Positions 1-64,000 of a stretch of 64,000 bases of DNA are shown piece after piece. Within the stretch, counting starts at the first letter, position 1, and every line of letters starts with the position of its first letter. The translations under genes and the position numbers were made by a program. Below the pieces are notes generated by a model that was given only the letters and a program-made list of their open reading frames with translations, made no database searches and had not been told where the DNA came from. The stretch lies in the sequence record ON190025.1; one strand, 5' to 3'.

Positions 1-1141
1 GATATGCGTCGTGGAACACACGTTGGTTTACTTTGGCGAATATCTCACCTTGTACTTCAAGACCTGCAACCGATGCAGTTGAACCATTATCACGAATGAT
101 CAACGCTTGACCGTTACCACCATCAGTGTTGATGTCAACATCACTAATCTCATGAATTAATTCCAGATTCTGATTCGCACCCGTAATCCAGTTAATACCT
201 GAGTTTTCGGTTGCATATAGAGTCTCGTTGAAGCTTAAACGCGCACCTGCTTTGCTGATCGCAACGTTTCCCGTAAATGTATCGCCTGTAACATTTGCAA
301 ATCGCGCATCAGATTCAGCTTCAGTGTAGTACCTACCGTCATGTGTGTGTGAATCGTTCGCTACAGTCGCTGTAACAGTCACGGTCGCATTAGCCGATCC
401 ATCAATAGTCATAGACGCAGAACCGCTTACATCGCCCGTTAGAGTCGTTGTAAGAGTGCGTGCAGATGTCCATTTGTCTGCATTTGGGTGATATGCTTCA
501 GTGAAGACGTTATTACCTTCATACGTGAACGCAGAGCCGTTTACACTCAGAGTTGAACCATTGTTGCCGATTTGCAACGTTCCGTCTGTACGTAATAGAG
601 AGCTTCCGTAATAAACCCCAGACGTAAACTCATTCTGATCATTGATTCTCAACCAATCATCAAACCCACGCAATGCTGTTTTCATGTTGATATCAATACT
701 ATCAACAGAAAAGTCGGCAGCAGTAGCATCAATTCTGAAGCGAGTAGTGACTACATCATTTTCTCGAATACTGAAACTATCAGTCGAGTTCATAATGTAC
801 CAGTTTTTCGAGTTGACGTTGTCGCGCAACAACAGACGTGGCGATGCCCCGTTGATCTCAATTTCGTTTGCCGTGTTTGTCAATTTACCTGACATTGTAT
901 CGCCGGTTTTCTTCACGTAGCCGCCAGCAACAATCGGAGCAAAACGACCATCAGATTCAGCTTTCGTGAATGCAGAAGTCGTCCCACCGTTACCTAATTC
1001 GCCTGGTAGTGGTGTATCATGTTCTGTATAAATTTTGTGGCCTTGGTAGCGAATTGTCTCGCCTTGCGGGTCAAAGCGAAGATTCCCTCCGTGCCAAACT
1101 ATGTTACCACCAATTGCGGTAGTTGATCTTAGTTCTGCCAT
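1..1141 (-). CDS. Long tail fibre distal-type subunit, 3' end off window
   Basis: Absent from the ORF track; ATG at 1141, manual translation MAELRSTTAIGGNIVWHGGNLRFDPQGET..., YHPNADKWT and VANDSHTHDGRYY fibre repeats, still open at base 1. Confidence 0.85.
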   Translation of the reverse strand, partial: MAELRSTTAIGGNIVWHGGNLRFDPQGETIRYQGHKIYTEHDTPLPGELGNGGTTSAFTKAESDGRFAPIVAGGYVKKTGDTMSGKLTNTANEIEINGASPRLLLRDNVNSKNWYIMNSTDSFSIRENDVVTTRFRIDATAADFSVDSIDINMKTALRGFDDWLRINDQNEFTSGVYYGSSLLRTDGTLQIGNNGSTLSVNGSAFTYEGNNVFTEAYHPNADKWTSARTLTTTLTGDVSGSASMTIDGSANATVTVTATVANDSHTHDGRYYTEAESDARFANVTGDTFTGNVAISKAGARLSFNETLYATENSGINWITGANQNLELIHEISDVDINTDGGNGQALIIRDNGSTASVAGLEVQGEIFAKVNQRVFHDAY

Positions 1142-2836
1142 GTTATTCTCTCATTGAGTACGTTTTATCATTTATTTATCATGTATAAAAAAAGCTCCCG
1201 AAGGAGCTTTTTATTTAAGTAGTTTTTCTAGACTTTCTAGACGTTTTTCAAGTTCTTCGCGTTTTCGTTTCTCTTCTTTAATACCTTCGATCAACAAACC
1301 AACCATGTTCCCGTATGAAACAGAATACATGTTGTTTTGCTCGACAACTGCTTCTGGTAGAACTTCAATAACTTCTTGAGCAATCACACCAGTTTGACGA
1401 GGCCCGTCAATATCAGTACGCTCATACGTATAACCATTCAGGCTGTCAATTTTTTCAAGTGGGTTTAGAATGCGCTTGATATCAGTTTTTATTCTTATAT
1501 CAGAATACGCAGTAATATTACCCGGCGCGGTAAAATTACCACCCGAAGATAATGTAAACGTCTTCCGACTGCCCCACGACTGTGCATTAGTATACATGTA
1601 AAGCGTATCATCAGAACCTAAGTGTAAGTTTTCACTCGTATTGCCAGCCGAAACAGCATTTGCCGCAGTCGTCTCGCCCGATGCAATTACAGTGTTACCA
1701 CCTGACGATACAATCAAGTTCGTACCGTTCACACCACCATCTAATGCTTTAATCGACGCTCCAGGGTGTGAACCTGCTTTTAGTTTCAATTCACCTGTCA
1801 TCGTATCGCCAGACTTATACACATATCTTGAATTCGATTCTGATTCTGTGTAATAACGACCGTCGTGAGTATGAGAATCGTTTTTAACCGCGACGCTTAA
1901 AGTCACATTCGAACTACCGTCAATTGAAACTGAACCACTTGCATCACCGTTCAACGTCAGCGTACGAGAAGTTGTCCATCGGTCTGCATTTGGGTGATAA
2001 TCGTCCATGAAAATGCGCTGTGTACTACTCCAAGAAGTTGTCAAGCCACGACGGAAATACAGCTCGTTATCAGAATAATTGTTACTACCACCAAGTAATT
2101 GCCATGCTTGATAACCAGAATCCCAGCCGTTCACAGATAACGCAGAATACCAATTCGAAAAACTGCTCGGTCTGTCTAAGTTTGTAAACTGTGCAGATAC
2201 TGATCGAGCCACAAGTGTATTCGGTGTAATCGGTGTATCGCGAGTATCGTCAACAACAATCCACGTATGCGTGTGTGAATCATTTGCTACAGATGCAGTT
2301 AACGTAACGTTCGAACTACCGTCAATAGATACTGAACCGCTCAAATCACCGCTCAATGTCAATGTTCGTGCATTAGTCCATTTGTCTGCATTTGGGTGAT
2401 AGGCATCAGTAAAGATCTGTGACCAAGAACCCCACGTACCGTTATTTTGATTACGAACAAACCAATTGTTAGTTCGCCAGTCGGATGCTAATTGAGTTTT
2501 CCACGATGCACTATAAGATTGTGTCAATACTGCATGGTCTTGTCCTATCGGAGTTCCATTCGCCGATGATTGAGCGTAACCGAAAGAATACCCACTATCA
2601 TCACCATAAGTGTCAAGGTCGGTTATTATGACACTTTGCAATCTAGGGGTTTTTAAAACCCCTGTCATTGTATCACCAGCTTTTTGTACGTATCTAGTAT
2701 CGTGAGTATGCGAGTCGTCTGCTACTGTGACGTTTAATGTAACATCCGAGCTACCATCCCATGAGACGCTACCACTCGCGTCGCCGCTTAAATTCAACGT
2801 ACGAGCGGTAGTCCATTTGTCTGCATTTGGGTGATA
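468..2836. repeat. Four 26 bp near-identical repeats in tail fibre genes (468, 1974, 2376, 2811)
   Basis: GTCCATTTGTCTGCATTTGGGTGATA at 468, 2376 and 2811; 2-mismatch copy at 1974; encodes YHPNADKWT. Confidence 0.9.
1186..1212 (-). terminator. Rho-independent terminator, C(UUCG)G loop
   Basis: Minus strand AGCTCC-TTCG-GGAGCT followed by a T run. Confidence 0.85.
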
Positions 2837-2962
2837 GGCATCATGAAACACCTTTTGCGTGTTTTGTGCAAAAAGCTCAGTATCAACAACTAGACTTCCG
2901 ACCTGTGTCATTGACGATACGTTCAACGTACCGAAAATGTTAGTAGGACCTAATTTTGCCAT
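1211..2962 (-). CDS. Tail fibre protein with C-terminal intramolecular chaperone (peptidase S74-like) domain
   Basis: Three YHPNAD(K/R)WT...DSHTH repeats; C-terminal SDIRIKTDIK...GVIAQEV...YGNMVGLLIEGIKE plus coiled coil. Confidence 0.85.
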   Translation of the reverse strand: MAKLGPTNIFGTLNVSSMTQVGSLVVDTELFAQNTQKVFHDAYHPNADKWTTARTLNLSGDASGSVSWDGSSDVTLNVTVADDSHTHDTRYVQKAGDTMTGVLKTPRLQSVIITDLDTYGDDSGYSFGYAQSSANGTPIGQDHAVLTQSYSASWKTQLASDWRTNNWFVRNQNNGTWGSWSQIFTDAYHPNADKWTNARTLTLSGDLSGSVSIDGSSNVTLTASVANDSHTHTWIVVDDTRDTPITPNTLVARSVSAQFTNLDRPSSFSNWYSALSVNGWDSGYQAWQLLGGSNNYSDNELYFRRGLTTSWSSTQRIFMDDYHPNADRWTTSRTLTLNGDASGSVSIDGSSNVTLSVAVKNDSHTHDGRYYTESESNSRYVYKSGDTMTGELKLKAGSHPGASIKALDGGVNGTNLIVSSGGNTVIASGETTAANAVSAGNTSENLHLGSDDTLYMYTNAQSWGSRKTFTLSSGGNFTAPGNITAYSDIRIKTDIKRILNPLEKIDSLNGYTYERTDIDGPRQTGVIAQEVIEVLPEAVVEQNNMYSVSYGNMVGLLIEGIKEEKRKREELEKRLESLEKLLK

Positions 2963-2992
2963 TTCATATTCCTATTAGTTGTTTTATAATAT

Positions 2993-5900
2993 TTATGACT
3001 CACTCAGTGACACGACAGACACTGCACCATTTTTATTGAAACTCGCAGACTCAAGCAACAGCTTGTGTTCGCGCTCAATTTCAATATCACTTAATGCCTT
3101 TGTGTGCAATTTACCTTTATGAGTCACACCATTAAAGCGAAAATCTTCACTCGTTGATGAGTTATACCCAAATGTAATGTCATGATCAGATTTAAATTCT
3201 ATGAAATCGTCATCTAGTGTCGCAGTATCTAGTAATGAACCATTCACATACAATCTAAACAGTTTCGCTTTTTTAACGAGCGATATAGCAGTTATCTCGT
3301 TCACTGTATGCGGGATACCTGCAAGAGTATACCACCGATCACCAGATGTCTCAGATACTGAAATACGAGCGTCATATCGACCGTTATTTGCAACGATACC
3401 AGTATGAAAACCTCTACTCGCCATGATTAACGCTTCGGTATCTTGAGTCTCAGATAGTGCAGTACACAGAACAGTCATCGTAAACTCACTCGTATCCCAA
3501 TCTGCATCACTAAAAGTAACATCTAGTGAATTATCAATCAGTACACCACCATTGGCAGCTAATGTACCGTCAGTGTATAACCCACCTTTATCAATCAACG
3601 GGTTATTGAATTGAGTGATTGACGTTCTTGACATCGATTTGTCTGTAAACGGCTCAATGTCAGTAAAATCAAGATATGCATATAGTGAATCGGTATTACC
3701 GACTTCATCAAACACGCCTGCATATGTTGTACCATCTTTATTGACATTTGGCTTATTGAAACTACCGCGCAAGAAAGATGTACGAGTGTAGTTAATACGT
3801 TCACCTAGTTCGTTATAACGGCGACCTTCTTTTTCTTCGAGAAGCTTTTGACCGTTTTTAAACCCAATCAACGACCACGTACCGCGAGTGATAATTTCAC
3901 TCGGACCATAATCAGCACTGAAGTACGTTTTGAAATACTCATCGAGTGTACCATCTTGCGCTGAAGATGCATCACAACGAGCAATACTCAATAACCAACC
4001 ATCTTCCATCTTATCAATAGCGTGCTTAACCCAGTTGTGCGCGTCTTGTGCGTCAGTAACTTCAGAACCCGTAGAAATGTATACGTCACCGTCAAACTCG
4101 TAGTACTGAGAGACTACAGTCCCTGCGTATGTGTCGAGGTTACCAAATGCACGCAAGTTCATCCCGTGGTCGAAAATACAGAAATTTAACCCGCGTCTCG
4201 ATAAAGGAGTCCCTTGTTTAACACCGTCAATGAACGTAGCTGTACCATCATCAAATGACTCAGAACTCGAACGAATCTGAATTTCTGTTTCAGCAGAGTC
4301 ATCCCACCCCTCGACTAAACGCGAGCTATTAAGCTGACCTTTATTGTCGATACTTGTTTTTACGTTCATCAACTCTTGAATTTCCGATTGTTCAAGAGCT
4401 TTCGCATAAATCTTATAATCAGCAACGCCACCGTAGAAGCCTTCACTAATAGAATCTCTAAACGCACCAGTATTGAGAACTTTAAGATACCCGACACCAA
4501 GACCGATGTCACGCGGGCTTCCGTTGTGAGTTTTAGTCACAACCCCATCAACATACCATTTTGTAATACCAGTTTCACCATCGAATACTACAGCACAATG
4601 TCTCCATTCATTAAGAGTACCTGGCAAACCGTCAGAACCGCCCGAAGATACCCGCTCACCCGCAATACCTGCGTAGTTCGAATCTCCCCACCCATAGCCG
4701 ATTTCGAACCCACTTGATGTATCCCAACTATTACCACAAGATACCAGAACTGAGTCACGAGAACGTTGATTGCGTTTATTGATCCATGCCATCCACGTAA
4801 AACTATCTTCAGGTGGCACGTAACCGTCAACAACCCACGCACAAGGAGTTCCTTGAGTTCGTTCATAGCCATTAGAACTATACCATATTGCGTCACTTCC
4901 CGGTGACCAGTATGTAGTATGACCGACAGGAGATGGTTTTATATCTCGCTCGCTGAAAAGATAATATACAGATGGCTGTTTCGTGTTATTAATCGACATA
5001 TGAGAATAAGAAACTGAAGTGTAATCTCTAGCCTCAACATCGGGGTGATTGATATACTCAGCGTCATGATTAAATCCAGATGCGTCGTGTAGATTATACT
5101 GAGCTGGGTTAATGAAACGACCTGTAGTATTTGATACCTTGTAATCATTTGCACGGTCAGTCATCAATTCAAGCTGAACATTCTTGAAGTACTTCGGACC
5201 CGTTGGCCCATAATGTCCATAAAAGTAAATCGTTGCGCTTGAATTAGAACTCCAATCCCACTGAGCATCGATCTCAAATTCAACTTGAATTCGTTCCCAT
5301 GCTTTTGAGCGAGTTGGTCTTACGTACATACGCTTCGCAAACGAACGATTGCCGCCGATCACAGGTCTATATAACCCGATATCCCAATACGGAATGCCAC
5401 TACCAACGTCTTCAGTATAAACGTCAAGTGATAAAATCATCTTACGACCGATACGACGATCATTAGGCGAACCATTTGGGTCAGTTTCTAAACCAGGGTC
5501 TAGTAATTCATTATTAAGGGTCGTGTGTGTTAACCCAAGCCAACCACCATCAATGTTATTCGCATACCCGACAGTTTCACCTTGAAACTCTTTAAAGTGT
5601 GCATGAATACGATTATTGTCGGGGTCTGAGCCACCGTTCCAACCACTAGACCAACCCGGTACGATTAGCGCGTCTTCATGTAAGTCGGGATCCCAGCCGA
5701 TGTTTGTATGCACTAACGGGTCAAACGGAACTGCACCTAACAATGAGCTATTCACAATACGGTTTTCAAATCCCGGTTCTAGATCGTCAAATGTATAATG
5801 CACCTGAAGACCACGTGCAAGTTCTTTGATTTCAGCAGTCGAAAGCGCGTGGTCATACACTCGAACATCATTCAGCTTACACGTCGGTCGATAATTGCTC

Positions 5901-6451
5901 GCACCTAGGTGTGTAGTAGACCATGCGAATAGAGCAATGTAATCTTCTTGATATGCCATGTCATACGAGAAAGTTCTCTCAACTACGCCATCAACCCATA
6001 GTGTCACAACACCATCAGTATATCTCATAACACAGTGATGCCATTTCAAGTGCATATTAGTCGTACCGTAGTACGTGTGATATGTTCGCGACGTACCATT
6101 ACCTGTATTACAACTCAACAAAGCAGAAGTGACACTATCACATTTAAGCGTCAACCCGGGCCCTGTGTCGTCGGAGTGGCTATGCAGAGTAACTATACCA
6201 TTCGCAGTTGAAAGATGATAATTCCCCATTGGTCTGATCCACGCAGTCAGCGTGAAATCTTTGTTTAAATTAACTTTGCGCTCACTTCGTAGATAATCAT
6301 TAGTATTGTAAACTGTGCGCTCTTGACACAGCCCCAATTTACCTTGACTATCTACGATTGCACCGCTATCGTTATAAAGACTCAAGTGGTTTTCATTACC
6401 ACTCCAGTCTTTAAGATCTTTATGTAAAGGGTACCATGCAATTAATGACAT
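2993..6451 (-). CDS. Tail fibre-associated multi-lectin protein (LamG/concanavalin-like domains plus ILEI/PANDER-like domain)
   Basis: 1152 aa; repeated FTxxAWI...WxHxxxxY...LxVDG...YxxALSxxEI LamG signatures; RRGLNF...DTY...RGTWSLIG segment. Confidence 0.7.
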   Translation of the reverse strand: MSLIAWYPLHKDLKDWSGNENHLSLYNDSGAIVDSQGKLGLCQERTVYNTNDYLRSERKVNLNKDFTLTAWIRPMGNYHLSTANGIVTLHSHSDDTGPGLTLKCDSVTSALLSCNTGNGTSRTYHTYYGTTNMHLKWHHCVMRYTDGVVTLWVDGVVERTFSYDMAYQEDYIALFAWSTTHLGASNYRPTCKLNDVRVYDHALSTAEIKELARGLQVHYTFDDLEPGFENRIVNSSLLGAVPFDPLVHTNIGWDPDLHEDALIVPGWSSGWNGGSDPDNNRIHAHFKEFQGETVGYANNIDGGWLGLTHTTLNNELLDPGLETDPNGSPNDRRIGRKMILSLDVYTEDVGSGIPYWDIGLYRPVIGGNRSFAKRMYVRPTRSKAWERIQVEFEIDAQWDWSSNSSATIYFYGHYGPTGPKYFKNVQLELMTDRANDYKVSNTTGRFINPAQYNLHDASGFNHDAEYINHPDVEARDYTSVSYSHMSINNTKQPSVYYLFSERDIKPSPVGHTTYWSPGSDAIWYSSNGYERTQGTPCAWVVDGYVPPEDSFTWMAWINKRNQRSRDSVLVSCGNSWDTSSGFEIGYGWGDSNYAGIAGERVSSGGSDGLPGTLNEWRHCAVVFDGETGITKWYVDGVVTKTHNGSPRDIGLGVGYLKVLNTGAFRDSISEGFYGGVADYKIYAKALEQSEIQELMNVKTSIDNKGQLNSSRLVEGWDDSAETEIQIRSSSESFDDGTATFIDGVKQGTPLSRRGLNFCIFDHGMNLRAFGNLDTYAGTVVSQYYEFDGDVYISTGSEVTDAQDAHNWVKHAIDKMEDGWLLSIARCDASSAQDGTLDEYFKTYFSADYGPSEIITRGTWSLIGFKNGQKLLEEKEGRRYNELGERINYTRTSFLRGSFNKPNVNKDGTTYAGVFDEVGNTDSLYAYLDFTDIEPFTDKSMSRTSITQFNNPLIDKGGLYTDGTLAANGGVLIDNSLDVTFSDADWDTSEFTMTVLCTALSETQDTEALIMASRGFHTGIVANNGRYDARISVSETSGDRWYTLAGIPHTVNEITAISLVKKAKLFRLYVNGSLLDTATLDDDFIEFKSDHDITFGYNSSTSEDFRFNGVTHKGKLHTKALSDIEIEREHKLLLESASFNKNGAVSVVSLSES

Positions 6452-6462
6452 ATAAATTCACC

Positions 6463-8001
6463 TTATGAGAAAATAAAGTCGATTGATTCACTCGTTGAGT
6501 TATACACAATCGACGCTGCACCGTCGTCGAATTTCATTTCACTTCGACCATCGTGCTGAACTACGCTACCGTTATACGTTATATTGTCTGTATGCGTCGC
6601 AGCAGCGTTTGACTTGATTTTTAATATGTTAACACCCGCTTCTAAATTAACCGCTTCTACAGTGCTACTAGAGTCGGTATCCGCTGAAACAAACACGCTT
6701 GCAGGAGTAACAAGTTCAGTGTCACTACTTAACTTCAGATAGCGACTTGTAGATGAACCGTAGATAAGATTACCATTCATCGTCAAGTTACCCGTCATCG
6801 AATCACCTGCGGCGTTTACGTAACGACCGTCTAGATTCGTCGTGAAGTTTCCAGTGTGCAGTACAACGTTATCGTTGAATTTCAATGCGCTTGCACTGTT
6901 CTGAGAACCACCATCAATAGTCAACGAGTTTAACCCTGCAATCAAGTTCAAATGACGAGTTGTTTCGTTGTCGTTCGCGTCTGCTTCGATAGTAAGATCG
7001 CCAATTGATGACATGTGTATGTCAGTACTATTGAAATCTAAGAAATATTCATTAGTTCGGCGAATACCAAATCCCACATCAAACAATAAATGCCCAGACA
7101 TCGTATCACCTGATTTAAGTACACGAGTATTCGCGTTATCATTTGCTGTCTTAGCGGCAGTCGCAGATGCATATACAGTCGAGCTTGTTGTGCTAACCGA
7201 GTCGGTGATGTTTCTGTTATTCGGGCTGAATACGCGATTGCCTCGCTCTCTCAATTCACGTTCAGCGTCTACATACGAATTTGCACCAACGCCAACAGTC
7301 AATGCAGTTATCTGACTACTATCTTCGATTTTGAATGCTTTGTCGGTACTTTCACTTGAAAGATATAACACAGCCCCAGCACCTATACCGCGAGTCTGAA
7401 AGTTCCACGGTCTAGATGAAGGGAAACGAAGTTGTCTCGACCCCTCGTTAGTCTCAGGCGCAGTCAATGTATTGAAAATACCCGTCATCGAGTCACCCGA
7501 TACATTCAAATAGCGACCATCAAGTAAAGACTGATTTCCAGTATGCAACATAGTTCGATGTGTTGAACCGTCGTAATACTGCATGTTCCCTAAGTGATCA
7601 AATGACCAGTATCGACCAGATTGTTTAGATTCAATCATAAACTCGTTACCGTCAGCACCAGATGATGTCCCGCGATATTTCAAGTTCCACGCATATGCAT
7701 TATTACCTAGATAAATCCATGCGTCGGCGACCGCAAGATTGTCACCTTGACCATCTGAGTAACCGCCATCAAATCTCATCACTTCGCCAAGCGCATTAAC
7801 TTTCAATACACCTGACATTGAATCACCAGCACGCTTAACAACAGATTCGGTTAAATCGGTATGCGGGTCTGGCTTGTCGTGTTCTGTATAAATTTTGTAG
7901 CCGTTGTAAAGAACAGTTTCACCTTGTGGGTCAAATCGTAAATTACCTCCGTGCCATACTAGTTTACCGCCAATTGCGGTAGTTGATCTTAATTCTGCCA
8001 T
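6463..8001 (-). CDS. Long tail fibre subunit, N-terminus paralogous to the 1141 gene
   Basis: Same N-terminus MAELRSTTAIGG; repeated LDGRYxNxxGDSMTG fibre motifs. Confidence 0.8.
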   Translation of the reverse strand: MAELRSTTAIGGKLVWHGGNLRFDPQGETVLYNGYKIYTEHDKPDPHTDLTESVVKRAGDSMSGVLKVNALGEVMRFDGGYSDGQGDNLAVADAWIYLGNNAYAWNLKYRGTSSGADGNEFMIESKQSGRYWSFDHLGNMQYYDGSTHRTMLHTGNQSLLDGRYLNVSGDSMTGIFNTLTAPETNEGSRQLRFPSSRPWNFQTRGIGAGAVLYLSSESTDKAFKIEDSSQITALTVGVGANSYVDAERELRERGNRVFSPNNRNITDSVSTTSSTVYASATAAKTANDNANTRVLKSGDTMSGHLLFDVGFGIRRTNEYFLDFNSTDIHMSSIGDLTIEADANDNETTRHLNLIAGLNSLTIDGGSQNSASALKFNDNVVLHTGNFTTNLDGRYVNAAGDSMTGNLTMNGNLIYGSSTSRYLKLSSDTELVTPASVFVSADTDSSSTVEAVNLEAGVNILKIKSNAAATHTDNITYNGSVVQHDGRSEMKFDDGAASIVYNSTSESIDFIFS

Positions 8002-8057
8002 TAGCGTTATTCCATGTGTTTGAAATTAGAATATATGACAGTATTTAGTATAGCCGT

Positions 8058-8084
8058 AAAAAAGGGCGCTATTTGCGCCCTTTT
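8058..8084 (-). terminator. Rho-independent terminator
   Basis: GGGCGC/GCGCCC stem flanked by A6 and T4. Confidence 0.75.
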
Positions 8085-8593
8085 GTTTTTTGTTTCTTTG
8101 CTTTTCGTTTAGCCCGTCTAAGTTCTTTTCGTTTAGCGATTTTATCTGCTCTTCGAACTGCGTCGTAATCAGCAGCACAAGACGCAGCAAACGCATCAGG
8201 TTTGAACACGGGCTCTTGACCAACATATCCCAATATAGTACCTTTAGCTTCGTTATAGGCAACGTGAGATTTGTGTGTAGGGTCAGGGTTGATGTCAACG
8301 TGAACTTCAAAGCCTCTAGTACCGCACATTGGCTTAACCATTAGTGCAGTTTCACCCGCTTTGTATACTTCATTCATCAATCGACTTCTGATACCATCTT
8401 TACATGATAAGTATGCAGGTTCAGTCTCAACTGCTTTAAACACTTGAGCACCTTTACTACCTTCAAGATGAATTATGATCACAGTCGCGTAACTAATCAT
8501 GTCACTTTTACGCTTACTATCACACCCAACGTATATTGTGCTATTTGGATGACTGTTATTGATAGCTGTTTCTATCGCTTCCCAATCGAACAT
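8069..8593 (-). CDS. RNase H-fold protein, YkuK/DUF458-like
   Basis: IYVGCDS, YATVIIIH, EVHVDIN and KPDAFAASCAAD motifs; basic C-terminal tail; GAGG SD before ATG 8593. Confidence 0.75.
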   Translation of the reverse strand: MFDWEAIETAINNSHPNSTIYVGCDSKRKSDMISYATVIIIHLEGSKGAQVFKAVETEPAYLSCKDGIRSRLMNEVYKAGETALMVKPMCGTRGFEVHVDINPDPTHKSHVAYNEAKGTILGYVGQEPVFKPDAFAASCAADYDAVRRADKIAKRKELRRAKRKAKKQKTKGRK

Positions 8594-8606
8594 TTTCACC
8601 TCTTAC

Positions 8607-8633
8607 AAAAAAGGGCAGCACAATGCCGCCCTT
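8607..8633 (-). terminator. Rho-independent terminator after the DUF2828 gene
   Basis: GGGCGGCA/TGCTGCCC stem then T6 on minus strand. Confidence 0.75.
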
Positions 8634-8642
8634 ATCACTTAT

Positions 8643-10079
8643 TTAAAAGCTGTAGCGTTCGACGCCTACAGTTTTCATCATGATCTTGACTGGCTCAAGC
8701 TCACCACTCAACAGTGAAGTCAAGATAGATGGGCTACAACCAGATACCAGTGCAGTGCCCGCTTCGCCAGCTTTAACCGGAACGTTGCCAAGACGACCAC
8801 GAATGTTCCAAAAGACCAGTTGTGGCATTTCATAACCAGCACGTGCGTACTTGGCTTTGATTGCATCGAAGTTCGCAGGTTCACCGCGACCGTACCATCC
8901 ACCACCAGTGTTTGCTTGATCGAATTCCATGTCACTCATGATAAGCAACTTGGTTGGCATATCTTCTTGTGAAAGATTTGCACGCTTCGCACGTTCTAAC
9001 AGAACATCAAAGCACTTACCGATGTTCGTGCTCATGTCTTCGCCTGAACGATTCATGTTATCAAGACGCTCTTTCAATGAAGAGCCGCGCAACTGGTGGA
9101 AGTGCGGGTCGCTTGAGAACGAAATGAACTGATCTTTGAAGATGCCTTCATTGCGTTCAGCAACATAAATCCCAAGAGACATTGCAACTTGCTTACAAGT
9201 CACACCTGAATGGTCTGTACCTGCGTTAATTGGCGTGCTCATAGAGCCAGACACGTCAACAACAGGGATGATGCGTTCATCAGAACCTTCCATGTAGTTT
9301 GGCAGAGCTTTCCATTGCTCGTTCGCTACAGACGCATTACCGTGACTAACGCTCTTAACGACATCGTATGGGAACAGTGCGCCAGCGTTGATCTTCGCTT
9401 CACCTTTTTGAAGTGACTCGATGTAGCTTGTGTAACGAGCTGAAGCGTTACGACCGAATGCTTGTTGATAACGAGCAGACGCTACAGAAGGCAACTTACC
9501 GAAGTCGATTGCATCCCATTTTTGCGCACACATCTTCTGCTCAACAGTGTCAGACAGAAGCGACAGAATCTTACGCCACTGCTTCGCAGTTACGCCAAGA
9601 GACTTGATTGTGCGCTTGAACACATGACCGTTTTTGCTGTTTTCACGTGGGAACCACTTCGCAGCAAGACCATTCTTGTCATTGACAATTGCGTTCGACC
9701 ACATTGTAATCGCATCTTTTTCAAGACGTGTACCGAAAGCAGAAATCAAGTCATCGTAACGACCTAGTTCTGGAATTTTCGACATTACAGCACGAGCTAC
9801 GTCAGGCTGTTCATTACAAAGTTTAGTGAATAGTGTACGGAAAGTACCACGTTCACCCGCACCACCTCGAACGTCACGAGACCACAAAAGAATGCGAGTC
9901 GCTAGTTCTGGGTTTTCTGCAAACGCACGACCGAACAGCGTTTTAGACTGATCGTTGCCACGCATAGCAGCAATACCGAAGAACAAGTTTAGACACTCGT
10001 TACCTGAAGTGCTGTGAGTAACTGCACCGTTTGCTGTGCGTGAATCGTTTGTTTGCATTGCGTTCATAAATACTGACAT
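8643..10079 (-). CDS. DUF2828-family protein (helical TROVE/Ro60-like N-terminal region plus C-terminal vWA)
   Basis: TANGAVTHSTSGNECLNLFF, RDVRGGAGER, LAAKWFPRE, KINAGALFPY; MIDAS DVSGSM, SDMEFD, VFWNIR. The TROVE relationship is inferred. Confidence 0.85.
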   Translation of the reverse strand: MSVFMNAMQTNDSRTANGAVTHSTSGNECLNLFFGIAAMRGNDQSKTLFGRAFAENPELATRILLWSRDVRGGAGERGTFRTLFTKLCNEQPDVARAVMSKIPELGRYDDLISAFGTRLEKDAITMWSNAIVNDKNGLAAKWFPRENSKNGHVFKRTIKSLGVTAKQWRKILSLLSDTVEQKMCAQKWDAIDFGKLPSVASARYQQAFGRNASARYTSYIESLQKGEAKINAGALFPYDVVKSVSHGNASVANEQWKALPNYMEGSDERIIPVVDVSGSMSTPINAGTDHSGVTCKQVAMSLGIYVAERNEGIFKDQFISFSSDPHFHQLRGSSLKERLDNMNRSGEDMSTNIGKCFDVLLERAKRANLSQEDMPTKLLIMSDMEFDQANTGGGWYGRGEPANFDAIKAKYARAGYEMPQLVFWNIRGRLGNVPVKAGEAGTALVSGCSPSILTSLLSGELEPVKIMMKTVGVERYSF

Positions 10080-10115
10080 TGTTCATTTCCTCATAATTAA
10101 TTGCTGTAAAATGTC
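10075..10115 (-). promoter_or_regulatory. 5' UTR copy of the helix-NN-NCWGCAA motif pairing over the DUF2828 start codon
   Basis: GACATT-TT-ACAGCAA-TTAATTATGAGGAAATGAAC-AATGTC; AATGTC contains the ATG and the GAGG SD is in the loop. Confidence 0.8.
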
Positions 10116-10127
10116 GTTGATGTGATG

Positions 10128-10156
10128 ATTATACACGGATTTTAACCCGTGTAAAC
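10128..10156 (-). promoter_or_regulatory. Sigma70-type early promoter of the DUF2828 gene, palindromic spacer
   Basis: GTTTAC-17 nt-TATAAT; TACACGG...CCGTGTA inverted repeat. Confidence 0.8.
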
Positions 10157-10168
10157 AATTATTTTCAA

Positions 10169-10489
10169 TTATTTGTAATTGTGATGGCGAGTGATATTCG
10201 TACCGTTTTTGAATATTTCAACTGCCACATAACCACCAGTTTCATAGCAAGTGCGTAAATTTCGGTAGCCGTACTCTTCAAAGAATGCACGGATGAAACT
10301 AGAACCTTTCTTATCACAATCGCTAATATGAATTGGTACTTTGATTTTAATCGGGAAAAAAGCCCCGTTTTCAACTGCATGAGTGAATTCTTTTTCACAT
10401 TCAGCATTATAGTGTTCGCTAAGAACTTTACGAGCTACCTGCTCCCGTTCATTAATTTGCTTTGAAAGTTCATCATGACTAAGCATCAT
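10169..10489 (-). CDS. Hypothetical protein, apparent paralogue of 10486-10821
   Basis: 106 aa; FPIxIxV...CD...GY/FxN pattern shared with neighbour. Confidence 0.7.
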   Translation of the reverse strand: MMLSHDELSKQINEREQVARKVLSEHYNAECEKEFTHAVENGAFFPIKIKVPIHISDCDKKGSSFIRAFFEEYGYRNLRTCYETGGYVAVEIFKNGTNITRHHNYK

Positions 10490-10821
10490 TGAAACCCCGC
10501 TTGTTTATTTTCTCGAATTGTCAATTTCACAAACGAATATGAGTAGTCTCTCATATCACGTGGGTCGCCAGAATAACGACCGAACTGTGCATCGAAATTG
10601 TGAAATCCCTCGCGTTTCATGACGCTTTTAATAAGAGTCATCATTTCATCACAACACTCGTTATGCTCAAGATTCACTTGAATTGTAATCGGGAACTGAA
10701 ATCCCGAAACACCACCGATCTTACGCTCAATTGATTTGCGCATTTCAACGACGAACTGCTCTTCGCGTTTCGAGCGATTCTGTTTGACTTGTTGAGTTAA
10801 AACATCGTATAGATTATTCAT
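10486..10821 (-). CDS. Hypothetical protein
   Basis: 111 aa, ATGA-type overlaps with neighbours. Confidence 0.75.
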   Translation of the reverse strand: MNNLYDVLTQQVKQNRSKREEQFVVEMRKSIERKIGGVSGFQFPITIQVNLEHNECCDEMMTLIKSVMKREGFHNFDAQFGRYSGDPRDMRDYSYSFVKLTIRENKQAGFQ

Positions 10822-11186
10822 AGATATTCCTTAATATCTTTTGAAAAGTGACGAATACATGAACTATCAAGACGTTTACGACCATCACCGTCAATATCAG
10901 GTAATGTGTACCCATCATTGAATGGCTGACCGCTTGATTTAGCGATTTCGTATGCATCACTTCGATTGAAATATTCACCGCAGTAATTGATGAAACCTTG
11001 ACCACGATCACCAAGCTCGTTACGATGCTCATATGTACAGCCAAGTTCTTTCAATAGCTTAAACACGCCTTGCATGTTTCGTCCGAAATGACAGCTATCT
11101 GCGACTACGATCTCTCGCTGCTCACCATTCGGCATAGTCACTCGAATCGCATTAGCAGCACAAGAAATTACATTTACGTGCGACAT
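10818..11186 (-). CDS. Conserved-type phage hypothetical protein
   Basis: 122 aa, QGFINYCGEYFNRSDAYEIA motif, coupled overlaps. Confidence 0.75.
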   Translation of the reverse strand: MSHVNVISCAANAIRVTMPNGEQREIVVADSCHFGRNMQGVFKLLKELGCTYEHRNELGDRGQGFINYCGEYFNRSDAYEIAKSSGQPFNDGYTLPDIDGDGRKRLDSSCIRHFSKDIKEYL

Positions 11187-11536
11187 GTATCGTACCTCAT
11201 AAAAATAGAACCAACACGTTTGTATTGATTAGAATACATTAACAGTTTTGTCATTTTGCTGTGAGCAACAGGGTTGCTTGTTACAAGAACGACAGTTCGT
11301 GGGTAATTGCGATGGTCGATGGCATGTGATAGAATATCATAACCCTCTCGACCGACAGCATCACCTAAATCATTGTCCATGAAAAGTGTAATGTCAGTAA
11401 GATTCGTATACTTGACGAATTTCATGCCGTCGTCGAATGTACGAATCACGCGCTTTTCATCGTCTAGAATATTCGGTTTGGTGAACTTATTAATGTCACG
11501 TAAGTCATCAATCATTACAAACATAGTATTTCTCAT
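11174..11536 (-). CDS. Cyclic-phosphate-processing receiver (cREC)-like domain protein
   Basis: IDDLR, MDNDLG, GYD and TSNPVA match the LDDxR/SLDHDLG/GYD/HSxNPxG pattern of this stand-alone receiver family. Confidence 0.65.
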   Translation of the reverse strand: MRNTMFVMIDDLRDINKFTKPNILDDEKRVIRTFDDGMKFVKYTNLTDITLFMDNDLGDAVGREGYDILSHAIDHRNYPRTVVLVTSNPVAHSKMTKLLMYSNQYKRVGSIFMRYDTCRT

Positions 11537-11586
11537 TAGTTATTAGTGCTAAATACATCATACAGGTTTAATGAGTGGAAGTCAAC

Positions 11587-11958
11587 ATGAACGACGAAAA
11601 AATTATTTCTTTCGAACAGTATCTAAATGAGGGATGGTTTGAAAGGCAATGGTCGCGATACAAAGCAGGTGCTGACTCGCGTAGTATTAAGAAACTGGCC
11701 AAGATGCATACAAAGCTACTGCATATTGAGCAAAAAGCCAAGCAAAACAAATATCGTTATGAAGCAGTTCGATACAATTACGAACACATCAAGATGAATG
11801 TTTTAGATGCTAAGAAGCTCATCAATAAGTTGAGATATAAGAAAGGTATTAGCGATGAGCTAATAATGGCAATGGATAAGTTAGATGTCGAGCTAGATCG
11901 TCTCAACGACTTTGCGGTTGAAGGTCTTCATCAGCTAATGATTCAACACAAGTTATAA
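11587..11958 (+). CDS. Late protein, possible capsid-internal protein
   Basis: CTAAATA upstream; N-terminus IISFEQYLNE/G resembles a T4 capsid-targeting sequence. Confidence 0.65.
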   Translation: MNDEKIISFEQYLNEGWFERQWSRYKAGADSRSIKKLAKMHTKLLHIEQKAKQNKYRYEAVRYNYEHIKMNVLDAKKLINKLRYKKGISDELIMAMDKLDVELDRLNDFAVEGLHQLMIQHKL

Positions 11959-11961
11959 AAT

Positions 11962-11986
11962 AAAAGCCCCATTTAGGGGCTTTTTT
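11962..11986. terminator. Bidirectional terminator between convergent genes
   Basis: AAAA-GCCCC-ATTTA-GGGGC-TTTTTT. Confidence 0.8.
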
Positions 11987-11987
11987 G

Positions 11988-12200
11988 TTAGTATGAATGG
12001 CGCAACTTTTTTTCGATCATTCGATCTACAATCGTGGAGTACATAAGATGTTCTTTGTAATATTTCTCATCAACTCGGTTACATTGAAAGTCTCGAAAAT
12101 CTTTGCGCAGACGTGCAATAAATTTATTCAGTGTTTTGCGCACTTTGCAAACTTCAGACAATTCCATGCTTTTTAGTGTTTCTTCAGAAAGTATTTCCAT
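11988..12200 (-). CDS. Hypothetical protein
   Basis: 70 aa, GAGG SD. Confidence 0.65.
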   Translation of the reverse strand: MEILSEETLKSMELSEVCKVRKTLNKFIARLRKDFRDFQCNRVDEKYYKEHLMYSTIVDRMIEKKLRHSY

Positions 12201-12229
12201 GATTGCTCACCTCTTAGTTAATAGAATAC

Positions 12230-12274
12230 GGGAGACACAGGAATCGAACCCATTGCCTTGACCACATATCTCCC
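12230..12274 (-). ncRNA. 45 nt tRNA-like minihelix (acceptor plus T arm only)
   Basis: GGGAGAT...ATGGG-TTCGATT-CCTGT-GTCTCCC; no anticodon arm, no CCA. Confidence 0.55.
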
Positions 12275-12298
12275 ACTGAGAAGTTACGCCAATTCAGA

Positions 12299-12532
12299 TT
12301 AATGCGCTATGCTTTGTAAACGGCGCATACGCTCACGCTGCGATAACTCATCGAGGCTTGGTTTCTTAACCTCTTCGTCTTTCTCTGCGTCTTCAGTTTC
12401 TGCTTCCTTTTTAATCTTTTCAGCATCGGGACCAATGTTCTTCCAAAGAGGTGCATTGCGCCAATTTTCATTATACCCATTGCCAGAACCACGCCCTTCA
12501 CGAGCATGAGACTTTTGATGAATGTTCTTCAT
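12299..12532 (-). CDS. Hypothetical protein
   Basis: 77 aa, start overlaps upstream stop. Confidence 0.65.
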   Translation of the reverse strand: MKNIHQKSHAREGRGSGNGYNENWRNAPLWKNIGPDAEKIKKEAETEDAEKDEEVKKPSLDELSQRERMRRLQSIAH

Positions 12533-12738
12533 TATTCGTTAGATTTCTTCGTTACTTGAGTTGCAAGACCTACCGCAGCAGCACCAGCGGCTACTTTGGC
12601 ACCTGCTTTCGCAGCTTTACCAGCTTTCTTTGCACCAGACTTGACACGATCTTTTACTGAACGTTTCTTTTTCTTATTATCTTCTGGCTTTTGTTCTTCT
12701 AGTTCCATCATGAACTTATCGAATGTTTTATCACTCAT
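12532..12738 (-). CDS. Small basic late protein, possible capsid-internal protein
   Basis: CTAAATA upstream on minus strand; KTFDKFMME(LEE) N-terminus; Lys/Ala-rich. Confidence 0.65.
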   Translation of the reverse strand: MSDKTFDKFMMELEEQKPEDNKKKKRSVKDRVKSGAKKAGKAAKAGAKVAAGAAAVGLATQVTKKSNE

Positions 12739-12828
12739 GAGATTTCTCCAATTGATTTGAGTTCATCTATATTTAGAATCACATCTAAATGTTTCTTTAG
12801 ACTATATCAATTATCAAACGCCATAAAC

Positions 12829-12853
12829 AAAAAAACCTGCTCAAGGCAGGTTT
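12829..12853 (-). terminator. Terminator ending the tRNA/ncRNA operon
   Basis: AAACCTGC-CTTGA-GCAGGTTT then T run. Confidence 0.85.
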
Positions 12854-12868
12854 AGATGTGCAATACAC

Positions 12869-13113
12869 AGACATTCGAGAAGTGTTTTATCGTCTTTCCT
12901 TAAATCTCATTTGACTATAACGATGTTTCTCATCGGAAAAATACTCATGTTTCGGCATGAGTCCTATTTCGTTTGACAGTACGAACACCGTCTTAATGGT
13001 CATTTCCTACCACGAGAATGCGACAGGCTCACGTCATCACTGAGAAAGCAGCTAGTGCGCCTCATTACTATTAAAGTTTGCTTTGATTTTGTAATGATTG
13101 CTGTACAATGTCT
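12869..13113 (-). ncRNA. ~245 nt structured RNA closed by the motif helix
   Basis: AGACATT-GT-ACAGCAA...AATGTCT; internal hairpins TCATTAC/GTAATGA, ACTCATG/CATGAGT, CGATG/CATCG, TTCGT/ACGAA; no ORF in the track. Confidence 0.75.
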
Positions 13114-13124
13114 TATTGCGAATT

Positions 13125-13213
13125 TGGCGGAAGCACTGGGAGTCGAACCCAGAGAACGCTATTAACGTCCGACACCTTAGCAGGGTGCTGTCATACCTTT
13201 AGACCATGCTTCC
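13125..13213 (-). tRNA. tRNA-Ser(GCT)
   Basis: Cloverleaf, long variable arm, CCA. Confidence 0.95.
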
Positions 13214-13252
13214 AACGTCTCATCAATTAATGGCATGCTGCTCTCATGCTCA

Positions 13253-13285
13253 GACACATATTTGCTCTTATTGCTGACGTGTGCC
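13253..13285 (-). ncRNA. Minimal hairpin copy of the motif
   Basis: GGCACA-CG-TCAGCAA-TAAGAGCAAATA-TGTGTC. Confidence 0.55.
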
Positions 13286-13368
13286 ACGCGCTTCGCAGAT
13301 CCACTTTAGATAATTTAAAGACCTAGCGGGACTCTTAGCAGGTCTATCCACTCTCTTTCGATTCGCGT
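13286..13368 (-). ncRNA. Structured spacer element
   Basis: ACGCG/CGCGT closing stem, AGACCT/AGGTCT hairpin, repeated AGTGGAT. Confidence 0.4.
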
Positions 13369-13381
13369 TGCTAAGTGAATT

Positions 13382-13458
13382 TGGTGCCCAACCCGAGATT
13401 CGAACTCGGAACTTCTAGTGTTTGAAACTAGTGCCTCTGCCAATTGGACTAGTTGGGC
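13382..13458 (-). tRNA. tRNA-Leu(CAA), short variable loop
   Basis: CTAGT-TTCAAAC-ACTAG anticodon arm, CCA. Confidence 0.92.
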
Positions 13459-13469
13459 TTGATTAAACT

Positions 13470-13570
13470 GCCGCGACTCTTTAATCCCTAACACCTGTCA
13501 GCTTTCGCTCGGCTGAGACCGTTTTTCAACGGCGGTAGTCTAGCTTCGTATAGAACGCGGCTTATGCTAG
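13470..13570 (-). ncRNA. ~100 nt pseudoknotted RNA of unknown class
   Basis: CTAGC/GCTAG stem crossed by GCCGCG/CGCGGC; two GAAA-loop hairpins. Confidence 0.6.
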
Positions 13571-13574
13571 AATT

Positions 13575-13651
13575 TGGTACGCACGGGCGGATTCGAACCG
13601 CCATCCCTGAGATTTTAAGCCTCATGCCTCTGCCAATTGGACCACGTGCGC
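13575..13651 (-). tRNA. tRNA-Leu(TAA), short variable loop
   Basis: TGAGG-CTTAAAA-TCTCA, CCA. Confidence 0.92.
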
Positions 13652-13653
13652 AT

Positions 13654-13727
13654 TGGAGCTCGAACAGGGAATCGAACCCTGACCTGCGGATTTGCAATCC
13701 GTTATACTGCCATTATACGATTCGAGC
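13654..13727 (-). tRNA. tRNA-Cys(GCA)
   Basis: Cloverleaf, U73, CCA. Confidence 0.95.
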
Positions 13728-13739
13728 ATAAATGTACTT

Positions 13740-13816
13740 TGGGGTGACAGACGGGGATCGAACCCGCATCTTCCGGAATCACAACCCGGGGGTATTTCCA
13801 CTTCACCCACTGCCAC
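13740..13816 (-). tRNA. tRNA-His(GTG), C73 but no encoded G-1
   Basis: CCGGG-TTGTGAT-TCCGG; base at -1 is T. Confidence 0.92.
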
Positions 13817-13942
13817 ACCAAAGTACACTTAAAAGTTTGCATTATGTCTTGGAGAAATAGATAAATCTACTAGCAACACCGCCGTCGCTACCTGCAATAC
13901 TTTGGGATGTTTACGACATCAAACGAATGCGCTTCCTGTGCA

Positions 13943-14182
13943 TTAATCAGTTTTCTTTAAGTAGATTCTATCAGGCGATAGTTCTCTTGTAAACATGTTT
14001 TTGAAATAAATTTCGATATCTGCTTCAGTCGTTGAAGACTCAATTTCAAGAGCACGCTCAAGAATCTTGTTACGCTTAAACCCAGCGCGCCAACAGTCAA
14101 ACATAAGTCTGTCCATTTTATTTAGCTTTTCGATTTGATTTGAGTTTACGTATTCATGAGTTTCAAGTAATACAGGCGTCAT
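13943..14182 (-). CDS. Hypothetical protein
   Basis: 79 aa ORF between tRNAs. Confidence 0.6.
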   Translation of the reverse strand: MTPVLLETHEYVNSNQIEKLNKMDRLMFDCWRAGFKRNKILERALEIESSTTEADIEIYFKNMFTRELSPDRIYLKKTD

Positions 14183-14205
14183 AATTTATTTCTCATCATA
14201 AAGAA

Positions 14206-14279
14206 TGGTAGTCCCTAGTGGAATCGAGCCACTTCTTTCTCTGTGTAAAAGAGACGTACTTCCATTATACTAAGGGACC
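14206..14279 (-). tRNA. tRNA-Val(TAC)
   Basis: Cloverleaf, T-loop CTCGATT, CCA. Confidence 0.92.
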
Positions 14280-14285
14280 AAAATT

Positions 14286-14359
14286 TGGAGCGGGTACACG
14301 GACTCGAACCGAGACGAACGACTTGGAAGGACGTCATGCTACCATTACATCATACCCGC
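14286..14359 (-). tRNA. tRNA-Gly(TCC)
   Basis: Cloverleaf, U73, CCA. Confidence 0.93.
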
Positions 14360-14370
14360 ATTGTTAATCT

Positions 14371-14526
14371 GAAGCGTCGAACAAATCACGTATTGCACGT
14401 AGATTCGTAAGCTCTACAGTAAGTGTTCTTATAAAGAACGGGTTGGTCTCATTCGCGAGACATTTTTCAACATATCGAATTTTATCGCGTATGTTGCCCT
14501 TGCTTAGTGTAAAGTAGTCATGCTTC
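14371..14526 (-). ncRNA. Candidate multi-hairpin RNA in tRNA spacer
   Basis: GAAGC/GCTTC closing stem with four hairpins (CAACATA/TATGTTG, GTCTC/GAGAC, GTTCT/AGAAC, GTAGA/TCTAC). Confidence 0.4.
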
Positions 14527-14548
14527 GTAACCTCTTTGTTTTTGAATT

Positions 14549-14624
14549 TGGAGGTGACACCGATACTCGAAATCGGATCTTACGCCGTATGAAAGCGTTG
14601 CTCTGCCACTTGAGCTACATCACC
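14549..14624 (-). tRNA. tRNA with CAT anticodon (Met-like), atypical U73
   Basis: ACGCT-TTCATAC-GGCGT, CCA. Confidence 0.85.
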
Positions 14625-14857
14625 AATTGCAGTAATTAACTCATTTAATCGCACACTGGCTGACACCATATATTCATGGTCTGAGTGAGGAACCACATAG
14701 TGGGTACTGTTACCTCTGCTTAGTTTTGATTGTTTTACATGACGATGACTAGAAACGTTCATAATAATGCCACGCGATACATCCTATATCGCTGCTAACA
14801 TCTAAGTTAGCGTATCCTGCCTTTCGGCTACAGTGTCGTTTCCGACGAATTAAGTAC

Positions 14858-15085
14858 AGACAATACCGAAGTGTTTTTTCGTCTTTTGCATAAATCGGAG
14901 TTGACTAGCTTATTGATTCTCAACAAGCAAATATCGTCTGTTTCAGCGACGCGCCTATCTGACTATTTCTAGACAGAGAGAATCTTTCCTTTCAAGCTGC
15001 GCCTAAGCAAGCTCAGGTTAAAATCAGCCCAGGTTAAGATCATCACTTCTTTTAAGTAATTTCAATTGTTTGCTGTATATTGTCT
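14858..15085 (-). ncRNA. ~228 nt structured RNA closed by the motif helix, paralogous to 12869-13113
   Basis: AGACAAT-AT-ACAGCAA...ATTGTCT; shares AAGACGAWAAAACACTTC (17/18) and AGTGATGA with the 12869 RNA. Confidence 0.75.
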
Positions 15086-15148
15086 CCCTCACCATGCTCG
15101 TGATATGCCGAAGCAAAGTATCATTCGTCGCATGATAAGAGCTTAATA

Positions 15149-15224
15149 TGGCACGCCGTATGAGATTCGAACTCATAACCCCATCCTTAGAAGGGACGTG
15201 CTCTTCCAATTGAGCTAACAGCGC
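15149..15224 (-). tRNA. tRNA-Arg(TCT)
   Basis: CGTCC-CTTCTAA-GGATG, CCA. Confidence 0.93.
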
Positions 15225-15298
15225 ATTGAAAAGATTCGAACCATGAACTAGTGTAGACGATGGTAGTAAAGAGAGTCTACGCTCATGTGTTCGAAATT

Positions 15299-15373
15299 TG
15301 GTGGACACGCAGGGAGTCGAACCCTATCTTCCTCATTGCAAGTGAGGCGCTTTCCCAATTAAGCTAACGGCCC
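15299..15373 (-). tRNA. tRNA-Ala(TGC), irregular acceptor stem
   Basis: G3.U70 present; inner acceptor pairs mismatched or bulged. Confidence 0.85.
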
Positions 15374-15380
15374 ATATTTT

Positions 15381-15590
15381 TTACAACTGTGTGATTGAAA
15401 TATATTCCCAACCGTATAAACCTTCAAGTTCTTCAATCGGCTCACTAACAATGTCAGAAATATATTCAGCAACTTTTGCTTCAACTTCTTCATTAGATAA
15501 TTCTTCACTAACGGAAAAAACATCTTCGTTATTGTTGCCACCGAAATCCCCACCAATGTCATATTCACACCATACAGAAATATAGTTCAT
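15381..15590 (-). CDS. Small acidic hypothetical protein
   Basis: MNYISVWCEYDIGG..., 69 aa. Confidence 0.65.
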   Translation of the reverse strand: MNYISVWCEYDIGGDFGGNNNEDVFSVSEELSNEEVEAKVAEYISDIVSEPIEELEGLYGWEYISITQL

Positions 15591-15614
15591 GTTATTCTCG
15601 CAGTTGTTTGAAAA

Positions 15615-15690
15615 TGGTGCCCTGACACGGATTCGAACCGCGAACCTGCTCATTACAAGTGAGCTGCACTGCCAGTTGTGCTATCAGGGC
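15615..15690 (-). tRNA. tRNA-Thr(TGT)
   Basis: Cloverleaf, CCA. Confidence 0.95.
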
Positions 15691-15696
15691 GTTACT

Positions 15697-15808
15697 GAGT
15701 GTTATTACTAGCGTCGTCCAGACCAGTGATACCAACACTGAAAGGGAATCGAACCCTAAACATTTCTTTCCGATAAGAATATTAGTAAATTGTTTGCTGA
15801 AAACACTC
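15697..15808 (-). ncRNA. YrlA-like circularly permuted tRNA mimic (candidate phage Y RNA)
   Basis: GAGTGT-TT-TCAGCAA...AGGG-TTCGATT-CCCT (T arm), CAGTG-TTGGTAT-CACTG (closed acceptor), GTC-TGGAC-GAC (D arm)...ACACTC. Confidence 0.75.
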
Positions 15809-15817
15809 TTCGGTATT

Positions 15818-15891
15818 TGGCTGGGGATAACAGATTCGAACTGATACCAACGCATTCAAAGTACGTTATGCTGCCTTTACACCAATCCCCA
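15818..15891 (-). tRNA. tRNA-Gln(TTG)
   Basis: U1-A72, G73, CCA. Confidence 0.95.
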
Positions 15892-15910
15892 ATTGTTCTT
15901 AAATTATCTT

Positions 15911-15986
15911 TGGCGGAACCGACGGGTTTCGAACCCGCTACCTTCTCCGTGACAGGGAGACATGCAACCACTTACACCTCGGCTCC
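15911..15986 (-). tRNA. tRNA-Asp(GTC)
   Basis: Cloverleaf, CCA. Confidence 0.95.
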
Positions 15987-16054
15987 CCAAAGACAACTTA
16001 AAGTAGTTGCTTTGTTTTTCAAGTTCACACTTAACGGTAGTGACTCTCCGAATT

Positions 16055-16130
16055 TGGCGCTTCATGTTGGACTCGAACCAACGACTCTCTGATTAACAGT
16101 CAGACACTCTACCAACTGAGTTAATGAAGC
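16055..16130 (-). tRNA. tRNA-Asn(GTT) copy 1
   Basis: Cloverleaf, CCA. Confidence 0.95.
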
Positions 16131-16131
16131 A

Positions 16132-16206
16132 TGGCGGGCGTGGAGAATTTCGAAATCTCGACTTGTCGGTTAACAGCCGACTACTCTGCCTCTGAGTTAC
16201 ACACCC
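16132..16206 (-). tRNA. tRNA-Asn(GTT) copy 2
   Basis: Cloverleaf, divergent body, CCA. Confidence 0.92.
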
Positions 16207-16218
16207 TTGAATTTAAAC

Positions 16219-16276
16219 AGTAATCCTTTTTGCTTTTTCCAAATAAAAGTTTTGTATTGTTTGCTGTAAGATTACT
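16219..16276 (-). ncRNA. 58 nt RNA consisting mainly of the motif
   Basis: AGTAATC-TT-ACAGCAA...GCAAAAAG-GATTACT. Confidence 0.7.
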
Positions 16277-16281
16277 TAAAC

Positions 16282-16355
16282 TGGCAGGGGCATAGAGATT
16301 CGAACTCTAACGAACGGGTTTGGAATCCGTCATGCTGCCTTTACATCATGCCCCT
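16282..16355 (-). tRNA. tRNA-Trp(CCA)
   Basis: Cloverleaf, CCA. Confidence 0.95.
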
Positions 16356-16361
16356 AAAATC

Positions 16362-16435
16362 TGGTAGTCCCTAAGAGAATCGAACTCTTACCAAGCGATT
16401 ATCGGTCGCACGCTCTACCGTTGAGCTAAGGGACT
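16362..16435 (-). tRNA. tRNA-Ile(GAT), C at position 33
   Basis: GCGA-CCGATAA-TCGC, CCA. Confidence 0.88.
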
Positions 16436-16499
16436 AAAGTGAGCACATTTCAGTGCTCGTGTTAATCGGTTAAGTGACTAAACTTCCCGGTTAACTAAT

Positions 16500-16598
16500 T
16501 GGCGGAAGACTAGGGATTCGAACCCTAACATCACCTCCCGGTGACCGACGGTTTTCAAGACCGTTGCCGCTACCCAGAATCTCTCGGCTAAGCCTTCC
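16500..16598 (-). tRNA. tRNA-Ser(TGA), enlarged D loop
   Basis: ACGGT-CTTGAAA-ACCGT, long variable arm, CCA. Confidence 0.92.
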
Positions 16599-16604
16599 AA
16601 TTAA

Positions 16605-16847
16605 TTATTTGTGTCTACCCCACATCAGCTTATCAAACTGACTAAGATATTCTTCAACTGCATCAGCATTCGCTTGACTGACAACCCAAACATTATCTTG
16701 TGATTTTGATTTGGTGTCTCTAACAGCGCCAAGTTTTTGCATCATGTTTCGATGTCTCTCTCTATCCATTGCACCACTAAAAAGTGAGCCAGAAACTCCG
16801 AAAGTAACATCTTTCGACTCGGTAATGAATTCATCAAATGTTTTCAT
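16605..16847 (-). CDS. Putative internal head protein (IP-like)
   Basis: MKTFDEFITE/S matches the T4 IP capsid-targeting sequence pattern; AAGGA SD; CTAAATA upstream. Confidence 0.75.
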   Translation of the reverse strand: MKTFDEFITESKDVTFGVSGSLFSGAMDRERHRNMMQKLGAVRDTKSKSQDNVWVVSQANADAVEEYLSQFDKLMWGRHK

Positions 16848-16893
16848 TGTAATTTTCCTTATTGCGTAAAACAATATTTAGTCGAAATAAATT

Positions 16894-16970
16894 TGGTTGC
16901 GTGGGGCTGGATTCGAACCAGCGTTCTCCGGCTTATGAGACCGACGAGATGACCACTTCTCTACCCCGCA
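16894..16970 (-). tRNA. Initiator-like tRNA-fMet(CAT) with a bulged acceptor stem
   Basis: Body resembles the bacterial initiator (TGCGGGG...CTCGTCGG.CTCATAA...CGCAACCA); one extra A in the 3' acceptor strand. Confidence 0.85.
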
Positions 16971-16980
16971 ATTATTCAAC

Positions 16981-17067
16981 AGCTTGCGTTCTTTGGTCTG
17001 TTTATCGCTGTCTGAACTGAGTTCGCCGAGCGATCAATAGATTAAGTTAAATTGCAGTATGCAAGCT
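16981..17067 (-). ncRNA. 87 nt motif-closed RNA
   Basis: AGCTTGC-AT-ACTGCAA...ATCGCT/AGCGAT hairpin...AAAGAAC-GCAAGCT. Confidence 0.7.
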
Positions 17068-17072
17068 AAAAC

Positions 17073-17158
17073 TGGTGGAGCGTAGAGGAATCGAACCTCT
17101 CTACCCGTTAAGGGTCAGGGATTTACAGTCCCCTGTCTCACCTTGAGACGTACGCTCC
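17073..17158 (-). tRNA. tRNA-Tyr(GTA)
   Basis: Long variable arm, CCA. Confidence 0.95.
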
Positions 17159-17164
17159 GTAATT

Positions 17165-17239
17165 TGGTTCTCCCGACGAGATTCGAACTCGCGCACTTCA
17201 CCTTGAAAGGGTGATGACCTACCGTTAGTCCACGGGAGA
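17165..17239 (-). tRNA. tRNA-Glu(TTC)
   Basis: TCACC-CTTTCAA-GGTGA, CCA. Confidence 0.93.
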
Positions 17240-17302
17240 ATTAAATTGTATATTGATTTGCAAGCTATCTAACTTACAAAGCGATACACAATGTATCTAA
17301 TT

Positions 17303-17379
17303 TGGTACGCCGCCCTGGACTCGAACCAGACACCTGAGAGTTAAAAGCTCCCTGCTCTTCCATGATGAGCTACCGACGC
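17303..17379 (-). tRNA. tRNA-Lys(TTT) copy 1
   Basis: Cloverleaf, CCA. Confidence 0.95.
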
Positions 17380-17390
17380 ATTATAAAATA

Positions 17391-17465
17391 TGGTGGGTCG
17401 CAAGAGATTCGAACTCTCACCGGTCTGGTTAAAAGCCAGATGTACTACCGTTATACGAACGACCC
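17391..17465 (-). tRNA. tRNA-Lys(TTT) copy 2
   Basis: Cloverleaf, divergent body, CCA. Confidence 0.93.
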
Positions 17466-17554
17466 AGATTTGATTTTCACGTTAAGAGCGTTTGCTAAAT
17501 AACTCAAAACTAAAACCCCTTGCTTGATTTAACTCTTACAAACAAGCTATAATA

Positions 17555-17629
17555 TGGTGCACCCCCTCGGAATCGAACCGAGCACTGCGGGACTTCAATC
17601 CGCCGCTTTTCCTGATAAGCTAAGGGTGC
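17555..17629 (-). tRNA. tRNA-Phe(GAA)
   Basis: GCGGA-TTGAAGT-CCCGC, CCA. Confidence 0.9.
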
Positions 17630-17630
17630 A

Positions 17631-17708
17631 TGGTACGCAAGAAGAGATTCGAACTCTTAACTTCTGGTTTCTAAGACCAGTGCCTCTGCCAGATTGGGCT
17701 ACTTGCGC
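17631..17708 (-). tRNA. tRNA-Leu(TAG), short variable loop
   Basis: CTGGT-CTTAGAA-ACCAG, CCA. Confidence 0.92.
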
Positions 17709-17726
17709 ATTAAATTTTGTAAACTT

Positions 17727-17857
17727 CTTTTCTTCATTGTACATGATGTTTATATCGTTGTAAACATCTTTTTTTGAAAAACTTTTCATTCGTTTTTGAA
17801 TGATGTTTCGCTTTTCTTCATTGTACATGATGTTTATATCGTTGTAAACATCTTTTT
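17727..17857 (-). promoter_or_regulatory. Exact 47 bp direct repeat (17727-17773, 17811-17857), each a sigma70-type promoter
   Basis: TTTACA-17 nt-TACAAT in each copy, with inverted repeat GATGTTTA...TAAACATC over the -35. Confidence 0.8.
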
Positions 17858-18063
17858 GAATTTATTTTGAAGAACTTAACGTTTTCATTTTCTATGTGTT
17901 AATATTAACACTCGCTCAAGACATCATAAACACTAATTTATGAAAAAGTTCGTTAAATTCTATCATCTCGACAGTACTTAACGAGATACGGTCCTAAGCG
18001 TATCAATTCGTAGAAGCAGTTTCGGGAATGTGCGAAAGCGAGCTTCAATCAAACAACACTAAC

Positions 18064-18139
18064 TGGCACCCAATACAAGATTCGAACTTGTAACCTTCGC
18101 CTTCGTAGGGCGCTGCTCTTCCAATTGAGCTAATCGGGC
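18064..18139 (-). tRNA. tRNA-Arg(ACG)
   Basis: Cloverleaf, CCA. Confidence 0.95.
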
Positions 18140-18147
18140 ATTAAAAC

Positions 18148-18224
18148 TGGTCCGTGACAAGCGATTCGAACGCTTAACTTCTCCGCCCCAAACGGAGTAC
18201 TCTACCAGATTGAGCTAGTCACGG
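18148..18224 (-). tRNA. tRNA-Pro(TGG) copy 1
   Basis: Cloverleaf, CCA. Confidence 0.93.
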
Positions 18225-18233
18225 ATTTTAAAT

Positions 18234-18307
18234 TGGTCGGGACGAAGAGACTCGAACTCTTACCACATGCTCCCAAAGCATGAACGCTACCTTTACGCCA
18301 CGTCCCG
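18234..18307 (-). tRNA. tRNA-Pro(TGG) copy 2
   Basis: Cloverleaf, divergent body, CCA. Confidence 0.93.
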
Positions 18308-18327
18308 TTTGTTCTTTAACTTTGTTT

Positions 18328-18357
18328 ATCATACTCTGTAATCAAAGTACGTTAAAC
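18328..18357 (-). promoter_or_regulatory. Probable sigma70-type promoter for the downstream tRNAs
   Basis: TTTAAC-17 nt-TATGAT just downstream of a terminator. Confidence 0.5.
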
Positions 18358-18384
18358 AAAATTTCTTAACTTTCTTACGCCCAT

Positions 18385-18408
18385 AAAAAAGGACGCTATT
18401 TGCGTCCT
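18385..18408 (-). terminator. Rho-independent terminator
   Basis: GGACGC/GCGTCC stem plus T6. Confidence 0.8.
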
Positions 18409-18437
18409 CAAGTATACTTCTATGTTATACTATCGGA

Positions 18438-18551
18438 CTACAAGAGGGTATCCCACTTCTGGTTCGCAATCGGATTCGCTAGATACACGAATTCTGAGCG
18501 CAGAAAATCGCTGCGTAATGTCTCAGATGAATGTGTAAACGAATGCGTCAT
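18438..18551 (-). CDS. Possible 37 aa peptide
   Basis: MTHSFTHSSETLRSDFLRSEFVYLANPIANQKWDTLL, GAGAG upstream, terminator downstream. Confidence 0.35.
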   Translation of the reverse strand: MTHSFTHSSETLRSDFLRSEFVYLANPIANQKWDTLL

Positions 18552-18678
18552 TGAATGCTCTCTTGAAATAAAAATTAAAATTTGTTTTGTTTCTTTATAG
18601 TACTTATAACACTAAATCTGACGATTTGCGGTATTTTCGCAGAAAATTGAAAAAAATTATCAATTTTCTGCGATTTTA

Positions 18679-18915
18679 TTAACCTAAGTGTTTTCGCTTG
18701 TTCATTTCAGCAAGAATTTCGTCGTTGTAGTGCTTATTAAGCTCAACGAATTTCTTGTGCTGATCTGAAGTCAATTCGTTTGTATCGTTCAGATGCTTCA
18801 AAAACCCAAGAGGCTTACGAAACGACTTGCGATATTCATTCAGACGCTCATCTGTTAGATTGCGCAATTGTTTCGGAGTCAGTAACGTTTTGTTGATATT
18901 AAATGTTCCGCTCAT
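18679..18915 (-). CDS. Hypothetical protein
   Basis: MSGTFNINK..., 78 aa, GAGG SD. Confidence 0.65.
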   Translation of the reverse strand: MSGTFNINKTLLTPKQLRNLTDERLNEYRKSFRKPLGFLKHLNDTNELTSDQHKKFVELNKHYNDEILAEMNKRKHLG

Positions 18916-18941
18916 GTTATACCTCACTAGTTTATCAAAAA

Positions 18942-19057
18942 TGGTAGTCGGGGCTGGATTCGAACCAGCGACCACGTGCTTAACAGGCAATTGAAGGAGT
19001 GCTGGAGCGATACTTGTCAGTATCATTCTTCGTGCTCTACCACTGAGCTACCCGACT
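18942..19057 (-). ncRNA. tRNA-shaped RNA, anticodon loop replaced by a motif-bearing insert (CCA present)
   Basis: AGTCGGG/CCCGACT-A-CCA, normal D and T arms; insert GATACT-GACA-AGTATC-GCT-CCAGCAC. Confidence 0.75.
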
Positions 19058-19093
19058 ATGAATTATTTAACTTTGAATTTCAAATTTCGATAT

Positions 19094-19354
19094 TCAAAGT
19101 TTCGTTTGTCTTTTTTTACTGTAATACGTATCCCAATCAATAGAAACAGGACAGTTCTTACTACCCACACGAGATAAGAAAACGTCGTGAGTGTCTTTGT
19201 AAGCTTCTCTGAGAGACTTTACTTGTTTCTCATGATGAGTTATGTACTCAGCACACGCTTTGTTGTACTCAGCTTTAGAGAAGCGTTCATCGCCCGTGAA
19301 ATTACCGTTTAGATACGGTCGAATAACACGAACACGTTCTTTAGACCATCCCAT
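19094..19354 (-). CDS. Hypothetical protein
   Basis: 86 aa ORF. Confidence 0.65.
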   Translation of the reverse strand: MGWSKERVRVIRPYLNGNFTGDERFSKAEYNKACAEYITHHEKQVKSLREAYKDTHDVFLSRVGSKNCPVSIDWDTYYSKKRQTKL

Positions 19355-19378
19355 ACTAAAACTATTTTCAATTTATTT

Positions 19379-19456
19379 TGGTGACCCCAACAGGACTCGA
19401 ACCTGTAACCTACCGATTATGAGTCGGTTGCTCTAACCAAGTTGAGCTATAGGGCC
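19379..19456 (-). tRNA. tRNA(CAT), most like Ile2 (lysidine type)
   Basis: GGCCC acceptor and GACTCATAATC arm resemble bacterial tRNA-Ile2. Confidence 0.85.
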
Positions 19457-19457
19457 A

Positions 19458-19826
19458 TTATTTCTCTAGAAATCGACCTACTTTAGCAGCGAAGATGTTT
19501 GCTTCTTCTGTAATACGAGCAGTCGATTTAATTTGATGAAATGCGTCTTGTTGATGCAGCAAATCGAGCTTATCTGCACATTTCATCAATTCTTTTATAG
19601 TTTGCATAATCTCAATATTATCAAACTGACTTGTATCAGGGTGATAATTTAGATTGTCTAATATCGGCAGAACTTGTTGATAGCAACCCATGCCAATGAA
19701 GTTTATCATAAGTCTATACTGCATTTCAACAGCAAATGTACAATATTTTCGAAGATTGCGCTTTACAATCTCACAACGATGCAATATACAATCAAGTTCG
19801 TCATTTATGTCATTAAACTTATTCAT
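19458..19826 (-). CDS. Hypothetical protein
   Basis: MNKFNDINDEL..., 122 aa. Confidence 0.65.
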   Translation of the reverse strand: MNKFNDINDELDCILHRCEIVKRNLRKYCTFAVEMQYRLMINFIGMGCYQQVLPILDNLNYHPDTSQFDNIEIMQTIKELMKCADKLDLLHQQDAFHQIKSTARITEEANIFAAKVGRFLEK

Positions 19827-19840
19827 AAACCCTCGAAAAT

Positions 19841-19965
19841 TGGTGGAGAGTACGGGATTTGAACCACGTGACAAAAAGATTTACCTAGTTATTAAGGTTT
19901 GCAGCATGAATGCTTGTCAGTATTCTTTAACATTCTTTTGCTCTACCAGACTGAGCTAACTCTCC
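19841..19965 (-). ncRNA. tRNA-shaped RNA with motif-bearing insert (CCA present)
   Basis: GGAGAGT/ACTCTCC-A-CCA; AAAAGA/TCTTTT stem encloses GAATACT-GACA-AGCATTC-AT-GCTGCAA. Confidence 0.75.
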
Positions 19966-19975
19966 GGAATTTGAA

Positions 19976-20088
19976 GGTGAAGTGCAGGACTCGAACCTGC
20001 GACCTCCGGCGTGCATGTGAATGCAGAATGAAATCTTATCAGACTTCGTTTTTTGGCCGGCGTTCTAACCTACTGAACTAACTTCACC
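19976..20088 (-). ncRNA. tRNA-shaped RNA with motif-bearing insert (no CCA)
   Basis: GGTGAAGT/ACTTCACC; insert AAAAAAC-GAAGTCT-GATA-AGATTTC-AT-TCTGCAT. Confidence 0.75.
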
Positions 20089-20103
20089 AATGTAAAAACA
20101 TAT

Positions 20104-20227
20104 TGAGCAGGGTGCAGGATTCGAACCTGCGTCACGATCTTGGAAATGATATGCTAAATTGATTGCAGAATACAAACTTAACAGCTTGCGTTTATGCTAC
20201 GTGTGCTAGCCACTACACCAACCCTGC
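20104..20227 (-). ncRNA. tRNA-shaped RNA with motif-bearing insert (no CCA; acceptor extends to 17 bp)
   Basis: GCAGGGT/ACCCTGC; insert ATAAAC-GCAAGCT-GTTA-AGTTTGT-AT-TCTGCAA. Confidence 0.75.
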
Positions 20228-20301
20228 TCAATATGTTCTTGAGAGTGCTTGTGATTAACCACAAGCACCAAAAATCCTCTAGTTTATTTTGCCTTAGCTA
20301 A

Positions 20302-20481
20302 TCAACACAACCTGAAATCGTGCGCTTTATTTACGGGATGAATGACCCGTTCGCATATGATTAGCGCAAAAGTATGAATGCGCACCTTTTCTTCTTCAAT
20401 GTCCAAGGCAAAGAGGACGATGAATACTAGTGCGAGAAGATATACAATCAAATTGTTCACCTCGCTTGATAAGTGAGAGTA
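20302..20481 (-). CDS. Possible small membrane protein
   Basis: Hydrophobic LIVYLLALVFIVLFAL stretch after a GAGG SD; start uncertain. Confidence 0.4.
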   Translation of the reverse strand, partial: YSHLSSEVNNLIVYLLALVFIVLFALDIEEEKVRIHTFALIICERVIHPVNKAHDFRLC

Positions 20482-20484
20482 CAT

Positions 20485-20607
20485 TGGTCGAGTGTAACGG
20501 AATCGAACCGTTCCCACGATCTCCCTATGATATGCGTAAATTGGTTGCTGAATATAATCATGTCTGATTACAGTATGCTACGTGTGCTGCCACTACACCA
20601 ACACTCG
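20485..20607 (-). ncRNA. tRNA-shaped RNA with motif-bearing insert (CCA; acceptor extends to 21 bp); paralogue of 20104
   Basis: CGAGTGT/ACACTCG-A-CCA; insert GTAATC-AGACAT-GATTAT-AT-TCAGCAA. Confidence 0.75.
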
Positions 20608-20622
20608 ACCAATATACTCTCG

Positions 20623-20773
20623 ATATTTTAAATGTGCGCTACTTGCACGCCGACTGAGCGAATTTTAACTCAGCTAGTTTTTGATTGAGAATTCGTCCGC
20701 TAAGAGTATCCCTGCACGCCAGAACGTATACTGGCTCCATGTATTCATTGCGGCTAACGCACATTTAAAATAT
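20623..20773 (-). ncRNA. ~150 nt RNA closed by a perfect 16 bp stem
   Basis: ATATTTTAAATGTGCG/CGCACATTTAAAATAT; internal GCCAG/CTGGC and CTGAG/CTCAG hairpins; GGCGTGCA twice. Confidence 0.6.
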
Positions 20774-20774
20774 T

Positions 20775-20879
20775 ACTCATCTTCAGAGAAGAGGCAGAAA
20801 CGATGAGTTTAGTCTGCTTAATCAATATTGTTCATCTTCAATAAGAGGCGAGAACGATGAACTTAGCTCGCTTAATCAA
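20775..20879 (-). repeat. Tandem ~50 nt repeats folding as covarying pseudoknots
   Basis: GCGAG/CTCGC vs GCAGA/TCTGC and GTTCATC/GATGAAC vs ACTCATC/GATGAGT. Confidence 0.75.
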
Positions 20880-20887
20880 CTGTGTTA

Positions 20888-21010
20888 ATCTTAACATCAT
20901 TTCAGTGTAAGTCAACAACTTTTTTCAAATATTTCATCGAGTTGAAAGTTTGTGTTCTGTCTCTCGACTCGATGAAATACATTCTACATGCTTTTCAGAA
21001 TAAGTCAACA
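20888..21010 (-). promoter_or_regulatory. Two tandem early promoters driving the tRNA/ncRNA cluster
   Basis: AAAAAGTTG-TTGACT-16 nt-TAAGAT (20888-20915) and AAAAAGTTG-TTGACT-16 nt-TAGAAT (20981-21008). Confidence 0.8.
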
Positions 21011-21025
21011 ACTTTTTGAAAGTTT

Positions 21026-21280
21026 TTATACTGAAAGAATGATACCGCTTTCTGTCTCACCTCGTTCAAGCGCAGCGTGCTTGATTTGAAGCTGAGATAC
21101 AGCTTGTTGAAGCTCAGTGATAGCTTTATCGTAAAGTTTGTTGTTCTCTTTAAGTAAAGCAATCTGATCGGTCTGCATACCGATGATATACGTCAATAAT
21201 ACAACGTTCTCTTCAGTAGTTAGAGTTTCGGGAGCTTCATTGTACTTCTTTAATACTGCTTCAGTAGATAAATCAGTCAT
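21026..21280 (-). CDS. Coiled-coil hypothetical protein
   Basis: MTDLSTEAVLKK..., 84 aa, overlaps the 57B stop. Confidence 0.7.
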   Translation of the reverse strand: MTDLSTEAVLKKYNEAPETLTTEENVVLLTYIIGMQTDQIALLKENNKLYDKAITELQQAVSQLQIKHAALERGETESGIILSV

Positions 21281-21728
21281 TACTATCAACCCAATTTAAA
21301 TCAAGTGGTTCAAGATATTCATCAACAAGCCGAACTTCAGCGTTGACGGGCATAGGTGTGATCGCGTCGTCATAAGACAACGTAACGTGAGGGGTATAGT
21401 CAGGGTAGTCGTGAGTACCACCGATAGAGATAAGATCATCGTGACGTTCTACAAGTTCTGGACATACCATCTTAGCAACAACTGCATATTTGCCGTCTTG
21501 CGTTTTCCAACAGTCGATATGTTCAACAGTAGCAACGAAAGTGGTATCGACAACAGGTACATCAATTTGCTTACGACTATAAAGCACAGTCACGTGAAAT
21601 TTATCTGGTTCTAACGGATTTTTTAGACGAAGCGTTTTCTGCAATCGAACTAACTCTTGCTTACTCGCCTCGTCTAATCTGATACCAACGTAAGTTCCCT
21701 GACTTTCAAGGAACTTAGATAGTTTCAT
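21273..21728 (-). CDS. 57B: 2H-phosphoesterase, T4 gp57B homologue
   Basis: Two HxT motifs (FHVTVLYS, PHVTLSY); position beside 57A. Confidence 0.85.
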   Translation of the reverse strand: MKLSKFLESQGTYVGIRLDEASKQELVRLQKTLRLKNPLEPDKFHVTVLYSRKQIDVPVVDTTFVATVEHIDCWKTQDGKYAVVAKMVCPELVERHDDLISIGGTHDYPDYTPHVTLSYDDAITPMPVNAEVRLVDEYLEPLDLNWVDSND

Positions 21729-21994
21729 TATTCAGCGTCTTTTTCTTGTTCGCCGTCGCCTTCAGCAGGACGTTCAGCTTTACCGGTTAGAATTGCGATT
21801 TCGTCAACGTAGTTCTGTAGAGAACTTGCTTGCGTCTGATCGAAATCGAGTAGTTGAGCTAGTACACCCACGAACTGACCAAAAGAATTGCGCTCTTCTT
21901 GAAGAGTCTCTTGTAGGTCAAAGGTACGCACTTTAAGATCTTTGATTTGTGCGTCTTTCTGTTCGATTACTTGTTCAGCAGTTTGTTGTGACAT
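21728..21994 (-). CDS. 57A: Tail fibre chaperone gp57A-like
   Basis: Short coiled-coil ORF between gene 1 and 57B. Confidence 0.7.
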   Translation of the reverse strand: MSQQTAEQVIEQKDAQIKDLKVRTFDLQETLQEERNSFGQFVGVLAQLLDFDQTQASSLQNYVDEIAILTGKAERPAEGDGEQEKDAE

Positions 21995-21998
21995 GTTT

Positions 21999-22643
21999 TC
22001 ACCTTAAATTTAAATTATCAATTTGTTCATACAGTTCTTCAAGAGAACCGTTATTGTCTATTTGAATAGCGTCTTCAATAAAACCCAATTCGGTATCGCT
22101 AATGTGATTAGATGCCAGAGAACCTTCTCGGTTAACTTGTAACATCGTGCCACCAAGCTCATATACTAAATTCATTTCGTTTTCAAAACGAACATCAGTA
22201 ATTATAAAGAGCAAGTCGGGGTTGTTAAACACTAACTGATTGTATTTATCACGTGCATAATTGATCCAATGCTGATCGTTAAGAGAACGTGCAACATCAG
22301 TACCTGTCATTTGTAAGAGATCTCGAATACTAAAAAGACCAGTGTGTGGAAGTAGAGTAAAGTATACGTAATCATAATCAGCATCTACGTTTGCGTAGTC
22401 ACAGCACTTCAATACAAGTTCAATTGCTTCGTCTAACGTAAATACTGGAACTTCGCGGTCACAATCTGTTTGACCGTCTATGTCTGCATAATCATAGCCA
22501 TATTCTTTTAACCCAATGAACAACCCTTCTTTAATCGGGTCGGCAAATTTGTAAATGTAAGTGCTATCACTATGAGATTTTTTAATGGCAGCAGCAAGGG
22601 TATCTTTCCCTGAACGCTTTTGTCCATTGATTCCTATAATCAT
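21999..22643 (-). CDS. 1: Deoxynucleoside monophosphate kinase
   Basis: IIGINGQKRSGKDT P-loop, FADPIK, LLQMTGTD, ITDVRFENE. Confidence 0.92.
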   Translation of the reverse strand: MIIGINGQKRSGKDTLAAAIKKSHSDSTYIYKFADPIKEGLFIGLKEYGYDYADIDGQTDCDREVPVFTLDEAIELVLKCCDYANVDADYDYVYFTLLPHTGLFSIRDLLQMTGTDVARSLNDQHWINYARDKYNQLVFNNPDLLFIITDVRFENEMNLVYELGGTMLQVNREGSLASNHISDTELGFIEDAIQIDNNGSLEELYEQIDNLNLR

Positions 22644-22731
22644 AATGAGTTACCTATTAATAGTGTGTTTCGTCTCACGATTATACGACAGATCTGGTGA
22701 TTTCTAAACAATGCGACAAGGTGCCTATTCT

Positions 22732-22830
22732 CTAATATTACTAATACCTCTAACTTCACTAAAACTACTAATACTACTAAGATGATGCCCAATTTTTGGG
22801 CCTCACACCAAATTCTGCCGCTTCGCTCTA
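22732..22830 (-). repeat. Origin-like element A: hairpin plus six TTAG at 9 bp period
   Basis: CTAA on plus strand at 22732, 22741, 22750, 22759, 22768, 22777; hairpin GAGGCCC-AAAAATT-GGGCATC. Confidence 0.8.
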
Positions 22831-22841
22831 GATTCAGATAC

Positions 22842-22863
22842 AAAAAAGCCCCGTAAGGGGCTT
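22842..22863 (-). terminator. Terminator after gene 3
   Basis: GCCCC/GGGGC stem plus T6. Confidence 0.8.
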
Positions 22864-22872
22864 AATTGCTTT

Positions 22873-23409
22873 CTATGAACCCATATAGGGTGTTATTACT
22901 TCTTCTTTGCCATCGACTTTATGAATCATTTCAAAATATGAATATTCAAACTCGACATCACAAGTTACGACTTCAACATCACCAGATTCAGTATAGTTCC
23001 ATTCTACAGCACTGAGTGACTTTGGGAATGCATTGACAAAACGATATGTTGCTACAATTTTATCTTTGTTGTTGTCTAGAACATGTAGAAGCATAGTAAC
23101 TGGAACAATCCCGTCACTTGTACTAGCACCTGTTGGGTTGTTCATTGTGATCAACCATCTATACAGCTCGGCATACGTCCGCATTTCTTCATCGACTATA
23201 AATTGAATCGAAAGATCGTCATATGATGTACCAGAACCTGCAACATGGTTATTTGCTAGTTTGGCATACTTCGGACCACGAGTAATGCTTGCAATTTCCA
23301 TCGTAACACCCGGGATAGTGGCAGTTTGTATCTGCCACTGGAACGTTTGAGTTGCGTTATTATCAGGGATGTCGATTCGGAAATTATTCTTCATCGTTAA
23401 GTTTTTCAT
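22873..23409 (-). CDS. 3: Tail tube terminator / sheath stabiliser gp3
   Basis: Tube-protein fold pattern LSIQFIVDEEM...FVNAFPKSLS; synteny with gene 1. Confidence 0.85.
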   Translation of the reverse strand: MKNLTMKNNFRIDIPDNNATQTFQWQIQTATIPGVTMEIASITRGPKYAKLANNHVAGSGTSYDDLSIQFIVDEEMRTYAELYRWLITMNNPTGASTSDGIVPVTMLLHVLDNNKDKIVATYRFVNAFPKSLSAVEWNYTESGDVEVVTCDVEFEYSYFEMIHKVDGKEEVITPYMGS

Positions 23410-25382
23410 TAATTCACCGTTCTTCTATTTGGTGAAGGCACTTTCGCTTCACTGTTTACGCTTAACGGTCTATTGAAGTTCGTTGTATTCTGAACTGAAT
23501 TGACCGCATTGTTCACGAAGTTAGTTCCAACCTCTTTCGTTTGCTGTGCTGCTCGAAATGCTGCTTCTCGCGCTGCGACAGCTTCTAAGATGATTGAACG
23601 CTTAACTTCTTGCATTGGCTTAATGATCCCCTCGTTGATCATACGTTGACGTTCAGCCGCTACAATTGCGTCTTCTGCTATTTGCTTCTTCTCGACTTCA
23701 GCTTGCAAGAACTTGTCAAGAGATTCGGCAGACGTTGCTAAATTCTTAGCAGGGTCTTTGATAGCATCAGCAGCGTTCTTAGCACCGTCTATAACCGCTT
23801 GTGCTGTATTCTTAGCCCCATCAACGATCATATCCCCAGCTTTGCCTAGATAGTCTGTTTGATAACGCGCATTGAGTCTTTCACGAACTTCAGCTTTGTC
23901 AGCATCTAGTTTCGCTCTTTTACCTTCAATATCAGCATCTGCTATGAACTTGTCCATGCCTTCTGAACGCATCCAGTCTGGTAATGCATTTAATGCATCA
24001 ACTACAAATGATTTAACGTTTAACATCAAGTCATCTATTGCTAACATAAGCAATCTAAACGAATCGGGAATTGATAACCAACCAGCTATGATTTTGTTAA
24101 TTGCATTAACGTACATTCTGAAAGCTTTCTTAACGAAAGATACCACTGCATCGAAGCCAGATACAATTCCATCAACTGCACCTTCTGGTACTGCTTCTTG
24201 AATATTTTCACTGACAATACCGAACCATTCTCCGATACCTCGAACCATATCGCTAAACCAATTCGACACTATATTAAACAACATTTCCCGTTTTTCGGGG
24301 TCGCTGAAAATACTTTTCAATGCAACGAAGATTCGGTCGATTTCTTCTTCAAATAGCTTGTAAATACCATAACCTGCAAGCATACCTGCTAGTGCGAGTG
24401 GGTTTAACATGATTGAAATCATACGACCTAGTCCTAAGAATGTTTGACGAACAACTGCCCACATCCATTTTTTGACCGTACCTCTCATGTCAGTTGCAAG
24501 ATCTTTGATTATTCCACCTGTCCCTTGACTAAACTTACCAAACCCTAAGAGTATGCTTGAGGCAATGCGACCTAATCTACCGAATTTACTAGCTGTTGAT
24601 GCAGCATCTGCCATAGATGTTGAAAACTTTACTAATTGCCCGCCTAGCATTATTAGACCTACACCAACTAGTCTGAACAACTTGGCAATCCACCCTAGCT
24701 TTTCACCTGTTAAGTGATTCGCGATTCGACGTAGATCACTCGCTTGGTTGCGTTGCACTTTCATGTTTTCTTTGTAACGAAATTGCTCAGTTTTACGAGC
24801 ACGAGTATCAGTAACGACTTGATATGCAAATATCTTCTTGTATAACGCGCTTATAAAGCCCACAGTAAGCGGAGAGTTGTTACCCGCACCGTTCGTCAAG
24901 AAGCTATTTAAATCGTCGGCAGTCGTCTTCTGAAGCCCGATTATTCGCTTCATGTCGTTGACTCTGAAGATCAGTCGTTCAAACCATCGAGTAAACCCCT
25001 CCTGCATACGAGCAAACTGCATTTTTGCAGTCAATCGCATCTCTTGAATACCGCGATCAATTCTAGACAAGTGACCTTTGAAATCTAAAGTAGTTTTGAT
25101 GATATCAGTTAGTGATATAATCGAAGCGCGGACTCTGTTTGATGTCTGTTCGAAGTTTTCAATGACGCGCTGGAATAGATTTTTTTGTTGTGCAACTGCC
25201 TTTTCGTTAGTTTTGAAGACCGATTGCATTGTTTCGAGCATCGTTGACGTTGTTATATCAATGTTGTTGATATGACGAGCCACACGCTGCATCGTGTAAA
25301 CTTCAGGTCGGTCTTCTTGTTGGAGAATCAAATGATCTAATCTTCCGATTATCTCATTCATCTTTTTTTCATCAGCCGCCAT
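23409..25382 (-). CDS. 29: Baseplate hub / tape-measure protein gp29-like
   Basis: 657 aa helical protein with hydrophobic segments in the baseplate hub cluster. Confidence 0.65.
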   Translation of the reverse strand: MAADEKKMNEIIGRLDHLILQQEDRPEVYTMQRVARHINNIDITTSTMLETMQSVFKTNEKAVAQQKNLFQRVIENFEQTSNRVRASIISLTDIIKTTLDFKGHLSRIDRGIQEMRLTAKMQFARMQEGFTRWFERLIFRVNDMKRIIGLQKTTADDLNSFLTNGAGNNSPLTVGFISALYKKIFAYQVVTDTRARKTEQFRYKENMKVQRNQASDLRRIANHLTGEKLGWIAKLFRLVGVGLIMLGGQLVKFSTSMADAASTASKFGRLGRIASSILLGFGKFSQGTGGIIKDLATDMRGTVKKWMWAVVRQTFLGLGRMISIMLNPLALAGMLAGYGIYKLFEEEIDRIFVALKSIFSDPEKREMLFNIVSNWFSDMVRGIGEWFGIVSENIQEAVPEGAVDGIVSGFDAVVSFVKKAFRMYVNAINKIIAGWLSIPDSFRLLMLAIDDLMLNVKSFVVDALNALPDWMRSEGMDKFIADADIEGKRAKLDADKAEVRERLNARYQTDYLGKAGDMIVDGAKNTAQAVIDGAKNAADAIKDPAKNLATSAESLDKFLQAEVEKKQIAEDAIVAAERQRMINEGIIKPMQEVKRSIILEAVAAREAAFRAAQQTKEVGTNFVNNAVNSVQNTTNFNRPLSVNSEAKVPSPNRRTVN

Positions 25383-25549
25383 TATTGTTGTTCCTTATTC
25401 TTTTCTTTGATGTGATGTATAAGCTGTGCGGCATAGATTTCGCGCTCGAATAGAACCATTGTCTCTAAATCGTATAGGGAAAAATTGCCATGAGTGATCA
25501 TGGCAAAGTTTTCTTTGTAATACTCTTCGAGTGAGTATCTACCGAGCAT
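25382..25549 (-). CDS. 51: Baseplate hub assembly catalyst gp51-like, short form
   Basis: Manual translation MLGRYSLEEYYKENFAMITHGNFSLYDLETMVLFEREIY..., 55 aa, coupled to both neighbours. Confidence 0.7.
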   Translation of the reverse strand: MLGRYSLEEYYKENFAMITHGNFSLYDLETMVLFEREIYAAQLIHHIKEKNKEQQ

Positions 25550-26397
25550 TATACGAAAAAATCTTCGATGCCTCGTAGAGTTACTTTCTCTGCGTTACCA
25601 CACTTAGGACATTTAACGTCAACATAAGTGGTGATTCGCGGCACTGCATCTACGAAAGTTTGAACTTTCTTGAATGCAGCAGTGTCTAGTTCACCCATGA
25701 TATTGATCAACTGACCTTGTGCTGCAAGCTCTTCTTTACTGTACACAGTATCACCAACGTGAACTTCTTTGATTGATTCAACAGCAATATTGAACAGACC
25801 TTCAGGTGTGTTAGGGTCGTTGTTCTCATACACGCGAATATTCGGGTGTTGGAGTTTGATTAATACTTGTTTGTTAACACGAACTGTATCTTCACCGGTG
25901 AATGCAGGCACAAACGCAGCGTTTAAGTCTATATTTGCTGTGATTCGTTCACCACATAGACGCTTGTCAGGTGCGAATACTGATTCGATTGCTTCTTCGT
26001 TTGATTGATTAACGATCTCTGCGAACAAGTCATCGGCAGATTTCTCAAGTTCAGCTTCTTCTTGTGCGTCTAGCTGCTTGAGTTCTTCTTCTGGCTTATC
26101 TGCACAGCAGTTATATTCCGCTTGAATTTCAGTTACGCCATTGCTGTTCATATACATGTGCATGAACAAGTATTCAGCATCACCAACCGTTAGGTCTTCC
26201 ATCTTGATGTCTGAAACAATACAGTTTTCAAGACATTGCTCGATTGCATCAACCTTTTCATCTGATTCGTTAGCGATCAACAGTGTTTTATGCTCTTTTG
26301 CAAGCATGGCACGTAACTTGATCTCTTCGCCAGTAGATGGTAGTTTTACAGTATATTGAGGCGCAGCAAGTACGCTCAAATCAAATGGTTTTGTCAT
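25549..26397 (-). CDS. 26: Baseplate hub subunit gp26-like
   Basis: PQYTVKLPSTGEEIKLRAMLAKEHK N-terminus; C-terminal CPKCG zinc ribbon. Confidence 0.8.
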   Translation of the reverse strand: MTKPFDLSVLAAPQYTVKLPSTGEEIKLRAMLAKEHKTLLIANESDEKVDAIEQCLENCIVSDIKMEDLTVGDAEYLFMHMYMNSNGVTEIQAEYNCCADKPEEELKQLDAQEEAELEKSADDLFAEIVNQSNEEAIESVFAPDKRLCGERITANIDLNAAFVPAFTGEDTVRVNKQVLIKLQHPNIRVYENNDPNTPEGLFNIAVESIKEVHVGDTVYSKEELAAQGQLINIMGELDTAAFKKVQTFVDAVPRITTYVDVKCPKCGNAEKVTLRGIEDFFV

Positions 26398-26409
26398 GAT
26401 ATTTTTGCC

Positions 26410-27156
26410 TTAAAATAAGTTTGGGAATGTTTCTGCCGCAGTATTGTAAATGCTGTTATATGTTTTTTCGAAATTCTGTGTTATATCTAACGTGTCTGCG
26501 ATTGTGCTAGATAAATCTTCAGTCATGTACGTTGCACTTTCGTAAACAAATTCAACCTCGAATTCGGCAACTGCATTGCTATTTTCATAGCCCAACTGAA
26601 CTCCACCGACTCGAATAGGAAACGCATTTTTTAAACTGGTCATAGTAACCATGTTCGCGTTGCGGTCGTACGTGTAAATCTCGATAGTGCGTGCGTAATT
26701 CGAGAAGAACCCGACTTGTGCAGAGTCGTTTGAATAAATCTGTTTGAACCACCCCAATAGCATTTTACGCTCAGGGTGTGACGGTGAAAGATACAGCGAC
26801 ATCGTTACCGTTTCATCAGTTTTCGTTTTGATTACATGATGCGGACGTCTTCTCGATCTATCAATATCTGTTTCATATGATGACCCAGGTATATTTACTG
26901 ATTTAACCATCATCCCGATGTTTCGCTCGAATTCAAACCCACTACCGAATAACGCAGCAGTCGAGGCTAATGCATCTTTAACCCCGATACCGTTTACTCT
27001 AGTCGATGCAGCATTCGAGAACGTTTCACCAGTGTTCATTAACTGCTTTGCTGTATCTTGCAGCGATGCAAAACGCACCGCATACAAGTTTTGTCTTGCT
27101 AAATCGTTCTTATTGATCTGAGATAAGAACTTTTTAACGTCAATACCGATTGCCAT
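26410..27156 (-). CDS. 54: Baseplate tail-tube initiator gp54
   Basis: DLARQNLYAVRF, VKSVNIPG, AFPIRVGGVQL...FEVEFVY tube-like fold. Confidence 0.8.
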   Translation of the reverse strand: MAIGIDVKKFLSQINKNDLARQNLYAVRFASLQDTAKQLMNTGETFSNAASTRVNGIGVKDALASTAALFGSGFEFERNIGMMVKSVNIPGSSYETDIDRSRRRPHHVIKTKTDETVTMSLYLSPSHPERKMLLGWFKQIYSNDSAQVGFFSNYARTIEIYTYDRNANMVTMTSLKNAFPIRVGGVQLGYENSNAVAEFEVEFVYESATYMTEDLSSTIADTLDITQNFEKTYNSIYNTAAETFPNLF

Positions 27157-27159
27157 TCG

Positions 27160-27756
27160 TTATCTCCTTCTATAACGATCATCGTACGCACGAACAGCAG
27201 AAATGTTACGACCATTTTTAGCAACGAATTGCTGTAGTGGCATGTGAATAACATTGTACCAATCATGTGGTTTGACTTCTTCAAGTGAACCTTTAATTCG
27301 CTTTAGAATGTACAATTTAACCATATGTTTACTGAACTTGATGTTTTTCACTCGACCCCAATCAACCGATAGTCGAGTTGTGTTACTTACTGTTTTTGTA
27401 GTTGCGTATCGTAGTAAAATTGTTAAAAACTTCTCGCGATCTTTCGGTGGGATGTAGTGCAAGTTCAAGCCTAACATATATCCCTTTTCGACCCCGAGAC
27501 AGATAATACACGGGAATTTATCCCAATACGGAAGTTTGTCTTTGTGTTTAGCATCATATGCGAATACATACATGTTGCCTTTGTGTGGTCGCTGTACTTT
27601 TCGACTACGTATTGCATCATGAACACGCTTTTTGAACCATGCTAATGATTTGCGTTGATTCTTCGCGATTGGTTGACGACCAAGCTCGTGCGTTTGAGCT
27701 TTGAAGCTATCAAGCAAACTTTCCTTTTTCTTCTTTGCTCGTTCTGGTCTAGCCAT
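27160..27756 (-). CDS. 2: DNA end protector gp2
   Basis: MYVFAYDAKHKDKLPYWDKFP, GLNLHYIPP. Confidence 0.92.
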   Translation of the reverse strand: MARPERAKKKKESLLDSFKAQTHELGRQPIAKNQRKSLAWFKKRVHDAIRSRKVQRPHKGNMYVFAYDAKHKDKLPYWDKFPCIICLGVEKGYMLGLNLHYIPPKDREKFLTILLRYATTKTVSNTTRLSVDWGRVKNIKFSKHMVKLYILKRIKGSLEEVKPHDWYNVIHMPLQQFVAKNGRNISAVRAYDDRYRRR

Positions 27757-27757
27757 A

Positions 27758-28213
27758 TTACACTCTCAGTCCTATCAATTTTCTCAGTCCGTGTTCAGTC
27801 AAGACTTTGAATTGCCAACCTTTCTGCTTTGCGAATTTAATCGCAGCAGCCCATTTATCTTGATTCACTTGAAACGTATATACTTCTTTTAAAAGACGTT
27901 TCTTAGCCTTTTCAGTAAGCCTCTGTGGCTTCTCAGGCGGCATCGTTTCTTTGTGCGGTTTAATTTCAAATATGAATTCGCGCCCATCACTGAACTTCAC
28001 GTAAAAGTCCATAAAATATCTACGTTTTTTCCCGCCGTCAGCCGAACTAACATATGGGATTACAATCTCTTCAGAATTCCAGCGAACTACGTGTGGGTTG
28101 TTGTCACACCAACGCATAAACGACAATTCCCATGAGCTTCTATACTCAATCTTTTGATAATTGCCTTTGTATTTTGACTTGTTCGACGGAACAAATTTTC
28201 CAGAATATGCCAT
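27758..28213 (-). CDS. 4: Head completion nuclease gp4
   Basis: YRSSWE, WNSEEIVIPY, RYFMDF, EIKP, NQDKW. Confidence 0.95.
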   Translation of the reverse strand: MAYSGKFVPSNKSKYKGNYQKIEYRSSWELSFMRWCDNNPHVVRWNSEEIVIPYVSSADGGKKRRYFMDFYVKFSDGREFIFEIKPHKETMPPEKPQRLTEKAKKRLLKEVYTFQVNQDKWAAAIKFAKQKGWQFKVLTEHGLRKLIGLRV

Positions 28214-28280
28214 GTAGCGCCTCCTTTCATATATTTAGTATCGCATCTAAATACAGATATATATTTTTAAAAAGGAGATC

Positions 28281-29417
28281 ATGAAAATGAATCTTACTAG
28301 TACAATCGCTGCAAAAAGTAGCACTCTAGTAGAAACAATATCAGGAGGAGTTCAAAGTACTACACAAGAGCTTTCGACAGGTGAAGATGTTACTAAACTC
28401 GGTCGTGACTCGAATAATGTAGCATTGACATACCCGCTTAATTTAGGGGCTGAGTCTGGACACCCGAATTTCTTTATTTTTAGAGCGTATGACTTGGCAC
28501 ACACAACAAAACAACACTATACGGACATGCGTAGTTCGTTTACTGCCGCGCAAACTGAAAATGAACAATCTGGTGAAGTTCCTAGCGAACTGAAGGCTAC
28601 ACTTGCACTTTACGCGCCTAATATCGTTGAAGAAGTGTCTCACGAATATGATAAAACACCGACTTCAGTGTTAAATGACTTTCTTGCTAGTGCAGCTTCA
28701 GCAGCGGGCTCAGATACAGTGTCTGAGGGTGTTGATCGCGGTAAACGAGCAGTCGCGACAGCAGCAGGCGCAACACTGGCTCAGATTAAACGTTCATTCA
28801 TTCAATCGAATGCAGCAGGACAGTTGGAGAAGAACAGCAGTGTCGTAACAGACAACGTGACTGTAACTGCGTATAAAGGTACAGCGCAGCGTACACAAAC
28901 AATGGTATATCAATTCCACCCTAAGTCGTTAGATGAATTGAAAGTAGTTGCAGAGATTATAAAGACGTTCTATGGGCTATCGTTGCCAGTGAAAGGTCAG
29001 ATTGATTCGCAGTTATTAGATACAGGGACAGCAAATTTAGGCTCGGGTTTTGCAGCAGGTTTTGCGAAATACGCGACGTTATTGAAAACTCCGCCTGTAT
29101 GGATGATTGAAGAAGTGTCAGACACAGACGCGACGCGATACACACCTCGCTTTATTTTCGGGCCAGCTGGTATCACATCTGTGAAGTTGAATCGTACACC
29201 TGATCAGTACTGGCGCACATTTAGAGGTACAGCTGGTGACCCAGCGGGTATTGAGCTTGAGATTACATTTAGCGAACTTATCCCACTTGATCGTGCTATG
29301 TATCAACGCGACCTTAACAGTAATGTTCGAGGTTATGACAGTGGAACGAAAACGGCTAGTGGTAGTAATACAAACTCTGGTTCGTTCTTTGGTGATATTG
29401 AGGGATTGATTAAATGA
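28281..29417 (+). CDS. 48: Baseplate tail-tube cap gp48
   Basis: RTQTMVYQFHPKS, PPVWMI, FGPAGITSV, LEITFSE. Confidence 0.8.
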   Translation: MKMNLTSTIAAKSSTLVETISGGVQSTTQELSTGEDVTKLGRDSNNVALTYPLNLGAESGHPNFFIFRAYDLAHTTKQHYTDMRSSFTAAQTENEQSGEVPSELKATLALYAPNIVEEVSHEYDKTPTSVLNDFLASAASAAGSDTVSEGVDRGKRAVATAAGATLAQIKRSFIQSNAAGQLEKNSSVVTDNVTVTAYKGTAQRTQTMVYQFHPKSLDELKVVAEIIKTFYGLSLPVKGQIDSQLLDTGTANLGSGFAAGFAKYATLLKTPPVWMIEEVSDTDATRYTPRFIFGPAGITSVKLNRTPDQYWRTFRGTAGDPAGIELEITFSELIPLDRAMYQRDLNSNVRGYDSGTKTASGSNTNSGSFFGDIEGLIK

Positions 29418-29992
29418 TTTTTTCGATATTTGAAAAGACTGATTATCAAGGGGTTGAAACTGCGGACATATTCAAGAATTTGAATTATTATCATAAGCAG
29501 ATCATCCCGTCGTTTACGACTATTCAGTATAAAATAAGGGGCGATTATCGCCCTGAACAAATTGCATATGAATTGTACGGTGACACGTCGTTGTATTGGT
29601 TGATATTACTTCTCAATCAGCGCGTTGACCCGTTTTATGATTGGGTTCAGCCCAATGAATCTGTAGCTGAGAATGCTATTTATCGTTATCAGTATATTGG
29701 TGGGAATGAGCAAGTTCATCATCACGTCGATGAACAAGGTCGTTGGTGGTTTGATATGATTGAAGACCCTGAAAACCCGCGTAATTGGTATAACAAGTTC
29801 GACTGGGAAAATAATGTCCCTGAAGAAGGTCAGGAAGATTTTCGAGAACTGTTGTATCACGGCGTTATGATTCCAGTATCAGTTGATGAATTTGAGTTCA
29901 ATAAGAATGAAACGAATCGCGTGATTAACATTCTTTCGCGTGACGATATTAGTACATACATCAGCACGTTTATGAAATTAGCAGGGGTATAA
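29414..29992 (+). CDS. 53: Baseplate wedge gp53
   Basis: RPEQIAYELYGDTSLYWLILLLN LysM-like motif, DPFYDW. Confidence 0.92.
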   Translation: MIFSIFEKTDYQGVETADIFKNLNYYHKQIIPSFTTIQYKIRGDYRPEQIAYELYGDTSLYWLILLLNQRVDPFYDWVQPNESVAENAIYRYQYIGGNEQVHHHVDEQGRWWFDMIEDPENPRNWYNKFDWENNVPEEGQEDFRELLYHGVMIPVSVDEFEFNKNETNRVINILSRDDISTYISTFMKLAGV

Positions 29993-29993
29993 C

Positions 29994-31265
29994 ATGTTTG
30001 AAATGCGCTCCGCTAACCCAATTGAGAACTTTGTGGTTAGCAAAATTCACATTCGTGGTGTTGATTTCGCCTCGGCTGTTGAAAATGAAATCACACACAT
30101 GGAAATTTATGAGTCGCTTGACGGGTTAGTTTCGGGCATGTTCATGTTCACAGATTCAGTCGGAATCGTTGACACTGTTCGAATGACGGGGTTTGAAGCT
30201 ATCGATGTTGATTTTGCTTCATATGTCGGGGAGCAAGCAAACAAGGTATATCGAAAAACGTTTCGTGCGACTGGTATATCAAGAATGCCGTCAACGACTG
30301 GTGGGTTCGAAACTATAATTGTTCGTTTTACTAATAACCTATTGACATTGAATGATTACGTTAAACGCCCGTATGTGTTCAAGAAAACTAGTATATCGAA
30401 CATAATCAAAACGATTTTAGACAATTTGGGTGATGAGAAGCCCGTGTATGAAATTGAATCTTCTCTTTATCAACGTGATTACGTGACCCAGATCGGTAAA
30501 CCTTACGACATCATCAGCAGTCTTGTAGACCATGCAAGTACTGACGTGAATAACAGTTGTAAGTTCATGTTTTACGAAGATCGGGACTCGGTTAAATTCA
30601 CGTCTCTTGGTACGATCAGAAACAAAGATTACGATTATATAATTCGTAAAGGTGCTGATACAGGTGACGGTAAATGGACATCTGGTCGCGGTAAAACAAT
30701 CACAGCATTGCGCGTTGTAGTGAAAGAACAGTCTAATATGCATGAGATTTCTAGTGGTTTATTCGGTTCTAGAACATATTCTCATAGTTTAATTCGCAAA
30801 AAGTTGACGACTAAAGATGTTCGTCGTGGTGATTATATTGAAAAGGTTGGGATTTTAAATGACAAAGCTCATATGTACACGAGTGAATCAGAATTTCCTA
30901 GTGAAGTTCCAGTAACCGAACAACCGTTGAATAGCATTCAATTGATATCAAACGACGGCTTTTACGAGCATGACAATAAACACCCTCTAGGGTCTGTTCA
31001 TGGCGTTTCATTAATGGAAGAAACGTACTTGAATGCAAAACAGATACTTGTAGAAATACCAGGTAATACGAATATTACAGTTGGTGATGTTGTGTTTCTT
31101 GACTATCACGCAGTAACTGGTGACAACCATTCGAGTCTTGATGTGTCAGGGAAATGGATTGTTCATGAATTGAAGCATCGCGTTGAGCCTAACTCATTCA
31201 TAACTACGCTTGAATTATCAAGTGATTCGTCGATGAATGTAGCAGTTGCGGGGAGCAAGAAATAA
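29994..31265 (+). CDS. 27: Baseplate hub gp27-like
   Basis: IYESLDG, FMFYED, VEIPGNTNITVGDVV, SGKWIV; precedes gp5. Confidence 0.75.
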   Translation: MFEMRSANPIENFVVSKIHIRGVDFASAVENEITHMEIYESLDGLVSGMFMFTDSVGIVDTVRMTGFEAIDVDFASYVGEQANKVYRKTFRATGISRMPSTTGGFETIIVRFTNNLLTLNDYVKRPYVFKKTSISNIIKTILDNLGDEKPVYEIESSLYQRDYVTQIGKPYDIISSLVDHASTDVNNSCKFMFYEDRDSVKFTSLGTIRNKDYDYIIRKGADTGDGKWTSGRGKTITALRVVVKEQSNMHEISSGLFGSRTYSHSLIRKKLTTKDVRRGDYIEKVGILNDKAHMYTSESEFPSEVPVTEQPLNSIQLISNDGFYEHDNKHPLGSVHGVSLMEETYLNAKQILVEIPGNTNITVGDVVFLDYHAVTGDNHSSLDVSGKWIVHELKHRVEPNSFITTLELSSDSSMNVAVAGSKK

Positions 31266-32482
31266 TGTTTATGGGATTAGATGGGTTTGATTGGTGGACT
31301 GGTGTTGTTGAAGATAGAACAAACGACCCACTCAAACTCGGTAGAATTAAAGTCAGAATGATTGGGTTTCACCCCGAGAAGAAAAGTTCAAATCAAGGTA
31401 TTCGAACTGAAGAACTTCTTTGGGTTCACCCTATGCAGTCGCTTGATAACGCTGCAATGAACGGGATCGGTAATACACCAATAGGGGTAGTTGAAGGTAC
31501 ATGGGTATTTGGCTTTTTCAGAGATAAGTTGCATCAAGATGCAATTGCGATGGGTGTTTTGCCCGGTATACCTGAAGAATTAGCTAACGGTAGTAAGGGG
31601 TTTAATGACCCAAACGAAAAATACCCGTTAGCTGATAAACTCAATGAGCCCGATACAAACCGTTTAGCTCGAAACGATGTAGATCCCGATGTGTATGATG
31701 AAAACCAATCTCAGAGCGATTTTGATAGTGGCGATGCGCCTTATGTGTATAGACCACATGAAATAATCGCTAGTAAACGCGCAGCCGAAGAGAAAGACAT
31801 TCCGATTGCGGGATATAATCAAAACGGTCCCGTTTATAACGAGAAAGGGACGCCGTACGCAGCGCAGTACCCGTTCAATCATGTACACGAGTCTGAATCT
31901 GGGCACATCAGAGAGGTTGATGACACAGAGGGTGCAGAGCGTTTACATACGTATCATCGAACAGGTACATTTGAAGAAATTCACCCTGACGGTAGTAAAG
32001 TTACAAAGATTGTTGGTGATGATTTTGAGATTGTTCAAAAAGATCAGAATGTCTTTATCAAAGGGAACTTGAATATAACCGTTGTCGGTGACGCGACGTT
32101 CTATTGTCAGCAAAACGTAACGCAGCAAGTTGATGGTGATTTGAAGCAGCATGTTAAGGGTAATGTTGATCAGCATGTTGAAATGAATGTTACTCAAACA
32201 GTTGATAAAGATGTTAGTCAGACAGTGCATCAGAACGTCACACAGAACGTTGACGGGAATGTTAATCAAACTGTGGGCGGGAATGTTCAAAGTAACGTCA
32301 CGGGCGATTACACGCAGAATATCAGCGGTAATTACACAATAACAGTCGGTGGCTCGATGTCAGAAAGCGTTAGTTCGTCTTATACACGTTCGGCGTCATC
32401 AATTAGTGATGACGGTGGTGGCGCAACGCTTAGTCTCGCAGGAGCTGCGGCATTAGACGGTTCAACAGTGAGCCTAGGGTAA
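31265..32482 (+). CDS. 5: Baseplate central spike gp5, no lysozyme domain
   Basis: GVVEDRTNDPLKLGRIKVR OB fold, YPFNHVHESESGH, VxGNVxQxV beta-helix repeats; 405 aa. Confidence 0.92.
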   Translation: MFMGLDGFDWWTGVVEDRTNDPLKLGRIKVRMIGFHPEKKSSNQGIRTEELLWVHPMQSLDNAAMNGIGNTPIGVVEGTWVFGFFRDKLHQDAIAMGVLPGIPEELANGSKGFNDPNEKYPLADKLNEPDTNRLARNDVDPDVYDENQSQSDFDSGDAPYVYRPHEIIASKRAAEEKDIPIAGYNQNGPVYNEKGTPYAAQYPFNHVHESESGHIREVDDTEGAERLHTYHRTGTFEEIHPDGSKVTKIVGDDFEIVQKDQNVFIKGNLNITVVGDATFYCQQNVTQQVDGDLKQHVKGNVDQHVEMNVTQTVDKDVSQTVHQNVTQNVDGNVNQTVGGNVQSNVTGDYTQNISGNYTITVGGSMSESVSSSYTRSASSISDDGGGATLSLAGAAALDGSTVSLG

Positions 32483-32486
32483 TTGA

Positions 32487-32972
32487 ATGGCTAGTATTAC
32501 ACCAATCACTTTACCGAACATTGCAGAAGGGGAGAACGTCGATGTGACGTTCTCCGCTGTCATGGACGAAGGTGAGACACTTGTTCAGATATCAATAACT
32601 GACCATCGAGCGAATGCGGGTATTAGTGTCTCAGGCGCAAGATATTACGGTCAGTATCAAGATTCGTTTGATCTGGGACCTAGTGGTCTGAAATACAGAG
32701 ATACACGAGACAATAGCTATCATGAAGTGAGTAGATTTAGCGATCTACCGAACAACCCTGAACATGGTCACGTGTATCGATTCGAAGCGCCGAGCGTGTT
32801 ATCAACTGACTACACATATACAGTTACAGTTGATTACGAATACGAAGACCCGCTTGTACCAGGAGTAATTGAAGAGCGCCAGCTCGTTGAATCATTCACT
32901 CAGAACGTTAAAGGTAAGTGGGATACATGGGCGCAGCAACTTAGAGATTATATAGCAGCAGGAGGTAACTAA
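32487..32972 (+). CDS. 5.1: gp5.1-like baseplate protein
   Basis: Position between 5 and 5.4; size. Confidence 0.6.
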   Translation: MASITPITLPNIAEGENVDVTFSAVMDEGETLVQISITDHRANAGISVSGARYYGQYQDSFDLGPSGLKYRDTRDNSYHEVSRFSDLPNNPEHGHVYRFEAPSVLSTDYTYTVTVDYEYEDPLVPGVIEERQLVESFTQNVKGKWDTWAQQLRDYIAAGGN

Positions 32973-33268
32973 TGCCAGCTTTAGCAGGTGCAGATGAACC
33001 AACAACAGGTCATGGGACATACCCGCCAACAGTAGTAACGGGTGGGAGTGGGAAAGTAACAGTGCAAGGTAAACCTGCATTATCAAAAGATAACATGGTT
33101 CACGTAACGCACTGTAATACAGTTCCGAACCACGATTGCCACGCAGGTAGCGCAGCATCGTTCAGTCCGAAAGTGTTTATCGAGGGGAGCAATGCAATCC
33201 GTATCGGTGACACGTTAACATGTGGCGATACGGTTGCAGGAGGCGCAGGGAAGGTTACAAGTTCTTAG
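32972..33268 (+). CDS. 5.4: PAAR spike-tip protein gp5.4
   Basis: GHGTYPP, GKPAL, RIGDTLTCG. Confidence 0.92.
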   Translation: MPALAGADEPTTGHGTYPPTVVTGGSGKVTVQGKPALSKDNMVHVTHCNTVPNHDCHAGSAASFSPKVFIEGSNAIRIGDTLTCGDTVAGGAGKVTSS

Positions 33269-33614
33269 TGTGATTTTTGATACGCTCTTCGCTATCTAGC
33301 GTAGTAACATCAACATCTTCAGCTTTGAATGACTTGTCTTCGAGTACAGGAGCTTCAAGCTCAGTAAATTCGTCTACTTTGTACTTGGCTGTGTCGTTGA
33401 CTGCTTCGTTCATGGTAGGACGAGTAATTGGCGATGTTGCGATTTTAAAACCACTCGCAGCAACTGTGAGTAGAAGTGCAGCAGTGATGATTTTACCGTA
33501 AGGTAGTTTAATGTCTAGCTTGAAAATCTTCGCCATGGAGAAAGACACTGCTAGAATTAGAAGTAAGATTACAAACATGCCAATAATTGGCAAAACAGGT
33601 AGAAGAAATTCCAT
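33255..33614 (-). CDS. Membrane protein (two TM segments)
   Basis: MEFLLPVLPIIGMFVILLLILAV...; AAGGA SD. Confidence 0.7.
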   Translation of the reverse strand: MEFLLPVLPIIGMFVILLLILAVSFSMAKIFKLDIKLPYGKIITAALLLTVAASGFKIATSPITRPTMNEAVNDTAKYKVDEFTELEAPVLEDKSFKAEDVDVTTLDSEERIKNHTKNL

Positions 33615-33663
33615 TACGTTTCCTTTTAAGAGAGGGCAGTGAAACACTGCCCTTTTGTGATTA

Positions 33664-34539
33664 TTACTTGATTGGTGTTTGTACTGCGATATCATCAAGC
33701 ATTTTCGTCGGCACGAACACTTTGTTGTTTGACTTCGCAAGCTCACGTAGAGTTTTTTGCTCTTCGATGAATCGTACGTTAGAGTTCATCAGTTTGTCAG
33801 CCACTAGCTTTTTGGTTTCAGCTTCGTATAGCTCGATCTCACGCTGACGCTTTGATACTTCTTCACGTGTTGTGATTTGTAGCAAGTCTAGCTTACGTTG
33901 TGCTTTAACTGTGTCTTCTTCTTGACGACGTTCAGCAGATTTGATTTGTGCGTCTGTGATTGTCTTAGGGTAATCTACATTAGTAACACCTACGACTTTA
34001 AGAACGAACGGCGTATCTTTCAGCTCTTGATTCAAGCGATTAAGAACGAACGAGTTCAGTTTTTGACGTTCAGACGCAACCTGTTTGATGCTGTATTCAG
34101 CTACAATACTAGGTACAATCGTGTTTAGTTTAGCTTTCGCATAACGTTTAAACACGTCTTTCTGATCAATTACACCAAGCTGATCTGTCTGTGCTCGGAA
34201 CGGTACTTTAGCGAATACGAAGTTGTACTTCGCAGGGTCAATCGCCATTGTCATTTCGACTGAGTAAGCAAGCATAAGCTCATCTTTTGGCATGAACGTG
34301 TTGAAGTTCATTTGGTAGAAGCTGTCAGATACGTCAAGAAGTACTAGACGATCTGGGTAGCGCCATGCCCAATCGAGACGAAATTTAGACGGTTGTCGCG
34401 GCTCTGCTTCTAAATTGAAGCCATTAGGCGTTTGAATCTTACCGACGAAACCCGTTGGGATTTCAGCAGGTGTGCCACAGCCTACAAGTGCTAGACCTAG
34501 CGCAGATACTGATAATAGTTTTGCAAGTTTCTTAAACAT
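33664..34539 (-). CDS. SPFH/band-7 domain lipoprotein
   Basis: Lipobox LALVGC; IPTGFVG; VGVTNVDYPKTITDA plus C-terminal coiled coil. Confidence 0.75.
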   Translation of the reverse strand: MFKKLAKLLSVSALGLALVGCGTPAEIPTGFVGKIQTPNGFNLEAEPRQPSKFRLDWAWRYPDRLVLLDVSDSFYQMNFNTFMPKDELMLAYSVEMTMAIDPAKYNFVFAKVPFRAQTDQLGVIDQKDVFKRYAKAKLNTIVPSIVAEYSIKQVASERQKLNSFVLNRLNQELKDTPFVLKVVGVTNVDYPKTITDAQIKSAERRQEEDTVKAQRKLDLLQITTREEVSKRQREIELYEAETKKLVADKLMNSNVRFIEEQKTLRELAKSNNKVFVPTKMLDDIAVQTPIK

Positions 34540-34613
34540 GTTTTGCTCTCTTAGTTAATGAAGTTAATATCACAATCTATTTTGTTTGTGCGCTTCGTTG
34601 CGCTGAGGAGTAC

Positions 34614-34642
34614 ATAATAGGCAAATAAGATATGCCTGTCAA
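34614..34642 (-). promoter_or_regulatory. Sigma70-type promoter of the SPFH cassette
   Basis: TTGACA-17 nt-TATTAT with AGGCA...TGCCT inverted repeat. Confidence 0.8.
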
Positions 34643-34650
34643 CACTTTTC

Positions 34651-34658
34651 TATAAATA
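34651..34658 (+). promoter_or_regulatory. T4 late promoter (gene 25)
   Basis: TATAAATA. Confidence 0.8.
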
Positions 34659-34681
34659 AATTTAAAATCGGAGAAAAAACT

Positions 34682-35101
34682 ATGGCAATTGCAGAGTTGA
34701 ACACGTTAAAGCCAGGGAGTTTCTATTTCAGTGACATCCCTGCAAACTTTAATAAAAGTGTTGTAAACAATGACTTGAGCGCATCGTATGACTTAAAAGC
34801 AATACAAGAATCTATCGTAGGTATCGTGAGTACGAATAAAGGAGAACGACCGTTCAACCCTGAATTCGGCTGTGACATTAACAATCAATTGTTTGAGAAT
34901 ATTTCTCCAGCAAGCGCGTTCTCAATCAAATATAGTATTGAAAACGCAATTTCAAGATGGGAACCTCGTGTTGCTATTCAGCGAATTGATGTCATCCCTG
35001 TATATGATGAAAACACGTATGACGTGTCTATACAGTATCACTTGAAAACTAACTTCGATAGATTGTTTGCCTTGTCAACTAGACTAGTAAATCGTCTATA
35101 A
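34682..35101 (+). CDS. 25: Baseplate wedge gp25
   Basis: TNKGERPFNPEFGC, WEPRV. Confidence 0.95.
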   Translation: MAIAELNTLKPGSFYFSDIPANFNKSVVNNDLSASYDLKAIQESIVGIVSTNKGERPFNPEFGCDINNQLFENISPASAFSIKYSIENAISRWEPRVAIQRIDVIPVYDENTYDVSIQYHLKTNFDRLFALSTRLVNRL

Positions 35102-35106
35102 ACGAT

Positions 35107-35132
35107 AGCCCGCTCATTGAGTGGGCTTTTTT
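35107..35132 (+). terminator. Terminator after gene 25
   Basis: AGCCCGCTCA/TGAGTGGGCT plus T6. Confidence 0.75.
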
Positions 35133-35186
35133 GTATATTAAATATAAGAAACGAAATTTACATAATTTTACCAACAGGGGAATAAC

Positions 35187-37145
35187 ATGACAACTAACTC
35201 GAATTTGCCTGTTAGTTCTGGCTCGTTTGAGACAATCAAGCAAGATCTTATTCAATATCTGAAAGGTCAAGACGAGTTCAAGGATTATGACTTCAAGGGA
35301 AGTCGTCTGAACGTACTAACAGATTTGCTTGCATACAGCACAATGTACATGCAGCACTACTCGAATGCAGCATTGTTCGAGAGTTTTATTCGCACTGCTC
35401 AAAAACACAGCAGTGTAGTTCAGCACGCTCAAGATATGGGTTACGCGCCTAGTTCTTTATCGGCAGCAACACATACAATCGGTATCAAAGCGTATCACGC
35501 TGAAAACCCAGTTGAAATTACGCTAGGTACGGGTACTCGTTTCAGTGCTGACGTTGATGGGGTTGATTACTACAGCTACATCGTGTGGGAACCTCACATT
35601 CTAATCGGTGCAAAGCAGGACCCATTAGACCCACAAAGCCCGCTTGTATATCAAGACCAGATAGACCTCGTTCAAGGCACTTTAGGTCGATATGAGGCGC
35701 TATTTAGTGAAACCGAATCGATTACGATCAAAGACCCAGATTTAGATCGAAACTATGTGCGTGTGTTCGTTGATAACACGGAATGGACTAACTGGACAGA
35801 CAAATCGATAGTCAATGTAACAGGCGGTTCAAACGTATTCTATTTGCGTGAAACTGTAGATGGTTACACTGAGGTTTACTTCGGTGAAGGCGAACTAACT
35901 GACTTTGTAGAAAGTGGTGGTGCTTACGACCCGGGTTATATCGGCGGTCTGCGTCCAATCGAAGGTCAGCGCATTCGTGTTCAATATGTGAAAACACAGG
36001 GACCAGTTGCGAACGGCTCAAAACGATTCACATGGGCAGATGACATTCCTAACTTCCAGTTAGATGATAAAAACATCGACGATAACCCGAATAACGATGA
36101 AAACTTTGTTGGTTCGATTGGTGGTGGTTATGCGGAAGGCACGGAGCGTATTCGCGAACTAGCCCCTATTTTCAGAGAGTCGCAGCGTCGTTGTGTTACT
36201 AAACTTGACTATGAAACATTTGTTTCTCAGAAGTTCGGTAACATCGTTCAGTCTGTTCAGGCGTTTGGAAGCTCAGATAAGCCAGGTTATGTGTTTATCT
36301 CGATTAAGCCGAAGAGCGGCTTGACACTTCCACAAGTAGCGCGACAAGACATCGAAGAATATTTGAAAGAATTCAATATTGTTACAGTGACGCCTAAAGT
36401 TGTTGACCCCGATTACTTGTATGTAAAACACAATCTAAGAATCAACTACCGTACAGGTTCATTGGCTGAAGGTGCTGATTATTTGAAAGCTCAAATTATC
36501 AATGCGATTTCAGATTATTACTACAATGATGTTGAGATCTTCAATGCATCGTTCCATGTTTCTAAAATGTTGAGCTATGTTGATGAAGCTCACCCGTCAA
36601 TTCTAGGTTCTAGATGTGACATCAGTTTAATTCGTGAATTAGCGAATTTTGCTCAAACGCCTATGAGTGGCTATAGTTTCTTAAACCCGATTACTGAGCG
36701 TTCTGTAAAATCAGAAGATATCATGTTCACACCGGGCGGTTATGACGTGCAGATCAGAACGACAGCCGCACGAACTGCACCGACCGAAGAAGATATCGGT
36801 ACGATGTTATTGGGTCCATTTGCACCCGGTGATATTACAAACCCGCTAGACCCAGAAACTGGCTTGCCTACGGGTGCTTATACTGATAACGACTTTGATC
36901 GTGAAGTAATCGGCTCGCGCAGCTTATACTACCGAATTGGTACTATCAACTACGCATCAGGTATGATGGACTATGATTTCATCAACTTGGGGATAAACTC
37001 AGCAGATTGGGATGTGACTGGTAATTTGATTGTATCAGCTTCGCCTACACGATCTAATATATACACAGATGACGGTAGCTTGATCGTATATGAGAACGAG
37101 CTTCGTCCTCAATACACAGATATCGTTCTTGAGGGTATTTCTTAA
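35187..37145 (+). CDS. 6: Baseplate wedge gp6
   Basis: FKDYDFKGSRLNVLTDLLAY, RCVTKLDYE. Confidence 0.95.
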   Translation: MTTNSNLPVSSGSFETIKQDLIQYLKGQDEFKDYDFKGSRLNVLTDLLAYSTMYMQHYSNAALFESFIRTAQKHSSVVQHAQDMGYAPSSLSAATHTIGIKAYHAENPVEITLGTGTRFSADVDGVDYYSYIVWEPHILIGAKQDPLDPQSPLVYQDQIDLVQGTLGRYEALFSETESITIKDPDLDRNYVRVFVDNTEWTNWTDKSIVNVTGGSNVFYLRETVDGYTEVYFGEGELTDFVESGGAYDPGYIGGLRPIEGQRIRVQYVKTQGPVANGSKRFTWADDIPNFQLDDKNIDDNPNNDENFVGSIGGGYAEGTERIRELAPIFRESQRRCVTKLDYETFVSQKFGNIVQSVQAFGSSDKPGYVFISIKPKSGLTLPQVARQDIEEYLKEFNIVTVTPKVVDPDYLYVKHNLRINYRTGSLAEGADYLKAQIINAISDYYYNDVEIFNASFHVSKMLSYVDEAHPSILGSRCDISLIRELANFAQTPMSGYSFLNPITERSVKSEDIMFTPGGYDVQIRTTAARTAPTEEDIGTMLLGPFAPGDITNPLDPETGLPTGAYTDNDFDREVIGSRSLYYRIGTINYASGMMDYDFINLGINSADWDVTGNLIVSASPTRSNIYTDDGSLIVYENELRPQYTDIVLEGIS

Positions 37146-40100
37146 TGACAAACGTATTACAAGCACCTCCAATTATGGGGGTGTCTATTGACAAATTGAC
37201 GCGAAACTATGCGGAACTTTCATGGTCAACCGTGGGCGAAAACTTTCGCTACGAGATTCATGTTCGTTCGGCTGTTAGTGCAGAAATTCTTCTAACACAA
37301 AGTTTCACAGCGTTATACCCTAACCCGTTTACTAGCGAAACGAGACTGTTTACGAATATTAACAGTTCTGTTCGTTATTATCAATGGAGAATTCGTTCTG
37401 TTTACAAGGGTTTTGAACCGAGTGAGTGGGTTACATCTGATATCGGGTATACGTCGGACACAAACGATTACGACATCACGACTCAAGACGAATTCATTCC
37501 CGCATCTTCATTCATTGAAGAGCGTTTGAATAACGACAACGACCAATACCTAAACAGTCGTAACAATCTACAAGCTACCCTAGTCCGACCAGGTTTTGAA
37601 TTTGATACTAATATGTTTAACGTCGATTCAGCGGCATATTGGTTTGTAACAAACCCAGGTTTTAGTGCAAACTACGGTAAAGTTCCAACTGTATGTCAGA
37701 ACGTTGATCGTGTAATCCCTGTTGTCATCGACGATGTGATTTATGCGTTCGAGCGTTGGCAGGAAGTTTGTAAAGTGTCTAACGATGGTGGTAGAACGTG
37801 GCAGACATATAAAGCAACGAACTCAAGACTAGGAAACCCAGTCTATGATTGCATCTGTAAGCAGTCTAACGCATTTAGTTACCTACTAGGGTATGATTAC
37901 CTTATTCAAGGCGTACAATCGAATGACGTTGATTACTCGCACGATAATGGGCTTGAATATTCACACGCATCGGTTGACTTGACGTTCGATAAACTAGACT
38001 TCGACTTAGGTTTTGGTTTCGATGTAGAGCGTTTTAAAGATCTAGCTATATTGCCACCACAAGTGCGTAACAAAGCAGACGCTTTCGGCGTTGATGACGT
38101 GATGACTGTCGTAACATATGCAAACACCTACGTGTGGCATAACAACAGAATCCCGCGCATCTTCGATAACGTATTATCAGAACTATATGGCGAACGTATA
38201 TTCGAAACAACTGGCGAATTGAACAACGAACCTGTTTACTTCGAAGATAAGATTGTGAAAAACGACTTGAGTCGACCTGATTTCGATGAAAACACAGCAG
38301 ATGTATGTGTTAAGAAAATTCAGTACTTCGACGACCCAGAGCAAGGTCTTGATTATCAAGACGGTAACATGTACGCGCTAGTCATCGGTGAATGGGAGCA
38401 TGATGAGAACGGTAAACGAATTGGTACATCTGACCCGAATGGGATTCGCGGTGTTTATCGGCTAAATCGCACAGCAACATTAAGAGATGGTATCGTTATT
38501 GGTTATACTAACTTGACATGGGAACGTGTATACGGAAACATTGAAGAAGAACGCGAACTTCTAAACGAACGTTCAGTTATTTCACGCGACAACACTCATT
38601 TGATTGTAGGTCACGATCTAACAAAGAACTACGGTGAAGAAGGCAACCCAGCTTACGACAATCGCCAAGAGTCTAGCGGTGCACCTGGTAATTTTCACTC
38701 AACTGCGGGTGATAACTACGGTACAATAGATGACCCGTATCTAGTTTCAGACAACGATGAAGTTGACGAAGCTGTTCGTATGTTCACTAAACCGTTCTTT
38801 ACAACATACGTTAAGCCGATGACACAGATTATCGCGACGAAAGACGGTGATGACTGGTACTACAAGCCGCAAGATTATTACGGATCCGCGCATTTCAACT
38901 GGATGCAGCGTGCTGAAACACGTGATTGGAAATCTTGGGCAAATGAAATCATGTACTACAAGAAAGAGTCAATTTTCAGAAGCGACTTTGAAGATCTCGA
39001 CGAATATAAATGGAAAGAGACATTCGACGAAGGTGAATACAAACTAGAAGCTCCAAATCTATCGATTTTCGGGTTTAATGGTTATGCAGCAGGTGCGATC
39101 ATTCACAGCGCGAACGACAACAAGGTAATAGGTTACTACAAGTTCCCATATCGCGTTGACATCACAGCGCCAATTCGCTGGTCGCCTGAGCGTCGTGTAA
39201 TCACGGCTAGTTTGTCGAATTATTCACCAGTAATTATCGAGCCGCCTGAAGAAGACCCAACAAGTATGCTTGACCCGACTCTGACACCATTGATTTACAA
39301 GATGATGCCAGAGAATTATCTCGATGCAGACGGGTTTTACAAGAGTTTTGCAAAGCACTACTTAGATTTCATCAGTAAAGGTGATGGTACGGCTTATAAT
39401 AACGTGTATAACTTGCTTAACAGCAAAAACCCACTTGACGACCATTACACTGAGTATCTACACAAATTAGTATACGAGCGAAATCGTATTCTAGAGCCAG
39501 AGAAACGTGATGCAGTTGTTAAATTTTTCTTGGCACGACGTGCAGATTTTTACAGCACTAAAGGTATTTTAGACTCATACAAGTTCTTGTTCAAGTTGCT
39601 GTACAACGAAGATGTTGAAGTTGAAATAGAATCGCTTAACACGTTTGAATATTCAATCGTTGTTAACTCAAATGACGTAACCGATGATGTAGTAGGTCGT
39701 AGAATTTATTCAGAGACAGGCAACGCAGACGTGACATATGTTGATCGTCATTACATTGAAGGTAAGCGTTACTGGAAATTGACATTGAACAACTTAATCG
39801 GTGAGTTGAACATCGGCGACACGTTAGAAATCGACGGTCTAGAATTCACTGCAACAGCGATTACTCGCGTACAAGGTGAACGAATCGACTACGATTCAAA
39901 TGAATTTCTTGATCGAAGCAAATCATACTACGTTATGAAGATTCGTTCTGAGATTCAGCTTAGTCAGTACAAAGATGATGTAATTCGATTTGTACACCCA
40001 ATTGGGTTTGGGTTCTTAGGTATTACGTTGCTGACAGTATTGATCAATCACGGTATCTCAGTCAACCACCACGAAACGATTGTAGATTCATACAGATTGA

Positions 40101-40642
40101 TTCGATATGACAACGGTATAGGGAATAACTTCACTGAAGAAACTTCATTGCTTGATGGTAACGACGATAGAATTTATAACTCGTTCGGTGAACTTCAATT
40201 GAAGCCACATCCGTTAGCACTAGAAGACCCGCTTGATCATGCGATTCAAGATCGATTGACTAATACACAGGGTATTACAATCATCGACTACAACAACTAC
40301 TGGGCTAATGATCGTGTAATTGCTTTAGATGAGTATTCAGCTATCGACGAGCAACGATATATAGAAACAGACACGGGTGATATCAACGATGAATGGGGCG
40401 GTAAGAAACGTGTTCTGAATCCCAATTACAACCCAACTGCGAAAGTTCAATCAGCAGACGCAAACGGGTCGGTATATTGGGGAATGACAGCATACGAACG
40501 AACTCCTGCATTTATGTTTGACTGGTCAGCAGCATCGACGAGTATTTCAGATATGTACGAAGATTCTGATTACAGATTGAAAGACAACGTTGGCAACCCA
40601 TATGACCCAGTAACGCCGACTCAAAAACAAATAGGTGAATAA
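37145..40642 (+). CDS. 7: Baseplate wedge initiator gp7
   Basis: FYSTKG..SYKFLFKLLYNEDV, FVHPIGFGFLG; synteny. Confidence 0.92.
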   Translation: MTNVLQAPPIMGVSIDKLTRNYAELSWSTVGENFRYEIHVRSAVSAEILLTQSFTALYPNPFTSETRLFTNINSSVRYYQWRIRSVYKGFEPSEWVTSDIGYTSDTNDYDITTQDEFIPASSFIEERLNNDNDQYLNSRNNLQATLVRPGFEFDTNMFNVDSAAYWFVTNPGFSANYGKVPTVCQNVDRVIPVVIDDVIYAFERWQEVCKVSNDGGRTWQTYKATNSRLGNPVYDCICKQSNAFSYLLGYDYLIQGVQSNDVDYSHDNGLEYSHASVDLTFDKLDFDLGFGFDVERFKDLAILPPQVRNKADAFGVDDVMTVVTYANTYVWHNNRIPRIFDNVLSELYGERIFETTGELNNEPVYFEDKIVKNDLSRPDFDENTADVCVKKIQYFDDPEQGLDYQDGNMYALVIGEWEHDENGKRIGTSDPNGIRGVYRLNRTATLRDGIVIGYTNLTWERVYGNIEEERELLNERSVISRDNTHLIVGHDLTKNYGEEGNPAYDNRQESSGAPGNFHSTAGDNYGTIDDPYLVSDNDEVDEAVRMFTKPFFTTYVKPMTQIIATKDGDDWYYKPQDYYGSAHFNWMQRAETRDWKSWANEIMYYKKESIFRSDFEDLDEYKWKETFDEGEYKLEAPNLSIFGFNGYAAGAIIHSANDNKVIGYYKFPYRVDITAPIRWSPERRVITASLSNYSPVIIEPPEEDPTSMLDPTLTPLIYKMMPENYLDADGFYKSFAKHYLDFISKGDGTAYNNVYNLLNSKNPLDDHYTEYLHKLVYERNRILEPEKRDAVVKFFLARRADFYSTKGILDSYKFLFKLLYNEDVEVEIESLNTFEYSIVVNSNDVTDDVVGRRIYSETGNADVTYVDRHYIEGKRYWKLTLNNLIGELNIGDTLEIDGLEFTATAITRVQGERIDYDSNEFLDRSKSYYVMKIRSEIQLSQYKDDVIRFVHPIGFGFLGITLLTVLINHGISVNHHETIVDSYRLIRYDNGIGNNFTEETSLLDGNDDRIYNSFGELQLKPHPLALEDPLDHAIQDRLTNTQGITIIDYNNYWANDRVIALDEYSAIDEQRYIETDTGDINDEWGGKKRVLNPNYNPTAKVQSADANGSVYWGMTAYERTPAFMFDWSAASTSISDMYEDSDYRLKDNVGNPYDPVTPTQKQIGE

Positions 40643-41666
40643 AGTGGCAAAAATTTACAGATCAACAATCACAACAGAGTATCGAGTTAATAACTTGATG
40701 AACTTCTACGAAAACGTAGGTGATGACGACGACAAGAACACAATTTACCTTATGTTCGGTCGTAACGAGCCTTGGTCAGACCGCGAAGATGAAATAAACT
40801 TCGCGCCACCTTACCCAAACGATAGCCCAGATGGGAAAGCAGACGTTTGGGCGCGTGCGCTAGGTCTGATTAAGATTCCAAAATCACAGCTTCGCCCTGT
40901 TATTCCTCGTAAGGACTGGGGCGACCCTGACCTAAACGATTCACTTCGTTTCACATTTGGCGATATCGTGACAGTTAATACGATGTCAATCAACAGTCAC
41001 CCGAGCGCATTGAACGGCTATATGGTTTATCGATGTGTCGATATTCCAGAGACTGACCCGAATAACACAAACATTCGTGGTACATGTTCAATATCAACAG
41101 TCACAAATAAAAATGACTGTGTAGCAGTTGGCGGTGAATGGAATGCACCGTCGTCACCTGGTAACCAAGAGAATATCCCTCATGGTACAGGGAATGCGAT
41201 TGAAACAGGTGACGGTTACGTATGGGAATATCTGTACACTATCCCGCCGAATGAAGTCTTAACGAACGTGACAAAAGAATACATCGTTTGTCCGTTCCCT
41301 AACGACATCATCGAAAATCGAGTTGCGTGGGGTCTTGATCAGAATATCGTATTCAACGAAAACTACGACGAAACTATTTTCAACGTAGGTGCAGTTCAGT
41401 TACGATTCCGAGCTAAATTAGCAGGCTCTGACTTTATTCACTTATTCGGTCCCGGGAATAACGGGTATCGTCAGATTTCACTTGTTCAGAACCCATTATT
41501 GATTCGTCAAGAAGGTGATACCGAAGACACGAAAGCGACTGAAGTTAGATACGACCCGCATGAGATACAAGCAGGAACAGGTCAAATTATCTACATGGAA
41601 AATCGTCAGCCGATTCGTAAAACATTAGACCAGGTAGAAGAATTCAATCTGATCTACAACTTCTAA
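40635..41666 (+). CDS. 8: Baseplate wedge gp8
   Basis: GDGYVWEYLYTIPP, IIYMENRQPI. Confidence 0.93.
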   Translation: MNKVAKIYRSTITTEYRVNNLMNFYENVGDDDDKNTIYLMFGRNEPWSDREDEINFAPPYPNDSPDGKADVWARALGLIKIPKSQLRPVIPRKDWGDPDLNDSLRFTFGDIVTVNTMSINSHPSALNGYMVYRCVDIPETDPNNTNIRGTCSISTVTNKNDCVAVGGEWNAPSSPGNQENIPHGTGNAIETGDGYVWEYLYTIPPNEVLTNVTKEYIVCPFPNDIIENRVAWGLDQNIVFNENYDETIFNVGAVQLRFRAKLAGSDFIHLFGPGNNGYRQISLVQNPLLIRQEGDTEDTKATEVRYDPHEIQAGTGQIIYMENRQPIRKTLDQVEEFNLIYNF

Positions 41667-41719
41667 TAAATACAGTAAATAACTCATAAGGCGCATGTGC
41701 GCCTTTCTTGGAGAAAGAA

Positions 41720-42676
41720 ATGGGACGTAATAGATTAGAAACTGGTACGGCGGGTTCGGTCGGTACTGGTGATACAATTCACAATGGTGGTAATAAGCTG
41801 CGTGATAACTCAGATGAGTTTTACCATATTAATGCAGACTTTGAGCTAACCGATGCAGGTGAAAACTATATCCCTGCATATAATGACATCGCACCTAGAC
41901 CTCATGCAGGTGGTTATTGGCAGAGAATTCCACCGAGTTCTACTGCGGGCGGTTCGGGTGGTCCGAACAATACAAACTTACTGACATCAATCGTAACAGG
42001 TGGTAAATATGACATCGACACGTCATCATTAGGCGGCGGTGCATCGATGACTTTGAATTTACCTAAGATTGGCACGACAGCAGGGATGGCAAAACGCGGT
42101 GAGCGAATCGAGTTTCAGAACACAACTGCAACATTAGATACAAACCCGATTGTACTAGCACCATCATCAGGAGACGCTATTGTAGGTGCCCCAGAACTTA
42201 ACGGAACTCAAATTGTTCGTACAAATCGATGTCATATCATCTGCACTGTCATTGACGATGGTACGGGATTAGCAGGAACGCCGCAGTGGGGTGTCAAAAT
42301 CAACCCGATTGCAGGTGACTTCGGTGCGCCAGTTAATGACACGATTTACTCAATTCCAGACACAGTGACAGTTACAATGCCGCTATTTGATATTCAATCG
42401 TATGCAGCATGTAAATTGATGGTTTATGCAGAGAATAGCGACCCTCTACAAGGTGGTGCTGTTACTCGACGTATGTCATCGGAATTGTTGCTGCTAAATA
42501 ACATAACAGACGTTTATATTGATGAATACTCAGTAATCAATACAGACAAAGATTTTGGTAACTTGATTCTAATTGAACCGCGAGTTGACGATGGTAACAT
42601 CGTTCTTGATATTACATCAAACGACGATAACGTGTCAATTGCTATCAAATCTATCGAAACAATCAGATTATCGTAA
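41720..42676 (+). CDS. 9: Baseplate long-tail-fibre connector gp9
   Basis: GDTIHNGGNKL N-terminus, PHAGGYWQ; synteny. Confidence 0.85.
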   Translation: MGRNRLETGTAGSVGTGDTIHNGGNKLRDNSDEFYHINADFELTDAGENYIPAYNDIAPRPHAGGYWQRIPPSSTAGGSGGPNNTNLLTSIVTGGKYDIDTSSLGGGASMTLNLPKIGTTAGMAKRGERIEFQNTTATLDTNPIVLAPSSGDAIVGAPELNGTQIVRTNRCHIICTVIDDGTGLAGTPQWGVKINPIAGDFGAPVNDTIYSIPDTVTVTMPLFDIQSYAACKLMVYAENSDPLQGGAVTRRMSSELLLLNNITDVYIDEYSVINTDKDFGNLILIEPRVDDGNIVLDITSNDDNVSIAIKSIETIRLS

Positions 42677-42685
42677 GGGACAATA

Positions 42686-44932
42686 ATGAAACAGACGATC
42701 AACGTCGGACAAATTGTTGATGATGGTACCGGTGATTACCTACGAGCAGGCGGTATCAAGACCCGTGACAACTTCGACGAAATATACAGTCAATTAGGCG
42801 ACGGTAGCAGATTATATGCTGCCGGTGCTTGGCGCAATTGGAAATTTGCATCTACATATCTAAACGGTGATACATCGTACAACCCTGCTAACGCTGAACT
42901 GTATTTCGACGAGAACGGCGATGGTCAGGGACCTGAATTGCGCGTAAGCTTTGGTGAATCATGGACTATCGATACGTCACTGGGTCCAGTTGATGTATAT
43001 CTACCTAGTGGTGTTGAAGAAGCAGACTACGGTAAAGCGATTCGTTTACGTGACGTTAAAGGCACATGGTCTAAGCAGCTTGTAACAGTATACCCAGACC
43101 CTAAAGACTCGATAAAACGTGTCGCAGGTTCAACTCAAAACGACTTAGGTTCTGGCGCGGAATTCGGGAATGCATATCAAGATCTTGAGCTTGTATTCAC
43201 CCCACCACGTCATTGGGAATATGTTGCACAGAAATACGTAAACGGTTTGACATTCGGTGACATCCCTAGTGTTCTACGTCGAGCAATCATCGCACGACAA
43301 GATCAGCGTGACTTCAACGTATCACTTGAATTAAATGGCGGGTTATACAATCAAGCTGCGGTAGAAGTGTATCGTCGTGGTAACTTGTTATACTTCGGTG
43401 ACGAACTTAGCGACTTCAGCGACTATGGTTCAATCCCGCTTCACACTGTTGAAGCATGGGTATCAAACAACCCAGAAACATATCACGTTGGTGATTTAGT
43501 ACGAGGTGACGCTGTTACAGGTCGTGATGACCGCATCTGGCAATGTCTAGAAGAACACAACAGCATCGGCGCATGGGAAGAGTCTAAATGGGCTGAATTC
43601 GCAGATTTCCCAGAGTATGTAGACCACGTAGGTAGTACTGCATATGCAGTTGGTGATATCGTAACTCAAGACCACAATGGTTACTCTCAGACATTTGAAT
43701 GTTTGATTTCACATACATCAGCATCGGGATATACAGATCTAACGGCTGATTCTCGTTGGAGACAGTTGACAAACGATGATCTAGCTCCGCTTGACGGTAG
43801 AACGATTCGTTTGCGTTTGGCTGCAAATGACGCTGACCCAATTGCGTTTATCACATACTTGAGTGACGTGTCGAGCTTCCGTAGTAGCTACGTTTTAAAA
43901 TCAATTAAAGTAATCGACCAAAACAACTACGCGGTAGACGAATCACCGGGACAAATCGTACGTAAAGATTTCGTACCTGACATGCAAATCACGTTGAGTG
44001 ATTTCGGTCTTCCTGATTATACGCAGTTTAACACCGAAACACTAGAAGTTTTAGTCAATGGTTCTCAGTTAACCAAGTCGAATACAGCAGGTAATGGTGA
44101 TAGTCTAGCAGGCGGTGAGTATGATTACGATTATATTCAAGACTCGGAAGGTCGTTGGAATACGATTGTTTTCGCCGACCCGTTAATCGATAGCGACATT
44201 GTAACAGTTCGTTGGTATGACAACGTAATCGGTACATTGCTTACATGGGATGACGGCGACGATAACTTGCAACAAAGAACTCGTGAGATTTTCGTATCGC
44301 GTGACGATTGGGCAGACGTACGACGTTCAAACAAGATCATGTACACCGACCCGCAAAACCCATCAGCGGCAGTAACTGAAGTTCTGCCAGACTCTGAGAC
44401 GTTTGCACCGGGCGGTACGCTGACATCACTGTTTGAAAGTATCTTCCCTATTGGCTCGGTATACACAAATGCAAACAACCCGAATAACCCAGCCGATTAT
44501 ATGGGATTTGGTACATGGGTTCGATATGCAGAAGGGCGTACAGTCGTGGGTTGGAACCCAAATGACGACGGTAAGTTCCATCGAAACAATAACAATGAAA
44601 ATATCGTTCAAGCAGGTGGTACGGGTGGTTCGATTGGTGTGACTCTCACTCAAGAGAATATACCCGAGCTAATCAGTACAACAAACCCAGATTACGCGAA
44701 TGATTCTTCACGTGATATTAACAACATCACCGAACAATACAGTTTAGTTGCACGTTCAGCTACTTCAGGCGGTGACATTAACTTGAATGGTTGTTTAGGC
44801 GACCCTGAAAACACTACGCCACTAGCTTACTACAAAGAAGAGCCAATCAAGGTCAATCATGGTCAGGTGGCTCAGGCGGTTGACGTAACTCAGCCATATA
44901 TCACTGCATACACTTGGATAAGGACTGCATAA
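42686..44932 (+). CDS. 10: Baseplate wedge / tail pin gp10
   Basis: VDDGTGDYLRAGGIK N-terminus; FPIGSVY, QPYITAYTWIRTA C-terminus. Confidence 0.93.
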   Translation: MKQTINVGQIVDDGTGDYLRAGGIKTRDNFDEIYSQLGDGSRLYAAGAWRNWKFASTYLNGDTSYNPANAELYFDENGDGQGPELRVSFGESWTIDTSLGPVDVYLPSGVEEADYGKAIRLRDVKGTWSKQLVTVYPDPKDSIKRVAGSTQNDLGSGAEFGNAYQDLELVFTPPRHWEYVAQKYVNGLTFGDIPSVLRRAIIARQDQRDFNVSLELNGGLYNQAAVEVYRRGNLLYFGDELSDFSDYGSIPLHTVEAWVSNNPETYHVGDLVRGDAVTGRDDRIWQCLEEHNSIGAWEESKWAEFADFPEYVDHVGSTAYAVGDIVTQDHNGYSQTFECLISHTSASGYTDLTADSRWRQLTNDDLAPLDGRTIRLRLAANDADPIAFITYLSDVSSFRSSYVLKSIKVIDQNNYAVDESPGQIVRKDFVPDMQITLSDFGLPDYTQFNTETLEVLVNGSQLTKSNTAGNGDSLAGGEYDYDYIQDSEGRWNTIVFADPLIDSDIVTVRWYDNVIGTLLTWDDGDDNLQQRTREIFVSRDDWADVRRSNKIMYTDPQNPSAAVTEVLPDSETFAPGGTLTSLFESIFPIGSVYTNANNPNNPADYMGFGTWVRYAEGRTVVGWNPNDDGKFHRNNNNENIVQAGGTGGSIGVTLTQENIPELISTTNPDYANDSSRDINNITEQYSLVARSATSGGDINLNGCLGDPENTTPLAYYKEEPIKVNHGQVAQAVDVTQPYITAYTWIRTA

Positions 44933-45618
44933 TGACGACTAAAGCAAGACATGCGTCACAAGTGTGGAGTAATGACTCACGCATGAAAGTTTTCGATCAA
45001 GATGCGATTAGCGACTCGGGATTATTCCCGGGTGATCGCTTCAATTTCCGCGGTGCGGTATTGGGCGATTCGACAGTCGATGAGATTCAAGACGGTGCGT
45101 GGGACCCAAACGTGCAAGCTGCGATTATGCAGCTTGCTATGGCAGCAATTATGCCAGTAGGGACAATCATTGCTTCAACTGACGCTTCGAACCCATTCAA
45201 CACAAATCAATTTAATGAAACGATTACGTACAACGGTACATCGGGAGTTGAATACATAACGCTATACGGTGTTCCTGTTCAACTAGAAGTAGGCGATTCT
45301 GATAACGATATTGCAGAGAAAGTGTTCACTGCGTTACTAGAATCAGATCTGTTTGACATGGTTCCGACAGATCATGTACCACCATCAAATACGTTTCTTT
45401 TGAAGCACCGAAGCTCAAGACCGCACAATACAGCGTACACAGCGACGTTTGCAGACATTCTAGACCCTTTAGGGGCACCAACTGGGATTCAAGCGAAAAG
45501 CGTTGTCACGGGTACATCAGACGGTCAGACGAGCCTTGGTTACGGTGAGTGGGAATTATATCACACTGATTCAACTACATTCACAGACCCTGTATATTAT
45601 TACAGAAGGATTGCATAA
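44932..45618 (+). CDS. 11: Baseplate short-fibre connector gp11
   Basis: KARHASQV, MPVGTII, YYYRRIA; synteny. Confidence 0.85.
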   Translation: MTTKARHASQVWSNDSRMKVFDQDAISDSGLFPGDRFNFRGAVLGDSTVDEIQDGAWDPNVQAAIMQLAMAAIMPVGTIIASTDASNPFNTNQFNETITYNGTSGVEYITLYGVPVQLEVGDSDNDIAEKVFTALLESDLFDMVPTDHVPPSNTFLLKHRSSRPHNTAYTATFADILDPLGAPTGIQAKSVVTGTSDGQTSLGYGEWELYHTDSTTFTDPVYYYRRIA

Positions 45619-47156
45619 TGTCAGGAACAAACATATTCACGCACGCTAGTGATGCAGCGCAATATGTTTACCTACAGCCCTTCACATCGCCTGGTTCAGC
45701 GTTTGAGTCAGGCGGTGATGTGCAGAGTATAATGGAGCTATTTGACGATAGCGCATTAGCACCACTTCCGTCACTTCCGTATGCGACAACGACTGAGGCT
45801 GGTATTGTTGAGTACGCAACTCAAACAGAAGCTAATGCACTTGACGACTTATTAACTGTAATCACACCAGCGTCACTAGACGGGGTTGATCAGTTCGTGT
45901 CACCAGCAACCAGTACTCAGTTAGGTAATCTACAAGAATTGCGTAATACTGATTTGACAAGAACATATTCGTCATCAGATGCAAGTCGTTTGCTGTCATA
46001 TCGCCGTCTAAATGAAATGATGACGACTCGTAATGCACTAGCAGATGACACAACAAACGAATCACAAGGTTTTGCTGAGTTTGCAAATCTAAGCGAAACT
46101 TTAGCATATAACCCTGATCGATTCATTTCTCCACTTAGAACGTGGAACTTAATTAAAGCAGAGATACCAAACCCTTGGGCTCAAGCGACAGAAACATACA
46201 CGGGCGTGCTTCGTACTGTAGCAGAACGAGACGGGTATAAATCAGACGGTTCGATTGCAATTACAGTTAAAGGTCTTAATTACGTTAAAGCGACGACATC
46301 TAAGCGTGGTGCATTCAAATTAACACAGAACAACTATGACCGTAATGCAAGCGATTCAGATGAATATGCTATAACTCCCGGTACAATTGACAATCTAATA
46401 GCGACACCGACTAAGCACGGGTTCTTTGAACTACCAAGCTCGTATGTAAACGACTCAACGAAAGCCACAAGTGCTGCACTTGGTGTTGATTTGAATACAC
46501 TATTGGGCCCAGACGGTGGTACAATTACTGGTGTTTTGAAGTGCGACAACATTTACACAAACATCATTTCTCGTCAAAAGCAGAGCAGCTATGGTGGAAC
46601 ATATTACACAACTGTGCGAGAGCAGAGAGAAATGTTCCCAAACAACCAATTAGACGCGAAGATCGGTCTCGAAGGGCGCCCTGTGGGTAGTATTTTTCAC
46701 TGTACTTCATCAGTTGACCCGAATGAGATTTTCGGTGGCGTATGGTATAAGATGAGAGCAGGTCGAACTATGATGGGGCAGGGTATCGGTGATGATGGGT
46801 TCACTCGCAGATATTACGCAGCGGGTTCGTTCAGTGACATCGACCGTGTTCAGTTATACGAGAGTAATTTACCACAACACCAACACGCAGGTTGGGGTGA
46901 AGCATATACAGGCTCACGCGAGGGGTGTATTCGCTACGAAACTCATCGAAGCCCGTATGGTGTAACATATACGTGTGATGAATATAATACTGTCAGTTAC
47001 TGGAGATTCGGTATAACAGGTTCGCGTAATAATCCCGGTTCGAAATCTACTGATCGTGATAATTACATGTATTACAACGAAGCAGTTGGTGGTAATGAGC
47101 CGCATGAGAATATGATGCCATACTACCCAGTTTACATTTGGAGACGAGTTAAATGA
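45618..47156 (+). CDS. 12: Short tail fibre gp12, paralogue 1
   Basis: ATTTEAGIVEYAT repeats, collar domain, HQH, PHENMMPYYPVYIWRRVK. Confidence 0.85.
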   Translation: MSGTNIFTHASDAAQYVYLQPFTSPGSAFESGGDVQSIMELFDDSALAPLPSLPYATTTEAGIVEYATQTEANALDDLLTVITPASLDGVDQFVSPATSTQLGNLQELRNTDLTRTYSSSDASRLLSYRRLNEMMTTRNALADDTTNESQGFAEFANLSETLAYNPDRFISPLRTWNLIKAEIPNPWAQATETYTGVLRTVAERDGYKSDGSIAITVKGLNYVKATTSKRGAFKLTQNNYDRNASDSDEYAITPGTIDNLIATPTKHGFFELPSSYVNDSTKATSAALGVDLNTLLGPDGGTITGVLKCDNIYTNIISRQKQSSYGGTYYTTVREQREMFPNNQLDAKIGLEGRPVGSIFHCTSSVDPNEIFGGVWYKMRAGRTMMGQGIGDDGFTRRYYAAGSFSDIDRVQLYESNLPQHQHAGWGEAYTGSREGCIRYETHRSPYGVTYTCDEYNTVSYWRFGITGSRNNPGSKSTDRDNYMYYNEAVGGNEPHENMMPYYPVYIWRRVK

Positions 47157-48580
47157 GCAAAGGAACTCAAATTTTCAATCACGTGATTGACGATGCGGGT
47201 ACGGTTACAGTTGAAGTCGAAGGTACTTCCTTTGATGGTCTTACTGGGGGTAATAACGATCTCCAAACGTGTCTTGAGCTTGTACAAGCTCATGCACTTC
47301 AACCATTACCCGATTACCCTATAGCATCAACATCTGTCGCAGGTATTACACTATTAAGTGATAATTCAGCAGTTGTCGATGAGCTTAATGACACTAGCGC
47401 AGTGACACCATCAGCCTTAAATTATTGGATGGAAAATCACGCGACTGCAACAGAACTTCAATATGGCTTCGTGAAGCTAATCACAAACAGCACGATTGAT
47501 AATATTGACCCGACAGCCGCAGTAGAAGAAGCTCAGAAGCACGCATTCACGCTTAAAACATTGAACTATGCGTTGAATACTCGTTTCTATGCAACCGAAT
47601 CTGCACCGGGTGCAGTGCGTCTAGCGACATATGCACAAGCAACGACGACTGGTACATTATCTGATAGTGTAGCGATGACTCCTCAGAGAGTTAAAGAAAT
47701 GCTTGACGTGTGGGCGAATACTACAGCATCAGATGCCACAGAAACGACGAAAGGGTTGATTCGATTAGCAAACGGAACTGAAGTAAACAGCACATCAGTA
47801 TCAGAAAACAATTTAGCGATTTCACCGTATCGATTCAATGAACGTACAGCAACAACTACTAGAAAGGCAGGGTTCTATCTACCGAACTCAACAGTTGCAA
47901 ATGCGCGTACATCTAACGATCATGCAGTTACAGTCGGTACATTAGATTTATTCACTGCGACTAGCTCACGTGTCGGTGTTGCGAAACTTGCAAACAATCT
48001 AACAACAAACGACGCGACTCAAGCACTAAGTGCGGCAATGGGTTATAAGTTGAATAATGAAAAGATTGGGGTTTCAGGCGGGACAGTAACTGGTACATTG
48101 AAAATCGACGATGTTCAATCTGTAAGTGGTACTCAGTTAATGACGAATGGTCTGATTGAATCATCAGCCATGTTGAATATGTACCCTGTTGGTGCTATTT
48201 ACATGTCACTTGAATCTACATCACCAGCTACGCTATTCGGCGGGACATGGTCTAGAATTGCAGAAGGTCGTGTGCTTGTATCTGAAGGTACACATGGTGG
48301 TAGAACATTCAACGTCGGTCAAACAGGCGGCGAATACGAAGTTATCTTAACTGAAGAAACAATGCCAACTCACAAACACGCAGGTTGGGGTGAACGTTGG
48401 ACTTACGGTGGGAACGGTTTGGGATTTGGAATTGCGTATCAATACGGTCGTAACAACCCAGGTTCAGGTCGCACTGATAATGACAACTACTTGTATTACT
48501 CATCACCAGAAGGTGGTGGTCAACCACATAATAACGTACAGCCATACTATACTGTTTACATGTGGGAAAGAACTGCATAA
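47153..48580 (+). CDS. 12: Short tail fibre gp12, paralogue 2
   Basis: ATETTKGLIRLA repeats, YPVGAIY collar, HKH, PHNNVQPYYTVYMWERTA. Confidence 0.85.
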   Translation: MSKGTQIFNHVIDDAGTVTVEVEGTSFDGLTGGNNDLQTCLELVQAHALQPLPDYPIASTSVAGITLLSDNSAVVDELNDTSAVTPSALNYWMENHATATELQYGFVKLITNSTIDNIDPTAAVEEAQKHAFTLKTLNYALNTRFYATESAPGAVRLATYAQATTTGTLSDSVAMTPQRVKEMLDVWANTTASDATETTKGLIRLANGTEVNSTSVSENNLAISPYRFNERTATTTRKAGFYLPNSTVANARTSNDHAVTVGTLDLFTATSSRVGVAKLANNLTTNDATQALSAAMGYKLNNEKIGVSGGTVTGTLKIDDVQSVSGTQLMTNGLIESSAMLNMYPVGAIYMSLESTSPATLFGGTWSRIAEGRVLVSEGTHGGRTFNVGQTGGEYEVILTEETMPTHKHAGWGERWTYGGNGLGFGIAYQYGRNNPGSGRTDNDNYLYYSSPEGGGQPHNNVQPYYTVYMWERTA

Positions 48581-48620
48581 AGACAAGCATATTATAGCTT
48601 GAAAGTCAATGCTAATAAAC

Positions 48621-48648
48621 GGGTGAGATTGATTTCTCACCCTTTTTT
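48621..48648 (+). terminator. Terminator after gene 12
   Basis: GGGTGAGA/TCTCACCC plus T6. Confidence 0.85.
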
Positions 48649-48652
48649 ATAT

Positions 48653-48753
48653 TAGCGCAGCGAAGAAAATGGCAAGAGGCGGAAAAATTCCGTCTCATCT
48701 TAGTAGTATTAGTGGTTTTAGTGAAGTTAGGGATATTAGTATGATTAGTATTA
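48653..48753 (+). repeat. Origin-like element B, inverted homologue of element A
   Basis: TTAG at 48700, 48709, 48718, 48727, 48736, 48745; hairpin GAGGCGG-AAAAATT-CCGTCTC. Confidence 0.8.
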
Positions 48754-48830
48754 AATACGTGTTTAAAACCATGAATATGCTTGCTATTATTAACACATAA
48801 AGACATTCCCTCCCTGTTTCTTTGTATTGC

Positions 48831-48838
48831 TATAAATA
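48831..48838 (+). promoter_or_regulatory. T4 late promoter (wac)
   Basis: TATAAATA. Confidence 0.8.
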
Positions 48839-48877
48839 GTAGTAAGCTATGTTCATTTACAATACAAGGGAACAAAA

Positions 48878-50560
48878 ATGACAATTCAAAAGCCTATCAT
48901 TGAAGAGCTTAGATATGTAAATGGTCAACCAGATCCTTCTCAACGTCCCGATCAGACTCGAATCAATTGGGCTAAGAACGGTGAAAGCATCAACGGTGCT
49001 ACTGGTGACACGACTTCAGACGGTGTATTAAACCGCGCAGGAGTACAGATTCAAGAAAACGTTCTAAACTCTCATTACAACACAAAAGCACAGCAAAACG
49101 CAATTGAAGAACTTGTTGATACTGTTAACGAACTGACAGGTGGCGGTGACGCTAACTTGGGTGCTCGTGTGGCTCAAAACGAGTTTGATATTGATGTACT
49201 TGAAGGTCAAATGACTAACGTCATTGATGACATCGGTGTACCGAGTAGCGTTGACGTACTTGCAACAGGTCTGCATAAAGGCATCGAAGATGTTGAATCA
49301 GATATTGGTGTTCGTAACAGCCTAGATATTCCAAACGAAGTTGAAAACAACGATACAGTTCGTAAAGATCTATATTTCATCAAGCGTCGTATTGGTAATG
49401 ACCGTAACTACGATGTCAACGGCAACCCATCGCCTAGTACAAACCCAACTGGTATGAAATATCAGATTGAAGATCTGTACAACAAAACAGCTACGATCAA
49501 CGCTGAAATTGGCGAGAACGCAATCCCGCTTTCAATCAACGGTCGTTTATACGAACTAGAGCAAAACTCACAAGTTGGTTCTGTTGATCAGATTCGTGAT
49601 GAACTAGGTGAAACGGCAGATGCCGACCCTGCTCGTCCCGTGTATCTTCGTCTTGATGATGCTGAAAGTTCTATTTCAGACAATGCATCAGATATTGCAT
49701 TATTACAACAGGAAGTTGAGACACCGACTACAGGTCTACTTGATCGCGTTAGCGCGAATGAAGTTACAATTGCAGATAATCAGTCACAGATTGGCTCCGT
49801 TACTAATTTATTTATTGAAATGTCAACTGATATCGGTTCATACGCAGTAGATGACGTGTACTCGGGTAGCATGAAAGCTCGTCTATCGACGTTTAACGAC
49901 GATATCAATAGCTTGTGGGGTCGTTTAGGGGCTACTGACGCAGAAACTGGCACAGTGTCTTACAGAGTGTCACAGCTTGAGTCTAGTCTAGGTGAGCGTA
50001 CAAACCCTGTTGAATTCACTGCATGGTACACGATTCAAGAAAACCGTGGCTTAGTTGAATCTGCTCAGGCAGACGTTGACGGTCTATTGGCTGTAGTTGG
50101 TCAGAGTGATAGCGAAGTGGGTACATTGCGTGCTCGTGTTCTGGAACTTGAAGCACAGTTGGATCATGCATTATTGTCTTCGGATACTCCGAGTACAGTT
50201 GATTTGACAACTACACCTACAGATGTATTCAGTTTATTCAATCTTGAGACAGACGTGAGTGGTTACACGTATGCAGGTGGTGTATTGACACGTAACGGTC
50301 TATCATTGAGCAAAACGATGTCTATTCATTGGGTTGTTGTTTCACCAGTAAACACTACAATCACGATTCGAATTGATTTCGATCATGATAACGGCACAAG
50401 CTCATCAATCGAGAAAACACGTACGCTTCGTGCAAACCAAGTTACTCCAGTTACAATCACTAACGTTGCGAATCTAGATGACTTGAGTGAGATTCGAGTA
50501 TTGGCTAGTACAGCGGCTAACGTTACTATCGACCATGAATCATTTGTACTAAAAGTATAA
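48878..50560 (+). CDS. wac: Fibritin (whisker/collar)
   Basis: LRYVNGQP...QTRINWAKNGE...GVLNR N-terminus, segmented coiled coil. Confidence 0.92.
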   Translation: MTIQKPIIEELRYVNGQPDPSQRPDQTRINWAKNGESINGATGDTTSDGVLNRAGVQIQENVLNSHYNTKAQQNAIEELVDTVNELTGGGDANLGARVAQNEFDIDVLEGQMTNVIDDIGVPSSVDVLATGLHKGIEDVESDIGVRNSLDIPNEVENNDTVRKDLYFIKRRIGNDRNYDVNGNPSPSTNPTGMKYQIEDLYNKTATINAEIGENAIPLSINGRLYELEQNSQVGSVDQIRDELGETADADPARPVYLRLDDAESSISDNASDIALLQQEVETPTTGLLDRVSANEVTIADNQSQIGSVTNLFIEMSTDIGSYAVDDVYSGSMKARLSTFNDDINSLWGRLGATDAETGTVSYRVSQLESSLGERTNPVEFTAWYTIQENRGLVESAQADVDGLLAVVGQSDSEVGTLRARVLELEAQLDHALLSSDTPSTVDLTTTPTDVFSLFNLETDVSGYTYAGGVLTRNGLSLSKTMSIHWVVVSPVNTTITIRIDFDHDNGTSSSIEKTRTLRANQVTPVTITNVANLDDLSEIRVLASTAANVTIDHESFVLKV

Positions 50561-50570
50561 GGGGTAAGTT

Positions 50571-51500
50571 ATGCAAGCGTATAACGCTACATCGCCTCGT
50601 GAAATGAAAGATTTGATTTTAAGGCGCCTTGGTGCGCCTATTGTCAATGTCGAAGTATCTGAAGATCAGATATACGACTGCATTTCACGTGCGCTAGAAC
50701 TTTACATTGAATATCACCCAGACGGGGTGAACAAAACATATTCTATCATTTCATTGTCTGAAGAACAAGCTCAAACAGGTATCATAGATCTTGATATCCC
50801 TGCGACTGCGATCACAAAAATTTTGCGCGGTGAGAGTAGCTTCTTCACAATGGACGGGACTGCGACATACTCATGGTTCAGCGACTTTTTACAAGGTCTC
50901 GCGGGCGGTGCAGGACAAGGTTCATGCAATTCGTATCATCAAGGTATGTTAGGTGGTAGTGGTGGCGGTTTAAGTGATTATTGGAACTTGATGTCATACA
51001 AAAGTTTGATGATGGACTTAATGTCACCAGAACACGATTACTGGTATAATGGTGTTAACAAACAATTGCGCATCAATGCCAATTTGCAACCGAATGAAGT
51101 TGTTGTAGTCGAAGCATATGTTCCTAGTGCATTGTTAGTTTCTGAATCTGCGACTGGTATCATCGGTAACAAAGCAGCAACAATTGGTTCATATGAAGAC
51201 ACTACAGCGCAAGAGCGTTGGGATGACCCGTATGCGATTCTAAGACAGAATAACACAATCGGTAACCCTAACCAGTTCGCTGAACAGAACGCATATTCGG
51301 TGCGTTGGGTTAAAGACATGGCTACTGCTATGGTTAAACAGCTTAACGGTACGATTCTGAAGAAGCACCAAGGGCTTCAATTACCAGGTGGTATTACAGT
51401 AGACGGTAAAGAGATTTACGCAGAGGCAGAAGAAGAAATGAATCGCTTGCGTGAAGAACTTATGTCACTGACCGTTCCGCTTGGCGTATTCATGGGGTGA
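50571..51500 (+). CDS. 13: Neck protein gp13
   Basis: LKDLILRRLGAPIVNVEV-like motif, LPGGITVDG. Confidence 0.95.
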   Translation: MQAYNATSPREMKDLILRRLGAPIVNVEVSEDQIYDCISRALELYIEYHPDGVNKTYSIISLSEEQAQTGIIDLDIPATAITKILRGESSFFTMDGTATYSWFSDFLQGLAGGAGQGSCNSYHQGMLGGSGGGLSDYWNLMSYKSLMMDLMSPEHDYWYNGVNKQLRINANLQPNEVVVVEAYVPSALLVSESATGIIGNKAATIGSYEDTTAQERWDDPYAILRQNNTIGNPNQFAEQNAYSVRWVKDMATAMVKQLNGTILKKHQGLQLPGGITVDGKEIYAEAEEEMNRLREELMSLTVPLGVFMG

Positions 51501-51503
51501 TTT

Positions 51504-52343
51504 ATGGGAGCATACGACGACAATACAGGTGGTATGTTCGCTAAGTTGGAAAGTCAAAAAGGGTTTGACAAGATCTACAATGATCATTTAGTCAACCCTT
51601 ATTTCAACTGGGTAAATCATACCAACGAACAGAATTTAACAGACATGCTTGTTGCAGAGTCTATCATCAACCGTGGCGTTGAATGTGTTTACATTCGACG
51701 TGAAATGCAAAACGTCGACCTTGTATTCGGCGAAGATCCGTTGAGTAAATTTACAAAGAACTTCAGAATGGCGTTGTATGTTGAATCATTTGACGGCTGG
51801 GATGGCGACGGCGATTGGTATAGTAAGTTCGGCTTTCAAGTTAACGATGAAATGAATGTCTGTATCAACCCAAAACTGTTCGCTCAACAAGGAGATGGCA
51901 ATCAACCGCTAATGGGTGACTTGATATATTTCCCTCTTGCTAACAGTCTATTTGAGATTAGTTGGGTTGAAAGAGAAGACCCGTGGTATATGAATGGTGT
52001 TTTGCCTATGCGTAAGATGAAAATGACGAAATTCGTATACTCTGGTGAGGAAATCAATCTTGAGAAGCCAGACGCAGTTGTTGACTCGATTGACGACATT
52101 TTAAACTTTGGTCAAGATACTGACGAAATGATTGATATTGACAAAATCAATTCACTTGATGGTCGTTGGGACATCGGAATCGAGCAGGGTGATGAAATTA
52201 CTCAAATCGAAGATGAAGTTGAAAAATACTACGAATCTGAGCAAGTTGTGCCTCAGGGTAGTGATGTTAAACCAACAGACCCACGTCAAGAAGCACCAGT
52301 TGGGTTTAATGTAAATAACAGTAATCCATTTGACAGTTTTTAA
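51504..52343 (+). CDS. 14: Neck protein gp14
   Basis: LVFGEDPLSKF, YSKFG, GDLIYFP. Confidence 0.95.
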   Translation: MGAYDDNTGGMFAKLESQKGFDKIYNDHLVNPYFNWVNHTNEQNLTDMLVAESIINRGVECVYIRREMQNVDLVFGEDPLSKFTKNFRMALYVESFDGWDGDGDWYSKFGFQVNDEMNVCINPKLFAQQGDGNQPLMGDLIYFPLANSLFEISWVEREDPWYMNGVLPMRKMKMTKFVYSGEEINLEKPDAVVDSIDDILNFGQDTDEMIDIDKINSLDGRWDIGIEQGDEITQIEDEVEKYYESEQVVPQGSDVKPTDPRQEAPVGFNVNNSNPFDSF

Positions 52344-52352
52344 GGGGGCATC

Positions 52353-53414
52353 GTGAAAGGGTATTTCTATCACAGATCGATACGCAAATACGTTCTCTTG
52401 ATGGGAAACTTGTTCTCTAACATATACGTATCTCGCGGAGATACGTATAGAAAGGTGCCAATTACAGTTTCTTCAAAGGAGCAATTCGTTGCATCTTTGA
52501 ATAGTCAAGAGCTTAACGGCGACGGTAGCGTAGCGAATGTAGCTACGCTGCTACCAAGAATTGGCTTGGACATGGTGTCGTGTACTTATGACGCGACGAG
52601 AAAAACTAACGTTTCAAACCGTAAGCTGACACGTGATTATACGGGTGATCGACCTAAATCGAATAAGCTCTTTAACTCAGTCCCTTACGACTTTGAATTT
52701 GAAGTCAGTGTTTATACACGTCATCAAGATGATGCATTTCAAATTATAGAACAAATACTTCCTTATTTTCAACCGCAATTTAACACTATGATTAAAGAGC
52801 TTGATGAAAATGAGGTTGTAGTAGATGAGCGTGATATTCCTATTATATTAGAATCAGCCGTACCCGAAGCGACATTTGAAGGCGCGGCTGGCGATATGCG
52901 ACATATCGAATGGACATTGAACTTGCGTCTTAAAGGTTGGTTATACCCACCTACAAATGCTCAGTTCGGTGAGATTAGAACGATTTACTTGAACTTCCAA
53001 GACGAAGAGCAATCAATCATTCATGCAGAACGTGAAGCTGTTTCTAGTTCATGTGACATTGATTGGATCGTTCGTTCTCAAGTCGATGCTGCTAGTTCAA
53101 TTAGCTGGCGATATAGAATCGAATCATCATACGATGTTGATTGGAATATACGTAGTGATATAAGTAGCGACCTTGATGTTGATTGGTCGAGACGATTCAG
53201 CACGAGCGGTAATATTGATGTTGAGTATTCGACATATAGTTCAGTGAGCGCATCGAGTGAATTTGATTGGTCTACTCGCTCTACAATTGATAGCGATTAT
53301 AACATCTACTGGTATAACAGAGATGAAGTGGGCGCCTCGTACGGTGTAGTTTGGGATCATTCTCGTGAATCTGTCATTAGCTCTACTGACGTGACGTACA
53401 ACATTGAAAACTAA
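52353..53414 (+). CDS. 15: Tail sheath stabiliser gp15 with C-terminal 14 aa repeat extension
   Basis: YFYHRSIRKY, LLPRI, QIIEQILPYFQP. Confidence 0.92.
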   Translation: MKGYFYHRSIRKYVLLMGNLFSNIYVSRGDTYRKVPITVSSKEQFVASLNSQELNGDGSVANVATLLPRIGLDMVSCTYDATRKTNVSNRKLTRDYTGDRPKSNKLFNSVPYDFEFEVSVYTRHQDDAFQIIEQILPYFQPQFNTMIKELDENEVVVDERDIPIILESAVPEATFEGAAGDMRHIEWTLNLRLKGWLYPPTNAQFGEIRTIYLNFQDEEQSIIHAEREAVSSSCDIDWIVRSQVDAASSISWRYRIESSYDVDWNIRSDISSDLDVDWSRRFSTSGNIDVEYSTYSSVSASSEFDWSTRSTIDSDYNIYWYNRDEVGASYGVVWDHSRESVISSTDVTYNIEN

Positions 53415-53466
53415 TATGGTGGTCTTCTAAATATGAAGACCGTCCTTATCTTTTTGGAGAGAAATC

Positions 53467-54015
53467 ATGCCTATCGTAACAGGTGATTTAAGATTTAATA
53501 AAAGTCTGCACGTAGTTGCGGCTTCGCCGGGAAACGGCAACACAAACGATCAAGAAGTTGATTCACTGGGTGGTGGTATCAGTGCTACCGAGCTAGTTTC
53601 AGGTCAAGTTCATGATCTTTTCGATGCGGTACCTTCATCTGAAGCTTCTTCAGGTCGTGTTGAGTATCGCTTAATTTACGTCAAAAATAACCACCCATCG
53701 CTAACTTTGTATGATGCAATGGTGTATATGTCTGCCAATACAGCATCGACAGATTCTACTATCGAGCTAGGTCTAGACCCAGTGGCGCTTAACGGCGTTG
53801 ATTCGCTTATCACTCTAAATGACGAAGTTGATTCAGGTACTGAATTGTCAGCGGTTGTATTCGGTGAACATTCGACATTCGAATCAGGTCTTGATATCGG
53901 TAATTTAGCGGCAGGTGAATATCGAGCAATTTGGGTTAGGCGTACTATCAATGCAGGTGCAGCGGCAGCATTAGAAACTGCAACTATTACTGTTCGTGGA
54001 GACACTGACGCTTAA
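53467..54015 (+). CDS. Hypothetical late (probably virion) protein
   Basis: 182 aa beta-rich; GGAG SD; CTAAATA within a GTCTTC/GAAGAC palindrome upstream. Confidence 0.75.
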   Translation: MPIVTGDLRFNKSLHVVAASPGNGNTNDQEVDSLGGGISATELVSGQVHDLFDAVPSSEASSGRVEYRLIYVKNNHPSLTLYDAMVYMSANTASTDSTIELGLDPVALNGVDSLITLNDEVDSGTELSAVVFGEHSTFESGLDIGNLAAGEYRAIWVRRTINAGAAAALETATITVRGDTDA

Positions 54016-54125
54016 TGCCTGTTTATATCGCTGTGTGCTTAACGTACGCAGCGTTTGTCTATTGTATTGAGTGTTTGTACTCATATTATTGAAAAACGCT
54101 CACAGAGCGTTTTATAGAGGAACGT

Positions 54126-56436
<2,311 letters not shown>

Positions 56437-56437
56437 T

Positions 56438-56445
56438 TATAAATA
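56438..56445 (+). promoter_or_regulatory. T4 late promoter (gene 18)
   Basis: TATAAATA. Confidence 0.8.
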
Positions 56446-56482
56446 TTAAATGAACAAACAACTTAATGGTAAGGAAAAATAA

Positions 56483-58498
56483 ATGACTCTTTTATCTCCG
56501 GGTGTCGAAAATAAAGAGATTAACCTTGCAAGTGCTATCGGTCGTGCGTCTACAGGGCGTGCTGCTATGGTGGGGAAATTTGAGTGGGGTCCAGCATACA
56601 GCATCACTCAAGTAACTTCAGAGTCCGACTTGGTTACTATTTTCGGTCGTCCAAACGACTATACCGCAGCATCATTCATGACTGCGAACAACTTCTTGAA
56701 GTATGGTAACGATCTACGTCTAGTGCGTATCTGTGATGAGTCAAGTGCTCAGAACGCGACTGCATTATACAACGCTGTTGAATACACGCTAGGTGCATCA
56801 AACGGCTGTGTTGTTGGTGATGAAATCACAATTACTTACTCAGGTGTTGGTCCGCTTACTGAAAAAGGTAAAGTACTTGAAGTAGATGCGGGTAACAACA
56901 ACGCAGCAACTAAGATTTTCTTGCCTTCGGCAGAGATCGTTGCGGCTGCTAAAGCTGACGGGAACTACCCGGGCGTGGGTACAGTTACACTACAACCAAC
57001 TCAAGGTGATATTGCACTTTCTGCGATTGAAATTATCGATACTGGTTCAGTATACTTCCCTAATATCGAATTGTCAACAGGCGCGTTAACAGAGATTGAA
57101 ACTGAAGGCGGTGCACTGAAATATGCTGATCTAATCGAGAAGCAAGGTTTCTCTCGTATTGCTGCACGTTATGTTGGTAGCTACGGTGACAACATTTCTG
57201 TTGAAGTGATTAACTACGCTGACTATCAGACTGCATTTGCATTCGCGGCTGGTCATACACTAGGTGACATCGATCTACCAATCTACCCAGATGGTGGTAC
57301 TCGTTCAATCAACCTAGCTAGTTACTTCACTTTCGGCCCTGCAAACAGCAACCAATACGCTGTAATTGTTCGCGTATCTGGTGAAGTTGAAGAAGCGTTC
57401 ATCGTTTCTACGAACCCAGGTGACAAAGACGTGAACGGTCAATCTATTTTCATCGACGAGTACTTTGAAAATAGCGGTTCTGCGTACATCACTGCGATAG
57501 CAGAGGGTTGGAATACTGGCTCAGGTGCATACAATCTTGGTGGTGGTTACGACGCTAACGCTGGCGCAGACGACTGGATGCTTGGTCTAGATATGCTATC
57601 TGACCCAGAAGTGCTTTACACAAACTTGATCATTGCGGGTAATGCTGCGGCAGAAGAGCTATCAATTGCATCGACTGTTCAGAAATACGCGATTGACTCA
57701 GTTGGTAATGTACGTCAAGACTGTGTTGTTTTCGTATCGCCACCGGGTGTTCACGTAATCAACAAACAAGCGCATGTTGCAGTAGCGAATATTCAAGGCT
57801 GGCGCACGGGTATCGACCCGACTAACGGTCAACCTGTAACTGACAATCTAAACGTAAGCACGACTTATGCAGTGGTTGACGGTAACTATAAGTATCAGTA
57901 CGACAAGTACTCAGATCGCAATCGTTGGGTTCCTCTAGCGGGTGATATTGCAGGTCTATGTGCTTACACTGACCAAGTTTCTCAACCTTGGATGTCACCA
58001 GCGGGCTTCAATCGTGGTCAAATCAAGGGCGTAAACCGTCTAGCAGTTGATCTACGTCGTGCTCACCGTGATGCGCTATATCAAATCGGTATTAACCCTG
58101 TAGTGGGCTTTGCAGGTCAAGGCTTCGTACTATACGGTGATAAGACTGCTACACAGCAAGCAAGTGCATTTGACCGCATTAACGTGCGTCGTCTGTTCAA
58201 CTTGCTGAAGAAAGCGATCTCAGATGCTGCTAAGTATCGTCTATTCGAATTGAACGATGAGTTCACACGCTCAAGCTTCAAATCAGAAATCGACGCTTAC
58301 TTGACTAACATTCAAGATCTAGGCGGTATTTACGATTTCCGTGTTGTATGTGATGAGACAAACAACCCAGGGTCTGTCATCGACAGAAACGAGTTTGTAG
58401 CAAGTATCTACGTGAAACCTGCTAAGTCAATCAACTACATTACGCTGAACTTCGTAGCAACGTCAACTGACGCTGACTTTGCAGAAATCATCGGCTAA
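56483..58498 (+). CDS. 18: Tail sheath protein gp18
   Basis: LLSPGVENKE, WMSPAGFNRGQI, FDRINVRRLF. Confidence 0.97.
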   Translation: MTLLSPGVENKEINLASAIGRASTGRAAMVGKFEWGPAYSITQVTSESDLVTIFGRPNDYTAASFMTANNFLKYGNDLRLVRICDESSAQNATALYNAVEYTLGASNGCVVGDEITITYSGVGPLTEKGKVLEVDAGNNNAATKIFLPSAEIVAAAKADGNYPGVGTVTLQPTQGDIALSAIEIIDTGSVYFPNIELSTGALTEIETEGGALKYADLIEKQGFSRIAARYVGSYGDNISVEVINYADYQTAFAFAAGHTLGDIDLPIYPDGGTRSINLASYFTFGPANSNQYAVIVRVSGEVEEAFIVSTNPGDKDVNGQSIFIDEYFENSGSAYITAIAEGWNTGSGAYNLGGGYDANAGADDWMLGLDMLSDPEVLYTNLIIAGNAAAEELSIASTVQKYAIDSVGNVRQDCVVFVSPPGVHVINKQAHVAVANIQGWRTGIDPTNGQPVTDNLNVSTTYAVVDGNYKYQYDKYSDRNRWVPLAGDIAGLCAYTDQVSQPWMSPAGFNRGQIKGVNRLAVDLRRAHRDALYQIGINPVVGFAGQGFVLYGDKTATQQASAFDRINVRRLFNLLKKAISDAAKYRLFELNDEFTRSSFKSEIDAYLTNIQDLGGIYDFRVVCDETNNPGSVIDRNEFVASIYVKPAKSINYITLNFVATSTDADFAEIIG

Positions 58499-58549
58499 GA
58501 GCAATCACGAGGGGCTTTTTAGCCCCTCTAAATAATAAGGTAAGAGAAA

Positions 58550-59050
58550 ATGGCACTTAATGTAGACAACATTAAAAGAGCTTTCAGTAACGGTGATTTC
58601 GCTCGTCCAAACTTGTTCGAAGTTGAGATTCCGTATCTGGGACAAAATTTTAAATTCCAATGTCGAGCTTCTTCTATGCCACCGGGCAGCGTTGAAAAGC
58701 TTGAGGTCTCATATCAGAACCGTAAATACAACATCGCAGGTGATCGTACTTTCGATGATTGGAACGTTACGGTTTACAATGATGAGAATCACGACATTCG
58801 TAAAGCTATCTTGGCATGGCAAGCTCGTGCAGTAGGCTTAGGTAAAGACATTTCAGGTGAGACGCCAGATCAGTACAAGCGTACTGGTACAATCACGCAA
58901 TTAGACCGTAATGGAGACCCGACTACTTCAGCAACTGTATTCGGTATCTTCCCAACAATGGTCGGTGAAGTTGCGCTTGATTGGGACTCAAACAACGAAA
59001 TCGAAACGTTTGAAGTAACATTCAGCCTAGACTACTTCACAATGGACTAA
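58550..59050 (+). CDS. 19: Tail tube protein gp19
   Basis: ARPNLFEV, AGDRTFDDW. Confidence 0.97.
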   Translation: MALNVDNIKRAFSNGDFARPNLFEVEIPYLGQNFKFQCRASSMPPGSVEKLEVSYQNRKYNIAGDRTFDDWNVTVYNDENHDIRKAILAWQARAVGLGKDISGETPDQYKRTGTITQLDRNGDPTTSATVFGIFPTMVGEVALDWDSNNEIETFEVTFSLDYFTMD

Positions 59051-59089
59051 AGACTAGGGGCTTAATTGCCCCTTTATTGAGGTAAAAAT

Positions 59090-60640
59090 ATGTTAGAGTT
59101 TATGAAATTCTGGGCGAAAGAAGAAGAACAGGAAATACAACAAATCGATAAAAACCCTGTCCGTTCGTTTTCTGCGCCAGATAACGTAGATGGTGCTAAA
59201 GAGATTCATACTAACTTATTAGCACCTCAAATGGGAACTAACTTTATCCCGACTGACGGTCAATCTGCTCAAGGGACAGTACCCGTAAAAGAGTTGATAA
59301 AGGGATATCGAGCACTAGCAGAATATCACGAAGTCGATGATGCTATTCAAGAAATCGTCGATGAAGCTATCGTTTATGAAAACGATAAAGAAGTTGTGTG
59401 GTTGAACTTAGACAACACTGACTTCTCAGAAAATATCAAGACTAAAATTAACGAAGAATTTGATCGAGTGGTTGGCTTACTACAGATGCGTAAGCACGGC
59501 TACAAGTGGTTTCGAAAATGGTACGTTGATTCTCGAATCTACTTTCACAAAATTCTAGACAAAGAAGATAATATCATTGAGTTGCGCCCACTAGACCCGA
59601 CAAAAATGGAACTAGTTCGCGAAATTCAAAAAGAGACTATTGATGGTGTTGAAGTTGTAAAGGGCACGCTTGAGTATTACGTTTACAAGCAATCTGATTA
59701 CAAAATGCCGTCATGGATGAGTGGTTCTTCTCGCTCACAATCATCATTCAGAATTCCGAAAGATGCTATCGTATTTGCTCACAGCGGGTTAATGAAGGGA
59801 TGTGCTGACGAGCCGTATATTATCGGCTACTTAGATCGCGCAATTAAACCTGCGAACCAGTTGAAGATGCTAGAAGACGCATTGGTGATATACCGTCTAG
59901 CACGTGCACCTGAACGTCGAGTGTTTTATGTTGACGTAGGTAACTTGCCAACTCAGAAAGCACAACAATACGTAAACGGCATCATGCAAAACGTTAAAAA
60001 CCGCATTGTGTATGATACATCAACAGGTAAAGTCAAGAATACGACTAACGCAATGTCAATGCTTGAAGATTACTATCTTCCTCGCCGAGAAGGTTCGAAG
60101 GGTACAGAAGTAAGCACACTACCTGGCGGTCAGTCACTTGGTGACATCGAAGACGTTCTGTACTTCAATCGTAAGTTGTACAAAGCGATGCGTATTCCTA
60201 CATCACGCGCAGCGACAGAAGATCAAAATGGTGGTATCAACTTCGGTCAAGGCACTGAAATTTCGCGTGATGAGCTGAAATTCACGAAATTCGTTAAGCG
60301 TTTGCAGACGAAATTCGAAACTGTAATCACTGACCCGTTAAAACATCAGTTGATTGTAAATAACATCATAACAGAAGAAGAGTGGGATGCAAACCACGAA
60401 AAACTGTATGTTGTTTTCAACCAAGACTCGTATTTTGAAGAAGCTAAGGAATTAGAGATTCTAAATAGTCGTATGAACGCAATGCGCGACGTGCAAGAGT
60501 ACGCGGGCAAATATTACAGTCATAAATACATTCAGAAGAACATTTTACGTTTGTCTGACGATCAAATCACTGCTATGCAGAGTGAGATTGACGAAGAAGA
60601 GACAAACCCAAGGTTCCAACAAGACGATCACGGATTTTAA
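59090..60640 (+). CDS. 20: Portal protein gp20
   Basis: LEDALVIYRLARAPERRVFYVDVGNLP. Confidence 0.97.
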   Translation: MLEFMKFWAKEEEQEIQQIDKNPVRSFSAPDNVDGAKEIHTNLLAPQMGTNFIPTDGQSAQGTVPVKELIKGYRALAEYHEVDDAIQEIVDEAIVYENDKEVVWLNLDNTDFSENIKTKINEEFDRVVGLLQMRKHGYKWFRKWYVDSRIYFHKILDKEDNIIELRPLDPTKMELVREIQKETIDGVEVVKGTLEYYVYKQSDYKMPSWMSGSSRSQSSFRIPKDAIVFAHSGLMKGCADEPYIIGYLDRAIKPANQLKMLEDALVIYRLARAPERRVFYVDVGNLPTQKAQQYVNGIMQNVKNRIVYDTSTGKVKNTTNAMSMLEDYYLPRREGSKGTEVSTLPGGQSLGDIEDVLYFNRKLYKAMRIPTSRAATEDQNGGINFGQGTEISRDELKFTKFVKRLQTKFETVITDPLKHQLIVNNIITEEEWDANHEKLYVVFNQDSYFEEAKELEILNSRMNAMRDVQEYAGKYYSHKYIQKNILRLSDDQITAMQSEIDEEETNPRFQQDDHGF

Positions 60641-60653
60641 GAGGTAGCACATA

Positions 60654-60821
60654 ATGAGCTTAGAAACAATGGTAGCAGCGGCACGAGACGGTAAATTGGC
60701 AGATTTTGAATCTCAATTTCGCCAAGAAATCGGTCAGCGTGTAGCGGCGCGTATTGACGACATGAAGCAAGAACTTGGTCGTTCAATTACAGTAGACGGT
60801 GAAATCAATCAGGAGGACTAA
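60654..60821 (+). CDS. 67: Prohead core protein gp67-like
   Basis: 55 aa manual ORF MSLETMVAAARDGKLADFESQF..., GAGG SD, between 20 and 68. Confidence 0.75.
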   Translation: MSLETMVAAARDGKLADFESQFRQEIGQRVAARIDDMKQELGRSITVDGEINQED

Positions 60822-61313
60822 ATGAAGTTCATTTCCGAAGCCGTTCAAGAGAAAATCGTCGAAGATTTGGTAGAAGCAGTTCTTGGTGGTCAGTTAGATC
60901 GCCAAGATATCAGCGACACTATCAAAGCGTTTGCTGAAGCTGAAGATATCGGCGTTCACAGCAATAAAGACATCACGAACGAAGTTGAAGTTGTACTTGA
61001 CGTGCTAAGTTCTCTTGAAGACGGGTTATCAATCGATGAAGCGTGTGAAAAATTCGAACTTTCCGAAAAGCTAGTTAAGCAAGTTTCTATTGCTAACAAA
61101 AAAGCTGGCGGTAGTTTAATTACGAAGCGCAAAGACCGAAAAACCAGAGCGCGAAAAGCGACTCAAACAACTGGTCTAAGTAAATCGAAGAGACAAAAAA
61201 CAGCGCGAAAAGCGGCTAAAACACGCAAGCGTATGAAAGGCACTAGTGCAGATCGTAAAGCAAAAAAATTGCGTAAGAAGTCGATGAAGAAGCGTCAACA
61301 AATGGGGCTTTAA
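60822..61313 (+). CDS. 68: Prohead core protein gp68
   Basis: RARKATQTTGLSKSKR...RKAAKTRK basic C-terminus. Confidence 0.88.
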   Translation: MKFISEAVQEKIVEDLVEAVLGGQLDRQDISDTIKAFAEAEDIGVHSNKDITNEVEVVLDVLSSLEDGLSIDEACEKFELSEKLVKQVSIANKKAGGSLITKRKDRKTRARKATQTTGLSKSKRQKTARKAAKTRKRMKGTSADRKAKKLRKKSMKKRQQMGL

Positions 61314-61315
61314 TT

Positions 61316-61957
61316 ATGGAATTACAACTCTTAATTGAAGACTGGGGTTTATCTAGCGGTTGCGCTGATAGCTTCGGTGAAAAGCCTCTTGTTGAAGCGA
61401 AAATGCCCACGGAAAAGGGCGGTGACTTGTACATCGAAGGTATTTTCATGCAATCGAATGTCGTAAACCGTAATGGTCGTCGATACCCGAAAAAAGTCAT
61501 GGAAAATGCTGTATCTAAATACATGAAAGAACAAGTCAACACGAATCAAGCGTTGGGCGAGCTTAATCACCCAAGTCGTTCAAACGTTGACCCCGCTGAA
61601 GCTGCGATTCGAATTACTGAGTTGTGGTGGGACGGCGATAACGTAATGGGTAAAGCTATCGTACTAAATACACCGAAGGGACAAATAGTTCGAGGTCTGA
61701 TCGAAGGTGGTTGGGTACCGGGCGTGAGTTCAAGAGGTCTTGGTTCAGTTAAGCAAGTTGACGGCATCAACGAAGTGCAAGATTTCCGTCTTACAGTAGG
61801 CGTTGATGTAGTGTGGGGTCCTAGTGCACCTGCTGCTTACGTTAAACCAGTAACTGAGTCAAATGAAGCTGCTAAGTCAGTAAAAACAGAAGAAATTACA
61901 GAAAGTAATGACGCTGAATTTGCGAAACTAGCGGAAACGTTAAAAACTCTCTTATAA
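61316..61957 (+). CDS. 21: Prohead protease gp21
   Basis: EGIFMQ, NRNGRRYP, GELNHP, GVSSRGLGS. Confidence 0.97.
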   Translation: MELQLLIEDWGLSSGCADSFGEKPLVEAKMPTEKGGDLYIEGIFMQSNVVNRNGRRYPKKVMENAVSKYMKEQVNTNQALGELNHPSRSNVDPAEAAIRITELWWDGDNVMGKAIVLNTPKGQIVRGLIEGGWVPGVSSRGLGSVKQVDGINEVQDFRLTVGVDVVWGPSAPAAYVKPVTESNEAAKSVKTEEITESNDAEFAKLAETLKTLL

Positions 61958-61960
61958 ATA
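61953..61960 (+). promoter_or_regulatory. T4 late promoter (gene 22)
   Basis: TATAAATA. Confidence 0.8.
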
Positions 61961-61989
61961 TATAAAACATATTTAAGGAATTGAAGAAG

Positions 61990-62838
61990 ATGCAAATCAA
62001 AGAGCAACTACTTGAAGCTGTATCGCAAGACGATGCAAAAATCACTACTGCTTTGGATGGCATTTTTGAATCAGTTGAACTTTCCGAAGATGTTCGTAAT
62101 AAGTTCAGCACTGTTTTCGAAAGTGTAATCAAAACTAAAGCCGTTGAGCTTGCTGAAGCACATATCGCTGAAGCTGCTGAAAAGGCAGAAGCAGTAATCA
62201 ACGAACACAAAGCAGAGCTTGATGAAGCCGCTGAAAAATACGGTGAACATCTAGCAGAGCAAATGTCGAATAAACTAGATTCATATCTAGACCACGTTGT
62301 TGAAACATGGATGACTGAAAACAAACTAGCTGTTGAAAACGGTCTAAAAGTTTCAATGTTCGACGGGTTGATGGAAGGCATGAAGAATGTATTCATTGAG
62401 AACAACGTTCACTGTCCAGACGAGAAGATCGATATGATCGAAGCTCTTGAAGAAAACATTCAAGATCTTGAAGGTCGTCTAGATACAGTTGTTATCGAGA
62501 ACCGTCAACACAAAGAATACGCTAACTACGTAGAAAAAAATATCATCATCGAGCGCGTGACTGCTGGTATGGCTGACTCTCAAAAAGAGAAAGTTTCTGA
62601 CCTAGCTGAATCAATTCGCTTCGACGAGAACTTTGAAGACAATCTAAATAGTGTTATCAAGTTCGCATCAGGCATCAAACTTGCTGAAAAAGAAGATATG
62701 CCAAGTGATGACGACAAAAAACCGGCTGATAAAAAAGACGGTGAAGACGACGCTGACAAGAAAGACGACAAAGATATGAAAGAATCCGCAGTACCATCTA
62801 TGGCTGCATACTTGAAAGCTGCTCGTACTAATCGATAA
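61990..62838 (+). CDS. 22: Prohead scaffold gp22
   Basis: LDSYLDHVVETWMTENKLAVENGLK. Confidence 0.93.
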   Translation: MQIKEQLLEAVSQDDAKITTALDGIFESVELSEDVRNKFSTVFESVIKTKAVELAEAHIAEAAEKAEAVINEHKAELDEAAEKYGEHLAEQMSNKLDSYLDHVVETWMTENKLAVENGLKVSMFDGLMEGMKNVFIENNVHCPDEKIDMIEALEENIQDLEGRLDTVVIENRQHKEYANYVEKNIIIERVTAGMADSQKEKVSDLAESIRFDENFEDNLNSVIKFASGIKLAEKEDMPSDDDKKPADKKDGEDDADKKDDKDMKESAVPSMAAYLKAARTNR

Positions 62839-62862
62839 GCAATAAAACGTCAAAAAGCGTTA

Positions 62863-62870
62863 TATAAATA
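62863..62870 (+). promoter_or_regulatory. T4 late promoter (gene 23)
   Basis: TATAAATA. Confidence 0.8.
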
Positions 62871-62908
62871 CATCTATAAATTTTAGAACAAATTAAGGAA
62901 TCATTCAA

Positions 62909-64000
62909 ATGAACCTAACTGAAAAATGGAAAGAATTGCTTGAAGCAGACGGTGCGGAAATGCCAGAGATTGCGACTGCAACTAAGCAAAAAATCATGTC
63001 GAAAATCTTTGAAAACCAAGATCGCGACATCAACAACGATCCAATGTACCGTGACCCACAGTTAATCGAAGCATTCAATGCTGGTCTAAACGAAGCTGTA
63101 GTTAACGGTGACCATGGTTACGATCCGTCTAACATCGCTCAAGGTGTTACTACTGGTGCAGTAACAAACATCGGTCCGACTGTAATGGGTATGGTTCGTC
63201 GTGCTATTCCTCAGCTTATCGCATTCGATATCGCTGGTGTTCAGCCAATGACTGGCCCAACTAGCCAAGTATTCACACTTCGCTCAGTATACGGTAAAGA
63301 CCCGCTAACTGGTAAAGAAGCTTTCCACCCGACTCGTCAAGCTGACGCTTCGTTCTCTGGTCAAGCTGCTGCATCAACAATTGCAGATTTCCCAACTACT
63401 GGTGCTGCAACTGACGGTACTCCGTACAAAGCTGAAGTAACTACTTCTGGTGGCGACGTTGACACTCGTTACTTCCTAGCACTTGGCGCTGTTACTCTAG
63501 CAGTTGCAGGTGAAATGACTGCTACAGAATACACTGACGCAGTTGCAGGTGGTCTTCTAGTTGAGATCGACGCTGGTATGGCAACATCTCAGGCTGAACT
63601 ACAAGAGAACTTCAACGGTTCAAGCAACAACGAGTGGAACGAGATGTCATTCCGCATCGACAAACAAGTTGTTGAAGCGAAATCACGTCAATTGAAAGCT
63701 CAATACTCAATCGAGCTTGCACAAGATCTACGTGCTGTACACGGTCTAGACGCTGACGCTGAACTTAGCGGTATTCTTGCTAACGAAGTTATGGTTGAGC
63801 TTAACCGCGAAATCGTTAACCTAGTTAACTCTCAAGCGCAAATCGGTAAGTCTGGTTGGACTCAAGGTCAAGGCGCAGCGGGTGTATTCGACTTCGCAGA
63901 CGCTGTAGACGTTAAAGGTGCTCGTTGGGCTGGTGAAGCTTACAAAGCTCTACTAATTCAAATTGAGAAAGAAGCGAACGAAATCGGTCGTCAAACTGGT
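62909..64000 (+). CDS. 23: Major capsid protein gp23, 3' end off window
   Basis: Absent from the track; manual translation MNLTEKWKELLE...MGMVRRAIPQLIAFDIAGVQPMTGPT...KSRQLKAQYSIELAQDLRAVHGLDA. Confidence 0.97.
   Translation, partial: MNLTEKWKELLEADGAEMPEIATATKQKIMSKIFENQDRDINNDPMYRDPQLIEAFNAGLNEAVVNGDHGYDPSNIAQGVTTGAVTNIGPTVMGMVRRAIPQLIAFDIAGVQPMTGPTSQVFTLRSVYGKDPLTGKEAFHPTRQADASFSGQAAASTIADFPTTGAATDGTPYKAEVTTSGGDVDTRYFLALGAVTLAVAGEMTATEYTDAVAGGLLVEIDAGMATSQAELQENFNGSSNNEWNEMSFRIDKQVVEAKSRQLKAQYSIELAQDLRAVHGLDADAELSGILANEVMVELNREIVNLVNSQAQIGKSGWTQGQGAAGVFDFADAVDVKGARWAGEAYKALLIQIEKEANEIGRQTG

Follow-up and report, generated by a model that had tools for sequence, protein, structure and literature searches.

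We asked what the 524-nt spacer between tRNA-Arg and tRNA-Met in the minus-strand tRNA cluster of Vibrio phage PVA23, a KVP40-like phage, might encode. The window that we analysed is 64,000 nucleotides of the record ON190025.1, and the RNA sense of the spacer element is its minus strand. A sequence-only reading had called the spacer ORF-poor, and its only open reading frames do overlap the tRNAs; this, together with the 1–2-nt indels and compensatory pairs that cross its conserved blocks, led us to drop a coding role. The spacer is more stable than shuffled sequence (z = −3.08; 0 of 100 shuffles equally stable). Searches against Rfam, at gathering scores and at E ≤ 10, gave no GOLLD, ROOL, YrlA, tmRNA, riboswitch or ribozyme match in the spacer, and ARAGORN and Rfam found no cloverleaf and no tRNA-like domain within 14625–15148. 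A CsrA sponge was also dropped, as a hand count of GGA motifs in the spacer RNA came close to the expectation from base composition.

A conserved folded RNA in the spacer

All complementarities quoted in the earlier reading are present on the minus strand, among them the helix closing its first fold (15085–15078 with 14865–14858). That fold had been described as a discrete, motif-closed unit, and its closing helix and internal hairpins are indeed conserved and covarying. We conclude that the fold is real and that the spacer contains a conserved folded RNA, hereafter the core, which consists of a closing stem and five internal helices (Table 1). The core is conserved in 50 Vibrio phage records. 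Model R1, which aligns 20 orthologues and paralogues, scores 245.7 bits at the core locus. In alignment A4, which had been fitted to the model, 87.7% of the cells are paired, slid controls giving 34–45%, and two-sided changes affect 35 of the 51 pairs; compensatory changes can also be read directly in the orthologue sequences.

Table 1. Features of the PVA23 window, in order of position
Feature	Position	Strand	Description
Ro60-like protein gene	8643..10079	-	Pfam DUF2828 and DUF7788; phrog_850 'RNA-binding protein'; same strand as core
Leader of Ro-like gene	10072..10118	-	GACAUU/AAUGUC stem encloses UACAGCAAU and ribosome-binding site; start codon in 3' strand
Intrinsic terminator of tRNA operon	12833..12853	-	
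Full-length paralogue (copy B)	12868..13113	-	directly past last tRNA (Ser-GCU), ahead of operon terminator
tRNA-Met(CAU)	14549..14624	-	downstream boundary of spacer
3' module	14625..14773	-	3' arms of second fold and ACCAU/AUGGU hairpin; ends at tRNA-Met 5' end
Four short hairpins 3' of core	14774..14846	-	two with GAAA loops: GUCG-GAAA-CGAC, GCC-GAAA-GGC
Core structured RNA (first fold)	14857..15085	-	229 nt; P1, UACAGCAA, P2–P6, conserved A-rich 3' strand
P1 3' strand	14858..14865	-	UAUUGUCU, then GU
Conserved 3' strand	14866..14907	-	formally unpaired (UAGUCAA..GAUU.A.G..AAAGACGA.AAAAC...); leads into P1 3' strand
P6 hairpin	14908..14928	-	GCUUGUU-GAGAAUC-AAUAAGC; loop is the proposed pseudoknot partner
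P5 hairpin	14935..14951	-	CGUC-GCUGAAACA-GACG
P4 hairpin	14959..14976	-	GNRA (GAAA) loop
P3 composite helix	14982..15040	-	UCUU/AAGA, CCU/AGG and GCUG/CAGC, variable tip
P2 hairpin	15042..15060	-	AUUACUU/AAGUGAU
Family motif	15070..15077	-	UACAGCAA, immediately 3' of P1 5' strand
P1 5' strand	15078..15085	-	AGACAAUA; G precedes; begins AG; pairs with 14858–14865
Long 5' hairpin	15090..15148	-	tip GCUUCGGC; between tRNA-Arg and P1, in minimum-energy fold
tRNA-Arg(UCU)	15149..15224	-	upstream boundary of spacer
Sibling	15695..15810	-	terminal stem GAGUGUU/AACACUC, motif UUCAGCAAAC, internal T-arm-like hairpin (GGGUUCGAUUCCC)
Small sibling	16217..16278	-	9-bp terminal stem, CUUACAGCAA, A-rich part, CUGU end; R2 65.2 bits
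Probable sibling	16979..17069	-	variant motif ACUGCAA, stem AGCUUGC/GCAAGCU; R2 22.4 bits, within background range

The closing stem P1 is 8 bp long with compensatory changes in three pairs, its variants including GGCAAU/AUUGCC in F86, GAUAAU/AUUAUC in 1.081.O and GACAUU/AAUGUC in the paralogue; since GU follows its 3' strand, the core RNA is predicted to end in CUGU. In the adjoining motif, all main-copy orthologues keep GCAA, with variation at the A of CAG in F86 and 1.081.O; the motif pattern occurs 15 times in the window, with 5.1 occurrences expected. Two-sided changes affect all seven pairs of P2 (as in AUCUUU/AAAGAU of F86 and CUAAUC/GAUUAG of D482) and all four of P5 (CGAC/GUCG in D482, UCAC/GUGA in F86, ACUCAUG/CAUGAGU in the paralogue), and six of the seven stem pairs of P6 covary below a loop that reads GNGAA in most copies and is inverted in ValKK3. 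The CCU/AGG segment of P3 becomes CGU/ACG in D482 and CUC/GAG in 1.081.O; its tip hairpin has UUCG, CUUG or GAAA loops and in the PVA23 clade carries a 15-nt insertion at about 15010–15024. The stem of P4 is swapped wholesale, to UUCUUAUG-GAAA-CAUGAGAA in 1.081.O and CAUAUCA-GUGA-UGAUAUG in F86. The unpaired 3' strand is near-invariant in main-copy orthologues and mostly kept in the paralogue. Two further pairings were dropped: a candidate helix P7 (CGAA/UUCG), 74% paired with zero covariation, and a pairing of the UACAGCAA strand, either to the 3' strand of P1 or to P6 on its 5' side, which F86 and 1.081.O do not keep.

In the flanks of the core, the long 5' hairpin has its stem swapped in nt-1, F86 and 1.081.O with the UUCG tip retained; the four hairpins 3' of the core are conserved among orthologues with compensatory changes, the first being deleted in D482; and the 3' part of the 3' module (the hairpin and arms A and B of the second fold) is missing from VS1, VS2, nt-1 and 1.081.O.

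A paralogue and a family of small sibling RNAs

Copy B was detected by nhmmer (E = 1.2e-5) and by R1 (72.6 bits, E = 1e-15, model positions 1–214), and is found in all KVP40-like phages examined. Exact-pattern scans of IMG/VR and metagenomes returned only KVP40 and VH7D, besides chance or coding matches, so the large form seems restricted to about 50 KVP40-like Vibrio phage records.

Much smaller RNAs share the ends of the core. Their signature is a 5' AG, a terminal stem of 6–9 bp that joins the ends, [U/A]CAGCAA directly past its 5' strand, a 3' strand rich in A, and CUG(U) at the end; the core has the AG, a terminal stem of 7–8 bp, UACAGCAA, the A-rich 3' strand (its 14866–14907 strand is the counterpart of the A-rich 3' half of the small members) and CUGU. 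RNAs of 50–130 nt with this signature lie beside DUF2828 genes in phages of Vibrio, Aeromonas, E. coli, Klebsiella, Listeria, Staphylococcus, Bacillus and Mycobacterium, and R1 itself detected mini-versions in Aeromonas phiWae14 and E. coli EC6. Across 15 small members from six lineages (alignment A6), CAGCAA is invariant, the terminal stem is 98% paired and 7 of 7 pairs change on both sides, stem statistics that are inflated because the set was partly chosen for having a stem. A first stem-finder was discarded as evidence, as 82% of random positions gave it a stem of at least 6 bp. With model R2, members score 31–65 bits, and the best score in 836 kb of unrelated viral DNA is 25.5 bits.

The window holds several siblings (Table 1). 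The small sibling at 16217..16278 shows a compensatory change in KVP40 (AGCAAUCUU/AGGAUUGCU), and one element copy lies inside a tRNA-like gene (20442–20563). Our literature search returned no description of the spacer RNA or of DUF2828-linked RNAs. We place the core, as an oversized member, in a phage RNA family that appears to be undescribed and is found next to Ro60-like genes.

Linkage to a Ro60-like protein

The AlphaFold2 model of the window's DUF2828 protein has a pLDDT of 79, and its top seven Foldseek hits in the PDB are all Ro60/Rsr (E 1e-7 to 2e-5). On this model, the protein folds like Ro60. Its gene lies about 4.8 kb from the core and about 2.8 kb from copy B, with both RNAs upstream on the same strand; the protein is assigned to DUF2828, not to Pfam TROVE. 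The earlier reading had named the DUF2828 protein in its proposed checks on the spacer, a tie worth making. In Klebsiella phage KP2025, Listeria phage LMTA-57, mycobacteriophage Snenia and E. coli phage EC6, elements lie 0–0.6 kb from the DUF2828 gene on the same strand.

A prospective test of the linkage used lineages outside the training set. Staphylococcus phage 6ec has three tandem copies (28–33 bits) directly 3' of its DUF2828 gene, and Bacillus phage Izhevsk has one copy in the gap before the gene, at 23.7 bits, below the best background score. R2 found no match in two further DUF2828 carriers, Campylobacter phage PC14 and Yersinia phage fHe-Yen9-04; a metagenomic T4-like phage has a single variant only, 9 kb distant. 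The gene linkage spans eight phage lineages; among about 50,700 phage records, 711 carry DUF2828. Elements are also found together with tRNA clusters, and linkage to tRNAs is not fully separated from linkage to the protein; Snenia and 6ec have few nearby tRNAs, which favours a link to the protein. RNA ligases are encoded nearby in some of these phages: the Listeria phage has RtcB, and a Yersinia jumbo phage, in which the DUF2828 gene is present and the family RNA was not detected, has an RNA ligase.

The leader of the Ro-like gene resembles the element as well. Conserved in KVP40, 1.081.O and F86, without covariation, it mimics the element in four Vibrio phages and leaves the start codon buried, a possible means of autoregulation.

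Comparison with Y RNAs

We think it probable that the core and its paralogue are enlarged RNAs of the phage family that are cut out of the tRNA precursor and act as Y-RNA-like partners, in the sense of functional analogues, of the Ro60-like DUF2828 protein, to which they are predicted to bind. The core RNA would be co-transcribed with the tRNAs and freed by tRNA-processing enzymes, with RNase P cleavage at tRNA-Met giving the spacer RNA a 3' boundary. The terminal stem and UACAGCAA would dock on the Ro-like ring. In Deinococcus, a Y RNA tethers PNPase to Rsr, and by analogy the covarying interior P2–P6 may recruit a second factor or gate the access of damaged RNA. The resulting RNA–protein particle could serve tRNA quality control or repair during infection.

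As in Y RNAs, a stem formed by the two ends of the core encloses a large interior. The phage family further shares with Y RNAs a short conserved motif near the 5' end, multiple copies per locus, a shared strand with the gene of a Ro60-fold protein, and RtcB or RNA-ligase genes in the vicinity. The core differs in its length (229 nt, against 80–130 nt for Y RNA and YrlA), in its motif, the known Ro-binding motifs GNCGAAN0-1G of bacteria and GGUCCGA of animals being absent from it, and in its proposed partner, a DUF2828/DUF7788 protein and not a Pfam TROVE protein. Some siblings have a permuted tRNA-like domain, as YrlA does, and give sub-threshold YrlA matches, whereas the core has no tRNA-like domain. 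T-arm-bearing members score 39.3 bits (Snenia, E = 3e-7) and 40.1 and 34.3 bits (KP2025) with the Rfam YrlA model, for which the gathering score is 69; the spacer matches neither that model nor tRNA at E ≤ 10. YrlA RNAs (RF02553) have been recognized by a Ro60 orthologue within 4 kb or less on the same strand (Chen et al., PMC4201824), a distance that the 4.8 kb between core and gene exceeds, and the core lies within a tRNA operon.

Resemblance to dictyostelid Class I RNAs

The small siblings also closely resemble the Class I RNAs (RF01414), eukaryotic RNAs of 42–65 nt with their own DUSE promoters about 60 nt upstream, which are reported as unique to Dictyostelia and whose known binder is the RRM protein Rnp1A (PMC7919456). 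Both groups start with (A)AG and end with CUGU (predicted ends GAG...CUGU for the core and AAG...CUGU for copy B), and both have a short terminal stem in which pairing is kept but sequence is not, CUUACAGCAA adjoining the 5' strand, a variable interior ending in an A-run, and clustered genes. The 11-nt Class I motif beside the 5' stem strand (Rfam consensus CCUUACAGCAA) corresponds to AUAUACAGCAA in the core, UUGUACAGCAA in copy B and UCUUACAGCAA in the small sibling. In a local search, the sibling at 16218–16275 scored 31.8 bits (E = 8e-5) with Dicty_Class_I_RNA; the gathering score of 41.5 was reached by none of the phage elements examined, namely this sibling, the EC6 copy and four further loci. 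The core departs from Class I RNAs in its 229 nt, its complex interior and its lack of an Rfam match, and in lying inside a bacterial-type polycistronic tRNA operon, directly flanked by tRNAs, and not behind a DUSE promoter of its own.

The resemblance is unexpected, because social amoebae are regarded as the only organisms with Class I RNAs (PMC7919456). We offer tentatively, and as less probable than the partnership proposed above, that the Ro60-like (DUF2828) proteins of phages have partner RNAs of a class of their own, defined by the terminal stem and CUUACAGCAA. Class I RNAs might then be the eukaryotic branch of this class, Y-RNA-like parts of a DUF2828/Ro-type particle and not an invention of social amoebae, and the 229-nt and 246-nt Vibrio RNAs might be versions with an added effector-recruiting domain. 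The likeness suggests seeking a DUF2828/Ro-type protein among the binders of Class I RNAs.

Alternative explanations

The species 1 and 2 RNAs of bacteriophage T4 (rnaC and rnaD; 119 and 139 nt) are a pair of stable RNAs, not tRNAs, from a tRNA operon of a T4-type phage, as here, and the positions agree: in T4, rnaD and rnaC come after tRNA-Arg(UCU) and close the operon; here, the main copy has tRNA-Arg(UCU) ahead of it and copy B ends the operon. The core could be the KVP40-group counterpart of these RNAs, a stable structured RNA of the tRNA operon with a role of its own and no tie to the Ro-like protein, and its structure is conserved regardless of any partner. We regard this as unlikely, though the best placed of the alternatives: R1 and R2 found no match in T4 positions 69000–75000, and the terminal stem and UACAGCAA signature beside DUF2828 genes of unrelated phages would be left unexplained. 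Homology to rnaC and rnaD was dropped, only the operon positions being analogous. GOLLD and ROOL, which the sequence-only reading had named as precedents, are likewise large structured RNAs among phage tRNAs; the spacer RNA has another architecture and is far smaller, and kinship fails because Rfam gives no match at E ≤ 10. The element-bearing tRNA cluster of Listeria phage LMTA-57 also includes a ROOL-like RNA (88.5 bits), at a distance of 1 kb from the phage's DUF2828 gene.

The element might instead act in cis on the tRNA transcript, as an RNase processing or decoy site, a riboswitch or a ribozyme. Its multi-helix junction, highly conserved junction nucleotides and GNRA loop would suit such a role, as would the position of copy B just ahead of the terminator and of small siblings in tRNA spacers, which are sites of processing. 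However, there is no Rfam riboswitch or ribozyme match, neither a gene nor an expression platform follows the main copy, terminators vary among phages with no matching change in copy B, and the Snenia and 6ec elements lie away from tRNAs, adjoining the Ro-like gene. We consider a cis role improbable.

Only slightly less probable still, in our judgement, is a single ncRNA of about 520 nt that alternates between the first fold and a crossing long-range second fold with a tRNA-like end, the interpretation from which this work started. The second fold comprises helices A (15029–15024 with 14663–14658), B (15016–15012 with 14685–14681) and C (15009–15003 with 14723–14717), and the ACCAU/AUGGU hairpin (14680–14665). 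In the single-sequence partition function of PVA23, its helices have pairing probabilities of 0.77–0.87, against 0.03 for P1; the spacer as a whole is more stable than shuffles (z = −3.08), and cutting at the flanking tRNAs only could free it as one RNA. Against this, the 5' arm of helix B lies within the 15-nt insertion exclusive to the PVA23/R11Z/ValKK3 clade, outside which the 5' arm of helix C has no complementarity; the 3' arms are deleted in VS1, VS2, nt-1 and 1.081.O, four lineages that retain the core; and the helices show no compensatory change. The second fold fails as a conserved fold or switch because it is limited to one clade, whose phages are roughly 96–100% identical. The insertion approximates the reverse complement of both 3' arm segments, so the pairing may mirror the origin of the insertion. 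The hairpin read as a T arm covaries once (ACCAC/GUGGU in D482) and is an ordinary hairpin with a 6-nt loop, not a T loop, with no ARAGORN or Rfam match; nor does the spacer match tRNA or tmRNA even at E ≤ 10, and the tRNA-like or tmRNA-like end is not supported. The proposed loop pseudoknot between P6 and GAUUCUC (about 14984–14978) shows one-sided changes only and is broken in ValKK3, D482, F86 and 1.081.O, the loop being inverted in ValKK3. What stands of that interpretation is that a phage tRNA cluster encodes a structured non-coding RNA here, with the first fold as a discrete unit; the pseudoknot, the conserved second fold or switch and the tRNA-like end do not stand. The interpretation had missed the minus-strand sense of the RNA, the paralogue at the operon end and the wider family marked by the closing stem and UACAGCAA.

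Least probable of all is a selfish or repeat DNA element, tRNA-derived or miniature-mobile-like, that spreads in tRNA clusters and makes a functionless RNA. Several copies per cluster, the copy within a tRNA-like gene (20442–20563) and the homing endonuclease genes common in tRNA clusters might suggest it, but the covarying stems, the fixed motif and the sense strand that the elements share with the tRNAs and the DUF2828 gene indicate selection acting on RNA, and purifying selection is strong in the interior of the large copies.

Implications

If the core and its relatives are partners of the Ro60-like protein, as we favour, the widespread DUF2828 family gains a candidate RNA partner and a recognizable putative binding motif, and with them a testable Ro-type particle. 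Associated as it is with tRNA clusters of phages and with RNA ligases, such a particle suggests a module for tRNA repair or quality control, which phages may deploy against tRNA-cutting host nucleases. The conserved, covarying interiors of the two large Vibrio RNAs could show what the RNA recruits.

A conserved structured RNA between two tRNA genes

The window is 100% identical to the sequence of Vibrio phage PVA23, a KVP40-like Schizotequatrovirus, in which the minus strand carries all ~31 tRNA genes at 13.1-20.1 kb. The spacer between tRNA-Arg(UCU) and tRNA-Met lies between two minus-strand genes, and any RNA from it therefore reads the minus strand. Its only ORFs overlap the flanking tRNAs, an Rfam scan of it down to E <= 10 gave no match, and the Arg-to-Met arrangement was syntenic in 50 of 50 related Vibrio phage records. 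We compared the spacer across PVA23, R11Z, ValKK3, V05, TCU-VP03, KVP40, PVA8, VS1, VS2, nt-1, D482, D484, K566, F86 and 1.081.O, and found it to be built of four modules. One of these, the core, was kept in every compared phage, with invariant stretches of more than 30 nt even in D482. VS1, VS2, nt-1 and 1.081.O lack part of the 3′ module. In nt-1 the spacer is 689 nt long, and an extra 78-codon ORF (ORF188; L010 1212-1448) lies between tRNA-Arg and the 5′ hairpin.

Features of the window discussed in the text
Feature	Coordinates	Strand	Remarks
RNaseH-like gene (PF04308)	8069-8599	minus	directly downstream of Ro-like gene
Ro-like gene (DUF2828/DUF7788)	8643-10079	minus	matches phrog_850 'RNA-binding protein'
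Leader element of Ro-like gene	10072-10118	minus	stem GACAUU/AAUGUC plus UACAGCAAU
Copy B of core	12868-13113	minus	directly downstream of last tRNA (Ser-GCU), before operon terminator
tRNA-Met	14549-14624	minus	downstream boundary of spacer
3′ module	14625-14773	minus	
Four short hairpins	14774-14846	minus	
Core	14857-15085	minus	
5′ hairpin with UUCG tip	15090-15148	minus	
tRNA-Arg(UCU)	15149-15224	minus	upstream boundary of spacer
tRNA called by Rfam only	15302-15373	minus	44.9 bits; acceptor-stem mismatches; no ARAGORN call; KVP40 counterpart annotated pseudo-tRNA
Small sibling	15695-15810	minus	T-arm-like hairpin
Small sibling	16217-16278	minus	compensatory change in KVP40
Small sibling	16979-17069	minus	variant motif
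tRNA-like gene	18945-19057	minus	
tRNA-like gene	19844-19965	minus	
tRNA-like gene	19976-20087	minus	
Stem-plus-UUCAGCAAC element	20442-20563	minus	at variable-arm place of tRNA-like gene; then T arm, acceptor 3′ strand and CCA

The structured RNA that the sequence-only reading placed in this spacer is real. Read by eye across orthologues, the closing stem of the core (P1) and five internal helices show compensatory replacements. P1 is GACAAU/AUUGUC in the window and GGCAAU/AUUGCC, GAUAAU/AUUAUC or GACAUU/AAUGUC elsewhere; the stem sequences of P2 to P6 are swapped among orthologues with pairing retained, and P4 has a GAAA loop in the window and keeps a GNRA loop on wholly different stems elsewhere. 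A seventh candidate helix, CGAA/UUCG, was unsupported. We built a covariance model, R1, from 12 orthologues on this hand-read structure. Although the resulting 20-sequence alignment was fitted to R1, slid controls and the hand-read compensations nonetheless agree: 87.7% of cells were paired, compared with 34-45% when partners were slid by 1-3 columns, both sides had changed in 35 of 51 core pairs, and the covariation score was 0.281 versus at most 0.074 in the slid controls. A second full-length copy (copy B), detected by nhmmer and then by R1 (72.6 bits, E = 1e-15), was found in all KVP40-like lineages.

The proposed pseudoknot and long-range fold

A loop pseudoknot, GAUUCUC with GAGAAUC, had been proposed for the core. 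This pairing is perfect in PVA23 and V05 only, with changes confined to the loop side; it is absent in D482, F86 and 1.081.O, and in ValKK3 the loop is inverted. The covarying helix P3 also uses part of GAUUCUC. The ValKK3 change is a hairpin-loop inversion, in which the 7-nt P6 loop (window 14915-14921) reads GAUUCUC for GAGAAUC, an exact inversion in a phage otherwise 96% identical.

A second, long-range fold (fold 2, 14658-15029; helices A, B and C) had also been drawn. It reflects genuine complementarity within the PVA23 clade, and a single-sequence partition function of PVA23 favours it (probabilities of 0.77-0.87, compared with 0.03 for P1), but the fold is not conserved. Helix B has its 5′ arm within a 15-nt insertion restricted to the PVA23/R11Z/ValKK3 clade; in other phages the 5′ arm of helix C occurs only within a UUCG hairpin and does not complement its 3′ counterpart. 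Four lineages have lost the 3′ arms, and the missing 3′-module part in VS1, VS2, nt-1 and 1.081.O bears the ACCAU hairpin and arms A and B. Fold 2 appears because the insertion, at the P3 tip (~15010-15024), is nearly the reverse complement of two 3′-arm segments of the 3′ module (14681-14723), which flank a GAGG...CCUC hairpin. It looks like a templated insertion, and its origin may have produced the pairing incidentally. The ACCAU/AUGGU hairpin taken for a T arm has a loop of 6 nt, and nothing tRNA-like surrounds it; the hairpin itself is conserved, as ACCAC/GUGGU in D482.

A family of small stem-closed elements

At their 5′ ends, the core and copy B have AG, the terminal stem and then immediately UACAGCAA; at their 3′ ends an A-rich strand precedes the 3′ strand of the stem and a final CUGU. 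The short motif pattern occurred 15 times in the window against 5.1 expected, and through it further stem-closed elements were located on the tRNA strand (table); ARAGORN and Rfam made no tRNA call for the one within a tRNA-like gene. R1 also picked up mini-versions in Aeromonas phage phiWae14. In the E. coli Felixounavirus EC6 it detected four, each of the form AGAAGACC..-UUACAGCAAA...-..GGUCUGG. Among 15 aligned small members, selected partly for having a stem, CAGCAA is invariant and the 7-bp stem is 98% paired, with both-sided change at each pair. A second model, R2, gave family members 31-65 bits; its best score across 836 kb of unrelated viral DNA was 25.5 bits, and it had no match in the T4 tRNA region.

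Linkage to the gene for a Ro60-like protein

The AlphaFold2 model of the DUF2828 protein (pLDDT 79, pTM 0.77) had Ro60 as all of its top seven PDB matches (E 1e-7 to 2e-5, full-length alignments), among them Thermus phage phiLo Ro60, D. radiodurans Rsr, Xenopus Ro60 and human Ro60. Homologues occur in 711 phage records. The neighbouring RNaseH-like gene is kept beside the Ro-like gene in 1.081.O and a metagenomic T4-like contig, F86 has a same-sized gene there, and the product of the RNaseH-like gene could be a second component of a Ro-like module.

In all lineages examined, the Ro-like gene has a tRNA cluster around or near it, or RNA-repair genes close by, and in most of them stem-plus-CAGCAA elements are near it on the same strand. 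Four elements lie just 3′ of the gene in Klebsiella KP2025, three within the 380-nt gap 3′ of it in mycobacteriophage Snenia, and four from 340 nt 3′ of it in EC6; three lie just 5′ of it in Listeria LMTA-57, with RtcB 1.3 kb further on, and four in the upstream tRNA cluster of phiWae14. R2 was tested prospectively on four lineages left out of its training: Staphylococcus phage 6ec had three tandem copies immediately 3′ of the gene (28-33 bits), Bacillus phage Izhevsk had one weaker copy in the gap before it (23.7 bits, lower than the top background score), and Campylobacter PC14 and Yersinia fHe-Yen9-04 gave no R2 match.

Other RNAs were seen in these clusters. That of LMTA-57 holds a ROOL-like RNA (5470-6021 of L171; 88.5 bits versus a gathering score of 99.1, E = 2e-16) and a drum RNA (2983-3081; 50.2 bits, above the gathering score); the three CAGCAA elements, the DUF2828 gene and RtcB follow ~1 kb downstream. 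In EC6, a stretch of the tRNA cluster free of ORFs (11847-12151 of L168) matches the tmRNA and permuted-tmRNA models below threshold, at 32.4 and 16 bits.

The Ro-like gene itself has a leader that copies the family element: inside the stem lie UACAGCAAU and the ribosome-binding site, with the start codon in the 3′ strand. The leader element is found in four Vibrio phages, with conservation in KVP40, 1.081.O and F86 and no covariation among the four. This mimicry, with the start codon within the stem, may serve translational autoregulation of the Ro-like gene and is a further hint of a tie between the RNA family and the protein.

Likeness to YrlA and Dictyostelium Class I RNAs

Members with a T arm, an acceptor-like hairpin and a D arm match Rfam YrlA, the Y RNA of bacterial Ro60 (PMC4201824), below threshold (Snenia, 39.3 bits, E = 3e-7; KP2025, 40.1 and 34.3 bits). 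A YrlA match at 19940-20004 is likely an artefact, at the junction of two tRNA-like genes. The three tRNA-like genes (112-122 nt), marked as pseudo-tRNAs in KVP40, have full-length tRNA scores in Rfam and retain acceptor, D and T arms. In place of the anticodon region they have 50-60 nt of inserted sequence containing a hairpin with a CUGAYAAG loop.

One small sibling (16218-16275) matched Rfam Dicty_Class_I_RNA with 31.8 bits, short of the gathering score of 41.5; the E-value was 0.008 when 10.8 kb were searched and 8e-5 in a local search. Class I RNAs, reported as unique to Dictyostelia, start with AAG and end in CUGU; their terminal stem of 6 bp covaries, an 11-nt motif adjoins its 5′ strand, and the interior varies (PMC7919456). 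The phage elements have all these published hallmarks in common with them, and an unexpected tie to the dictyostelid RNAs is possible.

A candidate Ro/Y-RNA-type particle

The observation that opened this analysis was confirmed in part, and its interpretation is partly supported. The evidence best supports reading the core as an enlarged member of a candidate Y-RNA-like family of partner RNAs of a phage Ro60-like protein. Two points leave room for rival explanations: the core lies 4.8 kb from the Ro-like gene in PVA23, and the elements and the gene are both associated with tRNA clusters. If the core is such a partner RNA, its transcription would occur as part of the tRNA operon and tRNA processing would free it; the P1 stem and UACAGCAA would form a putative docking site for the Ro-like protein, and the covarying interior would represent an additional module. 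The core RNA, absent from Rfam and undescribed in the literature searched, would together with its partner protein make up a candidate Ro/Y-RNA-type particle.

What the first reader, a model, noticed from the sequence alone, without database searches (positions are those of the whole stretch)
15697..15808. 112 nt YrlA-like circularly permuted tRNA mimic between tRNA-Gln and tRNA-Thr
Seen, 5'->3' on minus: GAGTGT-TT-TCAGCAA (motif), linker, T arm AGGG-TTCGATT-CCCT, acceptor stem closed by a loop CAGTG-TTGGTAT-CACTG, D arm GTC-TGGAC-GAC with GG, then AAT-A-ACACTC closing the motif helix. Known: this T -> closed acceptor -> D order, with the protein-binding stem where the anticodon arm would be, is the architecture of bacterial YrlA Y RNAs. 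tRNA scanners would miss it. It is the strongest single link between the motif and Y-RNA biology.
Basis: partly seen in the sequence, partly recalled or inferred. Interest (0 to 1): 0.92.

Follow-up and report, generated by a model that had tools for sequence, protein, structure and literature searches.

The report
Phage Y-RNA-like permuted tRNA mimic
A 112-nt gene inside a Vibrio phage's tRNA cluster encodes a conserved, circularly permuted tRNA look-alike that belongs to a widespread, apparently undescribed family of small phage RNAs found next to a Ro60-like (DUF2828) protein gene, so it looks like a phage counterpart of bacterial Y RNAs.

Summary
On the minus strand at 15808-15697, between tRNA-Gln and tRNA-Thr of a KVP40-like Vibrio phage, lie a 7-bp terminal helix, a UUCAGCAAAC motif, a small hairpin, a T arm (UUCGAUU loop), a loop-closed acceptor-like hairpin and a short GG-containing D arm. 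tRNA finders and Rfam miss it.

Single-sequence folding is not significant (z = -0.99). Comparison is decisive:
- In 9 related phages every pair is kept, and 4 pairs show compensatory changes.
- A covariance model finds homologues in Felix O1, a Ralstonia phage and many metagenomic phages. Many of these are near-perfect permuted tRNAs.

The terminal helix plus CAGCAA module marks a large RNA family (52-251 nt). Its members sit beside DUF2828 genes on the same strand, in phages of Proteobacteria, Firmicutes, Actinobacteria and Campylobacter. The window's DUF2828 protein (8643-10079) models as a Ro60 fold.

The element is not a member of Rfam YrlA: it gives no hit and lacks the GNCGAA motif. It has the YrlA architecture and the same kind of genomic association. 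Binding to the protein and function are inferred. I class it as a new variant of a known kind; interest is high.

The parts
15697..15808 (-). Whole element: 112-nt permuted tRNA-like RNA (five helices)
   Evidence: Sequence. Covariation in 9 KVP40-like phages. Covariance model R1 scores it at 142.5 bits.
15802..15808 (-). 5' strand of the terminal (closing) helix, GAGUGUU. It pairs with 15697-15703.
   Evidence: Kept in all 9 close relatives (one U-A to U-G change). Entirely different but still complementary sequences in other lineages: GGAUAG/CUAUCC in RSP15, GACCGUU/AACGGUC in Felix O1. All 7 pairs show compensatory changes family-wide.
15792..15801 (-). UU-CAGCAA-AC motif directly 3' of the helix strand. 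Inferred recognition site for the DUF2828 (Ro60-like) protein.
   Evidence: Invariant in the KVP40 group. Family consensus is A-G-R-N4-5-U-W-CAGCAA-W. It occupies the same position as GNCGAAN0-1G in YrlA (PMC4201824).
15764..15779 (-). Small hairpin UUCUU-AUCGGA-AAGAA in the variable-arm position
   Evidence: Stem invariant and loop variable in length and sequence in the KVP40 group. All 5 pairs covary across the family.
15743..15757 (-). T arm AGGG-UUCGAUU-CCCU
   Evidence: Canonical T loop. Two stem pairs have compensatory changes among close relatives.
15724..15740 (-). Acceptor-like stem closed by a 7-nt loop: CAGUG-UUGGUAU-CACUG
   Evidence: Two pairs have compensatory changes among close relatives. 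In relatives it is a 6-8-bp hairpin directly abutting the T stem, as in tRNA.
15713..15723 (-). Reduced D arm GUC-UGGAC-GAC (loop with GG)
   Evidence: Pairs kept in all 9 relatives (U-A to U-G in nt-1). Relatives carry full D arms such as GCUC-AGUUGGUA-GAGC or GUGU-AAUGGUA-GCAC.
15697..15712 (-). 3' linker GCUAGUAAU plus the 3' strand of the terminal helix, AACACUC
   Evidence: Family-wide, the 3' side is A-rich and is followed by the helix strand ending YCU, then G.
8643..10079 (-). Gene for the DUF2828+DUF7788 protein (orthologue of KVP40.0300 'RNA-binding protein'). Ro60-like; the inferred protein partner.
   Evidence: Pfam DUF7788 at 1.6e-46 and DUF2828 at 2.7e-29, no TROVE hit. AlphaFold model pLDDT 80. 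The 8 best Foldseek PDB hits are all Ro60/TROVE structures, E = 3.5e-9 to 1.6e-6, TM 0.5-0.6 over the full length.
16220..16275 (-). Second family member in the window: minimal 56-nt form (terminal helix + ACAGCAAAC + small hairpin), between tRNA-Trp and tRNA-Asn
   Evidence: z = -2.34. Same size and shape as the 52-62-nt RNAs that abut DUF2828 genes elsewhere.
14858..15085 (-). Third family member: 226-228-nt form, AGACAAUA-UA-CAGCAAAC ... UAUUGUCU
   Evidence: Strict motif scan. Not examined further.
12869..13113 (-). Fourth family member: 245-nt form, AGACAUU-GUA-CAGCAAU ... AAUGUCU-G, just downstream of tRNA-Ser
   Evidence: Strict motif scan and sequence. Not examined further.
15818..15891 (-). 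Upstream tRNA-Gln; its 3' processing would define the 5' side of the element's precursor
15615..15690 (-). Downstream tRNA-Thr; RNase P cleavage at its 5' end would define the 3' side of the precursor

Best explanation
The element is a gene for a small non-coding RNA that works like a bacterial Y RNA of the YrlA type.

How it is probably made. It is transcribed with the phage tRNA cluster. It is cut out by the enzymes that mature the flanking tRNA-Gln and tRNA-Thr.

What it looks like. Its 5' and 3' ends pair into a 7-bp terminal helix. That helix, together with the adjacent single-stranded UUCAGCAAAC and an A-rich 3' strand, forms a module shared by a large family of phage RNAs.

What it probably binds. 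I infer that this module is the binding site for the phage's Ro60-like ring protein (DUF2828 + vWA domain, window 8643-10079).

The rest of the RNA. It is a circularly permuted tRNA body: variable-arm hairpin, T arm, loop-closed acceptor stem and D arm, with no anticodon arm. This body would fold into a tRNA-like elbow and would present a tRNA shape to tRNA-binding enzymes or nucleases.

What the complex probably does. The ribonucleoprotein probably tethers, gates or decoys an RNA-processing or defence factor during infection.

Shown here:
- the structure and its covariation;
- membership of the helix+CAGCAA family;
- the same-strand linkage of that family to DUF2828 genes;
- the Ro60 fold of the protein model.

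Inferred:
- expression and processing;
- direct binding;
- the D-T loop contact;
- the biological role.
For: Structure:
- All pairs are kept and 4 pairs are compensatory in 9 close relatives. RNAalifold agrees.
- Family-wide, 23 of 24 pairs are compensatory.

Homologues:
- Model R1 finds D482 (73 bits), Ralstonia phage RSP15 (54 bits), Felix O1 (35.6 bits) and many IMG/VR contigs.
- Many of these are canonical permuted tRNAs.

YrlA-like core:
- Rfam YrlA matches the T-AS-D core of relatives at 27-39 bits, E down to 1.9e-7.

Linkage to the protein gene:
- Of 118 IMG/VR loci picked only by an RNA pattern, 22 carry a DUF2828 gene in the flank, mostly adjacent and on the same strand.
- Of 80 loci picked only by the protein, 42 have at least one strict helix+CAGCAA element on the gene strand.
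- That scan gave 88 elements on the gene strand, 2 on the opposite strand and 0-4 in shuffles. In 40 loci an element lies within 1 kb.
- The same arrangement is seen in Mycobacterium phage Snenia, Listeria phage LMTA-57, Campylobacter phage PC14, E. coli phage EC6 and three genome contigs.

Protein:
- The model's best PDB matches are exclusively Ro60 structures.

Motif position:
- It equals that of the Ro60-recognition motif GNCGAAN0-1G of YrlA (PMC4201824).

Function lead:
- A Felixounavirus Ro60-like protein (Bas63 gp130), directly upstream of the tRNA block, counters the Ppl defence. Its authors guessed that some downstream 'tRNAs' are Y RNAs (preprint 10.1101/2024.10.10.617714).
Against: - There are no expression, end-mapping or binding data.
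- The single-sequence folding energy is ordinary (z = -0.99).
- In this window the element is 5.6 kb from the DUF2828 gene rather than adjacent. The KVP40-type copy has the most degenerate tRNA body in the family: 5-bp acceptor, no U8/N9, 3-bp D stem. It also lacks the usual terminal A-U pair.
- The element itself gives no Rfam YrlA hit at E<=10.
- The protein shows no sequence-level match to Ro60. The similarity rests on a predicted model with TM 0.5-0.6.
- Only about half of the protein-anchored loci pass the strict RNA scan. The rest may have divergent motifs or RNAs outside the flank.
- I did not verify that Bas63 gp130 is the DUF2828 orthologue.
Confidence: 0.7

Rival explanations
1. The RNA family is real and structured, but it acts without the DUF2828 protein. 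Examples: a decoy or sponge for host tRNA-targeting nucleases or tRNA-modifying enzymes, or a processing ('punctuation') element of polycistronic tRNA/mRNA transcripts. In this reading CAGCAA and the conserved U|AG...CU|G boundaries are nuclease recognition sites.
For: - In this window the copies sit among tRNAs, 3-11 kb from the DUF2828 gene.
- The ends of family members are strikingly conserved: A-G-R at the start, Y-C-U then G at the end. This could mark cleavage sites.
- tRNA-like bodies are natural substrates or decoys for tRNA enzymes (PMC4201824 shows RNase P, TruB and DusA act on YrlA).
Against: The tight same-strand adjacency to DUF2828 genes spans phages of four bacterial phyla, including loci with no tRNA nearby. 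That is hard to explain unless the protein and the RNAs work together. The minimal 52-62-nt members have no tRNA-like part at all, so the shared module, not tRNA mimicry, defines the family.
Confidence: 0.15
2. The helix+CAGCAA RNAs mainly regulate the DUF2828 protein. The protein represses its own mRNA through a look-alike site in its 5' UTR, and the small RNAs titrate the protein. The tRNA-like body only provides stability.
For: The DUF2828 mRNA leader (about 10109-10070, minus strand) contains GACAUU-UU-ACAGCAA...AAUGUC. The 3' helix strand includes the start codon and the loop includes the Shine-Dalgarno sequence. It is conserved in KVP40. In several other phages a CAGCAA element directly precedes the gene's ribosome-binding site.
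Against: - The leader hairpin is thermodynamically weak (-4.2 kcal/mol, z = +0.31). It was compared in only two close phages.
- In many phages the RNAs lie downstream of the gene (45 of 88).
- This reading does not explain conserved, elaborate cargo domains such as the permuted tRNA.
- It is compatible with the main explanation rather than exclusive of it.
Confidence: 0.07
3. It is a decaying remnant: a tRNA pseudogene, or the fused junction of two former tandem tRNAs (T arm and acceptor 3' strand of one, acceptor 5' strand and D arm of the next). It has no function of its own.
For: - The window is a dense tRNA array with several annotated pseudo-tRNAs.
- tRNA-tRNA junctions do mimic the YrlA order. 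The Rfam YrlA model hits such a junction at 19940-20004, a false-positive class noted by Chen et al. (PMC4201824).
- The D arm and acceptor stem here are reduced.
Against: - The two acceptor strands pair with each other across a 7-nt loop and covary.
- The element is 81-100% conserved across KVP40-like phages, while its immediate flanks vary.
- Homologues with the same five helices and the same non-tRNA motif exist in unrelated phage families.
Confidence: 0.03
4. It is a circularly permuted tRNA gene whose transcript is circularised and re-cut to give a functional, aminoacylatable tRNA, as in some algae and archaea.
For: The 3' half (T arm, acceptor 3' strand) precedes the 5' half (acceptor 5' strand, D arm), as in permuted tRNA genes.
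Against: - There is no anticodon stem-loop. The terminal helix carries CAGCAA instead, and minimal family members have no tRNA part.
- The acceptor stem is only 5 bp here.
- No CCA or discriminator is discernible in the closing loop.
- No bulge-helix-bulge motif was seen.
Confidence: 0.02

Closest known systems
YrlA (Rfam RF02553), the tRNA-like Y RNA of Salmonella, Mycobacterium and other bacteria and of TROVE-encoding mycobacteriophages (Chen et al. 2014, PMC4201824)
   Same: - The 5'/3' ends pair in a stem.
- A short conserved motif near the 5' end is the presumed protein site.
- The order is V hairpin, T arm, loop-closed acceptor stem ('AS'), D arm.
- It is encoded on the same strand as, and usually close to, a Ro60-type ring protein.
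- Often several RNAs occur per locus, as with YrlA/YrlB.
- The Rfam model aligns to the T-AS-D core of this family's canonical members.
   Different: - The motif is UW-CAGCAA, not GNCGAAN0-1G.
- There is a single 7-8-bp terminal helix instead of the stacked stems of the Rfam consensus.
- The partner is DUF2828/DUF7788, not a Pfam TROVE protein.
- Scores are far below the gathering threshold: 27-39 bits against 69, and nothing for the window's copy.
- The KVP40 copy has a reduced acceptor stem and D arm.
- Here the RNA is embedded in a tRNA array 5.6 kb from the protein gene.
Ro60-Y RNA ribonucleoproteins in general: metazoan Y RNAs, Deinococcus Yrn1 with PNPase (RYPER), and Thermus phage phiLo Ro60 with Yrl1/Yrl2 (PMC12135203)
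   Same: - A ring-shaped HEAT-repeat + vWA protein; the model matches 9KOP, 1YVR, 2NVO and 2I91.
- Modular small RNAs in which a terminal stem with a conserved motif is joined to a variable 'effector' module.
- Phage-encoded examples exist.
   Different: - No sequence-level similarity of the protein to Ro60.
- A different RNA motif.
- The cargo modules are much more diverse: minimal hairpin, permuted tRNA, and 150-250-nt domains.
- No biochemical data for this system.
Phage T4 stable RNAs rnaC and rnaD (species 1 and 2 RNAs), in the syntenic tRNA region
   Same: Small stable RNAs of unknown function, encoded inside the tRNA cluster of a related phage (Straboviridae) and released by tRNA processing (annotation). 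rnaC ends in a T arm and an acceptor-like 3' end.
   Different: Model R1 finds no match in the T4 region, even with filters off. There is no terminal helix + CAGCAA module and no permuted order. rnaD instead resembles the inserts of the window's long pseudo-tRNAs (see the notes in passing).
Circularly permuted tRNA genes (red alga Cyanidioschyzon and some archaea) and two-piece/permuted tmRNA
   Same: The 3' half of the tRNA body is encoded before the 5' half.
   Different: Those are matured into working tRNA/tmRNA with an anticodon arm or a tag reading frame and a free CCA end. This RNA has no anticodon arm and a sealed acceptor stem.

Membership tests
YrlA (Rfam RF02553) | Covariance-model score at or above the gathering threshold (69 bits) | tested here: not met
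   No YrlA match on 15500-16000 even at E<=10. Relatives reach only 27-39 bits.
YrlA (Rfam RF02553) | GNCGAAN0-1G motif near the 5' end (presumed Ro60 site; PMC4201824) | tested here: not met
   The position is occupied by UUCAGCAAAC. The family consensus is UW-CAGCAA-W.
YrlA (Rfam RF02553) | Permuted tRNA-like domain: V, T arm, loop-closed acceptor stem and D arm, enclosed by the 5'/3' stem | tested here: met
   All helices are present and supported by covariation. Canonical versions occur in relatives. The YrlA model aligns locally to their core.
YrlA (Rfam RF02553) | Encoded within about 4 kb of, and on the same strand as, a TROVE-domain Ro60 orthologue | tested here: inconclusive
   Same strand, but 5.6 kb away in this window. 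The protein is DUF2828/DUF7788 with no Pfam TROVE match, although its model has the Ro60 fold. In other phages family members abut the gene.
YrlA (Rfam RF02553) | Bound by Ro60/Rsr in cells; carries tRNA modifications (pseudouridine by TruB, dihydrouridine by DusA) | not testable with these tools
   Needs immunoprecipitation and modification mapping.
DUF2828-associated helix+CAGCAA RNAs (family defined here, not a published family) | Terminal helix of 7-8 bp starting A-G-R and ending Y-C-U(G); then 1-3 nt (usually U-W); then CAGCAA; A-rich 3' strand | tested here: met
   A-AGAGUGU-UUU-CAGCAAAC ... GUAAUA-ACACUC-A-G, against the consensus of 88 elements. The only departure is A.A instead of A-U at the outermost position.
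DUF2828-associated helix+CAGCAA RNAs (family defined here, not a published family) | Same strand as a DUF2828 gene in the same phage | tested here: met
   Gene at 8643-10079 (minus) and element at 15697-15808 (minus).
tRNA (Rfam RF00005) | Cloverleaf in the standard order, with anticodon arm and free acceptor end | tested here: not met
   Not called by ARAGORN or by the Rfam tRNA model, even at E<=10. There is no anticodon arm and the acceptor stem is closed by a loop.
Ro60 / TROVE protein family (for the partner protein) | HEAT-repeat ring plus C-terminal vWA domain | tested here: met
   AlphaFold model (pLDDT 80, pTM 0.76). The 8 best Foldseek PDB hits are all Ro60 structures aligned over 510-590 columns, E = 3.5e-9 to 1.6e-6. 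The next hits are vWA-only at E>=2e-3. This is a prediction, not a solved structure.
Ro60 / TROVE protein family (for the partner protein) | Sequence match to Pfam TROVE (PF05731) or to solved Ro60 chains | tested here: not met
   Pfam gives only DUF7788 and DUF2828. phmmer against PDB sequences finds no Ro60.
T4 rnaC / rnaD stable RNAs | Sequence/structure similarity to the T4 genes | tested here: not met
   Model R1 with filters off finds nothing at T4 70908-71171 (locus L130 2909-3172).

The most novel reading that the evidence does not exclude
The element is one member of a large class of phage 'Y-like' RNAs. I found the class neither in Rfam 15 nor in the literature I could search.

What defines the class. 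All members share a terminal-helix + CAGCAA handle. The handle would dock onto a divergent Ro60-like ring protein (DUF2828), which occurs in at least 711 deposited phage genomes.

Interchangeable cargo domains:
- a bare hairpin;
- a permuted tRNA;
- possibly a normal-order tRNA with the handle in its anticodon arm;
- 150-250-nt domains.

Possible role. The resulting ribonucleoproteins would be a general phage device for manipulating host RNA enzymes or disarming defence systems. One lead is the Ppl defence, which is countered by the Ro60-like gp130 of phage Bas63.
Probability: 0.5. Interest if true: 0.88.

Novelty: new variant of a known kind. Interest (0 to 1): 0.78.

Why it matters
Ro60-Y RNA particles are known from animals, some bacteria and a few phages. 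What the tRNA-like part of bacterial Y RNAs does is still open.

This finding points to a second, much more widespread phage branch of that system. A Ro60-fold protein with no recognisable TROVE sequence is present in hundreds of phage genomes, including Felix O1-like, KVP40-like, Listeria, Staphylococcus, Campylobacter and mycobacterial phages. It is paired with its own RNA family, which has a simple, searchable signature.

Consequences:
- It gives concrete candidate RNA partners for a protein whose likely (unverified) orthologue in one phage, the Ro60-like gp130 of Bas63, has been reported to counter a bacterial defence system.
- It explains several 'spacers', 'pseudo-tRNAs' and spurious hypothetical ORFs in phage tRNA clusters.
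- It offers a natural series of RNAs, with and without the tRNA-like cargo, for testing what tRNA mimicry contributes to Y-RNA function.

Tried and rejected
- Rfam at gathering and at E<=10: nothing on the element. So it could not be filed under YrlA or any curated family.
- Single-sequence folding statistics: not significant. I dropped them as evidence in favour of covariation.
- Searching the 15-nt motif with 3 mismatches in the window: 6 hits against 3 expected, uninformative.
- phmmer of the DUF2828 protein against PDB sequences: only designed armadillo repeats, no Ro60. Structure prediction plus Foldseek was needed.
- Homology to T4 rnaC/rnaD: no match with the covariance model, filters off.
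- A first, lax motif scan (6-bp helix) had a high background: about 60 hits in shuffles and 117 on the opposite strand. I replaced it with a strict scan.
A single-protein scan gave only 3 loci, all with CAGCAA RNAs.
- Coding potential of the overlapping ORFs: rejected, because of frame-breaking indels among relatives and overlap with tRNA-Thr.
- Supplementary tables of Chen et al. 2014 were not available, and the 2020 Annual Review could not be read. So I could not check whether any DUF2828 phage was in their phage list.
- My fold of the tRNA-like element near 20494-20624 used slightly wrong boundaries. It is reported only as a side note.
Full report
**Where we are.** The window is from a KVP40-like Vibrio phage (Schizotequatrovirus, Straboviridae). 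The tRNA-cluster stretch tested (window 15400-16100) is 100% identical to Vibrio phages vB_ValM_R11Z, Va3 and PVA23; phi-ST2 is also 100% over the 94% it covers, and VH7D is 99.7%. It is about 92% identical to KVP40. The finding lies in the phage's minus-strand tRNA array: 28 tRNAs by ARAGORN and 31 Rfam tRNA matches. It starts 9 nt after the encoded CCA of tRNA-Gln (15818-15891) and ends 6 nt before tRNA-Thr (15615-15690).

**The observation.**
- GAGUGUU
- UU-CAGCAA-AC
- a linker with a small hairpin (UUCUU/AAGAA)
- a T arm, AGGG-UUCGAUU-CCCU
- a hairpin, CAGUG-UUGGUAU-CACUG
- a short arm, GUC-UGGAC-GAC
- GCUAGUAAU, then AACACUC, which pairs with the 5' end

The minimum-free-energy fold gives these five helices, but the energy is ordinary for this composition (z = -0.99; 28 of 200 shuffles fold as well). 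One sequence therefore proves nothing. ARAGORN and the Rfam tRNA model do not call the element, and no Rfam family matches it even at E<=10.

**Comparative test, close relatives.** The element is present in 30 KVP40-like Vibrio phage records at 81-100% identity and is unannotated in most of them.
- In an alignment of nine distinct versions, every one of 216 pair cells is a standard pair. The figure is 49-67% when the 3' partners are slid by 1-3 columns.
- Four pairs change on both sides.
  - The fourth T-stem pair is A-U, G-U, G-C or C-G.
  - The third T-stem pair is G-C, G-U or A-U.
  - Two acceptor-hairpin pairs switch U-A to A-U and C-G to U-A.
- RNAalifold, given only the alignment, predicts the same helices.
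- Loops and the short flanks vary, and they carry 1- and 2-nt indels. This excludes the overlapping ORFs that some records annotate as hypothetical proteins.

**Comparative test, distant relatives.** A covariance model built from these nine sequences (R1) recovered:
- the orthologue in the more distant Vibrio phage D482 (73 bits);
- clear homologues in Ralstonia phage RSP15, Ackermannviridae (54 bits), and in Salmonella phage Felix O1, Ounavirinae (35.6 bits).

In those phages the terminal helix has a completely different but still complementary sequence: GGAUAG/CUAUCC and GACCGUU/AACGGUC, against GAGUGU/ACACUC here. The CAGCAA motif, the T loop and the order of the helices stay the same.

An exact-pattern scan of IMG/VR (CAGCAAA, 25-55 nt, GGTTCGANTCC) followed by the model added many more. 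Most of these are far more tRNA-like than the window's copy:
- a 5-bp T stem abutting a 6-8-bp acceptor stem closed by a short loop;
- then U-A;
- then a canonical D arm such as GCUC-AGUUGGUA-GAGC;
- then an A-rich strand and the closing helix.

Over 46 model matches, 96.2% of cells pair (60.7% after shuffling) and 23 of 24 pairs show compensatory changes. Caveat: that alignment was fitted to the model.

I consider the structure established. The KVP40 version is a trimmed form: 5-bp acceptor, no U8/N9, 3-bp D stem.

**What the conserved non-tRNA part is.** Looking at the loci that the RNA pattern had fetched, a local tblastn with the window's DUF2828 protein found a homologue in 22 of 118 loci. 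It was mostly immediately adjacent and on the same strand.

I then did the converse test. I fetched 80 IMG/VR loci using only the protein (42-53% identity). I scanned them with a strict definition:
- a helix of 7 bp starting A-G-R;
- 1-3 nt, then CAGCAA;
- a complementary 3' strand within 240 nt;
- at most one G-U pair.

Results:
- 88 elements on the gene strand, 2 on the opposite strand, and 0-4 in shuffled sequence.
- 42 of 80 loci had at least one element, and 40 loci had one within 1 kb of the gene.
- 1-5 elements per locus, sizes 52-251 nt (median 73).
- 14 elements contain a T loop.

The same arrangement is seen next to the DUF2828 gene in deposited genomes of very different phages:
- three RNAs downstream in Mycobacterium phage Snenia, the middle one a full permuted tRNA mimic;
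- three upstream in Listeria phage LMTA-57;
- two upstream in Campylobacter phage PC14;
- four downstream in E. coli phage EC6, a Felixounavirus.

It is also seen in three bacterial or archaeal genome contigs.

The consensus of the shared module is A-G-R-N(4-5)-U-W-CAGCAA-W ... A-rich ... Y-C-U followed by G. The window's element fits it, except that the outermost A-U pair is A.A. So the terminal helix plus CAGCAA is a handle common to a whole RNA family. The permuted tRNA is one of several cargo domains attached to it.

**The protein.** The ORF at 8643-10079 (minus) matches Pfam DUF7788 and DUF2828, but not TROVE. It is the orthologue of KVP40.0300, annotated 'RNA-binding protein'. Sequence search against PDB chains finds no Ro60.

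An AlphaFold2 model built on 16 homologues has pLDDT 80 and pTM 0.76. Its eight best Foldseek matches in the PDB are all Ro60 structures:
- Thermus phage phiLo (9KOP, 9L5Y);
- Xenopus (1YVR, 2I91);
- Deinococcus (2NVO);
- a Ro60/La complex structure (9NFA).

These align over the full length at E = 3.5e-9 to 1.6e-6 and TM 0.5-0.6. The next matches are vWA domains only, at E>=2e-3.

Homologues occur in 711 deposited phage records. Some mycobacteriophage records already call the gene 'Ro-like RNA binding protein'.

**Comparison with YrlA.** Chen et al. (PMC4201824) defined YrlA by four features:
- a GNCGAAN0-1G motif near the 5' end, thought to be the Ro60 site;
- four stem-loops in the order V, T, AS (closed acceptor), D;
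- location within about 4 kb of a TROVE gene, on the same strand;
- tRNA-type modifications.

The Rfam consensus shows the same order, enclosed by stacked stems.

The present family shares the order of helices, the position of the conserved motif, the same-strand linkage to a Ro60-fold protein, and the multiplicity of RNAs per locus. The Rfam model aligns to the T-AS-D core of canonical members at 27-39 bits.

It differs in three ways:
- the motif is CAGCAA, not GNCGAA;
- the stem architecture is simpler;
- the protein is DUF2828, not TROVE by sequence.

All scores are below the gathering threshold of 69, and the window's copy scores nothing. It therefore works like YrlA as far as anatomy and context can show, but it is not a member of that Rfam family.

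**Prior knowledge.**
- The term DUF2828 occurs in five papers of the searchable library, none about RNA.
- Reports of phage Ro60/Y RNA pairs concern TROVE proteins: mycobacteriophages, CcrColossus, Bacillus phage G and phiLo.
- A jumbo-phage survey mentions ROT/TROVE proteins with 'a tRNA-like partner' only in general terms.
- The closest anticipation is the PhageMaP preprint (10.1101/2024.10.10.617714).
  - In the Felixounavirus Bas63, gp130 is structurally similar to Ro60 and lies directly upstream of the tRNA genes.
  - gp130 counters the Ppl defence system.
  - The authors suggest that some of those 'tRNA genes' may be Y RNAs.
- I infer that gp130 is the DUF2828 orthologue. The basis is the gene order of EC6 and Felix O1. 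I did not verify this.

I found no description of the RNA family itself, but my literature access is partial.

**Mechanism, with its status.**

Shown:
- a conserved, covarying five-helix RNA;
- a family-wide handle;
- same-strand linkage of that family to a Ro60-fold protein gene.

Inferred, in three steps:
- The RNA is co-transcribed with the tRNAs. No promoter- or terminator-like sites bracket it beyond chance. It would be released by RNase P at tRNA-Thr and by 3' maturation of tRNA-Gln.
- The handle binds the DUF2828 ring, as the Y RNA stem binds Ro60.
- The permuted tRNA body folds into an elbow through D-loop GG and T-loop UUCGAUU contacts. It would then recruit, occupy or decoy a tRNA-recognising factor, giving the particle a role in RNA metabolism or counter-defence.

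**Rivals.**
- Action independent of the protein, as a processing signal or decoy. This is the main alternative.
- A role mainly in autoregulation of the protein. This is suggested by a handle-like hairpin over the gene's own ribosome-binding site.
- A tRNA remnant or a true permuted tRNA gene. Both are strongly disfavoured by the covariation in the sealed acceptor hairpin and by the absence of an anticodon arm.

**Verdict.** It is not supported as family membership. The element is best described as the permuted-tRNA member of a widespread DUF2828-associated family of phage Y-like RNAs, which I did not find in Rfam 15 or in the literature I could search. That makes it a new variant of a known kind.

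Noticed in passing
window 18945-19057, 19844-19965, 19976-20087 (minus strand): Three 112-122-nt tRNA-like genes (KVP40 tRNA-Pseudo-3/4/5). They have a normal acceptor stem, D arm and T arm, but a 44-54-nt insert replaces the anticodon loop. The inserts share a hairpin with loop CUGAYAAG, followed by CUGCA/CAGCA. T4 rnaD (L130 3054-3172) has a similar hairpin (loop CUGAGUAA) followed by ACAGCAGAAAC. So these may be relatives of the T4 species 2 RNA rather than dead tRNAs.
   Followed up: partly
window about 20494-20624 (minus strand): A normal-order tRNA-like RNA missed by ARAGORN and Rfam. It appears to have a 9-bp acceptor stem (GUCGAGUGU/ACACUCGAC), the D arm GUGU-AGUGGCA-GCAC, a T arm and an encoded CCA. 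A helix + UUCAGCAAC module seems to sit where the anticodon arm should be, that is, the non-permuted counterpart of the finding. This structure was read by eye; my fold used slightly wrong boundaries and did not reproduce it. It is 97-100% conserved in KVP40-like phages and annotated tRNA-OTHER in two records.
   Followed up: partly
window 16220-16275, 14858-15085, 12869-13113 (minus strand): Three more helix+CAGCAA RNAs in the same tRNA array: a minimal 56-nt form and two large forms of about 226 and 245 nt. The phage thus carries at least four RNAs with the putative DUF2828 handle (five if the tRNA-like element near 20494-20624 is counted), each with a different cargo.
   Followed up: partly
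window about 10070-10109 (minus strand), 5' UTR of the DUF2828 gene: The leader folds into GACAUU-UU-ACAGCAA-...-AAUGUC. The loop holds the Shine-Dalgarno sequence and the 3' strand holds the AUG. It sits downstream of a TGTATAAT -10-like box and is conserved in KVP40. It is a possible autoregulatory operator that mimics the RNA handle. The hairpin is thermodynamically weak.
   Followed up: partly
window 19940-20004 (minus strand): The Rfam YrlA model gives a 32-bit local hit across the junction of two adjacent tRNA-like genes (T arm + acceptor of one, acceptor + D arm of the next). This is the known dimeric-tRNA false positive and not a Y RNA.
   Followed up: yes
window 15302-15373 (minus strand): An Rfam tRNA match (44.9 bits) that ARAGORN does not report. 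It corresponds to KVP40 tRNA-Pseudo-1.
   Followed up: no
L060:7327-7666 (minus strand), IMG/VR contig 3300025902_000314: Three tandem handle RNAs directly upstream of a DUF2828 gene: a permuted tRNA mimic; a second element that matches the Rfam YrlA model end to end at 32 bits; and a 78-nt minimal form.
   Followed up: partly
window 21273-21728 (minus strand) and 8069-8599 (minus strand): An Acb1 anti-CBASS phosphodiesterase homologue (Pfam E = 8e-46) lies just beyond the tRNA array. A small RNase H-like protein (PF04308) sits immediately downstream of the DUF2828 gene. The region therefore mixes counter-defence and RNA-metabolism genes.
   Followed up: no
window 15592-15855 (minus strand) and 15790-16092 (plus strand): Mechanical ORFs of 87 and 100 codons overlap the element and the neighbouring tRNAs. 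GenBank records R11Z, PVA23 and QD01 annotate 'hypothetical proteins' here; these are almost certainly spurious.
   Followed up: yes

What the first reader, a model, noticed from the sequence alone, without database searches (positions are those of the whole stretch)
18942..20607. Five tRNA-shaped RNAs whose anticodon loop is replaced by an inverted copy of the motif
Seen: elements at 18942-19057, 19841-19965, 19976-20088, 20104-20227 and 20485-20607 have intact acceptor, D and T arms. In place of a 7 nt anticodon loop each has a ~45-60 nt insert: A-rich segment, hairpin, 2 nt, then CCAGCAC, GCTGCAA, TCTGCAT, TCTGCAA or TCAGCAA. The hairpin 5' strand of 20104 (AACGCAAGCTGTT) is identical to the 3' strand of the free-standing RNA at 16981, so the two forms are circular permutations of one site. 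Three encode CCA. Inference: these are not decayed pseudo-tRNAs but the unpermuted topological equivalent of YrlA, presenting tRNA elbows or ends to nucleases, synthetases or uncharged-tRNA sensors while tethered to the Ro-like protein.
Basis: partly seen in the sequence, partly recalled or inferred. Interest (0 to 1): 0.9.

Follow-up and report, generated by a model that had tools for sequence, protein, structure and literature searches.

The report
tRNA-shaped partner RNAs of phage Ro-like protein
Five genes filed as "pseudo-tRNAs" in a KVP40-type Vibrio phage are conserved tRNA-shaped RNAs that carry, where the anticodon loop should be, the same small RNA module that marks the non-coding RNAs encoded beside a Ro-like RNA-binding protein gene in many phages, so they are most likely RNA subunits of a phage Ro/Y-RNA-type particle.

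Summary
The window is Vibrio phage PVA23 (KVP40 group). Five minus-strand elements have acceptor, D and T arms. In place of an anticodon loop each has a 45-60 nt insert holding one fixed module: an imperfect 8-position helix, a 6-nt loop UGNNAA, then N-C-N-G-C-A-(A).

The module has no indels in 24 distinct copies and its helix covaries strongly. A covariance model finds it exactly five times in 64 kb. E1 and E5 are 100% identical to KVP40 while neighbouring ORFs are 77-90% identical, so these are not decaying pseudogenes.

Excising one segment cannot restore an anticodon arm in E1, E4 or E5 in any phage, nor in this window's E3.

The same helix plus motif, opened so that the helix joins the RNA's ends, occurs in three tRNA spacers here. 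It also lies just downstream of homologues of the window's Ro-like gene (8643-10079) in 42 of 78 phage contigs, about 18-fold over background. Some phages carry tRNA-form, open-form and YrlA-topology RNAs beside that gene.

Protein binding and the downstream function are not shown. Verdict: a new variant of the Ro/Y-RNA tRNA-mimic theme, absent from Rfam.

The parts
18942..19057 (-). E1: tRNA-shaped RNA. It has a 7-bp acceptor stem, D arm, T arm, discriminator A and an encoded CCA. The insert holds the module plus a second mini-hairpin, UGC-CUGUUAA-GCA.
   Evidence: Rfam tRNA 49.8 bits with a long insert. 100% identical in KVP40 and V09. Annotated as KVP40 tRNA-Pseudo-3. An E1-type orthologue with the same GCCUGUUAAGC hairpin is in Aeromonas phage phiWae14.
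18997..19030 (-). Module of E1: AAUGAUAC-UGACAA-GUAUCGCU-CCAGCAC.
   Evidence: Model R1 scores 39.2 bits. Register shown.
19841..19965 (-). E2: tRNA-shaped RNA with anticodon stem AAAGA/UCUUU, module, a covarying second hairpin, discriminator A and an encoded CCA.
   Evidence: Rfam tRNA 50.1 bits with a 49-nt insert. Annotated as KVP40 tRNA-Pseudo-4. The second hairpin covaries: ACCU/AGGU, ACUU/AAGU, CAUU/AAUG.
19897..19930 (-). Module of E2: AAGAAUAC-UGACAA-GCAUUCAU-GCUGCAA.
   Evidence: R1 41.4 bits.
19976..20088 (-). E3: tRNA-shaped RNA with anticodon stem CCGGC/GCCGG, module, a G-1:C73 extra pair and no CCA.
   Evidence: Rfam tRNA 56.3 bits with a 44-nt insert. Annotated as KVP40 tRNA-Pseudo-5.
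20019..20052 (-). Module of E3: ACGAAGUC-UGAUAA-GAUUUCAU-UCUGCAU.
   Evidence: R1 43.5 bits.
20104..20230 (-). E4: tRNA-shaped RNA without an anticodon stem. Its 10-bp terminal stem includes the flanks UGA/UCA. No CCA.
   Evidence: Consensus fold and covariation. Flank covariation. Not annotated in KVP40.
20161..20194 (-). Module of E4: ACGCAAGC-UGUUAA-GUUUGUAU-UCUGCAA.
   Evidence: R1 43.7 bits.
20485..20610 (-). E5: paralogue of E4. The terminal stem is extended by GGU/ACC, so the encoded CCA is paired.
   Evidence: 100% identical in KVP40, V09 and VH1.
20543..20576 (-). Module of E5: CUGUAAUC-AGACAU-GAUUAUAU-UCAGCAA.
   Evidence: R1 35.1 bits.
16981..17067 (-). F1: open (permuted) form. The terminal helix AGCUUGCAU/ACGCAAGCU is followed by ACUGCAA. 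It lies in the spacer between tRNA-Tyr and tRNA-Met.
   Evidence: An internal hairpin covaries in VS1 and nt-1.
16219..16276 (-). F2: open form, AGUAAUCUU-ACAGCAA...AGGAUUACU, in the spacer between tRNA-Trp and tRNA-Asn.
   Evidence: Compensatory change to AGCAAUC/GAUUGCU in KVP40, VH1 and V09.
14858..15085 (-). F3: open form, AGACAAUAU-ACAGCAA...GUAUUGUCU, a 228-nt RNA in the spacer between tRNA-Arg and tRNA-Met.
   Evidence: Compensatory changes in 1.081.O (AGAUAAU/AUUAUCU) and F86 (GGCAAU/AUUGCC).
8643..10079 (-). Ro-like protein gene (478 aa; DUF2828 + DUF7788; HEAT-repeat ring plus vWA domain with an intact DxSxS MIDAS motif). It is on the same strand as all the RNAs above and downstream of them.
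   Evidence: Pfam. PHROG 'RNA-binding protein'. AF2 model at pLDDT 75. Foldseek top hits are D. radiodurans Rsr 2nvo and phage phiLo Ro60 9l5y, E about 2e-7. D275, S277 and S279 are invariant.
8069..8593 (-). RNaseH_like (PF04308) gene directly downstream of the Ro-like gene. It is possibly part of the system.
   Evidence: The same gene pair occurs in metagenomic locus L015.
20888..21008 (-). Two sigma-70-like promoter matches upstream of the E5-E4-E3-E2 run.
   Evidence: These are consensus matches only, and the count in the region is not above the shuffled expectation.

Best explanation
The five elements are functional non-coding RNAs. Each is a tRNA body (acceptor, D and T arms) whose anticodon loop is replaced by the recognition module of a phage Ro-like protein. 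The module is an imperfect 8-position helix with a conserved mismatch at the second position, followed on its 3' side by single-stranded U-N-C-N-G-C-A-A.

The same module appears in two other arrangements. It closes the ends of small Y-RNA-like spacer RNAs (F1-F3 here, and RNAs next to the Ro-like gene in many phages). It also closes the ends of YrlA-topology permuted tRNA-like RNAs in related phages.

The most likely working is as follows. The RNAs are transcribed with the tRNA cluster and cut out by the tRNA-processing enzymes. The Ro-like ring (8643-10079) binds the module, as Ro60 binds the terminal helix of Y RNAs. The tRNA body then serves as the handle that connects the particle to tRNA-recognising factors, either as a tether or as a decoy, during infection.

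Shown here: the anatomy, the selection, the permutation series and the genomic linkage to the Ro-like gene.
Inferred: expression and processing, protein binding, and what the tRNA handle contacts.
For: 1. The module geometry is fixed (3+8+6+8+7+2 nt) with no indel in 24 distinct copies from five paralogues and 11 phages.
2. The helix is 84% paired against 60% in shuffles (0 of 500 shuffles reach it). Seven of 8 pairs have double changes. Slid controls give 28-42%. Pair 2 is a conserved mismatch in 20 of 24 copies.
3. The model finds exactly five hits in the window and 2-6 per related phage in the loci examined. The significant ones all lie in or beside tRNA-shaped elements.
4. Conservation equals that of real tRNAs and exceeds that of neighbouring ORFs.
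6. The open form has a density of 0.79 per kb in the 1 kb downstream of Ro-like genes, against 0.043 per kb elsewhere (61 hits observed, 3.4 expected, Poisson P about 1e-53). It is present in 42 of 78 loci, with more than 12 different helix sequences.
7. A protein-blind DNA pattern (closed module plus T loop) found 78 IMG/VR stretches. Sixteen of these short stretches also carry a Ro-like gene. Wherever a model hit and the gene co-occur they are on the same strand, 8 of 8.
8. L125 has one tRNA-form RNA and three open-form RNAs directly upstream of the Ro-like start codon.
9. L015 and L056 have YrlA-topology RNAs in which the motif follows the 5' strand of the terminal stem. That is where YrlA carries its Ro60 site (PMC4201824).
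10. The protein has a Ro60 fold. Homologues in mycobacteriophages are annotated 'Ro-like RNA binding protein'.
Against: - There is no expression, processing or binding data.
- In this window the five elements lie 8.9-10.5 kb from the Ro-like gene, further than the 4 kb used for YrlA.
- Pfam TROVE does not match the protein, and a sequence profile reaches solved TROVE proteins only at E about 1. The Ro assignment therefore rests on fold.
- The canonical Ro60 motif GNCGAAN0-1G is absent.
- The conserved loop UGNNAA of the closed form has no counterpart in open forms and is unexplained.
- The open-form scan is a heuristic, and many IMG/VR loci are related to each other, so 42 of 78 overstates the number of independent observations.
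- The closed-module model gave significant hits in only 2 of 79 Ro-like loci, L056 and L074. The tRNA form is therefore a minority arrangement.
Confidence: 0.65

Rival explanations
1. Functional tRNA mimics that work without the Ro-like protein. The module would bind another factor, for instance the neighbouring RNaseH-like protein, a host nuclease, or a tRNA-targeting defence enzyme for which the hairpin acts as an anticodon-arm decoy.
For: The closed-form loop U-G-N-N-A-A on a stem closed by a C-G pair resembles an anticodon loop shortened by one base. It is conserved only in tRNA-form copies. E1-type RNAs keep a second 7-nt loop, CUGUUAA or AUGAUAA. A PF04308 gene follows the Ro-like gene here and in L015.
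Against: The gene constantly linked to the module across loci is the Ro-like gene. PF04308 is missing from most loci, for example L016 and L017. Open forms lack the loop yet keep the helix and motif.
Confidence: 0.2
2. Intron-containing tRNA genes. The 45-60 nt inserts would be cut out and the halves joined, for example by phage RNA ligase, to give normal tRNAs.
For: E2 could yield an Asn-like arm (AAAGA-AUGUUAA-UCUUU) in most orthologues. Some annotations call the elements Asn, Cys or Phe with introns. RNA-repair genes occur in such phages.
Against: No single excision gives a 5-bp stem plus a U33/R37 loop in E1, E4 or E5 in any orthologue, nor in the window's E3. The E2 loop is ACGUUGA in 6E35 and is absent from the L056 orthologue. 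There is no group I intron or other ribozyme hit. The E4/E5 class has no anticodon stem. The module also exists free-standing.
Confidence: 0.05
3. Processing or regulatory signals of the tRNA-cluster transcript, such as nuclease entry sites or stabilisers. On this view they are neither trans-acting RNAs nor protein partners.
For: All copies lie inside or beside tRNA clusters and would be co-transcribed with them.
Against: In many phages the open-form RNAs sit between the Ro-like stop codon and a terminator with no tRNA nearby: L016 has no tRNA in 21 kb and L024 shows the same layout. Full tRNA bodies with covarying arms are more than a processing signal needs.
Confidence: 0.07
4. Decaying pseudo-tRNAs, as annotated in KVP40 and related records.
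For: tRNA finders reject them or flag them as pseudogenes (PMC3468402).
Against: E1 and E5 are 100% identical between phages whose flanking ORFs are 77-90% identical. There are compensatory changes in all helices. The module has no indels. The elements are retained from Vibrio to Aeromonas phages and in metagenomic contigs.
Confidence: 0.02

Closest known systems
YrlA / bacterial Y RNAs bound by Ro60 (Rsr), Rfam RF02553 (Chen et al. 2014, PMC4201824)
   Same: Both are tRNA-like RNAs with D and T arms. Both are encoded on the same strand as a ring-shaped HEAT+vWA protein. Both have a protein-site candidate made of a helix plus an adjacent conserved single-stranded motif. Several paralogues occur per genome. 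Relatives of this phage (L015, L056) have RNAs of exactly the YrlA topology.
   Different: E1-E5 are not permuted. The real 5' and 3' ends form the acceptor stem, and the module sits at the anticodon position. The motif is U-NCNGCAA, not GNCGAAN0-1G. The protein is DUF2828 and is not matched by the Pfam TROVE model. Rfam YrlA scores in the window are only 20-32 bits against a threshold of 69, and those hits come from neighbouring tRNA-like genes.
Deinococcus radiodurans Yrn1
   Same: According to PMC4201824, Yrn1 has a T-arm-like hairpin and an 'anticodon arm' with a 5-bp stem and a 6-nt loop. Here too the module hairpin has a 6-nt loop.
   Different: In Yrn1 the Ro site lies in the stem formed by the RNA ends and the D arm is doubtful. 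Here the ends form a tRNA-type acceptor stem, with CCA encoded in E1 and E2.
Thermus phage phiLo Ro60 with Yrl1/Yrl2 (PMC12135203; PDB 9L5Y)
   Same: It is a phage-encoded Ro-type ring with phage-encoded small RNAs next to the gene. It is one of the two best structural matches of the window protein.
   Different: The phiLo protein is a TROVE-domain protein. Its RNAs carry the CGAA motif and are described as stem-bulge-stem Y RNAs, not as tRNA-shaped RNAs.
KVP40 'tRNA-Pseudo-3/4/5' annotations and tRNAscan 'pseudo' calls (PMC3468402)
   Same: These are the same loci as E1, E2 and E3.
   Different: The annotation treats them as defective tRNAs. E4, E5 and F1-F3 are not annotated at all.
Phage T4 stable RNAs species 1 and 2 (rnaC, rnaD) in the tRNA cluster
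   Same: They are small stable RNAs of unknown function encoded at the end of a T4-type tRNA cluster. rnaC ends in a T-arm-like hairpin.
   Different: There is no module hit in the T4 tRNA region. No similarity to E1-E5 was seen.
tmRNA, including two-piece permuted forms
   Same: It is a precedent for a tRNA-like domain fused to another functional RNA domain, and for natural circular permutation of such genes.
   Different: There is no mRNA-like reading frame. No tmRNA model hit was found in the window.

Membership tests
tRNA (Rfam RF00005) | Cloverleaf with acceptor, D and T arms, scoring above the family threshold | tested here: met
   E1, E2 and E3 score 49.8-56.3 bits against a threshold of 29. 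E4 and E5 are not hit even at E<1, but their three arms are recovered with covariation by RNAalifold.
tRNA (Rfam RF00005) | 5-bp anticodon stem closing a 7-nt loop with U33, an anticodon and R37 | tested here: not met
   The loop is replaced by 44-60 nt. ARAGORN calls none of the five. E1, E4 and E5 lack a 5-bp stem.
Intron-containing tRNA | Removing one contiguous insert restores a canonical anticodon arm that is conserved among orthologues | tested here: not met
   Impossible for E1, E4 and E5 in all orthologues and for the window's E3. Possible for E2, but not conserved.
Intron-containing tRNA | A recognisable self-splicing (group I) core | tested here: not met
   No intron or ribozyme family appears in the Rfam scans. 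The inserts are only 45-60 nt long.
YrlA (Rfam RF02553) | Score at or above the family threshold (69 bits) | tested here: not met
   The best window hits are 32, 20 and 20 bits. They span a T arm of one gene and the D arm of the next. PMC4201824 warns about this artefact.
YrlA (Rfam RF02553) | Permuted topology: a closed acceptor-like stem, with the RNA ends in the protein-binding stem | tested here: not met
   E1-E5 have open acceptor stems and a closed module hairpin. The permuted form exists in relatives, at L015 881-1012 and L056 12150-12290.
YrlA (Rfam RF02553) | Motif GNCGAAN0-1G in the 5' strand of the terminal stem | tested here: not met
   The conserved motif is U-N-C-N-G-C-A-A. E3 has ACGAAG in the window, but this is not conserved.
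YrlA (Rfam RF02553) | Encoded within about 4 kb of the Ro gene on the same strand | tested here: inconclusive
   The strand is the same. The distance in the window is 8.9-10.5 kb for E1-E5 and 4.8 kb for F3. In relatives it is 0.02-2.7 kb.
Y RNA (defined by function) | Bound in vivo by the Ro-type protein | not testable with these tools
   This needs immunoprecipitation or binding assays.
Ro60 / TROVE protein (for ORF 8643-10079) | Match to the Pfam TROVE domain or to solved Ro60 sequences | tested here: not met
   Pfam gives DUF2828 + DUF7788 only. A profile against PDB reaches TROVE proteins at E about 1.
Ro60 / TROVE protein (for ORF 8643-10079) | HEAT-repeat ring followed by a vWA domain with a MIDAS motif | tested here: met
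   Foldseek top three hits are Rsr 2nvo and phage Ro60 9l5y chains A and B, E 2e-7 to 1e-6, TM 0.43-0.53. The model is only moderately confident, at pLDDT 75. DxSxS is invariant.
T4 rnaC/rnaD stable RNAs | Sequence or module similarity | tested here: not met
   The module model has no hit in the T4 tRNA region L014.

The most novel reading that the evidence does not exclude
Phages with DUF2828 Ro-like proteins use one portable RNA module to load the ring onto interchangeable RNA bodies. In the KVP40/Aeh1 group the body is a complete tRNA with a processed acceptor end that ends in CCA and may even be chargeable. The particle could then enter tRNA-specific pathways (anticodon nucleases, repair ligases, CCA-adding enzyme, EF-Tu or stringent-response sensors) and act as a programmable tRNA-surveillance or counter-defence device.
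Probability: 0.2. Interest if true: 0.9.

Novelty: new variant of a known kind. Interest (0 to 1): 0.8.

Why it matters
Ro60 and its Y RNAs are conserved from bacteria to humans, yet what the tRNA-like domain of bacterial Y RNAs does is still open. This finding bears on that in four ways.

1. It turns five 'pseudo-tRNAs' of a well-known phage group into candidate subunits of a Ro-type particle.

2. It defines a short, testable recognition module for a very large, uncharacterised protein family. DUF2828 has over 7,400 homologues in the metagenome search and occurs in 711 phage records.

3. It shows a natural series in which the same module sits on a plain Y-like RNA, on a permuted tRNA-like RNA and on an unpermuted tRNA. 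That series lets the role of the tRNA body be dissected genetically in phages that grow on laboratory Vibrio strains.

4. It flags a systematic annotation gap. These RNAs are not in Rfam and are unannotated or mislabelled in GenBank records.

Tried and rejected
- **ARAGORN and Rfam at gathering threshold.** Only E1-E3 appear, as tRNAs with inserts. There is no ribozyme, intron, tmRNA or YrlA family.
- **Weak YrlA hits in the window (20-32 bits).** Rejected as artefacts of adjacent tRNA-like genes.
- **The search for related loci with the small ORF 19458-19826.** It gave only two near-identical phages and was useless for covariation.
- **Sequence search of the Ro-like protein against PDB, as a single sequence and as a profile.** It found only armadillo-repeat designs, with TROVE at E about 1. 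Fold comparison was needed.
- **Literature searches** for DUF2828, Ro-like plus phage, YrlA plus phage, and KVP40 pseudo-tRNA. No description of these RNAs was found.
- **Recent duplication of the phage's own tRNAs.** No close paralogue was found.
- **Mobile mini-insertion.** Rejected because the five helices differ in sequence and covary within orthologue sets.
- **Pairing of the motif with upstream GUAGC.** It is predicted in E4/E5 but has no covariation and no counterpart in E1-E3, so it is left open.
- **Homology to T4 rnaC/rnaD.** No module hit.
- **Closed-module model on 79 Ro-like loci.** It gave significant hits in only 2. That prompted the separate scan for the open form.
Full report
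**Identity of the window.** The window is bases 62001-126000 of Vibrio phage PVA23, a KVP40-type (Schizotequatrovirus) T4-related phage. A minus-strand tRNA cluster runs from 19456 down to 13125, with 28 tRNAs called by ARAGORN. The five elements of the finding lie at its upstream end, also on the minus strand.

**The observation.**
- The Rfam tRNA model accepts E1 (18945-19057, 49.8 bits), E2 (19844-19965, 50.1 bits) and E3 (19976-20087, 56.3 bits). Each has 44-49 unaligned bases inside the anticodon loop.
- ARAGORN calls none of the five.
- The KVP40 record lists the orthologues of E1-E3 as tRNA-Pseudo-3, -4 and -5. [quoted passage not shown]
- E4 (20104-20227) and E5 (20485-20607) are paralogues of each other and are missed by both tools.
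- A consensus fold of 13 distinct E4/E5 orthologues recovers a 7-bp acceptor stem, a 4-bp D stem and a 5-bp T stem with a canonical T loop. Four acceptor pairs and four T-stem pairs are kept through changes on both sides.
- CCA is encoded in E1, E2 and E5.
- The 13 bases AACGCAAGCTGTT are shared by E4 and the 3' end of the spacer RNA at 16972-17072.

**The module.** I extracted the insert hairpin from all five elements and from their orthologues in 11 related phages. The phages were KVP40, VH7D, V09, VH1_2019, nt-1, VS1, 6E35.1a, D491s, F86, 1.081.O and D479.
- Every copy fits one gapless register: 8 nt, a 6-nt loop, 8 nt, then 7 nt of motif.
- In the 24 distinct copies the invariant positions are the loop G, the last U of the helix, and C, G, C, A of the motif (N-C-N-G-C-A-N). 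The loop consensus is U-G-N-N-A-A.
- The helix is 84% paired against 60% in column shuffles (0 of 500 shuffles reach it) and 28-42% when the partner is slid.
- Seven of eight pairs show changes on both sides. One pair occurs as AU, CG, GC, UA and UG.
- The second pair is a conserved mismatch in 20 of 24 copies.
- A covariance model of these 34 columns (R1), run over the whole window without filters, gives five hits of 35-44 bits. These are the five elements. Nothing else exceeds 13.5 bits.

**Not decay, not introns.**
- E1 and E5 are 100% identical between PVA23 and KVP40, and E2 and E3 are about 95% identical. The neighbouring ORFs are 77-90% identical and intergenic DNA 86-95%. This is the level of the genuine tRNAs.
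- Copy number varies from 2 to at least 5 in the loci examined. That fits partly redundant paralogues.
- I tested splicing by asking whether removal of any one contiguous segment could leave a 5-bp stem and a 7-nt loop with U33 and a purine at position 37. This is impossible for E1, E4 and E5 in every orthologue, and for E3 in the window.
- E2 could give an Asn-like arm. However, that loop reads ACGUUGA in 6E35/D491s, and it is absent from the E2-type RNA of a distant phage, L056.
- No intron or ribozyme family matches.

**Refinements of the anatomy.**
- Only E2 and E3 keep a 5-bp anticodon stem.
- E1 has a short stem (CACG/CGUG), the module, and a second mini-hairpin with a 7-nt loop, CUGUUAA. 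That mini-hairpin is conserved as far as Aeromonas phage phiWae14.
- In the E4/E5 class three bases on each flank pair and covary (UGA/UCA, AGU/ACU, GGU/ACC). The terminal stem is therefore 10 bp, and the CCA of E5 is probably paired.
- E3 has a G-1:C73 pair. D479 has C-1:G73 instead.

**The permuted forms.** A scan was run for the motif preceded by a strand whose complement lies 30-260 nt downstream. On the minus strand of the tRNA cluster it found three spacer RNAs:
- F1 (16981-17067)
- F2 (16219-16276)
- F3 (14858-15085)

Each has the same pattern as the module: a closing pair, then a mismatch or wobble, then six or more pairs, then U-ACNGCAA. The difference is that the helix joins the two ends of the RNA. 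F2 and F3 show compensatory changes in relatives.

The loose scan has a background of about 7 hits per shuffled window. Only these perfect, conserved cases are counted.

**The protein.**
- The ORF at 8643-10079 is on the same strand and downstream of all these RNAs. It matches DUF2828 and DUF7788 and the PHROG family named 'RNA-binding protein'.
- An AlphaFold model built on 28 homologues reached pLDDT 75.
- The model's three best PDB matches are D. radiodurans Rsr (2nvo) and the two chains of Thermus phage phiLo Ro60 (9l5y). E-values are 2e-7 to 1e-6 and TM-scores 0.43-0.53. All other matches are vWA domains only.
- The DxSxS MIDAS residues are invariant.
- By sequence the link to TROVE is not significant.
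- Homologues occur in 711 phage records. They include mycobacteriophage genes annotated 'Ro-like RNA binding protein' and Felix O1-type phages, where the gene abuts the tRNA cluster.

**Linkage of module and protein.** Four lines of evidence connect them.

1. *Closed modules near the gene in distant phages.*
   - Aeromonas phage phiWae14 has a Ro-like protein 47% identical to the window's. R1 hits of 36 and 34.5 bits lie inside two tRNA-shaped RNAs 2.5 kb downstream of the gene on the same strand.
   - Among 79 IMG/VR loci fetched with the protein alignment, R1 gave significant hits in L074 and L056. L074 comes from a 233,234-bp contig, probably Aeromonas phage Aeh1 by its size.
   - In L056 two tRNA-form RNAs and one YrlA-topology RNA follow the gene within 0.9 kb.
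2. *Open forms next to the gene.*
   - The open form has 0.79 hits per kb in the 1 kb downstream of the gene on its strand, against 0.043 per kb elsewhere. That is 61 hits observed against 3.4 expected, Poisson P about 1e-53.
   - Forty-two of 78 loci have one, at a median of 239 nt from the stop codon, with more than a dozen different helix sequences.
   - In L024 two such RNAs lie between the stop codon and a terminator.
   - A full Rfam scan of such a locus finds nothing there.
3. *A protein-blind pattern search.*
   - A DNA pattern (closed module followed by a GGTTCGA T loop) found 78 stretches in IMG/VR. Thirty-seven have R1 hits of at least 27 bits.
   - Sixteen of these short stretches also contain a Ro-like gene.
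   - In all 8 stretches with both an R1 hit and the gene, the two are on the same strand.
   - In L125 one tRNA-form RNA and three open-form RNAs directly precede the Ro-like start codon.
4. *YrlA-topology RNAs with the same motif.*
   - L015 has a Ro-like protein 60% identical to the window's, followed by the same RNaseH-like gene as in the window.
   - It has an RNA with a terminal stem, T arm, closed acceptor stem and D arm. This RNA aligns end to end with the Rfam YrlA model at 32 bits, below threshold.
   - The motif ACAGCAA follows the 5' strand of the terminal stem. That is the place where YrlA has its presumed Ro60 site (PMC4201824).

**Interpretation.** The data support a family of RNAs defined by one module and associated with DUF2828 Ro-like genes. 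The module occurs on three kinds of body:
- plain Y-like RNAs
- permuted tRNA-like RNAs (YrlA topology)
- unpermuted tRNAs with the module at the anticodon position

E1-E5 are of the third kind. By analogy with Ro60 and Y RNAs (PMC4201824, PMC12135203), the module is most likely the binding site of the Ro-like ring, and the tRNA body is a handle for tRNA-recognising factors.

Binding, expression, processing and the partner of the tRNA body are inferences. The conserved UGNNAA loop of the closed form is unexplained.

**Comparison and novelty.** The closest known systems are YrlA, Yrn1 and phage phiLo Yrl1/2. Membership in YrlA fails on score, topology and motif. Membership in tRNA fails on the anticodon arm. 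I found no description of these RNAs in Rfam 15 or in the searched literature. Chen et al. searched only genomes with annotated TROVE proteins, which excludes this family. I rate this a new variant of a known kind.

Noticed in passing
window 15302-15373 (-): The Rfam tRNA model scores 44.9 bits here but ARAGORN makes no call. This is probably the counterpart of KVP40 tRNA-Pseudo-1, judging by its position just after tRNA-Arg in both phages. It has normal length and no module.
   Followed up: no
window 21273-21728 (-): This ORF matches the anti-CBASS protein family Acb1 (PF23474, E 8e-46). It is annotated as hypothetical here and as 57B / 'RNA ligase' in KVP40, T4 and other records.
   Followed up: no
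window 8069-8593 (-); L015 11747-12289: An RNaseH_like (PF04308) gene follows the Ro-like gene, directly in the window and after a 68-aa ORF in a 60%-identical metagenomic relative. It does not do so in most other Ro-like loci.
   Followed up: partly
window 17725-17857 and 20780-21010: Two pairs of direct repeats of about 45-50 nt lie in non-coding DNA of the tRNA region. Each carries sigma-70-like promoter matches on the minus strand (TTTACA-17-TACAAT twice; TTGACT-16-TAGAAT and TTGACT-16-TAAGAT).
   Followed up: partly
L056 12150-12290 (+): This is a permuted tRNA-like RNA. The loop that closes its acceptor stem still reads GACCAAUUCAAAC, that is a discriminator plus CCA plus a spacer. It looks as if the permuted gene arose from the junction of two tandem tRNA-form genes.
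   Followed up: partly
L015 about 1617-1870 (+): A stretch of about 250 nt begins GUCCUGA and ends with a T arm (CGUGG-UUCGAUU-CCACG) followed by ACAGGGCGCCA, which pairs with the start. It is tmRNA-like in outline, but neither ARAGORN nor Rfam hits it.
   Followed up: no
L018 15761-15878 (+): This tRNA-shaped RNA in Aeromonas phage phiWae14 is annotated tRNA-Ala. It carries a second complete T-arm-like hairpin (CCGGUUCGAAUCCGG) inside an enlarged variable region. It has no module.
   Followed up: no
L019 12847-13151 (+): In the Felix O1-type phage EC6 there are weak, sub-threshold hits to the permuted-tmRNA and tmRNA models, inside the tRNA cluster that follows the Ro-like gene. Three open-form module RNAs lie at 11755-12376.
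   Followed up: no
window 19976-20088 (-): E3 has an extra G-1:C73 pair, as in tRNA-His. The D479 orthologue has C-1:G73, so an 8-bp acceptor stem seems to be selected.
   Followed up: partly
L016 14890-16555; L017 9736-11362: A kinase-like gene (AAA_33) and an RNA ligase gene (PF09414) lie about 3.5 kb downstream of the Ro-like gene on the same strand. This fits an RNA-repair neighbourhood.
   Followed up: no
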